Positions 1 through 64,000 of a stretch of 64,000 bases of DNA are shown in pieces. Under the pieces are notes generated by a model, which did not search any database, had not been told where the DNA came from, and saw only the letters and a program-made list of their open reading frames with translations. Numbering within the stretch: the first letter of the stretch is position 1; the number at the start of each line of letters is the position of its first letter. The DNA is from an uncultured Verrucomicrobiae bacterium (GTDB taxonomy: Bacteria > Verrucomicrobiota > Verrucomicrobiia > Limisphaerales > Palsa-1400), in contig CAVPOM010000010.1 of NCBI GenBank assembly GCA_963707025.1, positions 128,001 through 192,000 on the forward strand, written 5' to 3'. Both the position numbers and the translations under genes were made by a program.

Positions 1-138
1 ATGTGGATCGCCTCTAGGGTCATCGTGCTACTCGAACAGCCTTTTCGTATCGGCTGGATAAGCAGCAAAACCAATTATTACAACATGGACATGCGCCTTT
101 CCGCGCGCCTCGCTTTGCCACGCAAAAGTTCGATGCGC
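1..138 (-). pseudogene. Downstream fragment of the MmeI-like RM gene beyond the IS3 insertion; contains an in-frame TAG; runs off the window
   Basis: Minus strand reads AHRTFAWQSEARGKAHVHVVIIGFAAYPADTKRLFE*HDDPRGDPH, continuing ...LSIHF on the other side of the IS. TAG at 28-30. Confidence 0.85.
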
Positions 139-376
139 TGAGGTGGACCCCATCCTTTAGACCACGGAGCGCATGAAATAAGCGCGACTTTTGCCGATTG
201 CTGTCATTACTAATTGTAGTTGACTACTGTTCATTCCGTGTTTCAAACCCCTTTCGAAAAGAGAGAACGAGCGATGCGGAGCACTGCCCGTCCTCCCTCT
301 CCGTTTTCTTAGGGTTCTCAACTCTACCGCCGCAGGCGGTCTGATTTCAAGCCTTTTCCTGCCGCCTGCCTCTCTG

Positions 377-1231
377 TCAAGTGCTGCGATCGCTCCTGCC
401 TCTGGCAGGTTGCATCGCTTCCCATTTGGCCGGTTGGGCTCCATGCGTGCCGGGATCAAAATACGCGTCCGCCGGCGTCGCATAGCCCAACGCCTGGTGC
501 GGTCGTTCCCGGTTGTAGCCGTCAAACCACCGGCCCAGTCCGCGCCCTGCCGCCAACCCGTCGCCATAGTCTTGCAAATAAATGTCCTCATACTTGGCGC
601 TCCGCCACAGCCGCTCGATAAACCGGTTGTCCATCCAGCGACCCCGTCCGTCCATGCTCACGTCCACCCCCGCCGATTCCACCGCATCAATAAACATCGG
701 GGAGGTGAACTGCGATCCCTGGTCGGTATTGGAAATCAACGGCGCCTGACGCCCCGCCCGCAACGCCGCCTCCCAAGCGTCCACACAAAAGTCCGCCTCC
801 AACGTGTTGCTCAAGCGCCATCCCAGCACGTAACGACTCCACCAATCCATCACCGCCACCAAATACATAAACCCAGTTGCCATAGGCACATACGTAATGT
901 CCGAACACCAAACCTGATCCGGTCCCGTCACTGCCAAATTGCGTAACAGATACGGATAAATCTGGTGCCCCATCTCCCGCAGACTCGTCTTGGGCTTGGC
1001 GTAAATCGCCTCGATCCCCATCAACCGCAGCAGCCGCACCACCCGTTTGCGATTGATGGTCAAACCCTCCCGGCGCAACAGCACGGTCAGTTTGCGGCTG
1101 CCATAAACCGGGTGGTCCAAATGCATCTGGTCCAACCGCCGCATCAGCGCCAGGTTCTCCTCTGTCTCCGGACAGCACTGGTAATAATAACTGCCACGGC
1201 ACACCGCCAGCAGCTCGCACTGGCGCCGCAC
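377..1231 (-). CDS. IS3-family transposase OrfB (DDE/integrase core)
   Basis: Motifs WCSDITY, NTDQGSQF, DNRFIERLWRS, YNRERPHQALGY. Confidence 0.93.
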   Translation of the reverse strand: MRRQCELLAVCRGSYYYQCCPETEENLALMRRLDQMHLDHPVYGSRKLTVLLRREGLTINRKRVVRLLRLMGIEAIYAKPKTSLREMGHQIYPYLLRNLAVTGPDQVWCSDITYVPMATGFMYLVAVMDWWSRYVLGWRLSNTLEADFCVDAWEAALRAGRQAPLISNTDQGSQFTSPMFIDAVESAGVDVSMDGRGRWMDNRFIERLWRSAKYEDIYLQDYGDGLAAGRGLGRWFDGYNRERPHQALGYATPADAYFDPGTHGAQPAKWEAMQPARGRSDRST

Positions 1232-1263
1232 GCTGAGCTGCGGATCGGGAGCGATTAAACATG

Positions 1264-1554
1264 TTAAAGCCCCAGTTGCCTGGACTTTTTTTTAAGCCAG
1301 TCCAAGTCCACCGTCAGTTGGCCAATCTTCTCATGCAGTTGGGCAATCAACTGTTCCTGATCCTCCGTGCGGGGTTGCCCGGGCTCAAACAATTCGGGCA
1401 TGTGATCCCGAATCGTCGCCCGCCACTGCGTGACCTGCGCCGGATGCACCGCATACTCTCGCGCCAATTGCGCGACCGTCTTCAGCCCCACCAGGGCTTC
1501 GAATCCCACTTTGGCCTTGAAGGCCGCACTGTGTCTTTTCCGTTTTGCTTTCAT
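1264..1554 (-). CDS. IS3-family transposase OrfA (HTH)
   Basis: RKRHSAAFKAKV...LAREYAVHP...IGQLTVDLDWLKKK. Confidence 0.92.
   Translation of the reverse strand: MKAKRKRHSAAFKAKVGFEALVGLKTVAQLAREYAVHPAQVTQWRATIRDHMPELFEPGQPRTEDQEQLIAQLHEKIGQLTVDLDWLKKKSRQLGL
1285..1293 (-). promoter_or_regulatory. -1 programmed frameshift slippery site (A8G) fusing OrfA to OrfB
   Basis: AAAAAAAAG at the end of orfA; the -1 frame reads KVQATGALTCLIAPDPQLSVRRQ, open into orfB. Confidence 0.85.
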
Positions 1555-1632
1555 AAGTCTGCTCTTTCTTATCTACAGCAAACCGGCAAAAATCGAAACT
1601 TACCTGTGGTCTAAAAATAGGGGTCCAGCTCA

Positions 1633-3346
1633 GTGCGAAATGAATGCTAAGGTGATACCGACAAAACACCTCATTCCAAAGAATGCTTACCTGTTCGCCT
1701 TGGGTGATTGAATTTGTTGACACAAACGCAACTTTAATTCTGGTTCCTTGAATATATTCGGCAGCCTGCTGATACCATGAGCAAACGTAATCAAGGACGC
1801 CAGCAGCTTTTGAGTGCGTGAAAATTATATCCATGTCGGCCTTTTGTTCTAGGTTTTGCTCTTTCTTGCCGACAAACGGTGGATTACCGAGAACGTAGCT
1901 GCACAGTTCAGGCCGTAAAATCTCCTTCCAGTCAAGTCGGAGCGCGTTTCCAGGAACAATCGTCGGGGACTTTTTAAGGGGCAGGCGTTGATACCATTGC
2001 CCGAAGGCTTGCGAGATTTTCACGTTCATCTGGTGATCCATCAGCCAGAGTGCAACCTCGGCAATTCGCACAGGCCATTCGAGAATCTCAATGCCGTAGA
2101 ACTGGTCCACGTTGACCTTTGACAATTTGGTGATCTCCATTTCCGTTTGCCCCCCAAAAAGTTCCTTGAGCGTTTCAAGTTCAAGTTGGCGCAGTTCCCG
2201 GTAGGCGATGACGAGGAAGTTGCCGCAGCCGCAAGCCGGGTCCAGGAACCGGAGATTGCAAAGTTTGTCTTGGAATTCCTGCAAACGCGCCCGGCGCCCG
2301 GTTGACCGGTCGGCCTTACGGTTTTCAAATTCGGCGCGGAGATCGTCCAGGAACAGCGAGCGGATGACCTTAAGGATGTCTCGTTCACTCGTATAATGCG
2401 CCCCAATCTGGCGGCGGTCCTTCGGTTGCATTACAGACTGAAAGAGCGAGCCGAAAATGGCCGGGGAGATGCGCGACCAATCCTTGCGTGTGCAAGCAAG
2501 GAGCGCGTTGCGCATGTCGGCATTGAAATCAGCAAAATGAAGCTGTTCGCTAAAAAGCTCACCGTTGACGTGGGGAAAGCAGGCCAGCGTTTCATCGAGA
2601 TTTTTCTGGCGTTTCTCAGGTTCCGTGTTCAGGACATCAAAAAGCCTCGCCAATTTTTGCCCCAGGTCTGAGCCGTCCAGCGCGGTGCGATTCTCGATGA
2701 AAAGCCGGAATGATTCAGGCTCAAAAAGCTGAGTGCATTGGGCAAACAGGCAAAACAGGATGCGGACGAGGAATCGTTCAAGTTCATGGCCGCTGTAGCC
2801 GCCAGCCTTAAGCGCGTCGTGAAGGTTGCCCATGATTTCGACCGCCTCAATGTTGATCGGGTCTTGCTCGTGAAAGGTGTGCTGCTGGTAGCCAGCGATG
2901 AAGGCGAAATCGCTGATGTGGAGATAAAGTTCGGAAAGCGGAAATTCATGCGTCGCCCCGCGCTTTTCATTCGCATCCAGGTCGTGCAAGGCGATCCGCG
3001 CAAAATCAGACACGATGATATAATGGGGCAATTCAATGTCAGGGTTTTCATCAGCAAGCTCACGGATATAACCGAGCGCCTGTGTTTCGGCTTTGCTCAA
3101 ATCCTTTCCAAACGATTTATGTTCAACGAGCAGCTTGCCCGGCCAGAGGAGGTCAATGTAGCCATAATCGCCAGCCTTTTTCTTGACTGGCACTTCACAG
3201 GCGGCGACACGGCGGCGCTGGATTCCGAAGACCTGAAAGAAAGCGTTCCAAAACGTCTGTGATTCGGCGGTTTCACTTTTGACGCCCGTCCAATCTTTTG
3301 AAAAGGCAATGGCGTTGTGGCGGATTTCGTTCCAACTGATCGGCAT
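1633..3346 (-). pseudogene. MmeI-like (type IIL) fused restriction endonuclease/N6-adenine methyltransferase, interrupted by IS3
   Basis: MPISWNEIR...ESQTFW, IDLLWPGKLLVEHKS (PD-ExK nuclease), GAHYT, LDPACGCGNF, GNPPF. The ORF-track extension to 1385 is read-through into the IS. Confidence 0.9.
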
Positions 3347-3353
3347 GGGTCAG

Positions 3354-3418
3354 GATTCTGCCCCGAAGAATCGGGCCGTCAAGATTTCTGTTGACGGCCT
3401 TTGCTCGTTTGCTAGAAG
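3354..3418. promoter_or_regulatory. Back-to-back sigma70-like promoters whose -35 boxes form a palindrome
   Basis: GGCCGTCAA-N8-TTGACGGCC (3374-3399). Minus: TTGACG-N16-CAGAAT-N7-ATG of the RM gene. Plus: TTGACG-N16-TAGAAG. Confidence 0.5.
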
Positions 3419-3423
3419 CGCGG

Positions 3424-3541
3424 CAACGGTGTCGAAACCGTTGAGAAATAGCGGGGACATTGATTTGCGACCCGTCATAGCTGGCCACCCGGCCACCGCT
3501 GCCCGCAGCGAGTTTCGACAGCTAGGACGGGTCCATTTTTT
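3424..3541 (+). ncRNA. Putative structured leader/antisense RNA with alternative pairings
   Basis: Hairpin CAACGGT-GTCGAA-ACCGTTG; TGTCGAAAC complementary to GTTTCGACA (3512-3520); stem ACCCGTCATAGCT/AGCTAGGACGGGT followed by T6. Confidence 0.45.
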
Positions 3542-3667
3542 ATGAACAGAAGAGTAATGGGCGCAACGCGGAGCCGAACGCGAAAGCGCCCGAAAAAATA
3601 AAAAGCACGGCCCGCTTGGTGATTCTTTGTCAAGACGCCAAGCGGGCCGGAGGCAAAACAGCAAGTT

Positions 3668-3741
3668 GCCAGTGTGGCGAAACGGCAAACGCAACCGCCT
3701 GTCGCGCGGTATTATTGCGGGTTCAAATCCCGCCACTGGCA
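3668..3741 (+). tRNA. Atypical tRNA or tRNA-like gene, anticodon GTC (nominally Asp), no encoded CCA
   Basis: Cloverleaf: acceptor GCCAGTG/CACTGGC plus A73; D arm GCG-AAACGGCAAA-CGC; anticodon arm ACCGC-CTGTCGC-GCGGT; T arm GCGGG-TTCAAAT-CCCGC. Confidence 0.8.
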
Positions 3742-3847
3742 CTTGAACCGTTGCGAGGCTCGCACGGAAAATGTCGAAAGTCAAAGATTTTTTGGTGTGA
3801 AAATCCACGCCCAAAAAGCAGCAGTAAAACTATTTTCAAATAATTAC

Positions 3848-3876
3848 TTGACAGAAGAACAAATTTAGTGTAATCT
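3848..3876 (+). promoter_or_regulatory. Sigma70-like promoter of the IS1595 transposase, near-leaderless
   Basis: TTGACA-N17-TAATCT, 9 nt before ATG 3886; no SD. Confidence 0.6.
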
Positions 3877-3885
3877 ACTACCAGA

Positions 3886-4807
3886 ATGAAAAACATATTG
3901 GATTTCAAAACGCTGATGGAGTTCACGGATTATTTCAAGGACGAGGCGACCTGCGTGGCGCACTTCACGGCCACGCGGTTCCGCAACGGGGAGTATTGCC
4001 CGCACTGCCACACCACCAAGATTTACAAATGCGCCGGCGGCAAGCGGTATCACTGTGCCAGTTGCAAGCAGGATTTCACCATCCGCACCAAGACGGTTTT
4101 CGGGGAGTCCAAGCTGCCGCTCCGCAAGTGGTACATGGCGGTTTATCTTCTTTCCACCACGAGCAAGGGCATATCGAGTTTGCAACTGGCAAAGCACGTC
4201 GGCGTCACGCAAAAGACGGCGTGGTTTATGGACCACCGATTGCGCTCGGCAATGAAACAGGACGGCGGGCAGATTTTTGGGACGGTCGAGGCGGATGAAA
4301 CCTACGTGGGCGGGGCCGTCCGCAACATGCACAAGTGGAAGGTGGACAGGTCGAAAGTGGGGACGGGCGGGAAGGGCAAGGCGATAGTTTTCGGGATGAA
4401 GCAGAGGGGCGGTCAGGTGCGGGCCAGGCTGATAGCGAACAACGGCTCCGAGCAACTCCATCCGGCCATTCAGGCGACCGTTGCCCCCGGTTCGGGTACT
4501 TTACACGGACGAACACCGGGGCTACAATGGTTTGGAAGGTTACAGCCGGACGGTGGTGAACCACAGCGTCAGGGAGTACGTGAACGGGATGGCCCACACG
4601 AACGGGATTGAGTCGTTCTGGGCGCTGTTCAAGAGGTGCTACCACGGCGTTTATCACTGGATGAGCCGGAAGCACCTTCAAAAGTACATTGACGAAGCGG
4701 CTTACCGGCTCAATCGCCGGGGCCAGGACATGAACATGGTGTTCGGGGAAGTTGTGGAACGAACAACAGATGGCGCGAAACTGCCGTATAAGAAGCTGAT
4801 CGAATGA
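3886..4807 (+). pseudogene. IS1595-family transposase (Zn ribbon + ISXO2-like DDE), +1 frameshift at ~4495
   Basis: CPHC...CASC, TQKTAWFM, VEADETY in ORF 3886-4611; LYTDE, HTNGIESFW, HLQKYIDE in ORF 4481-4807. Removing one G from 4494-4496 joins them (PGSVLYTDEH). Confidence 0.92.
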
Positions 4808-4968
4808 GCCGACCGCAGAAAATAATGCCGCCCCTCAAAGGCACGTTCACGGAGATCGTCACCGCTGTGGCCGATGGGAAGGGCTTCAAAAAGGCGAAGC
4901 CGAAGCTCATGGCGAACGAGCGCGCCACTGCGACGACGCCGAAACCGCCGCTGAAAAAAGGAACTTGA
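4804..4968 (+). CDS. Small basic protein (54 aa) coupled to the transposase stop
   Basis: ATGA overlap; MSRPQKIMPPLKGTFTEIVTAVADGKG...KKGT*; below the ORF-track cutoff. Confidence 0.5.
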   Translation: MSRPQKIMPPLKGTFTEIVTAVADGKGFKKAKPKLMANERATATTPKPPLKKGT

Positions 4969-5001
4969 CGCCACCGGCATGTTTGGTGGAATCCAGGAAC
5001 T

Positions 5002-5229
5002 ATGAGCAAATTCAATCGTTCTCCAAAAGCTGACAGAACCGGCGGAATTGCCTGCAATTTGGCCCTTGGTGACATTACCATTTTAGACGTGAGGAATCAC
5101 GACTATGTGGTCATGGTTCGCAAAGGGACAGGTTCCAAGGAATGCCGAAGAACATTAGACGAGTTGAAGGCGAGGTATCAAGGCAGGAAACGGCGTTTGC
5201 CTGGCGTGGCTACGGTTGCGCCGCCTTGA
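5002..5229 (+). CDS. Hypothetical small protein
   Basis: AGGA 4 nt before ATG; 75 aa. Confidence 0.35.
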   Translation: MSKFNRSPKADRTGGIACNLALGDITILDVRNHDYVVMVRKGTGSKECRRTLDELKARYQGRKRRLPGVATVAPP

Positions 5230-5384
5230 TGTTCTCGAATACCATCCACAGAGTCCTCCTTAAAGAACTGGACTTCTTTGCCGTCAGCGGTTTGAAACGT
5301 GTATTGGCCGTTGTCGTGGACATATCCTTCGGCATTGACCGGAACTTCTTTTCCATTCTTGAGATGAACGTAAAATAATTTCAT
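5178..5384 (-). CDS. Hypothetical small protein (68 aa)
   Basis: MKLFYVHLKNGKEVPVNAEGYVHDNGQYTFQ...; protein-like composition. Confidence 0.5.
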   Translation of the reverse strand: MKLFYVHLKNGKEVPVNAEGYVHDNGQYTFQTADGKEVQFFKEDSVDGIREHQGGATVATPGKRRFLP

Positions 5385-5480
5385 AATTCGTTGCTTCCGA
5401 CGCATGGAATCGAAAGTCCGGCAGGCGCGGATGTCAAGCGTCGAAGCCGCCGTGGCGGCCATCGCGGCGGGGACGGTTCA

Positions 5481-5503
5481 CTGTAACATTATATATAAAT
5501 CCC
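5481..5503. mobile_element. Putative right end of the IS1595-family element
   Basis: CTGTAACATTATATATAAATCCC resembles AT-rich ...TATATAA.TCCC termini I associate with IS1595-family elements; no partner repeat found in the window. Confidence 0.45.
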
Positions 5504-5924
5504 TTGATTAGGCTTGATTGACCTTGTTGGAAATCGTGATGGAAATGGCCCCATTTTTGTCGTAAATTGTTCATGGAAAGGCACTTGAGACGATTTTTTG
5601 CAAAAAAGCTCATCCGTCGTCGCTTCGCAGTTGCGTGACCAGGGAGTGGTGGGCATGGTCAAGGTTGAAAACATGGTTTGACTGGGTGTGACCGGTTTGA
5701 CCGGCTGGGCGCAAATGCATCCTCCTCCGCAGGGCCTGCCGAGGACAGGAAATGCAAAATGCAAAATGGGAAGCAGGGCGGGAGCGATGAGGTTTTCATG
5801 GGTGCGGCAAATTGGGGCAGCACGGTTGCTTTGGGGACAGGATGAACGGGAGGCACAGGATTTTGAGCGTTGCAACCTGCGCGGTCCCGGCAGGGCCGGG
5901 ATTGGACATGGAACTTCTGACGCT

Positions 5925-6010
5925 TTGGCGTGTGCCGACGGGTCGGCGCCGCTTTGCTCTCCGGGAATCGTTCCCAATCCAAAAGCGGGAGCAAGCTCCC
6001 GCACTCCATA
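5925..6010. repeat. REP-like palindromic doublet
   Basis: GCCGACGGGTCGGC and GCGGGAGCAAGCTCCCGCACTCC hairpins in inverted arrangement. Confidence 0.55.
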
Positions 6011-6106
6011 GACACCGCCCTCTTCACTATGCCAAATTAGCATTTAACCCAGGTGTTGTCAATGGGAAAAGGAAGGAAAAAGAAGGGGGGTTGAACCGGA
6101 GCAGCC

Positions 6107-6298
6107 GGAGTGATGGAGTGATGGAGTGATGGAGTGATGGAGTGATGGAGTGATGGAGTGATGGAGTGATGGAGTGATGGAGTGATGGAGTGATGGAGTG
6201 ATGGAGTGATGGAGTGATGGAGTGATGGAGTGATGGAGTGATGGAGTGATGGAGTGATGGAGTGATGGAGTGATGGAGCGATGGAGTGCTGGAGTGAT
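6107..6298 (+). repeat. Tandem octamer (GGAGTGAT) x24
   Basis: Direct count; units 22-23 vary (GGAGCGAT, GGAGTGCT). Confidence 0.97.
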
Positions 6299-6512
6299 GG
6301 GGATGCTGATCGAGCCGTTTCGGGCCGTTTACAACTCATTGATTCGGAGGATATTCAACTTTCAACGGGGCAAAGCCATTGTTTGACACCGTTCACGCGA
6401 CGCCTTTCACGAGCGATCCAATTTGACCATTGATTATCGTAACGTCGCCATTGAATTTATCAAATAGGGTCACTCTCTGGCGGGGGTTATATTTGGAACC
6501 ATGAAAACAAGA

Positions 6513-7962
6513 CACACCCGTCTCATAAGGGGAAAAGTCTGGTGCTGACCTGTTCATTTGCAAGGGTTTAATTGGTCTTCGGGGTAAAATGAGATTTTGA
6601 TTTTTCCGAGTTTGGCTTTTGGGTGTGGTATGCGCCTGTTTGGGCGCGTGTGCTGTCCCATAGCTTTATTGGAAGCCGGGGAAATACGCCTGCTCGGGCC
6701 GCGCCAAGTGGCGAAAGCTGCCGCCTGCTGTCCCATAGCACGCCAGCAAATTGAGCAGATCATATTTCTCCCAGAGCGCCGCCCGCAAAATCGTGAACAG
6801 CCGGGTGAAGCTGTGCGCCCAGTTGGAGAGGTGACTGAGGTAGCGCAACAGCACGTAGGTCAACAGCGCCGTCCACACCTGCCAGCGCACGGCGTTGGCG
6901 TTGTGGCCCAGAAAATCCGCCAACTGCAAGGTCTGCTTGATTTGTTTGAAGAAGACTTCGATCTGCCAGCGGCAGCGGTAAAGGTCGGCCACGCTGCGCG
7001 GACTCCACTCCAGGTTGTTGGTCAGGAAGGTCATTTCCCGTTCCTCTCCATCAATCTCGACCAGCGCCACCACCCGGCGCATCAACTCCGGCGCGGGTTT
7101 GTTCTCGTTGCTCAGGACGATCACTTCGTCGCGCAAAATCTTCGGGTCTCTGGAGGCGGGCATTTTCCGCACCACCTCATAGCCCATGTTCTCCTTGGCC
7201 CGCGTCACCCAAAAGACCCCGCGCCCGTCCAAATCCCGCAAGTGGCCGAAGTCCACATAACCCTTGTCGAACAAGGCGATTTCGCCGCTCTTCAAGTCGG
7301 CGCACAGTTCCCGCGCCCGTCGGTTGTCGTGCTCGGCGGCAGTGTCCACAATGACAAAACCGGGCAAAAGATTCTGCAGATTCAACCGCATATGGGTTTT
7401 GGCGGCGGCCTTGCGCCGGCGGTGCTTGGCCCAGTCCAGGCAGTTGGCCACCAGTTCCATGGTCGTGCTATCAATCACATGGATGGGCATCTTGAAACGG
7501 AAGGCGGGGCCACGGCGCTGGCCCGCGGCAAAGCCGGGCGTCTGTGCTTTCAAATGCTCCAGGACCCGCCAGAAGAGTTGTTCGGCCATCTGGGCCGGAC
7601 GCTCCCGGTTGGCGTGGGAGAGGCCGTTGCGGCTGGGGGCGCTGGCGCCGCGCAAAGTGGACAGCGGCCCGGAATGCAATTGCAGCGAGTCGCACAGATC
7701 GTTGAGTCCGATGCAATGGGTGAGTTGCGCGTCCAGCAAACTGACCGTGTGACTCCACGGACTGAAGGTGCGCGACTTATCCAGAGCCCGGTCTCCCGCG
7801 CTATTTTGGAGACTTCATGCGCAGGAATGAGATTGCAAATCTGGCGCAAAACGTTAAACCGGGACCGTGTTGGTTTGATTTTTTTGTTTTTCATGCCTGC
7901 CTTGTGGCAGGTTCAAATGGTCAAGCCAACACTTTTTTCCAATTTCCTGTGGGATGGCTGTG
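6513..7962 (-). mobile_element. IS4-family element copy 1 (1450 bp), transposase frameshifted
   Basis: Same ends as copies 2 and 3; 9-bp duplication AAAACAAGA; 1-bp deletion in the run at ~7787-7789 splits the transposase (6666-7894). Confidence 0.93.
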
Positions 7963-8010
7963 AAAACAAGATGTAATTCACTCGGCTATTTAGCTACCCC
8001 CCAAGAATGT

Positions 8011-8250
8011 ATGAAACCAGCGACATTTATTATCATGGCCATTCTGTGTCTGAATTTGTGCGGATGCATGAGTACCGCTGCGGTGCAAAAAGCAAGGGGT
8101 TATCCGGCGGAAAACAAGGGCGGAGACGTGGTTCCAACCGAACAACCCAAACCCCAGTATTATGCGCTTTTACCGCTGGCCGTGCCTGTGGATATTGCGT
8201 TTGCTCCCTTTATGCTGCCCCTGGTTTTCATGATGCGAAATGTTCATTGA
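8011..8250 (+). CDS. Small putative lipoprotein
   Basis: MKPATFIIMAILCLNLCGC lipobox-like signal; hydrophobic C-terminus YALLPLAVPVDIAFAPF. Confidence 0.6.
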   Translation: MKPATFIIMAILCLNLCGCMSTAAVQKARGYPAENKGGDVVPTEQPKPQYYALLPLAVPVDIAFAPFMLPLVFMMRNVH

Positions 8251-8258
8251 ATATAATC

Positions 8259-8452
8259 TCGTCACCCCCGCCTTCGCTGGGCCTTCGGCGGCTAGGCCGG
8301 CCCTCCAGGCGAGGGTGAAACCTCCGCCGCCCTCCCGAAAGGCCGGAGCCGGGATTTGCCGGACGCCCACCCACTCAAGCCGGGACGGACGATGTCTGTT
8401 CCTTCTCCCAGGGGGAGAAGGCCAGGATGAGGGCGAGCCGCGAGAAATTTTT
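8259..8452. repeat. Palindromic repeat related to the 17.3-18.1 kb array
   Basis: Shares CCGCCTTCGC.GGGCCT, GGAGCCGGGATTTGCCGGACGC and TTCCTTCTCCCAGGGGGAGAAGG..AGGATGAGGGCG. Confidence 0.8.
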
Positions 8453-8675
8453 CCTCACACCTGCACCGGCTTGTTTGACACGTTTCATGTGATTGACTTT
8501 GGGTGCTGGCGGCGACATCTTCAGGGTTGAATGAAATGGGACCCATCAGAACTCATCGCATTCCCGGCTGAACAGGGTGCCGTCATCGCGCTCCGCGCCG
8601 GGCGCAGGGGAGGCCGCGTCGGCCAGGCGTTTATGCGTGTCCCGTAATTCACAACCCTTGACAACTCCACACCTT

Positions 8676-9110
8676 ATGAAACACATCCTCTGCATCGGCC
8701 TCACTATTGCCGCGGCGCTGACCGCGTTCACCGCCTGCTCGCCCGGCGATGCCAAAACCGTTCAGGGAAGTTGGAAGCCCGTCAAGGCCGAGCTGGCCGG
8801 ACAACCCATGCCCGACACTGTGTTGCAGAGCATCAGCCTCAAACTCGACAACGGCAACTATGAAGTCGTCGCCGCAGGCCAACCCGACAAGGGCACCTAC
8901 ACGCTCGATTCCGCCGCCAAGCCAAAGGGCATGACCATTACCGGCACGGGCGGACCGAACAGCGGCAAGACTTTCCCCGCGATCTACGAACTCAATGGCG
9001 ATGAACTGCGCATTTGCTACGACCTTTCCGGCGCGAAACGCCCCACCGAATTCAAGAGCACGGCGGGGACGCAGCTCTATCTGGTGACCTACAATCGCCA
9101 GAAGGAGTAA
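8676..9110 (+). CDS. TIGR03067-domain lipoprotein
   Basis: Signal ...AFTAC; QGSWKPVKAELAG, AIYELNGDELRICYD, RPTEFKS. Confidence 0.8.
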   Translation: MKHILCIGLTIAAALTAFTACSPGDAKTVQGSWKPVKAELAGQPMPDTVLQSISLKLDNGNYEVVAAGQPDKGTYTLDSAAKPKGMTITGTGGPNSGKTFPAIYELNGDELRICYDLSGAKRPTEFKSTAGTQLYLVTYNRQKE

Positions 9111-9135
9111 GAAGATACCTGCAACTCTAAATCAA

Positions 9136-10892
9136 TCACCATGTCGTCTCTGCTGCATTTGGGTCGTCATACCACAACGTAAGATAATCGTCATACGGAT
9201 TATGTGGCCCCATCACCCAATAAAACGGGGCGCAAGGAAAATAAAAAGTCACAGCCATCCCACAGGAAATTGGAAAAGAGTGTTGGCTTGACCATTTGAA
9301 CCTGCCACAAGGCAGGCATGAAAAACAAAAAAATCAAACCAACACGGTCCCGGTTTAACGTTTTGCGCCAGATTTGCAATCTCATTCCTGCGCATGAAGT
9401 CTCCAAAATAGCGCGGGAGACCGGGGCTCTGGATAAGTCGCGCACCTTCAGTCCGTGGAGTCACACGGTCAGTTTGCTGGACGCGCAACTCACCCATTGC
9501 ATCGGACTCAACGATCTGTGCGACTCGCTGCAATTGCATTCCGGGCCGCTGTCCACTTTGCGCGGCGCCAGCGCCCCCAGCCGCAACGGCCTCTCCCACG
9601 CCAACCGGGAGCGTCCGGCCCAGATGGCCGAACAACTCTTCTGGCGGGTCCTGGAGCATTTGAAAGCACAGACGCCCGGCTTTGCCGCGGGCCAGCGCCG
9701 TGGCCCCGCCTTCCGTTTCAAGATGCCCATCCATGTGATTGATAGCACGACCATGGAACTGGTGGCCAACTGCCTGGACTGGGCCAAGCACCGCCGGCGC
9801 AAGGCCGCCGCCAAAACCCATATGCGGTTGAATCTGTAGAATCTTTTGCCCGGTTTTGTCATTGTGGACACTGCCGCCGAGCACGACAACCGACGGGCGC
9901 GGGAACTGTGCGCCGACTTGAAGAGCGGCGAAATCGCCTTGTTCGACAAGGGTTATGTGGACTTCGGCCACTTGCGGGATTTGGACGGGCGCGGGGTCTT
10001 TTGGGTGACGCGGGCCAAGGAGAACATGGGCTATGAGGTGGTGCGGAAAATGCCCGCCTCCAGAGACCCGAAGATTTTGCGCGACGAAGTGATCGTCCTG
10101 AGCAACGAGAACAAACCCGCGCCGGAGTTGATGCGCCGGGTGGTGGCGCTGGTCGAGATTGATGGAGAGGAACGGGAAATGACCTTCCTGACCAACAACC
10201 TGGAGTGGAGTCCGCGCAGCGTGGCCGACCTTTACCGCTGCCGCTGGCAGATCGAAGTCTTCTTCAAACAAATCAAGCAGACCTTGCAGTTGGCGGATTT
10301 TCTGGGCCACAACGCCAACGCCGTGCGCTGGCAGGTGTGGACGGCGCTGTTGACCTACGTGCTGTTGCGCTACCTCAGTCACCTCTCCAACTGGGCGCAC
10401 AGCTTCACCCGGCTGTTCACGATTTTGCGGGCGGCGCTCTGGGAGAAATATGATCTGCTCAATTTGCTGGCGTGCTATGGGACAGCAGGCGGCAGCTTTC
10501 GCCACTTGGCGCGGCCCGAGCAGGCGTATTTCCCCGGCTTCCAATAAAGCTATGGGACAGCACACGCGCCCAAACAGGCGCATACCAAACCCAAAAGCCA
10601 AACTCGGAAAAATCAAAATCTCATTTTACCCCGAAGACCAATTAAACCCTTGCAAATGAACAGGTCAGCACCAGACTTTTCCCCTTATGAGACGGGTGTG
10701 ATAAAAAGTCGTTCGAACACGTTCGGGGGCAAAATCAAAATAGCCGCGACCATCCAACGCATAAAAGGGACCCAAGAAAAGCAAGTAAGCGGGATAAACC
10801 AGCACAAGGAAAAGCAACCACCTTCGCACACGCCGAGCGGAACACGACGGCGTTGACAACGTCAACGGATGCTCTGTGCTGAAAACATTCAT
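9136..10892 (-). pseudogene. Small membrane protein (~98 aa) interrupted by IS4 copy 2
   Basis: Removing the IS and one duplication restores ...WLLFLVLVYPAYLLFLGPFY...RTTFY|FPCAPFYWVMGPHNPYDDYLTLWYDDPNAAETTW* in frame. Confidence 0.7.
9250..10700 (+). mobile_element. IS4-family element copy 2 (1451 bp), transposase with nonsense mutation
   Basis: 9-bp duplication ATAAAAAGT; CAG to TAG at 9837-9839 relative to copy 3. Confidence 0.94.
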
Positions 10893-11059
10893 TGGCCCGC
10901 TTACAGTCTGCTTTCAGTATGTGACCATCGCCTCGTTTATTGAAACACAAAAATCCAATGGATCAGAAAGCGCTTGTTTTTTTGCCGCGGCCGGTGGAGG
11001 TTGCATGAAATGAAGCCCTTAATCAGGAAATCAGCAATGGTTATGTGAGTGCCGCCTTT

Positions 11060-12085
11060 ATGAAACCTGCCTCGAGAACCCAATCCGGCGGCACATCGCC
11101 GGGCGGCCGCCAATCCGTCATCTGCGGCGCGGGCCGGGCGAGCCAGGGCTTCACGTTGATCGAATTGCTGGTGGTCATCGCCATCATCGCGATTCTCGCC
11201 GCCTTGCTGCTGCCCACGCTGGCGCGGGCCAAGACCACGGCGCTGGGCGCGCAATGCAAGTCGAACATCAGGCAACTGGCCATTTCGTGGGAATCGTACG
11301 CGGACGACAACAAGAACAAGTTCGTCGTCAATACCGACAATCCCATTCCACTGAACGTGCCCAGGATTTCCCCGTCCTTGAGCTGGCTGGACGGGGCGGA
11401 GGCCTGGGAAGCCAATACCTTTGACAATACGAACTTCAACTTTATTTCGGGGGCTCTCCTGGGGCCGTACGTGGGCCAGAATTTCAAAGTCTATCATTGC
11501 CCGTCCGACCAGTCCGCCACCCTGATCATGGGAAGTTTGCAGGGCCGCTTGCGCAGCATTTCCATGAACGGTTTCGTCGGCCTTAATGCAGACTGGGAGG
11601 CGGATTGGCTCAGCTACCTCAAGCTCTCTGATTTGGCGCATCCTGGTCCGGCCATGCTGTTGGTATTTCTTGACGAACATCCCGACAGCATCAACGACGG
11701 CTGGTTCATGTTCGCCAACGAGGGCGTGCTGGATAACGGGACGGGGGACGGAGCTTGGTTCAACCTCCCCGCCAGTTATCACAACGGGGCGTGCAACCTG
11801 AGTTTTGCCGACGGCCACTCCGAATCGCACCGCTGGGCGGACAAGGCGATGCTCAAGCCGGTGCTCAAGTCGGACTACGTTTTCGCCCAGCCGCAAGTGC
11901 GGACTTCTCCCACCGGCCCGGATTACCAGTACATGCTCGCAGCACGCGTCCTACAAATTCAAATAGCTCGAACCAACCAAAAATGCCCAAAGCTACGGTT
12001 TGACCCGAATGGCGCTTACATAAGGCATTCGGGTTCTTCGCTGTTTTCGGTGGATTTCTTCCGCCTGGACAACCGCCGGAAGTAG
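11060..12085 (+). CDS. Prepilin-type N-terminal cleavage/methylation protein (DUF1559-like)
   Basis: GFTLIELLVVIAIIAILAALLLP; HNGACNLSFADGH (H-X9-DG). The C-terminal tail may result from a frameshift. Confidence 0.9.
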   Translation: MKPASRTQSGGTSPGGRQSVICGAGRASQGFTLIELLVVIAIIAILAALLLPTLARAKTTALGAQCKSNIRQLAISWESYADDNKNKFVVNTDNPIPLNVPRISPSLSWLDGAEAWEANTFDNTNFNFISGALLGPYVGQNFKVYHCPSDQSATLIMGSLQGRLRSISMNGFVGLNADWEADWLSYLKLSDLAHPGPAMLLVFLDEHPDSINDGWFMFANEGVLDNGTGDGAWFNLPASYHNGACNLSFADGHSESHRWADKAMLKPVLKSDYVFAQPQVRTSPTGPDYQYMLAARVLQIQIARTNQKCPKLRFDPNGAYIRHSGSSLFSVDFFRLDNRRK

Positions 12086-12101
12086 CGCAGGGTCCGCTCC
12101 C

Positions 12102-12270
12102 GACCATTGCTCGGAAACAGCCGTTACATCGTTACACACATTGGGTATGACGGTGAAGTCAAGCGGAAGGGGACCATTGCTCCGTTACAGCCGTTACATC
12201 GTTACACCTGTTGCACCACAAGCACTTACGCATTTTAGAGCCGTTACACCCCCGTTACATGCCGTTACAT
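12102..12270 (+). repeat. Cluster of eight CGTTACA direct repeats (iteron-like)
   Basis: CGTTACA at 12122, 12130, 12183, 12192, 12200, 12242, 12253, 12263; GACCATTGCTC occurs twice. Confidence 0.85.
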
Positions 12271-12443
12271 CTTCGGAGGTGTTAAAACTCCCATGCTTTG
12301 TACAATATTATCGGTAACCCCTTCCAGCGCTGCCGTTTCCATGATGACGGCCATGCGGCGCTCGTGCTGCACGGCCGCCAGTTCAGCCCTCGCCTCACCT
12401 CCATGCCGTCGCACACCATCGCGGCCATCCCAACACTCACGCC

Positions 12444-13700
12444 TCATTGGGAACTGATGCGGTAGTATCTTCCGGCGCTGACCGGCTGAAAAGGTTCGCT
12501 GAAATAATAGGAACCGTTGGTGAGGGTGAGGCTCTGCAACGGAGTCCAAACTTGGCTGGCCAGATTGGTGCAGGCTTCCACCACGATGGGGATATTGCTG
12601 GTGCCGGTGATGTTAAACCCAAATTGATTGTTCCGCACGCCAAAGGTGCCGTCCCCGGTTTGGATCAGCGGGTTCCAGAGGACGGCAGGACAAAAGTCGA
12701 AAGAGTTGCTCCAGCCGGTGGCTCCCGGCAGGTAATAGACCGTCCCCTGGAGCAGGGATCCAAGATTGGGTCCATCGTACGGAATAATGCCCGGCGCGTC
12801 GTCTAGGAAATAGATGCTGGTCAAGGGGCATCCTTGGAACGCGTCAGCCGCGAAATTGGTGACGCTGTTGGGAATGGTCACGCTCGTCAAGCTATTGCAG
12901 TTAACAAACGCATCGTCGCCAAGGCTCGTCACGGTGTCCGGAATCGTCACCTTCGACAAGAAGGCGCATTCCGCGAATACAGAATTTCCAATGCTCGTAA
13001 TGCTCTTGGGTATTGTGACGCTCGTCAGGAAGCAGTGGGAGAAGGCAGAATCTCCGATGTTGGTGACGCTGGCGGGAATCGTCAGATTGGTCAGGCCAAG
13101 GCATCCCTCGAACGCCGAATCACCGATGCTCGTGACGTTGGTGGGGATGGTGAGGCTGGGCAGTTCACTACAGTGTCCGAATGCTTGATCCCCGATGCTT
13201 GTGACGCCGCCAGGGATCGTGACGCTCGTCAACTGCCAGCACTCGAGGAACGCGCGCGCCGCGATGCTGGTAATACCATCGCCGATTATGGCGTTGGTTA
13301 GGCTGAGGCATTGAGCGAACGCAGAATCCCCCATGTTGGTGACGCTATTTGGGATTACAAGGCTGGTCAAGTACTCGCAGTTGGAGAAGGCCCCGACTCC
13401 AAGGACTGTGACGCTGTCGGGAATGGCAACGTTTGTCAGGCTCAAGACGTTTGCGAATGCATTCGTCCCGATGACCATCACGGAAAGGCTTGTGATCGTG
13501 CTTGGAATGGCCACGGCGCCGCCTGAACCGGTGTAAAGCGTGATGGTAATCGTGTTGTCCGCGTTAGTCACGTAATCGTAATCCTGCGTCTCCTTAGCAT
13601 TCCCCGCAGAAGGCCCGGCCAGGAGGCCCAATCCAAAAAGGATGAGTCCACGAATAATAACCTCCTTTGTCATAATCTTTTTCTCCGTATCTAAATCCAT
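12444..13700 (-). CDS. BspA-like leucine-rich repeat surface protein
   Basis: Signal peptide; repeated LTSVTIP.SVTSIGDSAF..C units. Confidence 0.9.
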   Translation of the reverse strand: MDLDTEKKIMTKEVIIRGLILFGLGLLAGPSAGNAKETQDYDYVTNADNTITITLYTGSGGAVAIPSTITSLSVMVIGTNAFANVLSLTNVAIPDSVTVLGVGAFSNCEYLTSLVIPNSVTNMGDSAFAQCLSLTNAIIGDGITSIAARAFLECWQLTSVTIPGGVTSIGDQAFGHCSELPSLTIPTNVTSIGDSAFEGCLGLTNLTIPASVTNIGDSAFSHCFLTSVTIPKSITSIGNSVFAECAFLSKVTIPDTVTSLGDDAFVNCNSLTSVTIPNSVTNFAADAFQGCPLTSIYFLDDAPGIIPYDGPNLGSLLQGTVYYLPGATGWSNSFDFCPAVLWNPLIQTGDGTFGVRNNQFGFNITGTSNIPIVVEACTNLASQVWTPLQSLTLTNGSYYFSEPFQPVSAGRYYRISSQ

Positions 13701-13736
13701 TTTTCTGTTTCTCCCAATGGGGGCGGATTAGTTTTG

Positions 13737-15653
13737 TTAAGGAAAGCTGGAGGCGCCCCCAATATAGCCGTAGGCATCATCGGGCCCCCACCCATAGGCC
13801 TGCACCTCGATCGGCTGCGTACTTCTGATTGTATTGGTGCTCCCGGGAGGAACTGAGATGCGCGCCCCGGAGTAGCCGCTTTGGCCTATCTGTAGGAAAT
13901 TGTTGGTTGAGATGTTTGTGCCATCCATCATTGTCGTTGAGATGGCCGATTGGGGAACGATGAGATTGACGAAATTCTGGTCAAAGTCCCCGGTATCGCC
14001 GAAGTCTGCGGGAATGGTGATGGTGTAAGAGGTCAAATAATGACGCGTCGGCGGCAACAGCATCTCGAGGGGATCCCCTTCATTGTTATTCGTGCCATCG
14101 AATGCGTATCCATCGGGGAATTGGGCCACTTGAATGGGCTTGTTGGCCTGGAATTGCGCCCAGCCCCCCAGGTTGGTGTCAAAGAATTGCCCCGCGCCAA
14201 GGTTGGTCGTGAACACGCCCTTTGGGGACCATACTGTTACTTGCGCGCCATTAGTCGCCGCAAGGACACGATAAGTGTCCCCATTAGTTCGACCGGCGAA
14301 GGAAAGGGACAGCGCTTGGGTTCCCCAGGAACAGACCGGCAGTTGCTCCTGCACGAGTGGGTTGCCGCTCTCGGTCAATTCGTAAGGCACGAGGGCATTT
14401 CCCGCGCCAGCGAAAACGGCAATCGGGTTATCTGATGTGATCCATGTTCCGGTCACATCGTTGGTTATCGTGCCGCTGGAAACTTGATAACTCTGCCCGT
14501 TGGTCAGGGCGACCCTGTAGCTGTTGCTGTAAGAACCACCAGACGATGTTGCCAGATTCGCGTTGGTTGAAGGATTGATGGTCACGATTGCGCCCTCGGC
14601 TGTCGCGACGATGGCAAACTGCGAGGTGTAACTGTCACCGCTGAGGGACGGACGGGCCATGAGACAGTAATTGGTCCCCAGCATCGGGGTTGGAAAAGCA
14701 GTGAACGCCCAGCTTCCTTCCGGATAAAAATCCATGCCATAAACGGACAGTTGTTGGCTGGCAGTAATATGGAAGGTGAAGCCAACATTCGTAGCGTCAT
14801 AATTTGGAATGGCCACCTCCTCAAGCAGATCGTTAAGCAGAATACCGTTCATGGTTGCGGGCATCAGGATGAAACTGGTGGTAATGCCTCCTGATACCCT
14901 TATACTGTTGCTCACCTGAGTTGTAAAGTTAAGCCAGTAATAACCGCCTAATCCTGCACCATTTACAAAAGCGACCCAGAAATCAGTTCCGGAGGAGGAA
15001 TTGGTCGCCCCCAACGCGAAGAAGCGCTGCGGGTCTCCCTCGTTGGTCAACGGGATGATCGTTTGTCCCGGCGTGGTGGTCATGAACCACTGCCAGACGA
15101 TGGGCGGGGCCAGGTTGGTTGTGGTCAGGATATTGTACACCCCGTTGGTGACGTACCACGGTGTGTGAAGCACCAAGCTGGCCGACGTTGCGTTCGACGA
15201 TGGGGCAATCTCCAGGTACAAATCATTCGTGGTGTATTGAACCATCGGCATGCTGACACCGCCGGCGGAGTTGGTACCGCCGGAGTTTGTCCCGCCTGGC
15301 GGGGGCGGGGCACCGGAGACCATTGCGCCCATTCCGCCAGTTTGGGCAGAAGTCGCGAACATGGCATTGCCAGAAGCGGAATAATCCCATCCCCTGTCAT
15401 CCACGATGAAAATGTTGCTGGAGAGGCCGGCGTACACCGCCAGTTGCGGCAGCCAGTCAGTCGGCCAGGGAGGAATATTGAGCTGGGCAGAAAAGAACGT
15501 CCCCGTGGAGGGGACGCTCGCCAGCGGGGTTGCGGCTGGGTCGGTTGCTCCCCCCACCAGGATTTGGGCCTCGATTGCGCCGGGCAACAAGCCTCCCAAT
15601 GTGAAAAGGCCGAACGCAACAACAGCCTTTAAAGTTTTCATCTTTGCTTCCAT
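13737..15653 (-). CDS. Secreted IgGFc-binding-domain protein; IS4 copy 3 sits just upstream of its start
   Basis: Signal MKTLKAVVAFGLF...; SSGTDFWVAF, DVTGTWITSDNPIAVFAG, EQLPVCSWG, AYGYIGG. ORF-track start 15860 lies inside the IS. Confidence 0.8.
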   Translation of the reverse strand: MEAKMKTLKAVVAFGLFTLGGLLPGAIEAQILVGGATDPAATPLASVPSTGTFFSAQLNIPPWPTDWLPQLAVYAGLSSNIFIVDDRGWDYSASGNAMFATSAQTGGMGAMVSGAPPPPGGTNSGGTNSAGGVSMPMVQYTTNDLYLEIAPSSNATSASLVLHTPWYVTNGVYNILTTTNLAPPIVWQWFMTTTPGQTIIPLTNEGDPQRFFALGATNSSSGTDFWVAFVNGAGLGGYYWLNFTTQVSNSIRVSGGITTSFILMPATMNGILLNDLLEEVAIPNYDATNVGFTFHITASQQLSVYGMDFYPEGSWAFTAFPTPMLGTNYCLMARPSLSGDSYTSQFAIVATAEGAIVTINPSTNANLATSSGGSYSNSYRVALTNGQSYQVSSGTITNDVTGTWITSDNPIAVFAGAGNALVPYELTESGNPLVQEQLPVCSWGTQALSLSFAGRTNGDTYRVLAATNGAQVTVWSPKGVFTTNLGAGQFFDTNLGGWAQFQANKPIQVAQFPDGYAFDGTNNNEGDPLEMLLPPTRHYLTSYTITIPADFGDTGDFDQNFVNLIVPQSAISTTMMDGTNISTNNFLQIGQSGYSGARISVPPGSTNTIRSTQPIEVQAYGWGPDDAYGYIGGASSFP

Positions 15654-15664
15654 TGGTTTGGATT

Positions 15665-17115
15665 CACAGCCATCCCACAGGAAATTGGAAAAAAGTGTTG
15701 GCTTGACCATTTGAACCTGCCACAAGGCAGGCATGAAAAACAAAAAAATCAAACCAACACGGTCCCGGTTTAACGTTTTGCGCCAGATTTGCAATCTCAT
15801 TCCTGCGCATGAAGTCTCCAAAATAGCGCGGGAGACCGGGGCTCTGGATAAGTCGCGCACCTTCAGTCCGTGGAGTCACACGGTCAGTTTGCTGGACGCG
15901 CAACTCACCCATTGCATCGGACTCAACGATCTGTGCGACTCGCTGCAATTGCATTCCGGGCCGCTGTCCACTTTGCGCGGCGCCAGCGCCCCCAGCCGCA
16001 ACGGCCTCTCCCACGCCAACCGGGAGCGTCCGGCCCAGATGGCCGAACAACTCTTCTGGCGGGTCCTGGAGCATTTGAAAGCACAGACGCCCGGCTTTGC
16101 CGCGGGCCAGCGCCGTGGCCCCGCCTTCCGTTTCAAGATGCCCATCCATGTGATTGATAGCACGACCATGGAACTGGTGGCCAACTGCCTGGACTGGGCC
16201 AAGCACCGCCGGCGCAAGGCCGCCGCCAAAACCCATATGCGGTTGAATCTGCAGAATCTTTTGCCCGGTTTTGTCATTGTGGACACTGCCGCCGAGCACG
16301 ACAACCGACGGGCGCGGGAACTGTGCGCCGACTTGAAGAGCGGCGAAATCGCCTTGTTCGACAAGGGTTATGTGGACTTCGGCCACTTGCGGGATTTGGA
16401 CGGGCGCGGGGTCTTTTGGGTGACGCGGGCCAAGGAGAACATGGGCTATGAGGTGGTGCGGAAAATGCCCGCCTCCAGAGACCCGAAGATTTTGCGCGAC
16501 GAAGTGATCGTCCTGAGCAACGAGAACAAACCCGCGCCGGAGTTGATGCGCCGGGTGGTGGCGCTGGTCGAGATTGATGGAGAGGAACGGGAAATGACCT
16601 TCCTGACCAACAACCTGGAGTGGAGTCCGCGCAGCGTGGCCGACCTTTACCGCTGCCGCTGGCAGATCGAAGTCTTCTTCAAACAAATCAAGCAGACCTT
16701 GCAGTTGGCGGATTTTCTGGGCCACAACGCCAACGCCGTGCGCTGGCAGGTGTGGACGGCGCTGTTGACCTACGTGCTGTTGCGCTACCTCAGTCACCTC
16801 TCCAACTGGGCGCACAGCTTCACCCGGCTGTTCACGATTTTGCGGGCGGCGCTCTGGGAGAAATATGATCTGCTCAATTTGCTGGCGTGCTATGGGACAG
16901 CAGGCGGCAGCTTTCGCCACTTGGCGCGGCCCGAGCAGGCGTATTTCCCCGGCTTCCAATAAAGCTATGGGACAGCACACGCGCCCAAACAGGCGCATAC
17001 CAAACCCAAAAGCCAAACTCGGAAAAATCAAAATCTCATTTTACCCCGAAGACCAATTAAACCCTTGCAAATGAACAGGTCAGCACCAGACTTTTCCCCT
17101 TATGAGACGGGTGTG
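15665..17115 (+). mobile_element. IS4-family element copy 3 (1451 bp), intact
   Basis: Imperfect terminal repeats CACAGCCATCCCA / CACACCCGTCTCA; 9-bp duplication GTTTGGATT. Confidence 0.95.
15733..16962 (+). CDS. IS4-family DDE transposase (409 aa)
   Basis: IDSTT, FDKGY, YRCRWQIEVFFKQIKQ (YREK signature). Confidence 0.95.
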   Translation: MKNKKIKPTRSRFNVLRQICNLIPAHEVSKIARETGALDKSRTFSPWSHTVSLLDAQLTHCIGLNDLCDSLQLHSGPLSTLRGASAPSRNGLSHANRERPAQMAEQLFWRVLEHLKAQTPGFAAGQRRGPAFRFKMPIHVIDSTTMELVANCLDWAKHRRRKAAAKTHMRLNLQNLLPGFVIVDTAAEHDNRRARELCADLKSGEIALFDKGYVDFGHLRDLDGRGVFWVTRAKENMGYEVVRKMPASRDPKILRDEVIVLSNENKPAPELMRRVVALVEIDGEEREMTFLTNNLEWSPRSVADLYRCRWQIEVFFKQIKQTLQLADFLGHNANAVRWQVWTALLTYVLLRYLSHLSNWAHSFTRLFTILRAALWEKYDLLNLLACYGTAGGSFRHLARPEQAYFPGFQ

Positions 17116-17277
17116 GTTTGGATTCAATTAATACTCCTTGGACGCTTGACAGCGACCGCATGACGACTACACTTACAATCTTATGCCTGTTACTTGCCGC
17201 AAGGCAATCCACATTTCTTGGTAATTAAGCCCCTTTTCTTGCCCCAGCATGGGTCAATTCAGCGGAAAAGCCCGACC

Positions 17278-18105
17278 TCACCCGCCGCCTTCGCCGGGCC
17301 TACGGCGGGCAGGCCTCCCCTCTCCTCCAGGAGAGGGTGAAATATCCGCCGCCCTGGCGAAAGGACGGAGCCGGGATTTGCCGGACGCGCATGCGCCCAA
17401 ACCCAGGCGGGCGATGTCAGTTCCTTCTCCCAGGGGGAGAAGGTCAGGATGAGGGCGGGCTGCGAGAAATTTTGTAAAGCGGTCAAGCCCGGAATTCGGA
17501 ATTACATTCATACTTGCTTCGCCTGCACAGCCGCCGTGTTTTGCTTTCTCCTTGAGGCATGAGCGAGGATTAGAGGAAATCGTGGGGATGAGGCGAAGCC
17601 AAAAAGCCAAGTCAGTGGAGAAGCTCGACCTCACCCCAGCCCTCTCCTCCAGGAGAGGGTGAAACATCCGCCGCCCTGGCGAAAGGACGGAGCCGGGATT
17701 TGCCGGACGCGCATGCGCCCAAACCCAGGCGGGCGATGTCAGTTCCTTCTCCCAGGGGGAGAAGGTCAGGATGAGGGCGGGCTGCGAGAAATTTTGTAAA
17801 GCGGTCAAGCCCGGAATTCGGAATTACATTCATATATGCTTCGCCTGCACAGCCGCCGTGTCCTGCTTTCTCCTTGAGGCATGAGCGAGGATTAGCGGAA
17901 ATCGTCGGGATGAGGCGAAGCCAAAAAGCCAAGTCAGTGGAGAAGCTCGTCCTCACCCCCGCCCTCTCCTCCAGGAGAGGGTGAAACATCCGCCGCCCTG
18001 GCGAAAGGACGGAGCCGGGATTTGCCGGACACGCATGCGCCCAACCCCAGGCGCGCGATGTCTATTCCTTCTCCCAGGGGGAGAAGGTCAGGATGAGGGC
18101 GGGCC
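17278..18105. repeat. Tandem array of ~2.5 copies of a 322-bp palindrome-rich unit
   Basis: CCCTCTCCTCCAGGAGAGGG at 17318, 17640, 17962, each followed by CCTTCTCCCAGGGGGAGAAGG. Confidence 0.92.
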
Positions 18106-18218
18106 ACGATCAATTCTTTCTCACACCGGCACCCGGAACCATACATCCATAAGGCTGGCAAATGCGCCCGGATGAGTTTAACTTTTCAGATGCACCCACG
18201 GAGCGCAGTATTTTTAAG

Positions 18219-19529
18219 ATGCCCAACATGGATTTGAGAATGGCAGGCTGGCTGGCCCTGGCCTCCGCGCTTTGCTGCGGATCGGCCGGCGCGTCGGATG
18301 TATTCCTTGCGGCGGCGGACTTTTCCGACCTGGCGTATTTCGAGTCGCTGGGTGTCACGTATAAAGATGGCGGACAGGTCCAGGACGGGCTGGCCATTCT
18401 CAAGCATCACGGCCTCAACTGCGTCCGGCTGCGGCTGTTCACCAGCAGCGCCGCGCAGGCCGCGTCGGACCCCTACAACTACGGCAACAACCTGGTCTAC
18501 AACCTGCCGCTGGCCTTGCGCGTCAAGAAGGCCGGCCTGCTCTTCTCGCTGGATTTTCATTACTCGGACACCTGGGCCGACCCCGGCCATCAAGCCACGC
18601 CCTCGGCCTGGACAAATCTGAACTTTAGCCAACTGGTGCAGCAGATGCGCAGCTACAACAGCAACACCATCTGGCAGTTTGCCACCAATGGCTCGATGCC
18701 GGATTACGTGCAAGTGGGCAACGAAATCACCGCCGGCATGTTGTGGCCCTTGGGGCAGGTCCCCGGCACCAATGCCGCCGTGCAATGGTCCCAGCTCGGC
18801 CAGTTGCTCACCGCCGCCATCCAGGGAATCCACGACGCCGCGGGGGCGGGCGCGCCGCGGATAATCATTCATATTGACAGGGGCGGGGATTGGGCCACGA
18901 CCGAGTGGTTTTTTGACAACGTCAAGGCGCAGGGGGTCGCGTTCGACATCCTGGGCGAGAGTTATTACCCGTTCTATCACGGCCCGTTGACCAATCTGAA
19001 CATTTGCCTGAGCAACGCGGCCGTGCGCTACGGCAAACCGGTCGTTGTCGCCGAGACCGCCTTTCCGTGGAACAACACCCACTGGACGACCAACATTTTT
19101 GGCTTCGTTCCCAGCACCAACGGCCAGGTCAGCTATATGGCGGCGTTGGCGCAGATCATCAAAGGCGTGACCAACCAGCTTGGCGCGGGCGTTTTCTATT
19201 GGGGGGCGGAATATCAGGCGGTCAACGGCGTCAACGAGGCTGGCTTTAATACGGCCTCGTTTTTTGATGCGGGGGGAAATGTATTGCCGGTGGCGGACGC
19301 GGTGGGCGGCCTTGGCGCCCCGCTTTATCTGAGCGCCTCGCTGCTTGGCCCGAACCTGCTGCTGCAATGGCCGTTCAGCGGAGCGGCGGCCCGGCTGATG
19401 ACCTCAACCAGTCTGGCGCCCACCGCGGTGTGGTCGCAGGCGACCAATTCGATCACCAACACCGGGCCGGTGTTCACCGTGACCCTGCCCCGCGGCGGCT
19501 CTCGTTTTTATCGGCTGCAATCGAATTAG
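18219..19529 (+). CDS. Endo-beta-1,4-galactanase, GH53
   Basis: LDFHYSDTWADPGHQ, VQVGNEI, SYYPFYHG, VAETAFP; start approximate. Confidence 0.92.
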   Translation: MPNMDLRMAGWLALASALCCGSAGASDVFLAAADFSDLAYFESLGVTYKDGGQVQDGLAILKHHGLNCVRLRLFTSSAAQAASDPYNYGNNLVYNLPLALRVKKAGLLFSLDFHYSDTWADPGHQATPSAWTNLNFSQLVQQMRSYNSNTIWQFATNGSMPDYVQVGNEITAGMLWPLGQVPGTNAAVQWSQLGQLLTAAIQGIHDAAGAGAPRIIIHIDRGGDWATTEWFFDNVKAQGVAFDILGESYYPFYHGPLTNLNICLSNAAVRYGKPVVVAETAFPWNNTHWTTNIFGFVPSTNGQVSYMAALAQIIKGVTNQLGAGVFYWGAEYQAVNGVNEAGFNTASFFDAGGNVLPVADAVGGLGAPLYLSASLLGPNLLLQWPFSGAAARLMTSTSLAPTAVWSQATNSITNTGPVFTVTLPRGGSRFYRLQSN

Positions 19530-19635
19530 AGCAGTGCGAAGAACGCCCCAGTCCAAGGACGCGGTGATTCTGCGCAACGAGGTCGTCAACTTCCGCAATG
19601 CAGCGAAAGGCGTCAGTCATGGTTGCGCCGGGAAA

Positions 19636-19828
19636 GGCAGGGCGGGCAGTCCCCTGCCCGCCGTGCCCGCCGCTCGACGGTAGTGCGACATTTATTCCTC
19701 TGCCAATGCCTGACGGCGGGCAGGGGACTGCCCGCCCTACCTGCCATGAGTCACGTATTATACCGTTTCCAGTTCGTAACTGCACTATTGCCAAGGCGAT
19801 TGGCGGCGGTCGCAGACCGCCGCTACAG
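19636..19828. repeat. GTAG-type REP doublet plus a single REP
   Basis: AGGGCGGGCAGTCCCCTGCCCGCCG and its inverse; GGCGGCGGTCGCAGACCGCCGCTAC. Confidence 0.8.
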
Positions 19829-19920
19829 TGCAAAAGCAAACCGGAAAAGGTATTGCGACAAAACCCTGCAAATGGAGGGGATGACAATGGGGCGCGGCGT
19901 CGTATGATGGGCGCCATACC

Positions 19921-22179
19921 ATGCTGACAAAAAGAATGATTTTCCATTGCGCCGGTGGATTGATTGCGGCTCTGATGTTGATGGCCGCGCCTGAGATGCA
20001 TGCCCGGCAATCCACGCCGGACCGCGGCACTCCCACCGCCAACGCGACCCCAACCAATGCGCCGGGAACCAATGTCGTGGCCGGTGGCAGAGGCCGGCGT
20101 GGCGGCGGATTTGGCCGCGGCGCGCAAGCCGACGGCCCGACCACCGCCTTTGGCACGCCGGGCCTCGAGCTTAAACCGTTTTTGATGGATCACCGCCACG
20201 CGGCGGATTCGCTGATTGATCTTTCCTTTTTGCTGGAGGCTCCCGCCGGGAAAGATGGATTTCTTCGCGCCAACGGGGCGCACCTGGTCACCGGCGACGG
20301 GAAGCCCATCCGGTTTTGGGGGTTCAACATCACCGAATGGAGCCGCGGCTCGGTCGAAATTCCGCCCAAAGAGGACGCCGCCATCTGGGCGTCGGCCCTG
20401 GCCCGATCCGGCGCCAACATCGTCCGTCTCCAATTTCTTGACTTGGACGCGCCGCGCGGCCTGCTCGACGGCACGCGCCCGGACAGCCAGCACTTCAATC
20501 TGGCGCAGCTCGACAACGAAGATTACTTTCTGGCCGAGGTGATGAAGCGGGGGATTTACGTGGATTTCAACCTCAACGTCGGCCGCGCCTTCAAGCCGGG
20601 CGACCAGGTTCCGGTGACGCGCGAAGGCAAGGGGCCGCTGCTGTTCGACAAGCGGCTGATCGAATTGGAAAAGGATTATGCGCGGCAGTTGCTCACGCAC
20701 CTCAACCCCTACACGAAGAAGACCTATGTGGACGATCCCGGCATCGCCATTGTGGAGATTGTCAACGAGGACGCGATCTACCTCGGTTGGAGCGGCAACA
20801 ACGCCTACGACCAGGAACTGACCGATTTGTTTAATGCGTGGCTGGTCAAAAACGTCAGCGCGGCGAAGCTGGCCGAGTTCCGCCAGGCGGCGGGTGTGGG
20901 CACGAACGATCCGGTGCCGCGGCTCAAGGGTCCGGCGCTGCGCACGGCCGCCCGGGAGCGGTATTACACCGAGTGCCGTTTTTTCTCCGATTTGGAATCG
21001 GGCTTTTTCAAGGAGATGAGCGCCTATCTGCGGCAAACCCTGGGCGTGAAATGCCTGCTCATCGCCACCGCCGACCACAGTCATTCCGGGAGCGGCTACG
21101 GGCTGGAGCAGGACACGCAGCAGTTGGACATCGTGGATGGCCACACCTACTGGCAGCATCCGGGCGACCGGCTCTACCACCACGCGCCCATGGTCAATGA
21201 TCCTTTCAATTCGACGGTCGCCGAACTTTCGCGCACGGCCCTGGCGGGCAAGCCCTACACGGTCAGCGAAGTCAACAATCCGTTCCCCAACCAGTTTGCC
21301 TGCGAGGGGATCCCGATACTGGCGGCTTACGGCGGCTTTTTGGACTGGGACGGCATCATGTGGTACACGTTCGAGCCGAAACGCAGCGCCGACTGGAAAC
21401 CGGTGTTGAGCGAGCCGTTCGACATGTCGCTCGATCCGGTCAAGATGACGCAGATGGCGGCCGGGGCCTTGATGTTCCTGCGCGGCGATCTGGAGCGCGC
21501 CCGGGAAACGGTGGCGCGCTCCTACAGTTGGGAAGAGGTGGCGGACAGCCGGCTGCTGGCCGGCACCAACCGGCCCTACTTCACACCGGGTTTCCCAATG
21601 TCGGTCCCGCTGCTGCACGGCTCGCGCATCGCCTCTCTGGAGGGCAAGCCGGCCGGCCCCATCCAGGCGGATTTGGCCGGCCCTTACCGGAGCGACACCG
21701 GCCAGTTGGTGTGGTACGCCGGCAAAAACGAAACGGGCCTGGTGACGATTGACAGCCCGCGTTCGCAAGGTTTGGTGGGATACGTCAAGGCCAACGCCCA
21801 GAGCGTGAGCCATCTCTCCGCCGATGTTTCCAATGACTTCTGCGCCATCGTCCTTAATTCACTGGATGCCCGGCCCATTGCCCAAACGGGGCGGATGCTC
21901 CTGACCACCGGCTCGCGCGTGGAGAACACCGGCCTGACCTGGAACGCCGGGAAATCACGCACCGCCGAGGGCGGAACATCGCCGACCTTGATCGAACCGG
22001 TGACCGGCGTCATCACCCTGCGCGATCTGGCCGGGGCCAGGCGCGTGTCCGCCAAAGCCCTGGACGGCTCCGGTCATGCCATGGGCGCACCGATCCTGGC
22101 CAAGCCGGCCGGGGCGGGCTGGGAGATTCCGGTCGGCCAGATTGTCACGCCCTGGTATGAGGTGACGGTGGAGAGGTGA
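19921..22179 (+). CDS. Secreted clan GH-A-like glycoside hydrolase
   Basis: Signal peptide; RFWGFN, HLNPYT...DDPGIAIVEIVNE, PYTVSE. Confidence 0.7.
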   Translation: MLTKRMIFHCAGGLIAALMLMAAPEMHARQSTPDRGTPTANATPTNAPGTNVVAGGRGRRGGGFGRGAQADGPTTAFGTPGLELKPFLMDHRHAADSLIDLSFLLEAPAGKDGFLRANGAHLVTGDGKPIRFWGFNITEWSRGSVEIPPKEDAAIWASALARSGANIVRLQFLDLDAPRGLLDGTRPDSQHFNLAQLDNEDYFLAEVMKRGIYVDFNLNVGRAFKPGDQVPVTREGKGPLLFDKRLIELEKDYARQLLTHLNPYTKKTYVDDPGIAIVEIVNEDAIYLGWSGNNAYDQELTDLFNAWLVKNVSAAKLAEFRQAAGVGTNDPVPRLKGPALRTAARERYYTECRFFSDLESGFFKEMSAYLRQTLGVKCLLIATADHSHSGSGYGLEQDTQQLDIVDGHTYWQHPGDRLYHHAPMVNDPFNSTVAELSRTALAGKPYTVSEVNNPFPNQFACEGIPILAAYGGFLDWDGIMWYTFEPKRSADWKPVLSEPFDMSLDPVKMTQMAAGALMFLRGDLERARETVARSYSWEEVADSRLLAGTNRPYFTPGFPMSVPLLHGSRIASLEGKPAGPIQADLAGPYRSDTGQLVWYAGKNETGLVTIDSPRSQGLVGYVKANAQSVSHLSADVSNDFCAIVLNSLDARPIAQTGRMLLTTGSRVENTGLTWNAGKSRTAEGGTSPTLIEPVTGVITLRDLAGARRVSAKALDGSGHAMGAPILAKPAGAGWEIPVGQIVTPWYEVTVER

Positions 22180-22334
22180 GGGCCGGTTGGCAAACACAAG
22201 TTAGGGCGGAGTCAGACAATGAGAAGGCCCGCCGGCGGTGGCGGGCCTCCTTGCTCCAGGCAGGACCCGCTCCGGCCATTGGCAGGAGCGGTCCTTCGGG
22301 ACGGTTAGTTGACAGGGACGGTGAAATTTCCGGG

Positions 22335-23357
22335 CTAGAAACCAGTTATCGTGAGGATGTTGCTGGGCGCGGACTGGTTGCCAAACTGGTCAACCGCAAC
22401 AACCCAAACTTGCGCCGGCAGGGTTGCGTTGCCGTGCGGGAATATATACACCTGCGAGGTTTGGCCGACGGAGGTGTCAGGAAAATCCAACACTCCATCA
22501 ATATAGATATTATATTGGATGTCCGCTTGCGGCTCGTTGACCGACGTCGAGGGGTTCCACGAAATGATGGCTTCGCCGCCGCCATCGCCCCATCCGGTCA
22601 GGCCGGTTGGAGTGGTCGGAGCGTTGGGAGGCGGGGTGATTGTGGCTGGCGCCGTCGTCACGGTGACGGGCTGGCTCGTGGTGGAGAGTGCCCCCGTTGT
22701 GCCGTTCAAGCTATAGGCAGTGACCGTGATGGCATAAGTGTAGCCGGGCCACAGACCCGTGGTTGTCGAGGTTGTGGAACTTGTGGAACCGCCACTTAAC
22801 GAGATGCCATTGACAGCGACTGCATATGAGCCGATCTCATCGGCAGGCGTCGCTTCCGTCCACGACACGGTGATGGTATTGGAGGTCGCGCTGGTTGCCG
22901 TGATCACTGGCGCGGCCGGTTTGACGGGTGTCGGCAGTGGAGTCCCGGCCAGCGTCACCGTGACTTCCGGACTGGGCGCCGAGGCTTGGTTGCCCGAAAC
23001 CGCAATGATGTGGAAGGAATAAGTGCCGCCCGCCTCCACCCCAACCGTCCAGGTAAACCGGGTGACGTTGCCGACGTTTTCGATAAACCCTTGCGTATCG
23101 TTTTGAATCTCGTAAACAAGACTCCCGCCTGACCCCGGCGTGGAAGCGTTCCAAGCGAACGAGACGCTGTTGCTGGTGACCGCGGTGACATGAAAATTGC
23201 CCGGTGTTGATGGCGGTGTGGGTTTTCTGAAGCCGAAGGCCGAGGCGGAAAGCGGTTCCAGAAGCCAGGCGGCTGCGATTAACGCGGCGATTCCGGCTGT
23301 TAATCCCGCCGCGTTCCCCCGGGAGTGAGTTCTCTGAATTGATCCATTCGCAAACAT
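22335..23357 (-). CDS. Secreted fibronectin type III repeat protein
   Basis: Three FN3-like repeats (PSTPGNF..VSFAWNAS; ITVSWT; AIISWNPS..GNQSAPSN). Confidence 0.85.
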   Translation of the reverse strand: MFANGSIQRTHSRGNAAGLTAGIAALIAAAWLLEPLSASAFGFRKPTPPSTPGNFHVTAVTSNSVSFAWNASTPGSGGSLVYEIQNDTQGFIENVGNVTRFTWTVGVEAGGTYSFHIIAVSGNQASAPSPEVTVTLAGTPLPTPVKPAAPVITATSATSNTITVSWTEATPADEIGSYAVAVNGISLSGGSTSSTTSTTTGLWPGYTYAITVTAYSLNGTTGALSTTSQPVTVTTAPATITPPPNAPTTPTGLTGWGDGGGEAIISWNPSTSVNEPQADIQYNIYIDGVLDFPDTSVGQTSQVYIFPHGNATLPAQVWVVAVDQFGNQSAPSNILTITGF

Positions 23358-23568
23358 AGTATAATACCTTTCATGGCGAATATTTTAGGCGCCCAAGACC
23401 GGGGAATCCGGTCTTGCACCGGCCTGGCCGCCTCGCCGACGGACATCCGCTGGGTAAGAGGAACCAGCCGCCCAAAAGTTCCCGCGATCTTTGCAAAACG
23501 GCTAGGCCTTCGGATCAGGATTAAGATCCGGCGAGGCAAAGGACCGCCAAAAAAGCAATGGGCGCCCG

Positions 23569-24533
23569 TCAGCGGGGGATGGCGACCTGCTGGAGGATTT
23601 TTTGGATGACTTCGACGACGCTCACGCCTTCGATTTCGAATTCGGGGCGCAGGATCAAGCGATGCTCCAGCACGGGAGAGGCCATGGCTTTGATGTCGTC
23701 GGGGGTGACGAAATCGCGGCCGGCGATGGCGGCGGCGGCGCGGCTGGCCAGGAGGAGGGACTGGGTGGCGCGGGGCCGGCCCCCACCAGGACGCTCTCGT
23801 GCCGGCGCGAGGCGCGGACGATGTCAACAATATAAGCGAGGAGTTCGTCGCGGACCAGGACCAGGGCGAGCTGGCCGCGCAAGGCCGCCAACGTTTCGGC
23901 GGAGAGGGTCTGGCGGACGGCGCCGGAGGCGAGGGCGGCTTCGGGGGAGTCCTGGCCGAGCATGCGTTTGGCCAGGGTAAGCTCTTCGTCGCGTTCGGGG
24001 ACGTTCATGGTGATTTTGAGCATGAAGCGGTCTTTTTGGGCCTCTGGCAGGGGATAGGTTCCCTCGTATTCGATGGGATTCTGGGTGGCGAAAACGGTAA
24101 AGTTGGCGGAGAGGGGATGGGTTTCCCGATCAATGCTGACCTGGCGTTCCTGCATGGCCTGGAGGAGGGCAGATTGGGTTTTGGCGGGGGCGCGGTTGAT
24201 TTCGTCGGCCAGGAGGAAGTCGGTGAAGACGGGTCCTTTGATGAGGGCGAATTCGTTGCGCTGCAGGTTGAAGACGTGAGTGCCGGTGATGTCGGCGGGC
24301 ATGAGGTCGGGGGTGAATTGGATGCGGCCGAAATCGCAGCCCAGGACGCGGGCCAGGGTGCGGACGAGGAGGGTTTTGGCGACGCCGGGGACGCCTTCAA
24401 TGAGGGCGTGGTGGCCGGTGAAGATGGGGATGAGGGCCTTGTCAATAACATCGGACTGGCCGATGATGACTTTGGCGACTTCGAGCCGGGCGGCGGCGAG
24501 GGCTTCCTTAAGCTGGTCAACGTTGGGGTTCAT
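23569..24533 (-). CDS. MoxR-family AAA+ ATPase with apparent 1-bp deletion at ~23773
   Basis: EGVPGVAKT, RIQFTPDLMPAD, LADEINRAPAK, ATQNPIE. The conserved tail (RATQSLL...DFVTPDDIK...EHRLIL...VAIPR*) is in another frame. Confidence 0.9.
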
Positions 24534-24623
24534 GGGGGGCGGCAATGGAGTGGTGGAGTGTTGGGTTGGTGGATGGGAGGAATGGGACGGATGGGACTAA
24601 TGGCACGGATGGTTACTTGGGCG

Positions 24624-25877
24624 CTATTTTCGTTCGGTTAAGATTCTTTGGATGGTTTGCCAGGTTTCGACGGGGTGGCGGGAAAGGGGCGGACGGGACC
24701 TTTCTTCCTCCATGATTTTTTCGATGGCGGCAAGGCGGGCGGCGGCGCGCGGCTGGCGGGCGCAGGCCGATTTCCACTCGGCAAAGCAGGTGAACAGGAT
24801 GTCGGCCGGAGAAATGCCGCGGCGCAAGAGGCTGGCAAAACCGGCGCTGGCCTCCTTGCCCTGCACCAGGGCGGCGGAGCCTTCGTCCGGCTGGCCGGGG
24901 GGCGGCGGGACGAGCGGGAGGCTGTTTTTCCAGATGAACAGGCCGGCGATGAGGGCCAGGGCCAGGAGCACGCCCTGCAAATGGTACTGGCGCATGAGAC
25001 CGGCCACGCCGGGGCGCTCCTCCACGCCCAGGTGGGTTTCGTCAAATATAATGTCGCGCCGGGCTTCCACCAGCCAGGCCAGCAGTTCGGCGTGGCGCTC
25101 GCGGCGGAGGGCTTCGTTGCTCAGAAAAAAGGAGTCGGTGGCGAGGACCAGAGATCCCGGGCCGTAGGCGCGCTGGAGGATGACGGGATGATTTTTTCGC
25201 TGGTAAAGGGTCTGCCAATTGGTGTCCAGCACCTCAAAATAGGCGCCGCTGTGCCAGGAGATCAGAGGGGGCAAGCCGGGCGGGGCGTGGACGGCTTGGG
25301 CCAGTTCGGAGCGGCTGTGGCCGTGCTCATCCAGGGAGAGGTCGTCGTATTGCAGGCCCAGGCCGGTTTTGGCCAGGAGGGAAACCAGTTGGAGCGGCAG
25401 CGCCGGGCTGGCATTGGTGTCGTCGCGCCAAGGGGGCCGGCGACTGGCCGGCGGCCGGGCCGGGGGCGGCAAGGAGTTGGTGAACAACAAGCCCAATTCC
25501 TGGGCCTGGTTGGCGAAGGGCAGCAGGGAAATGACGACGCGCCCGCCGCGCAAGAGAAAATTCTGGAGGGTGTTGTCGTCCTCCGGGGACAAGGAATCCA
25601 GGTCCCGGCGGGTCGTGCCCAGGAGAAAGAGGACGCGCTGCGGATCGCCCTGGAGTTTGGCGGAGGACTGGAAGAAACGGGTGACGGACAGGCCGGGGAG
25701 ATTTTGCAGAGCCTGGTAGAAGGCCTTGACGCCGAGGGGGTCGGTGCGGAGGGAGGAATAAGGGGGATAAATGTCGCCGGCGTCGAAGCGCATTTGAAAA
25801 AGCCAGACCAGGCCGAGGACGAAACCGGCCAAGGAGAAGGCGAGGAAGGCGGGCAAAATGTAGCGGGATTTCAACAT
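24624..25877 (-). CDS. DUF4350-like membrane protein
   Basis: YSSLRTDPLGVKA, IIFDETHLG; two TM segments; adjacent to MoxR. Confidence 0.7.
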   Translation of the reverse strand: MLKSRYILPAFLAFSLAGFVLGLVWLFQMRFDAGDIYPPYSSLRTDPLGVKAFYQALQNLPGLSVTRFFQSSAKLQGDPQRVLFLLGTTRRDLDSLSPEDDNTLQNFLLRGGRVVISLLPFANQAQELGLLFTNSLPPPARPPASRRPPWRDDTNASPALPLQLVSLLAKTGLGLQYDDLSLDEHGHSRSELAQAVHAPPGLPPLISWHSGAYFEVLDTNWQTLYQRKNHPVILQRAYGPGSLVLATDSFFLSNEALRRERHAELLAWLVEARRDIIFDETHLGVEERPGVAGLMRQYHLQGVLLALALIAGLFIWKNSLPLVPPPPGQPDEGSAALVQGKEASAGFASLLRRGISPADILFTCFAEWKSACARQPRAAARLAAIEKIMEEERSRPPLSRHPVETWQTIQRILTERK

Positions 25878-26830
25878 GCGCGGATGCGGGCGAGGTTGGC
25901 TTGAAAATCCAGCAGGGCTTCCCGGGTGACTTCGCGCAGGCCGTACCAGGCGTGGTCGAAGGCGGCGACGTTTTGGCTGAAGGCGCTTTGCACTTCGGGG
26001 GCGGCGCGGGCGCGGCGGCGCAATTCCGATTCGTATTCGCGGTTGGATTTGAAGATGGCGATGGAAATCATCCCGCGGGCGGCCAGGTGGGCGAGGCCGG
26101 CCAGATAAAAGGCGCGCAAGGCCAGGCGCAGATTTCCTTCCTGCATCAGGTCGCGGGCCAGGCTCAGCCAGCCGTCTTCGGGCAATTGGTCGGGGGCCAC
26201 GTTTTCATCGGTTAAATCCGGCCGGGCGGCCACCGGCTCGGCAACGAGGATGTTGGGGCGGCGGCGGCGGTCGTAAGCGCGAAAAACCAGGACGGCCAGG
26301 AAACCGAGCAGGACTGAGATGAGCAGGAGCAGGAGGATTTGCAGGGAGTAGATCAAGCGGGAACCCCAACCGGACAAACCCGGCTGGCCGGAGAAGGAAC
26401 CGGGCCACAGTTTGAGCAGCATTCTTCCCACCCACTGCAGCGAGACGCGCAGACCGTGGGCGGCGGCTTTGACGGCGTCGCGCACCACGTCAACCACGAA
26501 CTGGGCGGCGCGGGCCAGCCAGCCTTTTTCTGCATCTGACGCCACCGGTTTTTCGCGCGGCATGCGCCAGGCAAACTGGCGTTGTTGCAGGACCCGGTCA
26601 ATGGCCAGGCTGAGTTGCTCCGGGGAAACGGCGTTGCTGGTTGTAGTTGACAGAGCAGGCGCCCCGGCCGGCGCGGCGGCGGAGACCCGGGTTGGGCAGA
26701 AAAAGAGTGTCAGGACGGCAAAGGCCGCGAGAAAGCAATTCTGCAAGATGCGCCCGGCGGGACGCCGCGCGCGGCGGGCCAGGAGGCCCGCGCTCCCCAA
26801 ACCAGGGTCAAATGCGCAACGGAATTTCAT
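25871..26830 (-). CDS. DUF4129-like membrane protein
   Basis: RLALRAFYLA..L, KSNREY, FDHAWYG; ATGA coupling. Confidence 0.7.
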   Translation of the reverse strand: MKFRCAFDPGLGSAGLLARRARRPAGRILQNCFLAAFAVLTLFFCPTRVSAAAPAGAPALSTTTSNAVSPEQLSLAIDRVLQQRQFAWRMPREKPVASDAEKGWLARAAQFVVDVVRDAVKAAAHGLRVSLQWVGRMLLKLWPGSFSGQPGLSGWGSRLIYSLQILLLLLISVLLGFLAVLVFRAYDRRRRPNILVAEPVAARPDLTDENVAPDQLPEDGWLSLARDLMQEGNLRLALRAFYLAGLAHLAARGMISIAIFKSNREYESELRRRARAAPEVQSAFSQNVAAFDHAWYGLREVTREALLDFQANLARIRAC

Positions 26831-27669
26831 GGCCGTGATGCCAGGAGAGCGGGCGCGCCGGGTGAAGGCGGGCGCAGGCCGGCCAGTTCCGCTTTCAAGT
26901 CGTCGCCGGAACGAACGGATTGGCCGTAGAAACAGCGGAGGACAAAAACGGTCTTGATCAAGGGATCCACGAACAGATAGGCCAGGGCGAAGGAACAAGC
27001 CAGATAAGTGGTGTTCAGGACGCTGAACCGGCCAGCCTGGGTGAAGGCGGTGTCAACGCCCAACAAGGTTTTGAGCAGGCCGGGCAGCGCGGCCATGGCC
27101 ACCATGGTGTTGAGCCAGACCAGGAAGGCAAAGAGAAAGAGCACGGCCAGCAGAAGAAGATTCTGGCCGAGGCGCAGTCCCGCCTGGAGGGCGGCGGTTT
27201 TGCAAGTCTCCCCCAGACCGCCCGGTTCGCCGCCCGCGGCGGTGAGGTTCTGGTAGAAGCTGTAAACCCAGACGAAAGGGAAAATGGTGACCAGGGCCAG
27301 CGGCACGACGAACAGGCCGGAGGGTTGCAGCGCCATTTGCGTCAGGGCCAGCCGTCCGGCCCGCCGGGCGGTCCACGGCTCGGCGGCGCGGCCGGCGACG
27401 CGCGCGCGCAGGGCGGCGGCGAAGAGGGCCTGCCAGCATTTCATCCACAAGAAAAGCAGTCCCAGGCCGGCGGCGCCGGCCGCGGCATGTTCGCGGGCAA
27501 AAGCGCCGCGGCTCATGTCGGCCCAAAAATAAAGGAAGGCCAGGAGGAAAGGAAGGGTGCCGACGGCATAGGGCGCCAGGAGACGCAGCGGCGCGGAGCG
27601 GAGGAGGTGGACGGCTTGTTCGATCAATTCGAACAGGCCAATGCCCGGCTGGCGGTCGGACGGTTTCAT
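26827..27669 (-). CDS. Multi-pass membrane protein
   Basis: Several hydrophobic helices; C-terminal RSGDDL; ATGA coupling. Confidence 0.75.
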   Translation of the reverse strand: MKPSDRQPGIGLFELIEQAVHLLRSAPLRLLAPYAVGTLPFLLAFLYFWADMSRGAFAREHAAAGAAGLGLLFLWMKCWQALFAAALRARVAGRAAEPWTARRAGRLALTQMALQPSGLFVVPLALVTIFPFVWVYSFYQNLTAAGGEPGGLGETCKTAALQAGLRLGQNLLLLAVLFLFAFLVWLNTMVAMAALPGLLKTLLGVDTAFTQAGRFSVLNTTYLACSFALAYLFVDPLIKTVFVLRCFYGQSVRSGDDLKAELAGLRPPSPGAPALLASRP

Positions 27670-27992
27670 GGCACCGTACTCCAAAAAGAGGTCCAGAGCG
27701 CGTTATCGTGGTAGGAGGGCGGAATAGAGAGCAGGATTTGGCCGACCCAATAAAAGTAAAGCACGGCGGTCAACAGGCCGGCGAAACTCAGACCCGCCCG
27801 GCCCAGGGCGCGCAGAGGCTGGCGGCCCGCGCCGGCCGACTGGGAGAGCTGGCGCAAACAGACGGCGCAGAGGATGCGGTCGTCGTGCTCGGTGATGCAC
27901 TCGCGACAGAAGAACCGGCGGCATTGGGGGCACTGGGCGGCGGCCTCGCGGGCGGGATGATTGAGGCAATGTTGTTGGGCCAGGGGCAGCAT
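27666..27992 (-). CDS. B-box-like zinc finger membrane protein
   Basis: CLNHP...CPQCRRFFCREC...LCAVC plus one TM. Confidence 0.75.
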   Translation of the reverse strand: MLPLAQQHCLNHPAREAAAQCPQCRRFFCRECITEHDDRILCAVCLRQLSQSAGAGRQPLRALGRAGLSFAGLLTAVLYFYWVGQILLSIPPSYHDNALWTSFWSTVP

Positions 27993-27996
27993 GGGG

Positions 27997-28668
27997 CTAG
28001 GAAGTTTCCGCGGCGGAGGATTGGGATTGGCGGAGGATCTCCTCTTCGAGGCGGGCTTTGAGTTCCACCTGGGACAACTCGCCTTGCGCCTCCAGCAGGC
28101 GGGGACGGATCATGGCCATGCCTTTGCGCGCGGCCCGCATGCGGTTCCAGGCGGCCAATTGTTCGGTCTGCACGGCGGTTTTAATCTGCGTGACACAGGT
28201 TGACCCGCGCCACAGGCTGAGCAGGAAAAGAAAAAGGAAGAAGCCGCCGATCAAGGCGGTGACAATCCTGCCGGCGGGGTCCGAAATGTCCCCCGCCCAC
28301 AGGAAAAAGCCGAGCGCGAGAATGACGAGGATGATGTTGCCGACCAGGGAGGTGACGGTCTTGCGAGTGATGATGGCCTGGATGTCGCGGAAGTAGAAGC
28401 GCTTGTATTTTTCCGTATAACCGGTGCGCAGAATCAACAACAGGTGGTCCTGGGCCATCCAGACCGTGCAGAGGGCGCGGGAGGTGGCATACCACTTGTT
28501 TCCTTCCATGAGCGAGCCGCGTCCGGGCAGGCGCCGGTATTCTTTGCCTGCCTTGCGCGCATCGGAGGATGGACCAGGGGCATTGGGGTCAACCAGAGGT
28601 TGGCCGTCAAGATCACAGACCGACGCATCGTCTGGGAATTCTTTACCGCAATAAGGGCATTTTTTCAT
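27997..28668 (-). CDS. Zinc-ribbon membrane protein
   Basis: MKKCPYCG; YTEKYKRFYFRDIQAI; two TM. Confidence 0.75.
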   Translation of the reverse strand: MKKCPYCGKEFPDDASVCDLDGQPLVDPNAPGPSSDARKAGKEYRRLPGRGSLMEGNKWYATSRALCTVWMAQDHLLLILRTGYTEKYKRFYFRDIQAIITRKTVTSLVGNIILVILALGFFLWAGDISDPAGRIVTALIGGFFLFLFLLSLWRGSTCVTQIKTAVQTEQLAAWNRMRAARKGMAMIRPRLLEAQGELSQVELKARLEEEILRQSQSSAAETS

Positions 28669-28834
28669 GCGCGTCGGTTTTGCCTTTTAAGGCCGAAGCC
28701 ATAGCTGCGCAAGCGGGGTTAAAAGAGTCTGTTGCACGATCTGCGGGTGAGTCTGGGCAAATTCCGGATTTTTGCGAGCTTTTTCCCTGGCGGAGTTTAC
28801 CGTGCAAGCCGGCGACAGTATTTGGGAAAGCGCT

Positions 28835-29413
28835 CTAATCCTTTTTGGTAATCAGGAAGACAATGAAAATCACCCAGCCCACACACTCCAGCAGGGCCAG
28901 CAGCCCGGCCGCGGCAAAGGCCAGGTTGGATTTGCCGGTGATGCTGCAAGGAGCCTTGCGATAACGCACGACGAGATAAAGGGCATAGGGCGCGCCGATG
29001 AACGATGGCCAGAAGCAGAGCAGCGGAAAAAGGGCCACGGCCAGGGCGATGTGGTCCCACAACACGCGGGTGTTTTCCAAGTCCTTGAACTTGGATTTTT
29101 TTTGGCCGGTTTCCAGGCAGGCGGGGCAGAGATGGCGTCCGTTCAACTCCAAATCGCACAGCCCGCAAAGAAACCGGCCGCAGCCGTCGCAGACAATGGA
29201 GGCTTTTTTGGCGGGATGATAAAAGCAACTGGACTGGCCCTGGACCAGGAGCGGTTCGGCGGCGGCGGCGGAAGGGGTTTGCAGAATGGCGGGAAAAACC
29301 TCGACGGCCAGGGGGGCCTCGCAGGAGGGGCAGGGAAAGAATTGGCCGGTGTTAAAGTGTTCCGGGAAAAGAATCGCCTGGCATTTGCCGCACTTGACCA
29401 GGCTGGATTCCAT
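28835..29413 (-). CDS. B-box-like zinc finger membrane protein
   Basis: CGKC..CPSC; CFYHP..CDGCGRFLCGLC..HLCPAC; C-terminal TMs. Confidence 0.75.
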   Translation of the reverse strand: MESSLVKCGKCQAILFPEHFNTGQFFPCPSCEAPLAVEVFPAILQTPSAAAAEPLLVQGQSSCFYHPAKKASIVCDGCGRFLCGLCDLELNGRHLCPACLETGQKKSKFKDLENTRVLWDHIALAVALFPLLCFWPSFIGAPYALYLVVRYRKAPCSITGKSNLAFAAAGLLALLECVGWVIFIVFLITKKD

Positions 29414-29421
29414 TGGCGCGA

Positions 29422-30174
29422 TTAGATTCGAATGACGCGCGTGTTGCAGATGCGGTCATGCAAGGCGCGCTTCTCCGGGTCCCAACAGACCATGAGATAG
29501 CCAATGCAAAGAGTGAAGATGGCGCTGACATATTCCGCGGCAAAAAAGCGGCCCAGCGCCTTGGCATAGCTGACCTTGGAGCCATCCGGGTTGACGATGC
29601 GCAGTTTGGCGGACATTTTACCCGGGGTGGCTCCATACTTGCCGACAAACAGCGTGTAATAAGAACCGCCCAGCACAAGTCCCACCACCGTCCTGGCCCA
29701 CAAGGGCGCGGCGAACAGAGGCAGGCCCATTTGCTGGGCGATGAAATACTGGGCCACCAGCGCCGGCACGGCGACGATAAGGCCGTCCAAGAATTTGGCG
29801 CCGAACCGGACCCAAAAGCCGGCGTAAACCATGCCGCCTGGCAACGCCACGCCTTCCTTGAGTTTTTGGAGGAAAACCGGTTTGCAGTCAGCGCAGATGA
29901 ACTGGTTGCCGTGGCGGATGACTTCCTCGGGCGGGAAGGCCCGTCCGCATTCGGCGCAGAGCACCTGGCCGGGCGGGGCCGAGACGGCGCCGGCCATGCG
30001 CAGGGGCGCTCCGGCCGGAGGGCCAACGACCTGGGCGTAGGGCAGCCACTCGGCCATGCCTTCGCGCCAGACCAGGGTGTCGTGGCGCACGGTGCCGCCC
30101 CGCACCAGGGCCTCGAAGTCGGCGTCGGTGACCGGCCCTCTCTGCTCGGAGCCTTCAAGATAGTGCCAGCTCAT
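29422..30174 (-). CDS. RDD-family protein with N-terminal GYF_2 domain and Zn ribbon
   Basis: WHY..GPV..TLVWREGMAEW; CAEC..CADC; AGFWVRFGAKFLDG; KRALHDRICNTRV. Confidence 0.88.
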   Translation of the reverse strand: MSWHYLEGSEQRGPVTDADFEALVRGGTVRHDTLVWREGMAEWLPYAQVVGPPAGAPLRMAGAVSAPPGQVLCAECGRAFPPEEVIRHGNQFICADCKPVFLQKLKEGVALPGGMVYAGFWVRFGAKFLDGLIVAVPALVAQYFIAQQMGLPLFAAPLWARTVVGLVLGGSYYTLFVGKYGATPGKMSAKLRIVNPDGSKVSYAKALGRFFAAEYVSAIFTLCIGYLMVCWDPEKRALHDRICNTRVIRI

Positions 30175-30297
30175 AAAATGGATGGGTCTTGCTCGTGTCG
30201 GCGGCCAGCCTGTTGGTTGCGGGCGAAAAAGTAAAGCCTGTTCTGAGGCGAATTGAGGAAGCGCACGTCAAATTTGGCGGCGGCGGTTTCTGGTTTC

Positions 30298-30398
30298 TCT
30301 TAATCTTAATCATAATCTTAATCCTAATCTCTCCCATGCGTCGAAGAAGATTAGGATTAAGATTAAGATTAAGATTAGGATTAGGATTAAGAATAAGA
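30298..30398. repeat. Inverted hexamer microsatellite (TAATCY)n...(GATTAR)n
   Basis: Visible directly; single-arm copies at ~51560-51608 and ~54940-54974. Confidence 0.85.
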
Positions 30399-30560
30399 AC
30401 CGGAGACCGTCCGCCCAAAAACTGAGATGCGCCCCTTGACGGGGAAAGGCGCAAGGAACGCTTGCGCGGAGGGCGGCCCGGGGGTATGAGATTCTGCCGC
30501 AGTGACCGCGAGCTTTCAACCGCGGTTTGTTCAGGAAAACTTAAACGGAAAGCATTTATT

Positions 30561-31307
30561 ATGATGACACGACGAGAAGCCATTCAGAAAACCATCTTTG
30601 CCACCGCCGCTTTTTCGGCCGGCGCCATGGCCGCCCAAACCCGGCCCGCCATGATGCCGCCGCCTCCGGCCGCCGGGCCTGCCGGCCCGTTCACGTTGCC
30701 GCCCCTGCCCTACCCTTACGATGCGCTGGAGCCGCACATTGACGCACAAACCATGCAAATTCATCACGACAAACATCATGGCGCTTATGTGGCCAATTTG
30801 AACAAGGCCGTGGCGGGGCATCCGGATCTGGCCGGCAAAAGCGTGGCGGAACTGGTGCGCGGCCTGGACACCTTGCCGGCGGACATCCGCACCGCCGTGC
30901 GCAACAACGGGGGCGGACACCTCAACCATTCGGCCTTCTGGCTGATGATGAAGAAGAACGGCGGCGGCCAGCCCAAGGGGGAGCTGGCGGCGGCGATGGA
31001 GAGGGACTTCGGCGGCTTTGACAAATTCAAGGCGGCCTTTACCGACGCGGCCATGAAGGTGTTCGGCAGCGGCTGGGCGTGGCTGAGTGTGGCGGGGCAA
31101 ACCGCGGCGGGCGCCCCCAGGACCCTCAAGATCGAATCCACGCCCAACCAGGACTCCGTGATCACGGCGGGGAGAGTTCCGCTGCTGGGGATTGATGTGT
31201 GGGAGCATGCTTACTACTTGAAATACCATAACGTCCGCGCCGACTACGTGGCGGCGTTCTTCAACGTGATTGATTGGGACAAAGTGGGCAGCGATTACAA
31301 GGGTTAG
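30561..31307 (+). CDS. Fe/Mn superoxide dismutase with Tat-like signal
   Basis: TRREAI leader; [36 protein letters not shown]. Confidence 0.95.
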
Positions 31308-31333
31308 CCCGGGCTTGCCATGCCTGAGCGGTT

Positions 31334-31432
31334 GTAGGGCGGGCAGTCCTCTGCCCGCCGTCGGACATTGGCACACGAACCGACGCCACACTGCTGCGGT
31401 CCTGCGGCGGGCAGGGGACTGCCCGCCCTACC
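31334..31432. repeat. GTAG-type REP doublet
   Basis: GTAGGGCGGGCAGTCCTCTGCCCGCCG and its inverse; same family as 19636. Confidence 0.8.
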
Positions 31433-31550
31433 GCGCAGGATCGGTGCATCGCAATACGTTAGATTCGTGGCGGCAGGGGTGGGTTTTGGCTCGGAGGTAT
31501 TGGTCCTTCCATTGAACCTTTTGTTGCGCGGGGCATTCTACTGGATGTAA

Positions 31551-32105
31551 ATGCTGGTAGTGGCTGAACGCGAACAATTGCCGGTGGAGCAGGCCAAAGC
31601 CGGGGAAGCGGAGGCTTGGAGCGTTCTGTTTCGGCGCTACCAACTGCCTTTGTATGTTTATGTCTTTGAGCTGGTCCGCGACGAGCAAACGAGTCTGGAC
31701 ATCGTCCAGGAAACTTTCATTGCCGCCGTCCGCCACATCGGCAGCCTGCGGGACGAGGCCAAGTTCGGCGGCTGGCTTTTCGGCATCGCCCACCAAAAAT
31801 GCGCGCAGTTGTGGCGCCAGCAGCACCGCGCGGCGGCCTGGCGGGAGGAAATCGCGCAATCCACTCCCGATCTGGACGACGGCCCCGACGAATTGCTCAT
31901 TCGGCGCGAAGAGGAGGAGGAGTTTATGAGCCTGATCAACCAACTTCCGCCCCCGCAACGCTCGGTGTTGCTGCTCCATTTTGTGGAGGATTTTTCGCTG
32001 GAACAAATCGCCGAAATCTCCGCCGCGCCCCTGGGCACGGTCAAGTCGCGCCTGCATTACGCCAAAAGCGCGCTGCGCAATCTGCTGGAGGAAAATCGTG
32101 AATGA
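31551..32105 (+). CDS. ECF RNA polymerase sigma factor
   Basis: DIVQETF, FGGWLFGIA, EQIAEI..PLGTVKSRLHYA. Confidence 0.92.
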   Translation: MLVVAEREQLPVEQAKAGEAEAWSVLFRRYQLPLYVYVFELVRDEQTSLDIVQETFIAAVRHIGSLRDEAKFGGWLFGIAHQKCAQLWRQQHRAAAWREEIAQSTPDLDDGPDELLIRREEEEEFMSLINQLPPPQRSVLLLHFVEDFSLEQIAEISAAPLGTVKSRLHYAKSALRNLLEENRE

Positions 32106-32491
32106 AAACGCCCCGGGAAATTTTGCTGCAACACCATCAAGCGGCCGCGCCGAAACTGGACGCCATCCGGGCCGGGGTGGTCGCCGGACTGGCCCGCCCG
32201 CCGGCGCGGGAGACGGTTTCGTGGCGGGATTTGGCGTGGTCGTTGCGCTGGCATCTCACCGCCATGAGCGCGGCCTGGGTGGTGGCGGGGATTCTGAACA
32301 TGGATTCTTCGCCCAGCGCGGTGGCGAAGATTCCGCGCGACAAAATTCCCGCGGCGCAACAGCTTTGGGCGTCGTTGCGGGAGAACCGCCGGCTGCTCCT
32401 GGAATACAGCGACGCGCCGGTGGTGGAAGCGGCGGCGGCGCCGGCGCCGGGACGCCGGAGTGAAATAGCCACAGAACAAGCGGTGGTTTAA
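32102..32491 (+). CDS. Putative membrane anti-sigma factor
   Basis: ATGA coupling to the ECF gene; single TM. Confidence 0.6.
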   Translation: MKTPREILLQHHQAAAPKLDAIRAGVVAGLARPPARETVSWRDLAWSLRWHLTAMSAAWVVAGILNMDSSPSAVAKIPRDKIPAAQQLWASLRENRRLLLEYSDAPVVEAAAAPAPGRRSEIATEQAVV

Positions 32492-32500
32492 GGGAAGAGC

Positions 32501-32630
32501 TAGGGCGGTTTGAGAAATGGTGTAGCCCTAAATGAGGATGGTAGGGCACGCACTCCGTGCGCGCCGCGGCGGGCAACGGAGTGCCCGCCCTACCGCGTAA
32601 TGCGGCTACAGTATTTGTGAAACCGCTCTA
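32501..32630. mobile_element. MITE-like element with internal REP doublet
   Basis: Ends TAGGGCGGTTT...AAACCGCTCTA; related copy at 43256-43390. Confidence 0.7.
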
Positions 32631-32702
32631 TTGGAGTGATGGAGTAATGGAGTGATGGAGAGCGGGGAAGTGAAATCGCGGTGAAACTAATGGAGGTATA
32701 AC

Positions 32703-34382
32703 ATGAATGATCAACCTAAAACAGAGTCTTCGATTTGGGAGCGCAGCAACATTATTCGAACTTCCCGCTGGCTGTGGAGCTGGCGCGGAATTCGGCGCAT
32801 ACTGATTGTGCTGGCCTGGGCCGTGACGATCATCGGTCTGTTTTACGGCGAGGAAAACTGGCGCGGGCGGCACGCCTGGAACCAGTATCGGCAGGCCGCC
32901 GCCGCGCGCGGATTGTCGCTGGATTGGAGCACTTACATTCCAAAACCGGTGCCGGATGACCAGAATTTCGCCGCGATACCGTTCCTCAAAACATTTTTTC
33001 AAACCAACGACAACGGTGTCATACTGACGAATGACCTCTGGTACCGCGCTTGCGACCATATTTCCGAGACCAACATCGCGAAAGACAAGGGCCATCGTCA
33101 TATTACCGATCTGGTGGCGTGGCGACAGGCGGCCGTGGCGCTGCAAAGCGGCCCGTTGAAGCGCGGCCAGGACTTTGAGACGGATATAACCGACCTGGCG
33201 GCGCGAGCGGCGGTGGCGCTGGCATTTCTGGAAGGCATGAAACCCGACGCGGCGGTGTTTGCGGAACTGCGCGCCGCCAGCAGCCGGGAGTATTCGCGTT
33301 ATGCGGTGGTTTATGACCTGGACAATCCGTGGATGATTTTGCTGCCGCATCTGGCCAAGATCAAGCAGACCGTGATGCGCCTGGAACTGGAGGCTTGCGC
33401 GGAACTGGCGGCGGGGCAGAGCGACCAGGCGCTGGCCGATGTGAAACTGATGCTGGCCCTGGCCGACTCCATTAAATCGGAACCGTTTTTAATCTCATAT
33501 CTGGTGCGCGTGGCGTGCGTCCAGATTACTCTTCAACCGGTTTGGGAGGGACTGGCCGAGCATCGCTGGACCGACGCCCAATTGCAGGAACTCCAGGCGC
33601 GTTTCTTGTCTTATGATCTTCTGGCCGACATGGAACAGTCTCTCAATGTGGAACGGGCGGTCGGAACTCTCACCGCGGATTTTGTCTCGAAGAAGGGAAT
33701 TACCTATGTGGCCGACACTTGGTCTTCCGATAACAATCAGGACCCGTTCACCAAGGTGATTTTCTACCTGATCGGCAAGGCCATGCCCTCCGGATGGTAT
33801 GACCGCGAAAAACTGAATTACAACCAGCTCTTTGACGCGCAGTTCGACGGGGTCGTGGACCTGGCTGCCAAAACCGTTTCTCCCCGCAAGGCGGCATTGG
33901 ATGCGGACGCGGTGGGCCGCCAAATATATGGCAAATACTGGCCGTCCCCTGCTGTGAACGCCCACCGATTTTTCGAGTTGGACCGCCAAGTCGGTGGCGA
34001 AGCTTCGGGAGTCGGGCCAATCAAAACCATTCTGTCCCACCGCCTTATCGCCAAGATGCTGCTGCCGGCCCTTAGAAATGTTCACACTAAATCCGCCGCC
34101 GCCCAAACCGCCGCCGACCAGGCCGCGCTGGCCTGCGCCCTGGAACGCTACCGCCTGGCCCATGGACAATTCCCCGAATCACTCGCCGCGCTGACGCCGC
34201 GGTTTATGGCCCGCGCGCCCAATGACGTGATTACCGGCCAGCCTTTCAAGTATCGCCGCACGGATGACGGGCAATTTATACTTTACTCCGTCGGCTGGGA
34301 CGAAAAGGACGACGGCGGTGTGCCCGGCAGAACCTTGTTCGATCTGCAAGGCGACTGGGTCTGGTCGTATCCGGGAAGATGA
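32703..34382 (+). CDS. Membrane-anchored hypothetical protein
   Basis: GGAGG SD; N-terminal TM; pilin-like tail ACALERYRLAHGQFPESL...LYSVGWDEKDDGG. Confidence 0.8.
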   Translation: MNDQPKTESSIWERSNIIRTSRWLWSWRGIRRILIVLAWAVTIIGLFYGEENWRGRHAWNQYRQAAAARGLSLDWSTYIPKPVPDDQNFAAIPFLKTFFQTNDNGVILTNDLWYRACDHISETNIAKDKGHRHITDLVAWRQAAVALQSGPLKRGQDFETDITDLAARAAVALAFLEGMKPDAAVFAELRAASSREYSRYAVVYDLDNPWMILLPHLAKIKQTVMRLELEACAELAAGQSDQALADVKLMLALADSIKSEPFLISYLVRVACVQITLQPVWEGLAEHRWTDAQLQELQARFLSYDLLADMEQSLNVERAVGTLTADFVSKKGITYVADTWSSDNNQDPFTKVIFYLIGKAMPSGWYDREKLNYNQLFDAQFDGVVDLAAKTVSPRKAALDADAVGRQIYGKYWPSPAVNAHRFFELDRQVGGEASGVGPIKTILSHRLIAKMLLPALRNVHTKSAAAQTAADQAALACALERYRLAHGQFPESLAALTPRFMARAPNDVITGQPFKYRRTDDGQFILYSVGWDEKDDGGVPGRTLFDLQGDWVWSYPGR

Positions 34383-34396
34383 TTCGGGGTGATGCG

Positions 34397-34508
34397 CGGG
34401 GTGCGCCTGTCCTCGGGCGCAGCATGGCTCGCAGGTTCGGCAGCGTTGGGCTCGGCCGGGTGCCGCGGGAGGCCGGTCGTTGCTGCGCCCGAGGACGGGC
34501 GCGCTCCG
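34397..34508. repeat. REP doublet flanking the RAYT gene
   Basis: CGGGGTGCGCCTGTCCTCGGGCGCAGCA and inverse TGCTGCGCCCGAGGACGGGCGCGCTCCG. Confidence 0.8.
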
Positions 34509-34514
34509 TCATTT

Positions 34515-35204
34515 TTAGGGAACGCACAAACGTTCATGGGCATCGCGGAATCGGGCGCTGCTCCACGGCCATTCCATCGGCGACAACACCAGCTTTGCCT
34601 TGGCAGGATTGTTCTCGATGTATCGCCTCATTTTGGACTCCTGTTCGCCGTCACGCATAAAGGTGTCCCAATAGCCCTCCTGCCAAAAGTGCCTCTTGCG
34701 TCCGAGCAGCTTGTTCGCCTCCTTGGCCGTGAAGCCTTTCCACGCATCCATCAGTTGCGACATCGGCACGTCCTGCACGAGGAAGAGCAGATGCACATGG
34801 TTCGGCATTATCACCCAGGCGCGCAGATCATATTGCACTTGGTGCCGAAACCGCAGCGAGCCTTCGACCATCGCCGCGATGTCCGCGCGCCGCAGATGAC
34901 ACGCGCCCCGTCCTTGGTCGAGATACGCCTCCAGTTCGATCCTGCGCTTACGGTCATCTTCGATTCTCAACAGCGATTCCCATTCCGAACGCAACTGCGC
35001 TGGGAAGGCGTCCGCCAACCGGAATGTGACAAACTGGACGAGACCCGGCTCGTCGCGATGAGGCAGATAACCGTTCTCATGCCAGCCGAGAAAACCGCGC
35101 TCAATCTCGTCCTTCGCCAGCGGACGCGACCATACGCGTTTGACCTCCACGAGATCGCGCACGTCCGGATTGTGGGGTGGGCTGGGTAATCGTTTGGGCT
35201 TCAT
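34515..35204 (-). CDS. REP-associated tyrosine transposase (RAYT, HUH/Y1)
   Basis: WHENGYLPH, QFVTFRLAD, WVIMPNHVHLL, FWQEGYWD, YIENNPAKA, WPWSSA. Confidence 0.9.
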   Translation of the reverse strand: MKPKRLPSPPHNPDVRDLVEVKRVWSRPLAKDEIERGFLGWHENGYLPHRDEPGLVQFVTFRLADAFPAQLRSEWESLLRIEDDRKRRIELEAYLDQGRGACHLRRADIAAMVEGSLRFRHQVQYDLRAWVIMPNHVHLLFLVQDVPMSQLMDAWKGFTAKEANKLLGRKRHFWQEGYWDTFMRDGEQESKMRRYIENNPAKAKLVLSPMEWPWSSARFRDAHERLCVP

Positions 35205-35244
35205 CCCGGCAAAGCAGAAGGCAAAGCGAGGATCCTGACAAGCC

Positions 35245-35356
35245 CGGAGTGTGACCGTCCCCGGTCGCAGCAACGTCCGTCCGTCCGAAGGCGTTGGAAA
35301 ACTCCTGGCCGGCTCGAGTGTTGCCGCTTGCTGCGCCCGGGGACGGGCGCACTCCG
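35245..35356. repeat. REP doublet flanking the RAYT gene
   Basis: CGGAGTGTGACCGTCCCCGGTCGCAGCA and inverse TGCTGCGCCCGGGGACGGGCGCACTCCG. Confidence 0.8.
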
Positions 35357-35399
35357 GCGGTGCCTCCCGCCGTGGCTGACGGGTCACGACGCGGGGGCG

Positions 35400-36776
35400 T
35401 CATCTCGCTTCGGAACCGGGGGATTCGATCCGGTAGAGACTGGTTTTGGTGCGGAGGAAGAAGGCCTTGCCGGCCACGGCGGGTGACGCCATGAAACCGT
35501 CGGCCAGGGTGTTGGTCGCCAAAACTTCGCAGGTCCGGCCGGGCTTGAGCACGGTGGTGACGCCCTCTTGATTGAAGAAATAAATCCGCCCATCGGCATA
35601 AACGGGCGAGGCCTGGTAATTGCCTGGGATGCGCTCGCTCCAGACGACTTGGCCGCTGGCCGTCTCGAAGCAGGAAATGATGCTCTCCGCCGCGGCCATG
35701 TAGAGCAGGTCGTCCACCACGATCGGGGAGGAGAATTTGCCGATGTGCGCCCTTTGCCTCCAGACGACATGGGTGCCGGTCACGTCGCCCTGGCCGTCGG
35801 TCTTGACGGCGACCAGTTCGGTGCGGCCCATGCCGCTGACGAAGAAGGCCAGGCCGCGGTCGAACACGGGCAGGGGCGCCGGGGAATAGTCGGTGTTGTG
35901 AATCTTCCAGATTTCCGCTCCGGTGCGCGGGTCATAAGCGGTGGCGGCACTGGCGTCGGCGCTGAGCAGCATGGTCTTGCCGGCGGTGGTGACGATGACC
36001 GGCGTGCTGTGCGCTTTGTGCATATCCCCTTCCTTGAGATTCTGGCCGGGGGCGGCGTGGTCGGTCCACCAGGAGGTGCGGTCGGTTTTCCAGACGGTGT
36101 GGCCGTCGCTCTTGTCCAGGGCCACCGTGTATTGGAAGTCGGCGCCGTCCATGGTGAGGATCAAGAGATTGTCGAAGAGCACCGGCGAGGAAGACGGGCC
36201 GCGGTAATGGGAGCAGGGCAGGTCCTGCCGTTGCCAGAGCACCTTGCGCGCGGCGGTGTCCAGACAGGCCGTGCCATAGCTGCCGAAGGAGACGTAAACC
36301 CGGCCCGGCTCAAGGACGGGCGAAGGGGTGGCGTAACTGTTCCTGGGGTTGCCGGCGGCGGCCGCGCCGAGCGACTCCGGCGCGTCGCAATGAAAAAGTT
36401 TTTCGTTGCAGAGGATTTTTCCCGTGGCCGCCTCCACGCAGAGAACGAAGAAGTCATGGCCATCCTCGGTGGCGGTGGTCAGCCAGACCTGGCCGCCCAG
36501 GACGGCCGGGGTGGACCAGCCGCAGTAGGGAATGGGGGTTTTCCAGCGGACGTTTTCGGTTTCGCTCCAATGTAACGGGAGGCCAAGCGGCTGGGTGTCA
36601 CCCGGGGCGGAGACATGCCCGTTGCTCCACGGTCCCCGGAACCCGGGCCAGTCCCCTCCGGCTGCCGGCGCGGCGGCGGCCAGGACGGCCAGGCTCAAGC
36701 CGGCCAGGAGCGCGCTCTTGTTGACAAAGTTGCCTGTTTTACGGCCAAGGCAACGCGGGTGTGTCTTTGGGCACAT
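35400..36776 (-). CDS. PQQ-like beta-propeller repeat protein
   Basis: DWPGFRGP, WSETENVRWKT, SSPV, ASPV; start uncertain. Confidence 0.88.
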   Translation of the reverse strand: MCPKTHPRCLGRKTGNFVNKSALLAGLSLAVLAAAAPAAGGDWPGFRGPWSNGHVSAPGDTQPLGLPLHWSETENVRWKTPIPYCGWSTPAVLGGQVWLTTATEDGHDFFVLCVEAATGKILCNEKLFHCDAPESLGAAAAGNPRNSYATPSPVLEPGRVYVSFGSYGTACLDTAARKVLWQRQDLPCSHYRGPSSSPVLFDNLLILTMDGADFQYTVALDKSDGHTVWKTDRTSWWTDHAAPGQNLKEGDMHKAHSTPVIVTTAGKTMLLSADASAATAYDPRTGAEIWKIHNTDYSPAPLPVFDRGLAFFVSGMGRTELVAVKTDGQGDVTGTHVVWRQRAHIGKFSSPIVVDDLLYMAAAESIISCFETASGQVVWSERIPGNYQASPVYADGRIYFFNQEGVTTVLKPGRTCEVLATNTLADGFMASPAVAGKAFFLRTKTSLYRIESPGSEAR

Positions 36777-36912
36777 GCCGCAAACCTGACACGGCTGGAG
36801 ACGCAAGTCAAAGAATCAGATTGTTTTTGCTTGCGGTGGCTCTGGAAAAGTTCCAGCGTTGCCGCCATCCATGAAAGCGGCGCTCCAACTGCAAAAACCG
36901 AACAAAGAATAT

Positions 36913-37590
36913 ATGCGCAAGACAAAACAGACGATGCCGCGGTGCGGCGGGCTTATCATTTCAGCGCTGGCGGGTTTGCTGCTGGCGGGCTGCCAATCCC
37001 CTACCCCACCCGCTCCGGCTCCGCAGCCGCCAGCCATGCCAGCCGCCGCCGCCCCTGTCGCCGCGCCCGCTCCTGTGGCCGCGCCCGCGCCCGTCGCCGC
37101 AGCCGCGCCCGCGCTGGCCGATTCAACCAAACCGCAGGCGATTGTTCGCATCAAAGCCGGCGCCACCGCGCCGATGAAGGATGCGGAAGGCAATAACTGG
37201 CTGGCCGACCAGGGCTTCGCGGACGGGGACACGATCGAGCGCGCCGGCGACCTGAAAATTCAAAACACGACAACCCCGGCGCTCTATTTGACGGAACATT
37301 ACGGCATGACTTCGTTTTCCTACCCGGTTCGCAACGGCAAATATGTAGTCAAACTCCATTTCGCCGAGACCTACGAGGACATTTCCGGGCCGGGCCAGCG
37401 GGTTTTTTCGTTCAACGTGCAGGGGCATGAGTTTAAAGACGTGGACATCTGGGTCAAAGCCGGCGGCGGATTGCGCGCCTGCGTGGAAAGCGTGCCGGTG
37501 GAAGTCACGACGGGCAAGGTGCAGATCACCTTCGCGCCCAATGTGCAAAACCCCGAGATCAACGGTATTGAGATCATTCCGCAACCTTGA
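36913..37590 (+). CDS. Malectin-domain lipoprotein
   Basis: LLAGC lipobox, Pro/Ala linker, NGKYVVKLHFAETY..GQRVFS. Confidence 0.88.
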   Translation: MRKTKQTMPRCGGLIISALAGLLLAGCQSPTPPAPAPQPPAMPAAAAPVAAPAPVAAPAPVAAAAPALADSTKPQAIVRIKAGATAPMKDAEGNNWLADQGFADGDTIERAGDLKIQNTTTPALYLTEHYGMTSFSYPVRNGKYVVKLHFAETYEDISGPGQRVFSFNVQGHEFKDVDIWVKAGGGLRACVESVPVEVTTGKVQITFAPNVQNPEINGIEIIPQP

Positions 37591-37714
37591 GGGGGGCGCG
37601 GCGAGTAATGCGCAAGTAATGGGTGGGCCGGGAAAGGCAGGGGCCCGGAAGGCCGGGACTGCCCGCCCTACCAATCATCACTGAGGCATTATCCGGGGCG
37701 CAGTCGGAAGGGCG

Positions 37715-39850
37715 TCAGGAGGCGGCACAGGCCTCTGTGACCGGCGACGGGCAGGGGCGGGATTCAACTGGCGGCGGGCTGCCGTTACCATTAACCCTGG
37801 CCGGGGCGTCGAGACATTCGCGCACGAATTGTGAGAGTTTGCCAATGGAGTAGGGCTTGGGCAGGAAATTGCGCTGTTCCAAAAGGGAAGCGTCCTTGCC
37901 CGCCATGCCGGGACTGTAGCCGCTGGTGTAAATGACCTTGAGGCGGGGACACAGGCTGGAGAGACGTTCGGCCAGCTCGCTGCCCATGATGCCTCCCGGC
38001 ATGACCATGTCCGTCAGCAGCAGATCCACCGGACGGTCGGCGCGCGCCCACACATCCAGGGCATCCCGGCCGGAGGCAGCCTCCAGCACGTTGTAACCCT
38101 GGACCTTGAGCACGTTGACCACCATCTGGCGCAAGTCTTCTTCATCTTCGGCCACCAGCACGGTTTCCCGGCCGCTGCGCAGGGCGGTATCCACCACCGG
38201 CACCGTTTTCTCGGCTGGTTGCAGGCTGGCCGGAAAATAGACGCGGAAGGTGGTGCCGTGGTTGGGTTTGCTGTCCACCTCCAGCCAGGCCTTGTGCTGG
38301 CGGACAATGCCGAACACCGTGGACAAGCCCAGCCCGGTGCCCTTGCCGACCGGTTTGGTGGTGAAGAAAGGCTCAAAGATCCGGGTCAGAACCTGCGTGT
38401 CCATGCCGACGCCGCTGTCGCTGAAGGTCAGGCAAACATAGTCCCCGTCCCGGGGTTCGGGGTCCATGGGAGTGGGAGCGCGGTGAATGGTCTGGAGCGA
38501 GGTGGCGATGGAAACCTGGCCGCCATCGGGCATGGCATCCCGGGCGTTGACCGCCAGGTTCATGGCGATTTGTTCGACCATGCTGCAGTCGGCGTGGATG
38601 GCGGGAATGGGGTTCTGGGGATGAAAGTGGATTTGCACATGCTCCCCCACCAGCCGTTCCAGCATGATGATGGCGTTGTGCAGGATGTCGTTGAGGTCCA
38701 GATGCCGGAATTGCATCACCTGCTTGCGGCTGAACATGAGCAATTGGCGGATGAGCGTGGCGGCGCGGGCGGTCGCGCCGGTGATCTGGTCCAGCGATTC
38801 CTTCTGCGGACTGTCGGGCGCCAAGCCCTGCTGCATCAGGCCGGCGTGCCCTTGGACGACGGTGAGGATATTGTTGAAATCGTGGGCCACGCCGGCGGCC
38901 AACTGGCCGATGGCCTCCATCTTCTGGGCCTGGCGAAGTTGGCGCTCCAACAAAGTCCGCTCGGAGATGTCCTGGGCCAGGAGCAGCACATGAGGCTGGC
39001 CGCCCAGGGAGATGGGGGACAGGGACACCAGCATCTCGAGCAAAACGCCTTCCCGGTTGCGGAGGCTGGCCTTCTGATCCCGCACCAGCTTCTGCCGCAA
39101 CAAATCTTCATACCAGGGCACGACCAACGCGGGTCTTTCCCACAGGGACAACTCGGCCGGGGTGCGGCCGATCATCTCCTGGCGCTGGCAACCGGCGATT
39201 TCGGCCAGGCGCTGATTGACATCCACGAAGCGCTGATCGGGCAGGTGTTGGATGGCGCTGGGAAGCGGGCTTTCGTGAAAGGCCTTGGAGAATCGCTCCT
39301 CGGACCTGGCCAGCGATTCGTTGGCCTGGGCCAGTTCGGCGATCTGCAAGCGCGCCTGGAAGTTGAGCATCCACTTTTTGGTCAGGGCGTGGGCCATTTG
39401 CCGCACTTCGATGTTGTCGAACGGCTTCTTCAGGACGAGCAGGTTATCGGGCTGGCCGACTCTGGCCCGCATTTCTTCCCATGAATAATCAGCGTAGGCG
39501 GTGCAGACGACAACCTGGAGTTCGGGATCCGCCTTCCAGATGCGGGCAATGGTTTCAATGCCATCCCAGCCGGGCGGCATGCGCACGTCCACGAAGGCCA
39601 GGGCGTAAGGCCGGTTGTCCGCCAGCGCCTGCTGCACCATCTCCAAGGCGTCCTGGCCTTGGTAAGCGGAGTCCAACTGGAAACTCATCGGGTCGGACTG
39701 GTCCTCGTCGAACAGCACCGCTTCCAAGGCATTGGCGGCGGTCTCGCCGGAGTTGTCCGGGCAGAGGATCTCGCGGAAGTCGTTGTGGATGCTCGCGGTG
39801 TCGTCCACGATCAGGATGCGGCGGTTGGGTCTGAGTTCTGTGCTTCTCAC
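37715..39850 (-). CDS. Hybrid histidine kinase (REC-PAS-HK-REC)
   Basis: ILIVDD, DVRMPPG, AHDFNNIL, FEPFFTTK..GTGLGL, LLTDMVMP. Confidence 0.93.
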   Translation of the reverse strand: MRSTELRPNRRILIVDDTASIHNDFREILCPDNSGETAANALEAVLFDEDQSDPMSFQLDSAYQGQDALEMVQQALADNRPYALAFVDVRMPPGWDGIETIARIWKADPELQVVVCTAYADYSWEEMRARVGQPDNLLVLKKPFDNIEVRQMAHALTKKWMLNFQARLQIAELAQANESLARSEERFSKAFHESPLPSAIQHLPDQRFVDVNQRLAEIAGCQRQEMIGRTPAELSLWERPALVVPWYEDLLRQKLVRDQKASLRNREGVLLEMLVSLSPISLGGQPHVLLLAQDISERTLLERQLRQAQKMEAIGQLAAGVAHDFNNILTVVQGHAGLMQQGLAPDSPQKESLDQITGATARAATLIRQLLMFSRKQVMQFRHLDLNDILHNAIIMLERLVGEHVQIHFHPQNPIPAIHADCSMVEQIAMNLAVNARDAMPDGGQVSIATSLQTIHRAPTPMDPEPRDGDYVCLTFSDSGVGMDTQVLTRIFEPFFTTKPVGKGTGLGLSTVFGIVRQHKAWLEVDSKPNHGTTFRVYFPASLQPAEKTVPVVDTALRSGRETVLVAEDEEDLRQMVVNVLKVQGYNVLEAASGRDALDVWARADRPVDLLLTDMVMPGGIMGSELAERLSSLCPRLKVIYTSGYSPGMAGKDASLLEQRNFLPKPYSIGKLSQFVRECLDAPARVNGNGSPPPVESRPCPSPVTEACAAS

Positions 39851-41838
39851 GCGTCCTTTTCGGTTCCTGGTTGTTCTGCTGGCGGAACGGATGCGGCGGC
39901 GGGCAATTCGAGGGTAAATTCGGCGCCGTGGCCGGGGCCGTCGCTGCGGGCGGTGAGGGTGCCGCCCATTTCTTTGGCGGCGTTGGCGCCGCTATGGAGG
40001 CCGAAGCCATGGCCGTCCTTCTTGGTGGTAAAGCCGTGGTTGAAAATCCGGGTCAGATGCTCCGGCTCAATCCCGACACCATTGTCGGCGATGGTGATTC
40101 TTACCCGGTCAGGCGAGGCCAGGCCGACCCGCACGACCAGGCGCTTGGGCTGTCCGCCCTGCGCATCCATGGCATACTTGGCGTTGCGGAGCAGGTTGAT
40201 GAGAATTTGCAACACCTTGTGCCGGTCCACGCGCGCCAGCGGGATGTTCTCGGCAAACTCGCGAACCGGCTCGATGCCATGCCGGTCAAAGGCGGCCGCA
40301 TTCATGCGCAAGGCATCTTCCACCAAGGCGACCAGGTCCAGGTTTTCATAGACGCCGGAGACTTTGGCGTAGCTCTGCTGCATCGCCACAATCTCCTTGA
40401 TGTGCTCGATATGCTGGCCAACGGAGTCCATTTTCGCGATCAACTTGGTCTGTTCGCCGGCCAACTGGTCCGCCACCGTGACCAGGTATTCGGGAATGAG
40501 TTTGCCCTTTGGGTCGTCGGTGAGGAATTCGGCCAGGCGTCCGTTTTGCTCGCGCAAGACGGCGGCGGCGCGGCGCAGATTGGCCACCTTGGAGTGGCGC
40601 AACCGGTCCACCACCACCGTGGCGGCCACACTGACGCTGTTGAGGACATTGCCGACATTGTGCAGCACGCCCGTGGCCACCTCGGCCATGCCGGCCAGCC
40701 GGGAGGTGCCGATCAACTGCCGGTTGAGCTTGTCGAGTTGCTCGGCATCCAGTTTCTGCCGGGTGACGTCCAGGAAGATGCCGCGCAGGGCCACCGGCCG
40801 GCCGTTCTCCACCAGCACCGTGCCGCTCTCCCGGATCCAAACCGTCCGTCCATCGGCCGCCATCATGCGGTACTCGCAAGTGTAGGGCTGAGCACGGGCC
40901 GCCAGTTCGTGGCCGGTCCGGACGGCCTTGGCCGCGTCCTGCGGGTGCAGTTTCTCCTCCCAAAAGTTTGGCTGGTCCAGCCACACCTGGGGCTGATAAC
41001 CCAGAATCTCCTTGCACTGGCGGCTGATGAAGGTGAAGCGGAAGGTGTCCGGCGCGCGTTCCCAGACGATGCCATCAATGGAGTTAATCAGCGCTTCCAT
41101 CTTCTGTTGCGACAGGCTCAGCGCGGCATCCTGGCTCTGAATGCGGCTGAGCATCTCGTTGAAGGACTCGGCCAGCCTGCCCAGTTCGTCGCCCCGGCTG
41201 CCCACGACGGCGCGGACCGAGTAGTCCTTTTTCTCGCCGACGATATGGGCGGTCTGCGCCAACTGGAGCACTGGATTGGTAATGGTGCGTCCCAACCGGC
41301 TCGAAAGGAACGCCGCCAAACCGCTGGACACAGCTATGACACCCATCACGACCAGGCTGTAGAAACCGAGCAGTTCCAGAAACGTTTGCCGATAGTCCGA
41401 CCGCAGGTAAAGCGTGCCCACCCGTTCCCCCTTCGACTTGACCGCCTCGGTGACAAGCAGGTGTCCGCCGACGAAACGGTATCCTCCCGCCGGCGGAAAT
41501 TGCGACCGCGCCTCTGCGTTCTCAGCCGGCCCGGGAGGGTAATGGGCGAACAGGGAGCCGTCAGGCAAAACCAGGCTGGCCGCCAGCACGGTGGGTTTGG
41601 CCTGGAGGGTATTGAGCACCTCGGTCGCGGCCTGGTCATATTTGAAGTCCATCGCCGCGGTACTGTTGTTGGCGATGACGGTCGCCAGGGTGGCGGTGTC
41701 CTGCTGGAAATTGGAGCGGAAGTTCAGGACCTGGAAGGTGAACAGCGCCGCGATGGCGACGCAGAGGACCGCGCCGCAAATGAGCAGCGTCATCACCAGC
41801 ATCTTCTGCTCAATGGGAAGATTTCGCAACAGTTTCAT
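39847..41838 (-). CDS. Membrane sensor histidine kinase (periplasmic sensor-HAMP-PAS-HK)
   Basis: Two TM, DELGRLAESFNEM, VLHNVGNVL, GFTTKKDGHGFGLH. Confidence 0.92.
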   Translation of the reverse strand: MKLLRNLPIEQKMLVMTLLICGAVLCVAIAALFTFQVLNFRSNFQQDTATLATVIANNSTAAMDFKYDQAATEVLNTLQAKPTVLAASLVLPDGSLFAHYPPGPAENAEARSQFPPAGGYRFVGGHLLVTEAVKSKGERVGTLYLRSDYRQTFLELLGFYSLVVMGVIAVSSGLAAFLSSRLGRTITNPVLQLAQTAHIVGEKKDYSVRAVVGSRGDELGRLAESFNEMLSRIQSQDAALSLSQQKMEALINSIDGIVWERAPDTFRFTFISRQCKEILGYQPQVWLDQPNFWEEKLHPQDAAKAVRTGHELAARAQPYTCEYRMMAADGRTVWIRESGTVLVENGRPVALRGIFLDVTRQKLDAEQLDKLNRQLIGTSRLAGMAEVATGVLHNVGNVLNSVSVAATVVVDRLRHSKVANLRRAAAVLREQNGRLAEFLTDDPKGKLIPEYLVTVADQLAGEQTKLIAKMDSVGQHIEHIKEIVAMQQSYAKVSGVYENLDLVALVEDALRMNAAAFDRHGIEPVREFAENIPLARVDRHKVLQILINLLRNAKYAMDAQGGQPKRLVVRVGLASPDRVRITIADNGVGIEPEHLTRIFNHGFTTKKDGHGFGLHSGANAAKEMGGTLTARSDGPGHGAEFTLELPAAASVPPAEQPGTEKDA

Positions 41839-42463
41839 CGTGTCTCCAGGCGGACTACGACTCCTGAATCCATGTCGGGAGGTTCACCTGGCAAGGCCTG
41901 GGGGGATCCGGGGCGGGTGCGCGCGCGTCCAAAGCCAAGGCGGAGACGTTTGACCGGCAAGGCTTGGGGGCATTTGGGGCGGGCCGCCGAAAACTCGCGC
42001 GGCGCCTTCTCCCAACCGCGGTGACCAACAGGGCAACCAGGAGAATCAAGATGGCATTCCAGAAATGAGCGCCCATTTGAAAATCCCACTGGGTGCCAAT
42101 CAAGGCAACCGTGAGAATCAAGAAGGCGGCCTGCCACGATAAAGCACGGCTCCATCTTACCTTTCGTACATGTAAGCCAGCATCCACGCAAGCTTTTTCG
42201 AGCAGTTGACGTGCCAAGGGCGCTGTTCGCGCCTTGCCTTGGCCTTTGTGGCGGGGGGTTGATTAAAAGCATCGGTCCATACCCGGTAAAATCTGCCCTG
42301 TGCTTTTGGGAAAGCGGCAAAAATGATCAGTTCGTCAAGCAGGAGTTGCTGTTGTAACCACCAAAGAAGGAACGAAATTTGGACCAGGCCTTCGCCCGGC
42401 AGCCGCACCTGCGCCGCCGCCTGCTGGAAACTGCCGGCCGGGTGGACCCCGCGGCCAAGGTAG

Positions 42464-43060
42464 TCAGCCTCCCGGACGCGACGCCAGGCTCATTAACTTG
42501 GAACTGATTTTCAACCCCGCGCTGGTGGCGGCGTCCTTGTTGATTTGGAACCGCATTTTGGTCCCCTCCACGAAGAAGTTGATCATGCCACCGGATTCGG
42601 TGAAATGGTCCGTGTCCCCCACGGTCAGGACACTGGCCCCTTTGAGGCTCTCCAGGATCTCCGGCAGCCGCTTTTTTTCGGAGCTGCTGATGAAAAGAAT
42701 GTGACAGTTGGTGACCTGCGCCGGCCAGCGAAACTCCCTGATTTCCAGCGGACGCGCATCCACGGTCTTATCGCGAATCGTGCGGGCCAGCTCGTCCCCG
42801 AAGGGGTTCTCGCCCAGAACGCCGAGGACAATGGGGTCTGTCCTTTTGGCAAAGGCCTGCGGCGGCCAATCCACGAATTTGGCGAAATTGAACAGAAAGG
42901 CGGCCTTGATCTGGTACTCCGTCGGCTGGGATGATGGCGCGCCGCCAGCGCCGCCGGTCAGTGGCAGCCAGGTCAGACTCAGGCCTAAAATTGAGATGGC
43001 GCGCCAACGCATGAACCTTTGAGTCGCAGTGCCCGCCTGGCGTCCTGCGGATTGCTCCAT
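42464..43060 (-). CDS. YfiR-family (DUF4154) periplasmic protein
   Basis: EYQIKAAFLFNFAKFVDWP, CHILFIS, GLKISSKLMSLA. Confidence 0.9.
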   Translation of the reverse strand: MEQSAGRQAGTATQRFMRWRAISILGLSLTWLPLTGGAGGAPSSQPTEYQIKAAFLFNFAKFVDWPPQAFAKRTDPIVLGVLGENPFGDELARTIRDKTVDARPLEIREFRWPAQVTNCHILFISSSEKKRLPEILESLKGASVLTVGDTDHFTESGGMINFFVEGTKMRFQINKDAATSAGLKISSKLMSLASRPGG

Positions 43061-43255
43061 TTCATTTCGACCCAGTTTAACTCAAAACGCAAGGAGAAGT
43101 TTGCGCCCGCCATGCGGGTTCGGTTTGCCTGGGCGGAGGTTGACAGGGGCGAAGTCAAAGCCCTGACTTCGCAGCAGGCCCGGTCCATCCCCGCTCGGCG
43201 ATTCAGCGCGCCGCGCAGAACGGGCTTGCCAACCTCCCGTCCAGCGTGCTTGAGT

Positions 43256-43390
43256 TAGCGCGGTTTAAGAAATTGTGTAGCCCTGAATGAGGATGGTAGG
43301 GCGCGCACTCCGTGCGCGCCGCGGCGGGCAATCCCGGCCTGCCGGGACCCTACCGTGTAATGCGGCTGCAGTATTTGTGAAACCGCTCTA
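43256..43390. mobile_element. MITE-like element, second copy
   Basis: TAGCGCGGTTT...AAACCGCTCTA; interior similar to 32501-32630. Confidence 0.7.
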
Positions 43391-43400
43391 GGCGCAAAGC

Positions 43401-45473
43401 ATGAACAAGCCAAATTGCACCCGCCGGCCCGCCAGGGCTGGCGGGTGGCGTTGCTCCATGCTCCTGCGGCGCGCCTGGCCAATGCTGGCCTTGTTGGGGG
43501 CGCTGCTCGCCCCGCCGGCGGAGCTTGACGCGCAAACCAACCAGATGGATCTGACCCAACTCCCGCTGGAAGAGTTGATGAAGCTGGACGTTCCCAAGGT
43601 TTACGGCGCGTCCAGGCTTGAGCAAAAAACGACCGAAGCGCCCTCTTCCGTGACGATCATCACGGCTGACGAAATCCACAAGCAAGGTTATCGAACCCTG
43701 GCGGATGTCCTGGGCAGCGTGCAGGGCTTCAACATCTCTTATGACCGCAACTACGCCTTCCTGGGCGCCCAAGGCATCAGCCTGGGCGATTTCAACGACC
43801 GGGTGCTCCTGCTCGTGGACGGCCACCGGGTCAATAACGACTTCAACGACGGCGCGTTCATTGACACGGCCTTCCTCCTCGACATTGATCTGGTGGACCG
43901 GGTTGAAATCATCCGCGGCCCCGGCTCGGCCCTCTACGGCAACAACGCCTTTTTCGGTGTGATCAACGTCATTACCCGCCAGGGCAGGCAGCTTAACGGC
44001 TTCGAAACTTCCGGTGAATACGGTTGGTTCGGCGAGCGCAAGTTCCGGCTCAGTTATGGAGAGCACTTTACCAACGGCATCCAGATGCTGCTCTCCGCAA
44101 CCTATTACGACAGCGACGGCCAGGATCGCTTGTTTTACAAGGAATTCGACACCCCGGCCCAAAACCACGGCGTGGCGCAGAACATGGATGGCGATATCTC
44201 CGCCAGTTTGTTTGGTTCGCTGGGCTACGGGGACTTTACCCTGGAGAGCGCCTTTAATCAGCGGGTCAAATTCAATCCAACGGCCCAATTCGCCCTGACC
44301 ACCTTCGACGACCCGCGCTTGCGCACGATAGATGAGCAGGACTATTCCTCGTTGAAATACGCCCACAGTTTTCCGGATGTCGTGGATGTGACGGCGCAGG
44401 TTTATTACGACGGTTACACCCACGCCATTGGCTATCCGCAATCGGTGCCCACCAACAATTTGGTTTCCAGCAGATTTTCCACCGAAAAGGACATGGGCGA
44501 ATGGTGGGGCGCCGAACTGCAACTCAACAAACGCTTGTGGGACCGGCATGTTGTCACCCTGGGCGCGGAATTCCGGGACGACTTCCTGCAGGACTCGCGG
44601 GTGGTCGTGCAGGGCCAGCCGGACCAGGGTTCCCACGCCAGCACCAACCGCCTCAGCTACGGGGTCTATGCGCAAGGCGATTTCGCCCTGCTGACCAATC
44701 TCCATTTCAACGCGGGGGTGCGTTATGATCAATACGGCGATTTCAATCCGGCGGCCAATCCGCGTCTGGCTCTGATTTACCAGCCCTGGGAAAAATCCAC
44801 CTTCAAGGCCATTTACGGCACGGCCTTTCGCGTGCCCAGTTTTTATGAGCTGACCACTTCGGACCATGCGCTCAATCCGGAGGAAATCGCCAGCTATGAG
44901 CTGGTCTATGAGCAGGAAGCCGGACCGCACTTGCGATCTTCCGTCTCCGGCTATTACAATCAAATGGACAATTTGCTCGTTTTTAGCAGCGGGAGCTTTA
45001 CCAACTTCAACGCCAACACCAAAGGCCTGGAACTGGCCCTGGAAGCCTTCTCGGCCGGCGGCCTGCGCGGCCGGGCCAGCTATTCGCTTCAGGACACCCG
45101 CAATTCGTCGGTCGGCTGGGAGATGCCGGATTCGCCCGAGCAGATGTTCAAATTCGATCTCAGTGTGCCCCTGGTCAAAGACAAACTTTTTGCCGGCCTG
45201 GAATTCCAGTACACCAGCAGCCGCCGCAGCCTCCACAACATCACCGACCCAAGCGGCCAGCCGCTGACCGTGCAAGGCGAGGATACGGGCGGTTTTGGCA
45301 TCGTCAACCTGACGCTGTTGAGCCGGAAGGTGGTCAGGAACCTCGAATTCTCAGCCAGCGTTTACAACCTCCTGGACCACCTCTACGCTGATCCGGCCTC
45401 GCAGTTCCATATACAGGACATTATCGAGCAAGACGGCCGCAGTTTCCGCCTCAAACTGACGTACCACTTTTAG
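43401..45473 (+). CDS. TonB-dependent receptor
   Basis: DLTQLPLEELM, APSSVTIIT, RVEIIRGPGSALYG; terminal LTYHF. Confidence 0.93.
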   Translation: MNKPNCTRRPARAGGWRCSMLLRRAWPMLALLGALLAPPAELDAQTNQMDLTQLPLEELMKLDVPKVYGASRLEQKTTEAPSSVTIITADEIHKQGYRTLADVLGSVQGFNISYDRNYAFLGAQGISLGDFNDRVLLLVDGHRVNNDFNDGAFIDTAFLLDIDLVDRVEIIRGPGSALYGNNAFFGVINVITRQGRQLNGFETSGEYGWFGERKFRLSYGEHFTNGIQMLLSATYYDSDGQDRLFYKEFDTPAQNHGVAQNMDGDISASLFGSLGYGDFTLESAFNQRVKFNPTAQFALTTFDDPRLRTIDEQDYSSLKYAHSFPDVVDVTAQVYYDGYTHAIGYPQSVPTNNLVSSRFSTEKDMGEWWGAELQLNKRLWDRHVVTLGAEFRDDFLQDSRVVVQGQPDQGSHASTNRLSYGVYAQGDFALLTNLHFNAGVRYDQYGDFNPAANPRLALIYQPWEKSTFKAIYGTAFRVPSFYELTTSDHALNPEEIASYELVYEQEAGPHLRSSVSGYYNQMDNLLVFSSGSFTNFNANTKGLELALEAFSAGGLRGRASYSLQDTRNSSVGWEMPDSPEQMFKFDLSVPLVKDKLFAGLEFQYTSSRRSLHNITDPSGQPLTVQGEDTGGFGIVNLTLLSRKVVRNLEFSASVYNLLDHLYADPASQFHIQDIIEQDGRSFRLKLTYHF

Positions 45474-45504
45474 ACAGTGGCACGGAATTAGCTTATTATA
45501 TTGA

Positions 45505-48150
45505 ATGTTCAGCATGAGAGAAAGGCTGGTTCTCAGTTGGCCGCGAGCGCCGGCCATCTGTCTTCTGTTTTTCAGCTTGCTTGCGGCAAGTCCCTGCCAA
45601 GCCGGCGGCCCGCCGCCATACATCATTGTCCAACCTTTGAGCATAAGTGTCCCAATCCAGGACACGGCGGCCTTTCAAGTCGTGGCCTACAGCGGTACCA
45701 CGATGAGCTACCAGTGGCTCAAGAACGGCTCGATCATTGCCAAAGCTAATCTCAGCAGCTACACGATTTCTAACGTTCAGGTCAACGATCAGGCAACCTA
45801 TTCGGTTCAGATCAGCAATGCGGGAGGTTCGGTCACCAGCTCCAACGCGACCTTGACCGTCCTGTTTCCACCGGCCATTACGACCCAGCCGCAAAGCCAG
45901 ATCGCGGCGCAGCATCAAAGTGTTTCATTCTCCGTCGCGGCCAGCGGCTCGACACCGTTCAGCTATCAATGGTATTTCAACGGCGCCTCGTTGGGCACGG
46001 CAGCCCAAAGTGCGACGCTCAAGTACAGCAGCGTTGGCACGGGGAGAACCGGCCGCTACACGGTGGTGGTGGCGAACGCGGCGGGCTCGGTGACCAGCGC
46101 GGTGGCGACGTTGACGGTCTATATTCCGCCAGGAATCGAGACCCAACCGCAGAACCAGACGGTGACGCAGGGCCAGGGCGCTTCCTTCTCCGTCGTGGCC
46201 AACGGCTCGGCCCCGTTGAGCTATCAGTGGAATTTGAATGGCACGGCCCTGTCCGGCGCCACCAACGCAACCTTGGCCCTCCCCAGCGCCCAGGGGACCG
46301 ACGCCGGCAGCTACACGGTGTTGGTGGCGAACCCTGTTGGCAGCGTTCTCAGCCAGGCGGCGACGCTGACGGTTAATATCCCGCCGGCGATCACAACCCA
46401 GCCGCAGGGCCAGACGCTGATCCAGGGGCAGAATGCCTCGTTCTCCGTGGTGGCGAGCGGCACGCCGAATTTGAATTATCAGTGGTATTTGAACGGCTCC
46501 TCGTTGGGCAGCGGCGCGCCGCAAAGCTCAACGCTCACGCTCAACGATGTTGGGGCGAACAACGCCGGCAGCTACACAGTCGTGGTCAACAATAACTTTG
46601 GCTCGGTCACCAGCGCGGTGGCGGCCTTGACCGTCCTGGTCCCGGCGGGCATCACGACGCAGCCGCAGAGCCAGGCGGTGGTGCAGGGTCAAAACGCTTC
46701 CTTCTCCGTGGCAGCCAGCGGCACGGCGCCATTGAACTATCAGTGGAGTTGCAACGGCGCGGCCTTGTCCGGCGCCACCAATGCCGCGCTGACGCTGACC
46801 AATGTTCAGCCGGCCAACGCCGGCAGCTACACCGTGCTGGTGTCCAACTCCTGGGGTTCGGTCCCGAGCGCGGTGGCGACGCTGAGCGTTAATATTCCGC
46901 CGGCGATCACGACCCAGCCGCAGGGCCAGACGCTGATCCAAGGGCAAAACGCTTCCTTCTCCGTGGTGGCGAGCGGCACGCCGAATTTGAATTATCAGTG
47001 GTATTTGAACGGCTCCTCGTTGGTCAGCGGCGTGGCGCAAAGTTCCACGCTCACCCTCAACGATGTTGGGACGAACAACGCCGGCAGCTACACGGTGGTG
47101 GTCAATAATAATTGGGGTTCGGTCACCAGCGCGGTGGCGGCCTTGACGGTGCTCATCCCGGCGGGCATCACGACGCAGCCGCAGAGCCAGGCGGTGGTGC
47201 AGGGTCAAAACGCTTCCTTCTCCGTGGCGGCCAGCGGCACGGCGCCATTGAACTATCAGTGGAGTTGCAACGGCGCGGCCTTGTCCGGCGCCACCAATAC
47301 CGCGCTGACGCTGACCAATGTTCAGCCGGCCAACGCCGGCAGCTACACGGTGCTGGTGGCCAACTCCTGGGGTTCGGTCCCAAGCGCGGTGGCGACCCTG
47401 ACGGTCTATGTTCCGCCGGCCATTACAACCCAACCGCAAAGCCAGGCGCTGGTCCAGGGTCAGACCGCTTCCCTCTCCGTCGTGGCCGGCGGCACGACAC
47501 CGTTCACCTATCAATGGTATTTCAACGGCTCCTCCTTGGGCGGGGCCGCGGCGCAAAGTTCCATGCTATCGGTTGACAACATTGGGACGAATAACGCCGG
47601 CAGCTACACGGTGGTGGTCAATAATAATTGGGGCTCGGCCACCAGCGCGGTGGCGACCCTGACGGTGATTGTTGGGCCGGCCATCACCTCCCAGCCGCAG
47701 AGCCAGGCCGTGGCGGCGGGCCAGAGCGCTTTGTTCCTCGTCGGAGCCAGTGGCCTGGCCACCAGCTTTCAGTGGAATTTCAACAGCGCGGCCGTTGCCG
47801 GCGCCACCAATGCTTCGCTCACTCTCACCAATGTTCAAACGACCAACGCCGGCAGCTACACGGTATGGGTGACCAATCCCGCCGGAAGCGTTCTCAGCCA
47901 GATGGCGACCCTGACCGTGACCAACCCCGTCGTCCTCCTGGCGCTCGCTGGTGGCGGCGGAATCCCACCCAGTGGCTTCACCTTCCAGGTGTTGGTGCCG
48001 AGCGGGCTTACCTACGTTATTCTGGCTTCGACTGATTTCCAGACCTGGACACCCATCGCCACCAACGTCGCCACCGCCGGAAGCGTCTTTTTTACGGATG
48101 CTGCCGCCACAAACCATCCCATCCGGTTCTATCGGGCGCTGGCACAGTAA
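45505..48150 (+). CDS. Secreted protein with nine immunoglobulin-like repeats
   Basis: Signal; repeats ITTQPQSQ..YQW..NAGSYTV..SAVATLTV; C-terminal STDFQTW...RFYR. Confidence 0.92.
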   Translation: MFSMRERLVLSWPRAPAICLLFFSLLAASPCQAGGPPPYIIVQPLSISVPIQDTAAFQVVAYSGTTMSYQWLKNGSIIAKANLSSYTISNVQVNDQATYSVQISNAGGSVTSSNATLTVLFPPAITTQPQSQIAAQHQSVSFSVAASGSTPFSYQWYFNGASLGTAAQSATLKYSSVGTGRTGRYTVVVANAAGSVTSAVATLTVYIPPGIETQPQNQTVTQGQGASFSVVANGSAPLSYQWNLNGTALSGATNATLALPSAQGTDAGSYTVLVANPVGSVLSQAATLTVNIPPAITTQPQGQTLIQGQNASFSVVASGTPNLNYQWYLNGSSLGSGAPQSSTLTLNDVGANNAGSYTVVVNNNFGSVTSAVAALTVLVPAGITTQPQSQAVVQGQNASFSVAASGTAPLNYQWSCNGAALSGATNAALTLTNVQPANAGSYTVLVSNSWGSVPSAVATLSVNIPPAITTQPQGQTLIQGQNASFSVVASGTPNLNYQWYLNGSSLVSGVAQSSTLTLNDVGTNNAGSYTVVVNNNWGSVTSAVAALTVLIPAGITTQPQSQAVVQGQNASFSVAASGTAPLNYQWSCNGAALSGATNTALTLTNVQPANAGSYTVLVANSWGSVPSAVATLTVYVPPAITTQPQSQALVQGQTASLSVVAGGTTPFTYQWYFNGSSLGGAAAQSSMLSVDNIGTNNAGSYTVVVNNNWGSATSAVATLTVIVGPAITSQPQSQAVAAGQSALFLVGASGLATSFQWNFNSAAVAGATNASLTLTNVQTTNAGSYTVWVTNPAGSVLSQMATLTVTNPVVLLALAGGGGIPPSGFTFQVLVPSGLTYVILASTDFQTWTPIATNVATAGSVFFTDAAATNHPIRFYRALAQ

Positions 48151-48180
48151 AGGCCCCGGTCCTTGAATTTTGCAGGGCCG

Positions 48181-48300
48181 GGACCTCTGCAAAACCCCTG
48201 TAGCAGAGGTCTATGACCATCGCCATGCCGTTACTTCCCCTGGTTTGCGGCGGCTACAGACCGCCGCCACAATCGTGGACGCGCGTTTTGCAGAGGTCTC
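48181..48300. mobile_element. MITE-like element with internal degenerate REP pair
   Basis: Perfect 14-bp inverted ends GACCTCTGCAAAAC / GTTTTGCAGAGGTC. Confidence 0.65.
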
Positions 48301-48438
48301 GGACCAGGACAGTCATGCTTTCACCTTCAAAAATGGCCGCCAGAGTCCCATCTGCCCGAAAATAATCGGGGCTAATTGTTGCGGCACGGAGTTGAATTCG
48401 CTATTGCCAGTTCACCATTCGGAATTCACCATGCCCGC

Positions 48439-49764
48439 GTGATCGTTCCCTGCCACAGGTTGCTGATCTGGACTGCCTTGGTGCTGTTGCCGGCGGCGCT
48501 GCTGGCGGGCGTGATCGCGCCCTTGTTCCCCATCGCCGCCGCGGTCGTCACCCTCTTTGCCGCGCTCGCCGCGCTGGATGCCATGCTCGGCCAGGGCGCG
48601 CTGGAGGGTATCCAGGTCCAGTTGCCCCCCGTCGTCAGGCTGAGCAAGGACCGCCCCGGCGCCATCGAAATTCAGATCAAAAACGACCTGCAGAAACCCA
48701 AACAGCTCCGCCTCGGCCTCCCCTTGCCCCGCGAATTTTCCGCCCCGCAGGAGGACCTGACTGTCCAGCTCCCCGGCAAATCCCTCCTTTCCCGACTCTC
48801 CTGGCCCTGCACCGCTTTGCGCCGCGGCCGTTACCTTCTGGGCCAGTGCCACATCGAAACCGTCTCACCCCTGGGCTTTTGGGCGGTGCGCGCCGCCGCC
48901 CCGGCCCCCTGCGAATTGCGGGTTTATCCCAATTTGCTCCTCGAACGCAACGCCTGCGCCGCCCTGTTCCTCAACCGCCACTCCCTCGGCGCCCACGCCC
49001 AGCGCCAGATCGGCAAGGGCCGCGACTTCGAGCAACTCCGCGACTACATCTCCGGCGACGGCTACGAGGACATCCATTGGAAGGCCACCGCCAAGCGCGG
49101 CCATCCTGTCACCAAGATTTTTCAGATGGAGCGGACCCAGGAAATCTACGTCATCGTGGACGCCTCCCGCTTGAGCGCGCGCCTGGCGCCGGGCGGCGTC
49201 ACCATCCTGGAGCGGTTCATCACCGCCGGCCTGGTCCTCGGCCTGGCCGCCCAGCAGCAGGGCGATCTGTTCGGCCTCATCACCTTCAGCGACCGCATCG
49301 AGAATTTTGTCCGCGCCAAAAACGGCCGCTCCCATTACAACCTCTGCCGCGACGCCATTTACGCCCTCCACCCCCGGCAGGTCACGCCCGATTTCGACGA
49401 GCTGGCCACCTTCATCCGCCTGCGCCTGCGCCGGCGCGCCCTCCTGGTCATCCTCACCTCGCTGGATGATCCGGTGCTGGCGGAAAGCTTTGTGCGCGAC
49501 ATGGACCTGATCTGCCGGCAGCACGTCATTCTGGTCAACATGATGCAGTCGCCGGACATCGCCCCGATGTTTTCCGGGGCCACCGCCTCGGGCCTGGACG
49601 ATCTCTACCAGCATCTGGGCGCCCACATTCTCTGGAACAACCTGCGCCAACTGGAAATCCGCCTGCAACGCCGCGGCGTCCGCTTCTCCCTGGTCCCGAA
49701 CGAGGCCCTCAGCGCCCAGCTCATCACCCAGTACATGACCGTCAAACGGAGGCAAATGCTGTGA
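48439..49764 (+). CDS. DUF58 domain protein (MoxR partner)
   Basis: LRVYPNL, DFEQLRDYISGD..DIHWKATAK, VDASRLS. Confidence 0.9.
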   Translation: MIVPCHRLLIWTALVLLPAALLAGVIAPLFPIAAAVVTLFAALAALDAMLGQGALEGIQVQLPPVVRLSKDRPGAIEIQIKNDLQKPKQLRLGLPLPREFSAPQEDLTVQLPGKSLLSRLSWPCTALRRGRYLLGQCHIETVSPLGFWAVRAAAPAPCELRVYPNLLLERNACAALFLNRHSLGAHAQRQIGKGRDFEQLRDYISGDGYEDIHWKATAKRGHPVTKIFQMERTQEIYVIVDASRLSARLAPGGVTILERFITAGLVLGLAAQQQGDLFGLITFSDRIENFVRAKNGRSHYNLCRDAIYALHPRQVTPDFDELATFIRLRLRRRALLVILTSLDDPVLAESFVRDMDLICRQHVILVNMMQSPDIAPMFSGATASGLDDLYQHLGAHILWNNLRQLEIRLQRRGVRFSLVPNEALSAQLITQYMTVKRRQML

Positions 49765-50774
49765 TCATTGATCTGCACAAATTCCTCCAAACCGAGCGCC
49801 CCGCCTGGACCGAATTGGAACAAACCCTGGTCAAGCTGGCCGACGAGCCCAATTGGCGCATGGACCTGGCCCAACTCAAACACTTCCATTACCTCTACGA
49901 GCGCGCCTCCGCCGACTTGGGCAAAATCGTCACCTTCGCCTCCGAGCCGGAGACGCGCCACTACCTGGAAGCCCTCGTCGCCCGCGCCTACGGCGAAATC
50001 CATGAGTCGCGCGAAAAAGCCCATCGCCTCCGTCTGTTCCACTGGTTCTTTGTTCTTTTCCCGCAAACTTTTCGCCGCCACCTCCGCGCCTTCTGGCTCG
50101 CCGTGGCCGTGACCCTGGCCGGTATTGTTTTTGGCGGAGCTGCCCTCGCGCTGGATCCGGACGCCAAACCGGTCCTTCTGCCTTTCGAGCATTTGCAAGG
50201 CAGCCCCTCCGAACGCGTGGCCCAGGAGGAAAAGGCCACGCACGACCGTCTGGCCGGAAGAAAAGGCGCCTTTTCGGCCCAACTCATGACCCACAATACG
50301 GAGGTCGCCATCAAGTGCCTCGCCTTCGGCGCGACCTGGGGCTTGGGCACCATCCTCATGCTCTTTTACAACGGCGTCATTCTGGGAGCCGTATCCGTGG
50401 ATTATATTCTCGCCGGGCAAAGCAAATTCCTGGTCGGCTGGCTCCTCCCGCACGGCTCGTTTGAAATCCCCGCCATCCTCATCGCCGGCCAGGGTGGCTT
50501 TATCCTGGGCCGCGCCCTCATTGGCTGGGGCCGCCGCGCCTCGCTCCGCAGCCGTCTCCAGGCGGTGTCGCGCAACCTGGTCATCCTCATCTTTGGCGTG
50601 GCCGTCATGCTCGTCTGGGCCGGGCTGGTGGAAAGTTTCTTTTCGCAATATCATGAACCGGTCATCCCCTACACCTTGAAAATCATGTTTGGCGTGGCGC
50701 AATTGAGTTTGCTCGCCCTGCTCCTGTTCAGGTCCGGCTCCTCTGCCGCTGCCCAAACTGCGGATGCCGGCTGA
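49761..50774 (+). CDS. Stage II sporulation protein M family membrane protein
   Basis: YERASADL, THNTEVA, YNGVILG, LPHGSFEIPAI, AGLVES. Confidence 0.88.
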   Translation: MIIDLHKFLQTERPAWTELEQTLVKLADEPNWRMDLAQLKHFHYLYERASADLGKIVTFASEPETRHYLEALVARAYGEIHESREKAHRLRLFHWFFVLFPQTFRRHLRAFWLAVAVTLAGIVFGGAALALDPDAKPVLLPFEHLQGSPSERVAQEEKATHDRLAGRKGAFSAQLMTHNTEVAIKCLAFGATWGLGTILMLFYNGVILGAVSVDYILAGQSKFLVGWLLPHGSFEIPAILIAGQGGFILGRALIGWGRRASLRSRLQAVSRNLVILIFGVAVMLVWAGLVESFFSQYHEPVIPYTLKIMFGVAQLSLLALLLFRSGSSAAAQTADAG

Positions 50775-51564
50775 CCCCATGGACACCTCCCGCGTCAGCA
50801 CCCTGGTCATTCGCACGCCCGAAGGCATTGCTTTTTCCCTGCCCCTGGCCTGCCCGGTCACCCGCAGCGTGGCTTGGATCGTTGATTTTGCCTGCATTGC
50901 CGCGGTGAGCTACCTGGTTGGCGCTGGCTTGGGGGTTGTCAGGCTCATCAGCTTTGACATCGGCACTTCGCTGGCTGTCGTGGCTTATTTTGCCACCCAA
51001 ATCGGCTATGGAATTATTTGCGAGTGGTTCTGGCGCGGCCAGACCGTGGGCAAGCGCCTCTTGCGCCTGCGCGTCGTGGATGCCCGCGGCTTGCACTTGC
51101 AATTCAGCCAGGTCGTTTTGCGCAACCTCCTCCGTTTTCTTGACATCCTCCCCGTCTGCTATTTGGTGGGCGGGGTGACTGCCCTGCTCAATTCGCGCGC
51201 CCAGCGTTTGGGCGATCTCGTGGCCAACACCATCGTCGTGCGCAACCCAAAAACGCCGGAGCCGGACCTGGATCAACTCCTCTCCGGCAAGTTCAATTCC
51301 TTGCGCGAGTATCCCCATCTGGAGGCCCGCCTGCGCCAGCGCGTTTCCCCCGCCGAAGCCCGGCTCGCCCTCCAGTCCCTGCTGCGGCGCGACCAGCTCG
51401 ATTTGCAGGCCCGCCTGGAGTTGTTCGAGGAATTGGCCGCCCATTTCCGCTCGCTGGTCCTCTTTCCGCCCGAGGCCTGCGAAGGCATCACCGCCGAACA
51501 ATACGTCCGCAACGTCGTGGACGTCCTCTTCCGCCCCCGCGTCCCGCGCAGCTCCGAATCTTAA
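50764..51564 (+). CDS. RDD-family protein
   Basis: IRTPEG, GQTVGKR, QRLGDLVANTIVV. Confidence 0.88.
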   Translation: MPADPMDTSRVSTLVIRTPEGIAFSLPLACPVTRSVAWIVDFACIAAVSYLVGAGLGVVRLISFDIGTSLAVVAYFATQIGYGIICEWFWRGQTVGKRLLRLRVVDARGLHLQFSQVVLRNLLRFLDILPVCYLVGGVTALLNSRAQRLGDLVANTIVVRNPKTPEPDLDQLLSGKFNSLREYPHLEARLRQRVSPAEARLALQSLLRRDQLDLQARLELFEELAAHFRSLVLFPPEACEGITAEQYVRNVVDVLFRPRVPRSSES

Positions 51565-51626
51565 TCCTGTTCCTAATCTTAATCTTAATCTTAATCCTAA
51601 TCCTAATCCCGCCTTCCGCTTCCTTT

Positions 51627-52454
51627 TCAGTTCCCTGCCTGCACCTTGGCCGCAATCATCCCGGCCACCAGCAAGGCAATCAGTCCAAAATACATCCCGC
51701 ACATCAGCCAGCGCTGCTCCGGCGTCACCTCAAAATAACGCGCTTCCTCCGCCGATTTCCCGCGGAACAGGGAAAAGAGCCGGGGCAGCGACATAATGAG
51801 AATGAGGAACAACAAGAAATTGAAATTCACGAACATGAGCAAGCCGACGACGACCACGCCCACCAGCCACAGCCACGGGGAAAGCGCCGTGACAATGCGC
51901 CCTCCATCCAAAAAGCCAAGCGGGGCCAAATTGAATAGATTCAACCAAAAACCGGTGTAGGCCAGAGCGCCCATCAAGCGATATCCGGTCGCCAGGTAGA
52001 TGACAAAACAAACCGCCGCTCCCGCCGCACCCAGCAGCGGACCGCCGATGCCGACTTGCGCTTCAATCCAGGCATTGCGCGGAGCCTCCTTGAGCAGGAT
52101 GATCGCGCCGATGAACGGGATGAACATCGGCGCCCCGACTTTCAACCCCAGCTTCCTCGCCACCAGCAGATGCCCGCATTCATGCACAAAAAGCAACAGC
52201 ACAAATCCAAGCGCAAACCGCCAGCCCCAGAGCATGGCGTAAGCCCAGGTGGACAAAATCATCGTCCCGCCCGTCTTCAAGATCAGCGGGAAGAATTTGA
52301 GGACCGGAATCAGCACCGCCTTGAATTTGGCCAGGATGGCTCCCAGCACCGCCAGCGGCCCCGCCGCCTTTTTCCAGCCCCGCCCGCCCCGGGTGTTGGG
52401 CGGCGGCGGAGGAGGAGGATTCGCGGGGTAGGGCGTTATTTGGTCTGCTTCCAC
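51627..52454 (-). CDS. Site-2 protease (M50 family)
   Basis: HECGH, GGP, NLFNLAPLGFLDGGR. Confidence 0.9.
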   Translation of the reverse strand: MEADQITPYPANPPPPPPPNTRGGRGWKKAAGPLAVLGAILAKFKAVLIPVLKFFPLILKTGGTMILSTWAYAMLWGWRFALGFVLLLFVHECGHLLVARKLGLKVGAPMFIPFIGAIILLKEAPRNAWIEAQVGIGGPLLGAAGAAVCFVIYLATGYRLMGALAYTGFWLNLFNLAPLGFLDGGRIVTALSPWLWLVGVVVVGLLMFVNFNFLLFLILIMSLPRLFSLFRGKSAEEARYFEVTPEQRWLMCGMYFGLIALLVAGMIAAKVQAGN

Positions 52455-52463
52455 ACGCGGATG

Positions 52464-52664
52464 TCATTTACCTTCAGGCTTGCGATTCCGCGCCCTGGCT
52501 TGCATTTTCTCTGCCCATTCATCTGCCTCGGCAAAACTCTTAAAACGCCAGACGCCTTTGGGGATGTATAACCGGCCCTGCTCGCTCGCGGCGTAGGCAT
52601 TTTGCACCGCGGCAAACGTGAGGATATTCGACTCGGTTTTGCCTTGGCGGCCCGCCACTTTCAT
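52464..52664 (-). CDS. Small hypothetical protein
   Basis: PKGVWRFKSFAEADEW; co-oriented with neighbours. Confidence 0.6.
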   Translation of the reverse strand: MKVAGRQGKTESNILTFAAVQNAYAASEQGRLYIPKGVWRFKSFAEADEWAEKMQARARNRKPEGK

Positions 52665-52703
52665 CGGCTTTCGTTTGTCTTCTTGCACGGCTGCAACTTA
52701 AGT

Positions 52704-53864
52704 TCAAACCGCCTCTTTTTCGAGTTTTATTTCCTCTTGCAGCGCGGCCAAAACCTTCCGGTGCGCGCTGGTCATCGCCAGCCGCTCCAACTGCGCCGCC
52801 GTCCGCCACACCCCTGGCGCGCCGCCTTTGCCCGCCCGCTCCGGCCATTCCGCCCGCCAGGCCTCCAGCAGAATCCGGAACCGCGTGATCGAATGCCGCA
52901 CCCGGCAAACCGGCTCCTTTTCCGTCAGCACAAACGGCCCCGCCGCCGCCGCCGGATTTTTTTCCTCCGGCGCGATTTCCACATTGGGAAACTCCCACAA
53001 CTGCGCGTTGACCCCGCCTGCCTGCCGCTGCCGGGCCAGCAGGCGCCCATTCTTCTTGACAATAAACGCCAAAAACCGCCGCCGCTCCGCCCGCGCCGGC
53101 GCTTTCGCCGTGGGGAATTCCCCCACCCGGTCCTCCCGCCGCGCCCAACACCAGCGGCGCAGCGGGCAGACCGCGCAGCGCGGCTCCCGCGGCGCGCACA
53201 CCAGCGCCCCCAACTCCATCAACGCCTCGTTCAACCGCCCGCAATTGCCGCGCTTGGCTTTGCCGCCTTCCGCCATCCCCTTCCTTCCCTTGGTTTCCTT
53301 CTGTTCAAAGTTTCGTCCGGCCGGCTTTCCCCAACCTGCAATCTGCAATCCGCGATCCGCAATCAGAACCAGCTCTTCCGCCAGCCCCCACAACCGCTCC
53401 TTGGCCTCCTTCCCCCGCGGATCGCCCCCCACCCCAAACACCCGGCTCAATACCCGCGTCACATTGCCGTCCAACACAGCCGTCGCCTGGTTATAGGCGA
53501 TGCTGCAAACCGCCCCCGCCGTATAGCGGCCCACTCCCGGCAGGGCCAGCGCCTCGGCCAAGGTTCGCGGAAATTCCCCGCCATGCCGGGCCACCATCAC
53601 CCGCGCCGCCGCCTGCGCGTGGCGCACCCGCGCATAATAACCCAGCCCTTCCCATAACTTATGGACTTGCCCCGGCTGGGCGCGGGCGAAGGCGCGCGCA
53701 TCCGGCAGCGCCCGCATCCACCGTTCCCAGTACGCCGTCACCGTTTTCACCTGCGTCTGTTGCAGCATGATTTCCGCCATCCAAATCGCGTAAGGATCGC
53801 GGGTCCGCCGCCAGGGCAGATCCCGCGCGTTTTCCCCAAACCACTCCAGCAGCCCCCGCACCAT
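52704..53864 (-). CDS. mutY: A/G-specific adenine glycosylase
   Basis: RDLPWR, EIMLQQTQV, WEGLGYYAR, LPGVGRYTAGA, LDGNV, C-X6-C-X2-C-X5-C. Confidence 0.95.
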   Translation of the reverse strand: MVRGLLEWFGENARDLPWRRTRDPYAIWMAEIMLQQTQVKTVTAYWERWMRALPDARAFARAQPGQVHKLWEGLGYYARVRHAQAAARVMVARHGGEFPRTLAEALALPGVGRYTAGAVCSIAYNQATAVLDGNVTRVLSRVFGVGGDPRGKEAKERLWGLAEELVLIADRGLQIAGWGKPAGRNFEQKETKGRKGMAEGGKAKRGNCGRLNEALMELGALVCAPREPRCAVCPLRRWCWARREDRVGEFPTAKAPARAERRRFLAFIVKKNGRLLARQRQAGGVNAQLWEFPNVEIAPEEKNPAAAAGPFVLTEKEPVCRVRHSITRFRILLEAWRAEWPERAGKGGAPGVWRTAAQLERLAMTSAHRKVLAALQEEIKLEKEAV

Positions 53865-53964
53865 CTTGACTTTATTTTTGTTTGTTTTCAGCGTTCCCTT
53901 TTCTGTTCAAGCCTGATAATGAACACGGAAAAATTGTCCCGCAAGACGGGACTGAAAACCAGCC

Positions 53965-54942
53965 GTGAACCCCATCACCAGCCACACCTGCAAGCTGACC
54001 GACTCCCAGGCCGGCGCCCTGCAAAATTATTTGCGCGACCACGGCTACGCCTTCCGCGAAGTCCCCTACGCCCGTTTCGCCGCCGAAAAGGAAAAAACCA
54101 ACCTCGTCTTCTACCAAAGCGGCAAGCTCGTCGTCCAGGGCAAGGGCACCCAGGATTTTGTCGAATTTGTTCTCGAACCGCTGATTTTGCAGGAAGTCAA
54201 GCTCGGCTACGAAACCATTTTGCACCCGGAGTTGCTCGCCCCCCGCATCGGCGTGGACGAAAGCGGCAAGGGCGATTTTTTCGGCCCGCTCTGCGTCGCC
54301 GGGGTTTACATCAATGAATCCGTCGTTGCCGCGTGGAAAGGCGCCGGCATCCGCGATTCCAAAACCATCTCCAGCGACCGGCGCATTGCGGAGCTGGCCA
54401 AATTAATTCGCGACACCCCCGGCTGCGTCCACAGCGTCGTGCCCATTGGCGACGAAGCCTACAACCGGCTTTACCTCAAGATGCGCAGCGTCAACTCCCT
54501 GCTGGCCTGGGGCCACGCCCGCGTCATTGAAAACCTCATGGGCCAGTCCCACCGCATGAATCCCCTGCCCGTCCGCGCCATCAGCGATCAATTCGCCCAC
54601 GACAAAGCCACCGTGGCCGGCGCCCTCATGAAAATGGGCCGCAGCATCGAACTGGTCCAGCGCCACAAAGCCGAAGAAGACCTGGCCGTGGCCGCCGCCT
54701 CCATTCTGGCCCGCAACGAATTCGTCACCCGCCTGGCCGCCTTGGGCAAACGCTTCGACATCACCTTTCCCAAAGGCGCCTCCGCCGCCGTGGACGCCGC
54801 CGCCAAAGAATTCGTTGTCAAATACGGCGCCGGCAAACTCAGCGAAGTCGCCAAAACCCATTTCCGCACCGCCCTGCGCGCCCAGGGCCTCCCCGAGCCG
54901 CCAAAAAAAGAGTGGCAACCCCGCCGCCCAAAAAGTCCCTAA
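53965..54942 (+). CDS. rnhC: Ribonuclease HIII
   Basis: N-terminal YQSGKLVVQGK; IGVDESGKGDFFGPL, DSK, AVAAASILAR. Confidence 0.93.
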   Translation: MNPITSHTCKLTDSQAGALQNYLRDHGYAFREVPYARFAAEKEKTNLVFYQSGKLVVQGKGTQDFVEFVLEPLILQEVKLGYETILHPELLAPRIGVDESGKGDFFGPLCVAGVYINESVVAAWKGAGIRDSKTISSDRRIAELAKLIRDTPGCVHSVVPIGDEAYNRLYLKMRSVNSLLAWGHARVIENLMGQSHRMNPLPVRAISDQFAHDKATVAGALMKMGRSIELVQRHKAEEDLAVAAASILARNEFVTRLAALGKRFDITFPKGASAAVDAAAKEFVVKYGAGKLSEVAKTHFRTALRAQGLPEPPKKEWQPRRPKSP

Positions 54943-55047
54943 TCTTAATCTTAATCCTAATCTTAATCCTAATCCCCTCCGTTCCAACCCTCCTCCCGCG
55001 CCCTTGCCGCCGAAGGACAACCCATGACCAACCCAAATGATCCATTC

Positions 55048-57195
55048 TCAAGGCGCTCTCTTCAGTCCTTCGCTCCGCACGGTCCACTGGCCGTTGTCCG
55101 GGAAACCGGGGGCCGGCTTGTCCGGCGCCCCGTCCCAGCCGCCCGCCATCATGGCCGCGGCGTAGAGCAGGCCGCCGTTGCCCGGCAAATAAACCGCCAG
55201 GCCCGGCCGCTGATAGTTGTGCCCGTTGAGGGCATAATGATTTTTCGGTGTGTCAAGCAAAAGCGCGTCCACCGCCCTTTCCGGTTCGCCCAGCCGCGCG
55301 GCGCACATGGCCAGCATCGGGCAATCCCAGCCCCAGGTCTCCGGCCAGTTCCAGTTCTCCCAGATCCAGTCCAGCGTCCGGCGCATCGTGGCCCGGTCCA
55401 CGCCCGGTCCCGGCAGCATGCCCAGCGCCGCCGTCACGGCGGGATGGTCCCGCGCCCATTTCTTTTCCGCATAAGTTCCGGTGGCCGTCTCGGTAAAAAG
55501 ATATTTGTCCTGCTCCACCGCGGGCGCGGCCAGCTTTTGCAGCACGGCCTCCCACTTGGCTTCCGGGGCCAGGCCCAGCCTCTGCCGCCAGCGTTGCGCG
55601 GTTTCCAGGCCCCAGCGCCAGTAGGTCAATTCGAAAGTGGGGTTGAGCGTGTGTTCCTTCGGAAAAATCTCCTGCGCGCTCTGCAGGACCGGCCCCAGCA
55701 CATAGCGTTTTCCGCTCTCCTCCCAGGCCGGGTAGGAGGCCATGAACTCGGCCGTCTGCAGCACCACGTCTTTGAATTCCTCCAGCGTCGCCCGGTCGCC
55801 GCGGGCGCGGTAACACAACTCCGCGAAAAAAATGGGATGCGGCTGCTGCCAGATCAGAAACGGGCCGACGGGAGAAGGCGAATCCCATCCGGCCGGGTCC
55901 GTCATCTTCGGCCAGCGCGCGCCGGCATAACCCTGGCGCCGCGCCGTCTCCTGGGCGCGCGGCAGGATGGTTTGATAGTAGCCGAGACTTTTTTCCAGCA
56001 AGGGCAGCCGGTCCCAAAGCGCGAAGTGCGCCGCGTGCCACCAGTGCATTTCCAGGTGGAACTTCCCCTCCCAACTGTTGCAAGTCAACCCGGTTTCCTG
56101 CGGCGGATAAATGCCGGCGCATTGAATGGCCGTCAAGTACTGCGACAAGACGATGCGCCGCTCCAATTCCTGCCAGCGCGGGTCTTTGCTCAACGACAGG
56201 TCAATCGCGCCGCCGCTGCTCCAGAATTGGCTCCAATGAGCCGCCGCCGCCGCCTCGGTTTGCCCAAAGTCCGGCCAGGGGCCGGGCGTCGCTTTGGGCG
56301 CGAACCCGCACTCCAATTCCATCGCCTCCGCGTCCGGCGCCGCCGTCAGGATGAAGCGGTGCGGCCCCGCCTGCGCCAGTTTGCCGCCGGCGCTCCAGCG
56401 CGCCGAGACATGGTAGGCGTCCTGGTCCAGGGTGCGCGCGAACTCCGCGCTCTCCGGCGTTGTCAATTGCAAAATGGTTTGGTGCGCGCCGGGCTGGCTC
56501 CAGTCCGCCGCGGTGGTCGCGCCCGTCCCGTATGGAAAATGCACCTCGATGCGCGCGCGGCCATCCTTGAGCAGCGGCGACACCACCCGCACCGCCAGCA
56601 AGTCGCGCTCGGGATGACACAGGGTCAGCACCTCCACCGGCTGCCCCTCGAATCGAAAGCGGCTGCGCAAAAGGCCGGTCCACAGGTCCAGCGTTTGCTC
56701 GATCTGCGCCAGGTCATTGCTCCGCGCCGCCCGGCCGTCCGCCTTGGTCAGGAGCAAGCCGATGCGCCCCAGATGCAGGCGGTGGGGATTGTCCCGCAGC
56801 CATTTGATTTCCGGCGTCTGGCGGTTGCCGGGCACATCATCGTAAGGGACTTTGCGGCCAAAAACCTCAAACTCCGTGAAATGAAATTTATCCAGGCTCC
56901 AGCCCGCCGGATTAGGGAAGGAATGCCAGCCCCATTGCGCCAGCGTGCCCAGCGGAATGGTGTTGGTGAACGCCTCCGCGAAGGTCTGCAATCCGGTGAC
57001 ATCCGCCGTGAAGGCAAAATTGCCATTGCCCACCGAGAGCGGATTGTCCGCGTCAAAGCGATGCAGCACCGGATTATGCCGCGCCACCAGGGCGTGCCGG
57101 TCAATGGGCGGCCCGGCCGGATCGGCCAGACCGATGAAACCGCCCGCCGCCAGCCAGCAGGCCAGGGCCGGAAGAAGCGGGGCACGGGCTTTCAT
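55048..57195 (-). CDS. Six-hairpin glycosidase (GH65/GH95-like)
   Basis: LSVGNGNFAFTADVTGLQ, PQETGL..NSW.GKFHLEM, YLPGNGGLL. Confidence 0.75.
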   Translation of the reverse strand: MKARAPLLPALACWLAAGGFIGLADPAGPPIDRHALVARHNPVLHRFDADNPLSVGNGNFAFTADVTGLQTFAEAFTNTIPLGTLAQWGWHSFPNPAGWSLDKFHFTEFEVFGRKVPYDDVPGNRQTPEIKWLRDNPHRLHLGRIGLLLTKADGRAARSNDLAQIEQTLDLWTGLLRSRFRFEGQPVEVLTLCHPERDLLAVRVVSPLLKDGRARIEVHFPYGTGATTAADWSQPGAHQTILQLTTPESAEFARTLDQDAYHVSARWSAGGKLAQAGPHRFILTAAPDAEAMELECGFAPKATPGPWPDFGQTEAAAAAHWSQFWSSGGAIDLSLSKDPRWQELERRIVLSQYLTAIQCAGIYPPQETGLTCNSWEGKFHLEMHWWHAAHFALWDRLPLLEKSLGYYQTILPRAQETARRQGYAGARWPKMTDPAGWDSPSPVGPFLIWQQPHPIFFAELCYRARGDRATLEEFKDVVLQTAEFMASYPAWEESGKRYVLGPVLQSAQEIFPKEHTLNPTFELTYWRWGLETAQRWRQRLGLAPEAKWEAVLQKLAAPAVEQDKYLFTETATGTYAEKKWARDHPAVTAALGMLPGPGVDRATMRRTLDWIWENWNWPETWGWDCPMLAMCAARLGEPERAVDALLLDTPKNHYALNGHNYQRPGLAVYLPGNGGLLYAAAMMAGGWDGAPDKPAPGFPDNGQWTVRSEGLKRAP

Positions 57196-57211
57196 GCGGG
57201 CCTTTGTCGTC

Positions 57212-58108
57212 TCACGCGGTGGCCGGCCGGCTTTGGTTTTTCAAAGCGCGCGCGCGGGCCTGGAATTCATCCAGACAGGCCCGGAGCAAACGGTTGGGCT
57301 TGCCCCGCCACAGGGCGCCGACCACCACCGGCAGGAAATCCGCCAGCCAAATCGGACGGGTTTGGGGAGGGAAGTTCATTTGCGGAATAGCCACCCAAAG
57401 GCCCAGGCCGAAACCGCCGGCCACATAGGTGGCGATCAAATCCACCGCGCTGGTTTCAATCCCCGGAATCCAGTCCACTCCCATTTTGGCCAGTCCTTGT
57501 TGAAAATGGCGCGACACCAGTTCGTCGGGCGGCAGGCAAATGAGGGTCTCGGTGATTTTGTCCTGCCGCCAAAGCTGGTCCGCCTCCGTGATTTTGCTCT
57601 CCTTGGGCGCGAGCAAGACCAGCGGCAGTTCCAGCAAGGCCAGCGACTGGATGCCCGGCCCGGACTTGGCTTCCAGCAGCGTGATGGCCAGGTCAATTTC
57701 CCCCTTGCGCAACAGGTGTTCCAACACCGGTTGCGGTCCTTCGCGCAAGCCCAGTTTGAGGCCGGGGAATTTTTGGCGCAGACTCTGCAAGATCTGCGGG
57801 AAATAATCGCGCAGCACAATGACCGGACCGCCCAGGCGCAGACGCGGCACCGGGCCGCCCTGCAATTCGGCCTCGATGGTTTCCAGATTGGCGAAAAAGG
57901 GCCGGATAAAGTCAAACAGTTTTTGGCCCGGCGGGCTGAGGGCAAAGGGACGGCGCTGAAAAAGAGTGACGCCCAGGTGTTCTTCCAATTGGGCGATCTG
58001 GCTGCTCACCGCCGGCTGCTGGATGCCGTAGGGCATGTGGCGCACCGCCTCGGCAATCCCGCCGTGCCGGCCCACGAAATAGAACAACTCCAGATGATGG
58101 ATGTTCAT
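57212..58108 (-). CDS. LysR-family regulator, divergent from acs
   Basis: MNIHHLELF...QQPAVSSQIAQLEEHLGVTLFQR. Confidence 0.9.
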   Translation of the reverse strand: MNIHHLELFYFVGRHGGIAEAVRHMPYGIQQPAVSSQIAQLEEHLGVTLFQRRPFALSPPGQKLFDFIRPFFANLETIEAELQGGPVPRLRLGGPVIVLRDYFPQILQSLRQKFPGLKLGLREGPQPVLEHLLRKGEIDLAITLLEAKSGPGIQSLALLELPLVLLAPKESKITEADQLWRQDKITETLICLPPDELVSRHFQQGLAKMGVDWIPGIETSAVDLIATYVAGGFGLGLWVAIPQMNFPPQTRPIWLADFLPVVVGALWRGKPNRLLRACLDEFQARARALKNQSRPATA

Positions 58109-58411
58109 CGCATTATATGATCCGGCCCCCAGTTTCATCATTCACCTTCGCCAGGGCAAGACCGGAAAACGCGCCCCATCCTAAGCCTCATCCAAATCAG
58201 GTCGCCAAACCGCGCATCCGCCCCCGGAGCTCGCTGACCAATTCTTCGCGTTCGGCGTCCAATGCGAAGGACGCCTGCGCCCAACAACATTTCTTGCGAG
58301 AACTCGCGAGAATTCGCGGGCCAAAACCAACCCCGAATTTCATCCCGGCGATTCCGGCATTGACGCCCGCCGGACGGCCCGTAAAATCAGCCAAATTTAA
58401 CCCAACGCGCC

Positions 58412-60424
<2,013 letters not shown>

Positions 60425-60431
60425 GGCGCAG

Positions 60432-61190
60432 TCAAAGCCCCACTTCCGCGGAGTTGTTCTTCAACCAGTCCTCCGCCGCGCGATAATCCGGGCAGACCCT
60501 TTCCACCTCCGCCCAAAAGCGCGCCGAGTGGTTCATATTCCGCAGATGCATCAACTCGTGCAGAATGAGGTAATCTCGCACCGGCTCGGGAACCTGGATC
60601 AATCGCCAATTCAGTGAAATCGTTCCCCGGACGGAGCACGAACCCCAGCGGCTTTTTTGATTGCGCACCATCACCCGGCGCATGGGCGCGCCGTGTTGGC
60701 GGGCCAACTCCTCCGCCCGGACCGTCAGTTCCCTGCGCGCCAGGGCGCGCAAATGCAGCTCCACCGCCGGGCGCAGATTCTCCTGCGGCGCGCCCGCCTG
60801 GACCCGTTGATTGTCAAACCAAATTTCCCGCAGGCCGCCCCGCTCGCGCGCCTCCAGCGCCACCCGCCTCCCGCGCAACAGCGTGGCCATGCCCGGCCGC
60901 AGGACCGGCGGCGGGACGCGCCGCGCCTCCAGAATCCGCCACTGTTTTTCCAGCCAGCCCCGGCGGCTGGCGGCAAACTGCCGGGCAAACTCCAGCGAAC
61001 CCCGGCGCGGCACCGTCACCACCACCGTCTTGTCGGCCCGCAAACGCAGCAGATAATGCCGGGCCCGGGGATGCCGGCGATAGAGGACAGGCACCAGGCG
61101 CGCCTGGATTTCAATCACCCCGGAATCCAGCGGCTTTTCGACGGCAGCAGCCGGGCGGAAGAACTTGCCAAGCTTTTCGACAAACCTCAT
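60432..61190 (-). CDS. YgjP/DUF45-like zinc metalloprotein
   Basis: KSRWGSCS, LNWRL, HELMHL...NHSARFW. Confidence 0.88.
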   Translation of the reverse strand: MRFVEKLGKFFRPAAAVEKPLDSGVIEIQARLVPVLYRRHPRARHYLLRLRADKTVVVTVPRRGSLEFARQFAASRRGWLEKQWRILEARRVPPPVLRPGMATLLRGRRVALEARERGGLREIWFDNQRVQAGAPQENLRPAVELHLRALARRELTVRAEELARQHGAPMRRVMVRNQKSRWGSCSVRGTISLNWRLIQVPEPVRDYLILHELMHLRNMNHSARFWAEVERVCPDYRAAEDWLKNNSAEVGL

Positions 61191-62269
61191 AAAACGGCGG
61201 GGGCGTGTCCACTCGCCGGCGCGCCATTCCCTGCGGTTCCCGGCGCCTCCAGTTCTTCCCGGACCCTGGCATAAACGCTCAGCGCCGTCATGCTGTGCAG
61301 GCAGGCCAGGGGCATGGCATAGTGGCAGTTGGGCTTCATGCACGGGACGCAGGGCAGGCTGTTGATTTGCATGACCTGGTTAAGTTTGCCATAAGGCCCC
61401 GTGTTCCGCGGGTTGGTGGGACCAAACAGGGCGAGCAGCGGCCTGGCCAGCGCCGCCGCGACATGCATCGGCCCGGTGTCGTTGCTGATGACCAGCCGCC
61501 CGCGCCGCACCCATTCAATCATTTCCCACAACGAGGTTTGCCCCGCCAGATTCAAGCAACGTCCCGGATTGGCTTCGGCGATGGCCTGGCCCAAAGCCCG
61601 TTCGCCGCCGCTGCCCAAAATGACGAATTTCCAGGCGCCCATCCCGCGCATCAGCCTGGCCAGCTCCACGAAATTCTCCACCGGCCAGCGTTTGTTGTCC
61701 CAACGCGCCCCCGGCAGGAACACGATCCACGGGCCGGCCGCGGCGTGCCATTTCTCTTCGATGCGCGCGGCGATTTCCGGCCGTTGCGGCAGCCATTCAA
61801 AATTCCAATGCACCGGCACCTTCAGCAAGGGCAGCACCGCCAGATAGCGGTCCACCGCATGGGTGCCGGCGGCGGGGCGCGGCGGGGTCAAATCATAAAA
61901 CGCGCGCGCCCCTTCCCGGGAACCTTCGCCCGTGTTGTCCAGCCCGATGGTCAGCTCCGCATCGGCCAGCCAGGCAAAAATGCCGCTGCGGGCCAGCCCC
62001 TGCAAATCAATCGCCCAGTCAAAGTGCCTGGCCCGCATGTCTTGCACGCTGGCCAGCATCTCCGGCCAGCGGTGCGGCGCGGCCCAGCGCTTGCGGTCGA
62101 AGGCAATCACCCCGGCCAGGTCCGGGTCCTCCTCCAACAAGGATTTTAGACTGCGGTCCAACCACCAATAAATCTGGCTTTGGGGAAGATGGGCTTTGAG
62201 CAGGCGCAGCACGGGCAAGGCGTGGATGACATCGCCCAGGGAACTCGGTTTGAGGATGAGAATTTTCAA
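61187..62269 (-). CDS. GT9 LPS heptosyltransferase
   Basis: ILKPSSLGDVI, DLQGL, NDTGPMHVAAA, LFGPT. Confidence 0.9.
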   Translation of the reverse strand: MKILILKPSSLGDVIHALPVLRLLKAHLPQSQIYWWLDRSLKSLLEEDPDLAGVIAFDRKRWAAPHRWPEMLASVQDMRARHFDWAIDLQGLARSGIFAWLADAELTIGLDNTGEGSREGARAFYDLTPPRPAAGTHAVDRYLAVLPLLKVPVHWNFEWLPQRPEIAARIEEKWHAAAGPWIVFLPGARWDNKRWPVENFVELARLMRGMGAWKFVILGSGGERALGQAIAEANPGRCLNLAGQTSLWEMIEWVRRGRLVISNDTGPMHVAAALARPLLALFGPTNPRNTGPYGKLNQVMQINSLPCVPCMKPNCHYAMPLACLHSMTALSVYARVREELEAPGTAGNGAPASGHAPAVL

Positions 62270-62308
62270 GGCGGGGAAACCCTTCCAGCTTCGGCCCCGG
62301 CGCGGGAA

Positions 62309-63031
62309 CTACTTTCCCATGGCCAGCCGTTCCGCCAGGCGCGCCGGCAACCCCGCCTCCAGGATTTTCTTCTGCGCCGCGGCAATGTCGTATTCCAGCC
62401 GGCGCAACTCGATGGAGCCTTCATCCATGTCGTAAATGACGTAAGCGGACTTCGGGTTGCTGTCGCGCGGCTGTCCGACCGCCCCGACGTTGACAAAGTA
62501 TTTCCGGCCCGGTTCCACCCGGAATTTCGAGTAGGTCCCGCCCCGCACCACGCTGTCCCGGATGAAGGCGACGGGCACATGGGTGTGCCCGAAAAAGCAG
62601 ACCGGGGTGTTCTGGTAGGTGAAGCTGGCCGCCGCGGCCAACTTGTCAAACACATATCCCCAGCGCTGCGGCGCGTCCAGGGTGGCGTGGACGATGGTGA
62701 AATTGGAGACCAGCCTGAGAAACTTCAAATCCCGCAGCCACTTGCGGTCGTCCTCCGTCAACTTCCCCCGCGTCCAGTTCCCCGCCTCCGCCGCGTGCGG
62801 GCTGAACCCCTCCATGGGGGTGTCACTGGAGCAGAATTCGTCGTGGTTTCCCTTCACGCAGGGAATGTTCATGGCCCGCACCGTGTCCAGGCATTCCTTG
62901 GGATTGGCATTGTAGCCGACCACGTCGCCCAGGCAGGCCACATGGGTGCATTTCTGCTTTTCGATGTCCTGCAAAACCACTTGGAAGGCCTCCAAATTGG
63001 CGTGGATATCAGCTATGATCGCGTACTTCAT
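62309..63031 (-). CDS. Metallophosphoesterase
   Basis: DIHAN, GDVVGY, GNHD, GHTH, GQPRD. Confidence 0.92.
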   Translation of the reverse strand: MKYAIIADIHANLEAFQVVLQDIEKQKCTHVACLGDVVGYNANPKECLDTVRAMNIPCVKGNHDEFCSSDTPMEGFSPHAAEAGNWTRGKLTEDDRKWLRDLKFLRLVSNFTIVHATLDAPQRWGYVFDKLAAAASFTYQNTPVCFFGHTHVPVAFIRDSVVRGGTYSKFRVEPGRKYFVNVGAVGQPRDSNPKSAYVIYDMDEGSIELRRLEYDIAAAQKKILEAGLPARLAERLAMGK

Positions 63032-63049
63032 CGTATGCCTGTCCCTGCA

Positions 63050-63328
63050 TTATTGCGTAATCTCAAAACTTCGAAATTCATTCTTTGCCTCGGTCCAACC
63101 CAACTGCTCCTGCCGGATGAAACGGCCCACGTCCGACTGCCGCACGGCCTCCAGCAGGCCCTCCAACTCGGCCCGCGCCCCCTCGGCGATCAACTCCACC
63201 CGGCCGTCCTCCAAATTCCGCACCGTCCCTGTGACTTCAAACCCGTTGACCAGGATTCTGACCGAATAACGAAAACCCACGCCCTGCATCCGCCCGGAAT
63301 AATAAATTGTCGCGCGCTCTCGTCTCAT
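63050..63328 (-). CDS. acyP: Acylphosphatase
   Basis: GRMQGVGFR, GTVRNLEDGRVE. Confidence 0.9.
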   Translation of the reverse strand: MRRERATIYYSGRMQGVGFRYSVRILVNGFEVTGTVRNLEDGRVELIAEGARAELEGLLEAVRQSDVGRFIRQEQLGWTEAKNEFRSFEITQ

Positions 63329-63444
63329 CTCCCACATAGTACAACCCCAAGATAAAGCCACAAGACCGACACTTTGCGCAACTGAATTGTTGCGCCAATA
63401 AACAGGCCTTGCCCGCCAACCGGAAAGGGCCGTATCCTCTCCGC

Positions 63445-64000
63445 ATGAGGCTCATCAACCCGTTGCTGGTTGTTCTCTTTGGCTTGGCGGCCGCCGCGCA
63501 AAACGATGTGCCGGCCATGAAACCCATCCCGGGCCGCAACACGGCGGCGCATCTGGCGGCCAGGGGATTCATGCGCGGCGCCAATATCGCCAATTACCTG
63601 GAAGTGCCGCCCGGCCAGGGCTGGGCCGTGGCCCACACCGTCGCCGATCTGAAGTTCATCCGCGCCGAAGGTTTTGACCACATCCGGCTGCCGGTCGGCT
63701 GGCATCACTACACCGGACCGGCGCCCGGCTTCACCTTGTCGGACGAAATCTTTGCCAAGGCGGACCAAATGGTGACCAACGCGACCGCGCTGGGATTGAA
63801 CGTGATGATTAACCTGCATCATTTCAACGAGTTCACCACCGATCCAGCCGCGCAGACGGCCTGGTTCCAGGCCATCTGGCGCCAAGTGGCCGCGCACTAT
63901 GCCGGCGCCCCGGCCGGCGTCGCCTTCGAACTGCTCAACGAGCCGAAGGACGCGGCCACCACCGTCCGGTTGAATCCGATTTTCGCCGAAACCATCCGCC
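63445..64000 (+). CDS. GH5-family glycoside hydrolase, partial (runs off the window)
   Basis: MRLINPLLVVLFG...RGANIANYLE...GFDHIRLPV...INLHH...FELLNEP; absent from the ORF track because it has no stop. Confidence 0.88.
   Translation, partial: MRLINPLLVVLFGLAAAAQNDVPAMKPIPGRNTAAHLAARGFMRGANIANYLEVPPGQGWAVAHTVADLKFIRAEGFDHIRLPVGWHHYTGPAPGFTLSDEIFAKADQMVTNATALGLNVMINLHHFNEFTTDPAAQTAWFQAIWRQVAAHYAGAPAGVAFELLNEPKDAATTVRLNPIFAETIR

Follow-up and report, generated by a model that had tools for sequence, protein, structure and literature searches.

Insertion sequences of the IS1595 family include the "transporter IS" (ISNwi1-type), in which an ISXO2-like DDE transposase, inverted repeats of ~25 bp, and an 8-bp target duplication go together with variable passengers; such cargo-carrying elements are said to have been described by Siguier et al. 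in 2009. The mutA mutator tRNA is a parallel to the gene studied here and was not counted as evidence. Natural bacterial tRNAs that mistranslate are few, and their purpose is mostly obscure. The allo-tRNAs have an anticodon that mismatches their Ser or Ala identity, with GUC among the commonest, lie near toxin-antitoxin and transposon genes, and have been demonstrated to cause missense suppression; they combine an 8/4 or 9/3 fold with a Sec-like long D stem, a long arm, and G73 or U73 (PMC5389517). In the supplement to the same work (Mukai et al., 2017), sheet 2 holds 16 rows labeled "tRNA2, tRNALeu (7/5)," each from metatranscriptomes and bearing UUA, an ochre anticodon, and "tRNALeu (7/5)" genes of irregular tRNA polycistrons were proposed to be suppressors. 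The closest tested analogue, going by the main text of PMC10404621, is tRNA-ProX (ProA, ProN, and ProT) of Streptomyces and Kitasatospora, in which one tRNA body carries several foreign anticodons and mistranslates.

The gene analyzed here lies in the window, by which we mean the whole stretch of 64,000 nucleotides. By eye, it resembles the "tRNALeu (7/5)" genes of the Mukai supplement in its 7/5 Leu-type scaffold, its A73, and its non-Leu anticodon, but unlike them (UUA, long arm, polycistron) it has GUC, a short variable loop, and a place as the single tRNA of a bounded IS1595 element. It shares with the allo-tRNAs, as set out in the portions of PMC5389517 used here, an anticodon at odds with identity, and differs from them in its 7/5 fold, 3-bp D stem, short loop, and A73. 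The tRNA-ProX genes have Pro identity and a dedicated ProRSx (PMC10404621, main text), whereas the family described below has a predicted Leu identity, is transposon-borne, and showed no synthetase in its elements. Compared with an ordinary tRNA-Asp(GUC), the window gene has the same GUC, C38, and G1:C72 but is without G73, G2:C71, and CCA and has a Leu-type D arm. The element itself has the transposase, repeats, 8-bp duplication, and passengers of a transporter IS; a passenger tRNA with a mismatched anticodon did not turn up for such elements in the papers searched. This kind of gene is partly published, as the ochre version of the scaffold stands in the Mukai supplement. The short-armed GUC member in a transposon is new, and so is the observation that in clade B the anticodon reads a codon of the element's own transposase at a C-terminal site that is otherwise Leu in the family. 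A literature search, mostly confined to papers outside subscription, returned no paper with Leu-scaffold tRNAs inside IS elements or linked to a transposase codon. The word "transposase" is absent from the supplement text of PMC5389517, as is "transpos" from the main text of PMC10404621 and from the available text of a 2024 review of mistranslating tRNAs (PMC11415595).

Table 1. Features of the tRNA gene and its element, by position in the window
Feature	Positions	Strand	Basis or remark
IS3-type element inside cargo gene	139..1632	-	rve and HTH_21 matches, inverted repeat
5' part of MmeI-like type IIG restriction-modification gene (cargo)	1633..3346	-	
GC-rich hairpin immediately upstream of tRNA	3609..3648	.	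role putative
Possible 5-bp acceptor-stem extension, 3662-3666 with 3741-3745	3662..3745	+	pairing check
tRNA gene, tRNA-Leu scaffold with GTC anticodon	3668..3741	+	ARAGORN, Rfam, manual parse
IS1595-family DDE transposase gene	3886..4807	+	Pfam PF12760, PF12762
GAC codon, Asp116 (WFM-D-HR), candidate recoding site	4231..4233	+	column comparison
54-aa basic ORF overlapping transposase stop	4804..4968	+	similar in most clade relatives
94-aa ORF close to right end	5178..5462	-	
Right terminal inverted repeat (5479-5503) and target duplication TTGATTAG (5504-5511)	5479..5511	.	

ARAGORN labeled the gene tRNA-Asp(GTC) at 3668-3742, and the Rfam tRNA model matched it with 62.4 bits (E 7e-12); a family model, R1, built partly from this very gene, gave it 73.6 bits. 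No other tRNA gene occurs in the window, and none elsewhere in the element. The acceptor stem (GCCAGTG/CACTGGC, 7 bp), the D stem (GCG/CGC, 3 bp), the anticodon stem (ACCGC/GCGGT), and the 5-bp T stem are all perfectly paired. The D loop has A15, G18G19, C20, and A20a, the anticodon loop reads CTGTCGC with GTC at 3701-3703 followed by G37 and C38, the 6-nt variable loop (3711-3716) ends in U48, and the discriminator at 3741 is A73, with CCA unencoded. Thus, the locus is a genuine tRNA gene, and our parse bore out every cloverleaf feature in the original prediction (GTC, A73, G37, a 3-bp D stem, A15:U48, a short variable loop, and no CCA). The proposed lengthening of the acceptor stem by the flanks CAAGT and ACTTG fared less well: the flanks can pair, with one bulged base, but an extension of at least 5 bp occurs in just 4 of 30 family members, and we rejected it as a family feature. 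Many family members are preceded by hairpins or second tRNA-like genes. A scan for promoters and terminators gave no site for the window tRNA. In an independent soil run, a contig covered 3500-3713, including the anticodon, with three differences, one of which was located, and one gap, so that this run falls short of strict confirmation of the anticodon. Runs X1, X2, X5, and X8 had no coverage of the tRNA, the small word shares not being taken as a sign of habitat, and RNA runs X15 and X16 covered only DNA of related transposases but not the tRNA gene, although contigs cannot show absence. A 98-base, strongly folding hairpin region at 3442-3539 is single-copy in the host; runs X4 and X5 hold a 92%-identical relative from which it is missing.

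E. coli LeuRS requires A73, A15:U48, G18G19, and A20a and can dispense with the anticodon and the long arm; AspRS needs G73, G34, U35, C36, and C38 and also uses G1:C72 and G2:C71, with the determinants in the anticodon having the greatest strength in bacteria (excerpts of PMC9976931). All four E. coli Leu elements are present in the window tRNA, whereas the A35 and long variable arm typical of Leu isoacceptors are absent (U35; 6-nt loop). Among the Asp determinants, it has G34, U35, C36, C38, and G1:C72 and is missing G73 and G2:C71 (it has C2:G71). Both tRNA-Asp genes of the host have G73 and end in CCA, and the window tRNA is dissimilar to either; its closest host tRNA is tRNA-Leu(TAA), with a D arm differing at two positions. 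This comparison upholds the original view that the gene is not an ordinary tRNA-Asp but has Leu features, and a match to a host tRNA-Asp copy, which would have spoken against that view, was not found. When 401 genomes of the phylum were searched at the DNA level for the tRNA region, only short matches came up, and those that we parsed were host tRNA-Leu(TAA) genes; a phage collection gave zero matches, and a plasmid collection gave two, one of which was inspected and proved to be an ordinary tRNA-Leu(TAA). The host genome has a match to the LeuRS editing-domain family, and we predict from the determinants that host LeuRS charges the window tRNA with leucine. In phages, genes with a GTT anticodon on the same scaffold carry G73, which shows that A73 is not fixed by the fold and that the discriminator can apparently follow a true change of identity. 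Phage GTT genes with a Leu-type D arm (L196, L203, L205, L249, L252, L258, L351, and others) often have a long variable arm, G73, and mostly U1:A72, and they are apparently class II-like tRNA-Asn genes. The host also has tRNA arrays with irregular genes (G000:C2:106545-112159, C4:150761-153834, and C8:72468-81806), and its C4 array includes three short-loop tRNA-Leu genes.

The original prediction had the gene next to an IS1595 transposase. The transposase does adjoin it, but the gene is actually inside the element, an IS1595 transposon of 8339 bp that ends in inverted repeats and is flanked by an 8-bp duplication of its target. The left end lies beyond the window at G000:C10:125165, preceded by the same 8 bp (TTGATTAG) that follow the right end, and the terminal inverted repeats match at 19 of 22 bases; together with the transposase domains, these features place the element in the IS1595 family. 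The transposase is an ISXO2-like DDE enzyme with a zinc ribbon (PF12762 and PF12760), and its close relatives are labeled Verrucomicrobiota, which makes this the probable phylum of the host. One frameshift near 4494 splits the gene in this assembly; an unbroken 306-aa form (P0001) exists in the protein database, and runs X1, X4, X5, and X8 lack the additional base. The tRNA precedes the transposase by ~145 nt and shares its strand, and likewise in L453, the nearest tRNA-bearing relative, which also has GTC. The MmeI-like cargo gene is broken by two IS3-type copies, one in the window and a second at C10:125866-127359, the name IS3 being our reading of the rve and HTH_21 domains. The 94-aa ORF had no Pfam or PADLOC match.

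Several observations concern the surroundings and relatives of the element. A related IS1595 element of the same genus (L492, G684:C16, 4123-8392), with 76% transposase identity, seemingly occupies the site of the window element, since its 8-bp duplication is identical and its right flank similar; its cargo differs and is without a tRNA, which looks like site reuse or cargo exchange. Just past the right end of the window element, at 6107-6298, are ~24 copies of the 8-base unit GGAGTGAT, with shorter runs past the left end, and near-identical DDE_Tnp_1 transposase copies lie in opposite orientation at 6597-7976 and 9249-10616. The host has a second IS1595 transposase, of clade B (L462, G000:C12:16444-17373), with GCC at the C-terminal site; no family tRNA was found near it, nor in five clade-A elements of the same order.

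Searching for similar RNAs beside such transposases, as had been suggested at the outset, yielded homologs inside transposons. A match to the transposase was found at 184 loci, and three of these, in addition to the window's own, carry the same kind of gene, with anticodons TGT, TGT, and TGC. We then searched GTDB with a pattern (Leu-type D arm plus a non-A35 anticodon, with A14, A15, A20a, and U33 imposed) and fetched 120 stretches, 44 of which were tRNA-like, from an estimated total of ~1500. An IS1595 transposase lay within 5 kb of 8 of 26 tRNA-like genes versus 1 of 54 chance matches (Fisher p=0.0004), in a comparison over the 80 stretches with long flanks, a few of the 26 being false or genes of the host. 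With wider flanks, 30 family genes, from several phyla, were within ~2 kb of a transposase (21 IS1595, 5 IS1-like, and 4 DDE_Tnp_1), and in 13 of the 21 IS1595-linked loci inverted repeats and a target duplication enclose tRNA and transposase. The anticodons of the 30 correspond to Pro (9), Ala (5), stop (4), Ser (4), Thr (2), Asp (2), Gly (2), Glu (1), and Arg (1). As the pattern excluded Leu anticodons, we ran a census open to any anticodon over 351 genomes of the host's order: five of nine matches had a Leu anticodon and four another one, and a transposase was a neighbor of none of the former and of three of the latter, including the window gene.

Features that the pattern did not impose are nearly invariant, A73 occurring in 29 of 30 members and U48 in all 30; position 37 is a purine in 30/30, imposed for two rows. 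The variable arm is long in 28/30 and CCA is encoded in 8/30. The determinants that would go with the anticodons are lacking: no member has G3:U70, including the five genes with Ala anticodons, and C1:G72 is absent from all nine with Pro anticodons. The stems covary strongly, with two-sided changes in 14 of 20 pairs and 98.8% of cells paired, in 28 of the 30 rows and with a parser that demanded pairing. Where the gene lies with respect to the transposase, and on which strand, differs among members, and in clade A only 4 of 16 elements examined carry the tRNA, two of them with TGT, and 12 are without it. In a tree of 191 rows, tRNA-bearing transposases cluster (8 changes versus 17.5 when shuffled). 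Nearest-neighbor transposases have the same anticodon in 5 of 12 pairs (1.6 when shuffled, p=0.009) and the same amino acid in 8 of 12, whereas the stems of their tRNAs differ at 10 to 19 of 34 positions in the seven pairs compared, about as in random pairs. Anticodons shared despite diverged stems indicate that the foreign anticodon is kept rather than drifting, although related elements are not independent samples and the p-values here overstate. The Mukai "tRNALeu (7/5)" sequences closely resemble family members L217, L364, and L456, and the 16 ochre rows in that supplement look like members of the transposon-borne family.

The genes next to family members include RM, RmrA, SoFic, HEC-09, and PemK matches. 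An association with defense cargo was rejected as not specific, since methyltransferases are also carried by the tRNA-less relatives L492 and L113 (PADLOC alone served as the control). In some loci a second irregular tRNA lies just upstream of the Leu-type one (L386:5048-5119, L479:6781-6854, and L356:4839-4929; also L359, L454, and L455), and L386, an element of 1.6 kb, carries little cargo beyond two tRNAs.

The anticodons have a counterpart in the transposases of clade B (IS1595). At a C-terminal site, KRLxYxx[L], Leu is found in 104 of 115 tRNA-less transposases with the site placed. In 15 of 25 clade-B elements, the codon at this site is one that the element's own anticodon reads (anticodon/codon TGG/CCA ten times and AGG/CCT, TGC/GCG, TTA/TAA, CCT/AGG, and CCC/GGG); this tally covers placeable elements, leaves out L457 and L532, and excludes the window element, L453, L012, L120, and L137, which have Leu at the site and with which the match is 15/30. 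Counted as distinct combinations, 6 of 13 match versus 1.8 when shuffled (p=0.003), at a site picked after looking at the data; in the prospective part, the rows placed later, 5 of 12 match, four of them as TGG/CCA. Of the 101 loci in the later round, three were dropped, two as duplicates and one as an unpublished genome, and L576 turned out to duplicate L339. The mismatches include three TGC elements with TCG and three stop-anticodon elements with CCA. The tRNA-less clade-B relatives (n=62, four of which later proved tRNA-bearing) have Thr (23), Pro (12), Ser (10), Ala (6), or Leu (3) at the site, with CCA in only three and AGG and GGG in none; as Leu is found in just 3 of 62, a requirement for Leu there is not established. 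No convincing matching column was found in the five IS1-like or four DDE_Tnp_1 transposases, and the elements' own genes gave no sign of avoiding the codon that the tRNA reads, some rows of that comparison having used a non-transposase ORF. The clade-B link between anticodon and codon looks real to us and would argue for decoding in vivo by clade-B tRNAs. The three stop-anticodon elements with CCA (L364, L456, and L584) each have a second tRNA-like gene (L364:5160-5232, L456:7225-7293, and L584:1359-1428) without a clear D arm and with CTGG in a loop, which might read CCA. In a tRNA-less clade-B viral set (L498-L575), the site codon nearly always ends in T (ACT, CCT, TCT, GCT, ATT, or GTT).

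We propose that the gene, as cargo of its transposon, would be transcribed, receive CCA, be leucylated by host LeuRS, and insert leucine at a fraction of Asp codons. The likely job of the family would be to recode one codon of the element's own transposase: the transposase gene would bear a non-Leu codon where Leu works best, and a fully active enzyme would arise only if the cargo tRNA outcompeted that of the host, a dependence that would hold transposition in check and bind tRNA and element together. That the window gene is a Leu-inserting missense decoder tied to its own transposase is the reading that we prefer, at somewhat less than an even chance. The close ochre relatives in the metatranscriptomes of the PMC5389517 supplement were counted in its favor; its 6-nt variable loop, C38, lack of CCA, and broken RM gene were counted against it in the window copy. 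The C-terminal site of the window transposase is still Leu, and the candidate target lies elsewhere. Among the 12 Asp residues of this transposase, only Asp116 falls in a column that is mostly Leu in tRNA-less rows (102 of 173, the commonest residue family-wide), and both GTC elements have Asp116, encoded by GAC in the window and by GAT in its sister L453. On the other hand, Asp116 is found in 100 of 121 clade-A sequences, although just 4 of 16 clade-A elements have the tRNA and two of those four read Thr, and the suggestion that it is the target of the window tRNA is weak. As a general recoding site, residue 116 was rejected, as it is variable and agrees with the anticodon in just 2 of 18 elements, those with GTC. 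The further claim that the anticodon of a Leu-charged tRNA serves as a private decoding key, co-evolving with one transposase codon (Pro, Ala, Arg, Gly, Asp, or stop for Leu), with the window as the Asp version acting at residue 116 on a class I scaffold, is possible but doubtful.

Other readings bear on the same evidence. A Leu-charged tRNA might act as a mild mistranslator across the proteome, priming stress responses or hindering protein synthesis by phages, the transposase match being a tolerated side effect. The variable layout, the three transposase families that carry the tRNA, its optional presence in clade A, and the defense-type neighbors would all suit such a role, as would the reports that tRNA-ProX genes are toxic in E. 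coli (PMC10404621, main text) and, in the part of 10.1101/650846 used here, that mistranslation primes SOS. It would not, however, predict exact matches to the rare AGG, GGG, and TAA at one transposase site, the elements' own genes do not avoid the target codon, and methyltransferases in tRNA-less relatives make the cargo context unspecific; we consider it unlikely. A decaying family remnant, inactivated when it lost its variable arm and carried by an element itself breaking down, would explain why this copy has 6 nt where 28 of 30 members have 13 to 31, why its cargo gene carries two IS3-type insertions, and why a relative ~92% identical in the flanks (runs X4 and X5) holds 117 different letters where the window has 107. 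The original argument that intact stems speak against simple decay stands insofar as every stem is paired, but the short loop is a derived loss within a long-arm family and leaves room for decay. Even so, short loops also occur in member L479 and phage member L204, phage tRNA-Leu genes with 5-nt variable loops exist, E. coli LeuRS can do without the arm (PMC9976931, excerpts), and the transposase frameshift is absent from four other runs; a dead copy seems quite unlikely.

Aspartate or dual identity would make the gene a spare tRNA-Asp, resistant, for example, to an anticodon nuclease. The anticodon, C38, and G1:C72 are Asp determinants, and the short loop makes the tRNA class I like tRNA-Asp; yet G73 and G2:C71 are missing, all three GTC members seen retain A73, and the host already owns two tRNA-Asp genes, which leaves little probability for this identity. 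Least probable, with a slight chance at best, is an RNA that does not decode, serving as a decoy for anticodon nucleases or as a structural or processing signal of the element. Its place upstream of the transposase, repeated in L453, would fit a signal, and some allo-tRNAs are inactive in translation (PMC5389517, portions used here). In contrast, 4 of 30 members carry stop anticodons, for which the host has no tRNA that could be imitated, the Leu determinants are kept, the layout varies, the flank extension is not conserved, and most clade-A elements do without the gene. Thus, of the three functions that the original prediction had offered, miscoding fits best, and the decoy and the structural RNA fit worse, given the stop anticodons of relatives, the retained A73, and the varying position and strand.

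If the window gene and its relatives decode for their own transposases, the anticodon-codon match would give mistranslation a concrete purpose, the control of transposition by recoding, with an effect comparable to programmed frameshifting. The transposon would bring its own decoding key, and active transposase would be made only through deliberate mistranslation. The family, which spans many phyla and is mislabeled by anticodon-based annotation, would offer a natural set of missense and nonsense suppressors that insert Leu and would illustrate how ambiguity in the genetic code can be sown by mobile DNA. Amber and ochre anticodons on a Leu-type scaffold also occur in the viral contigs L192, L193, L204, and L246, with no transposase nearby.
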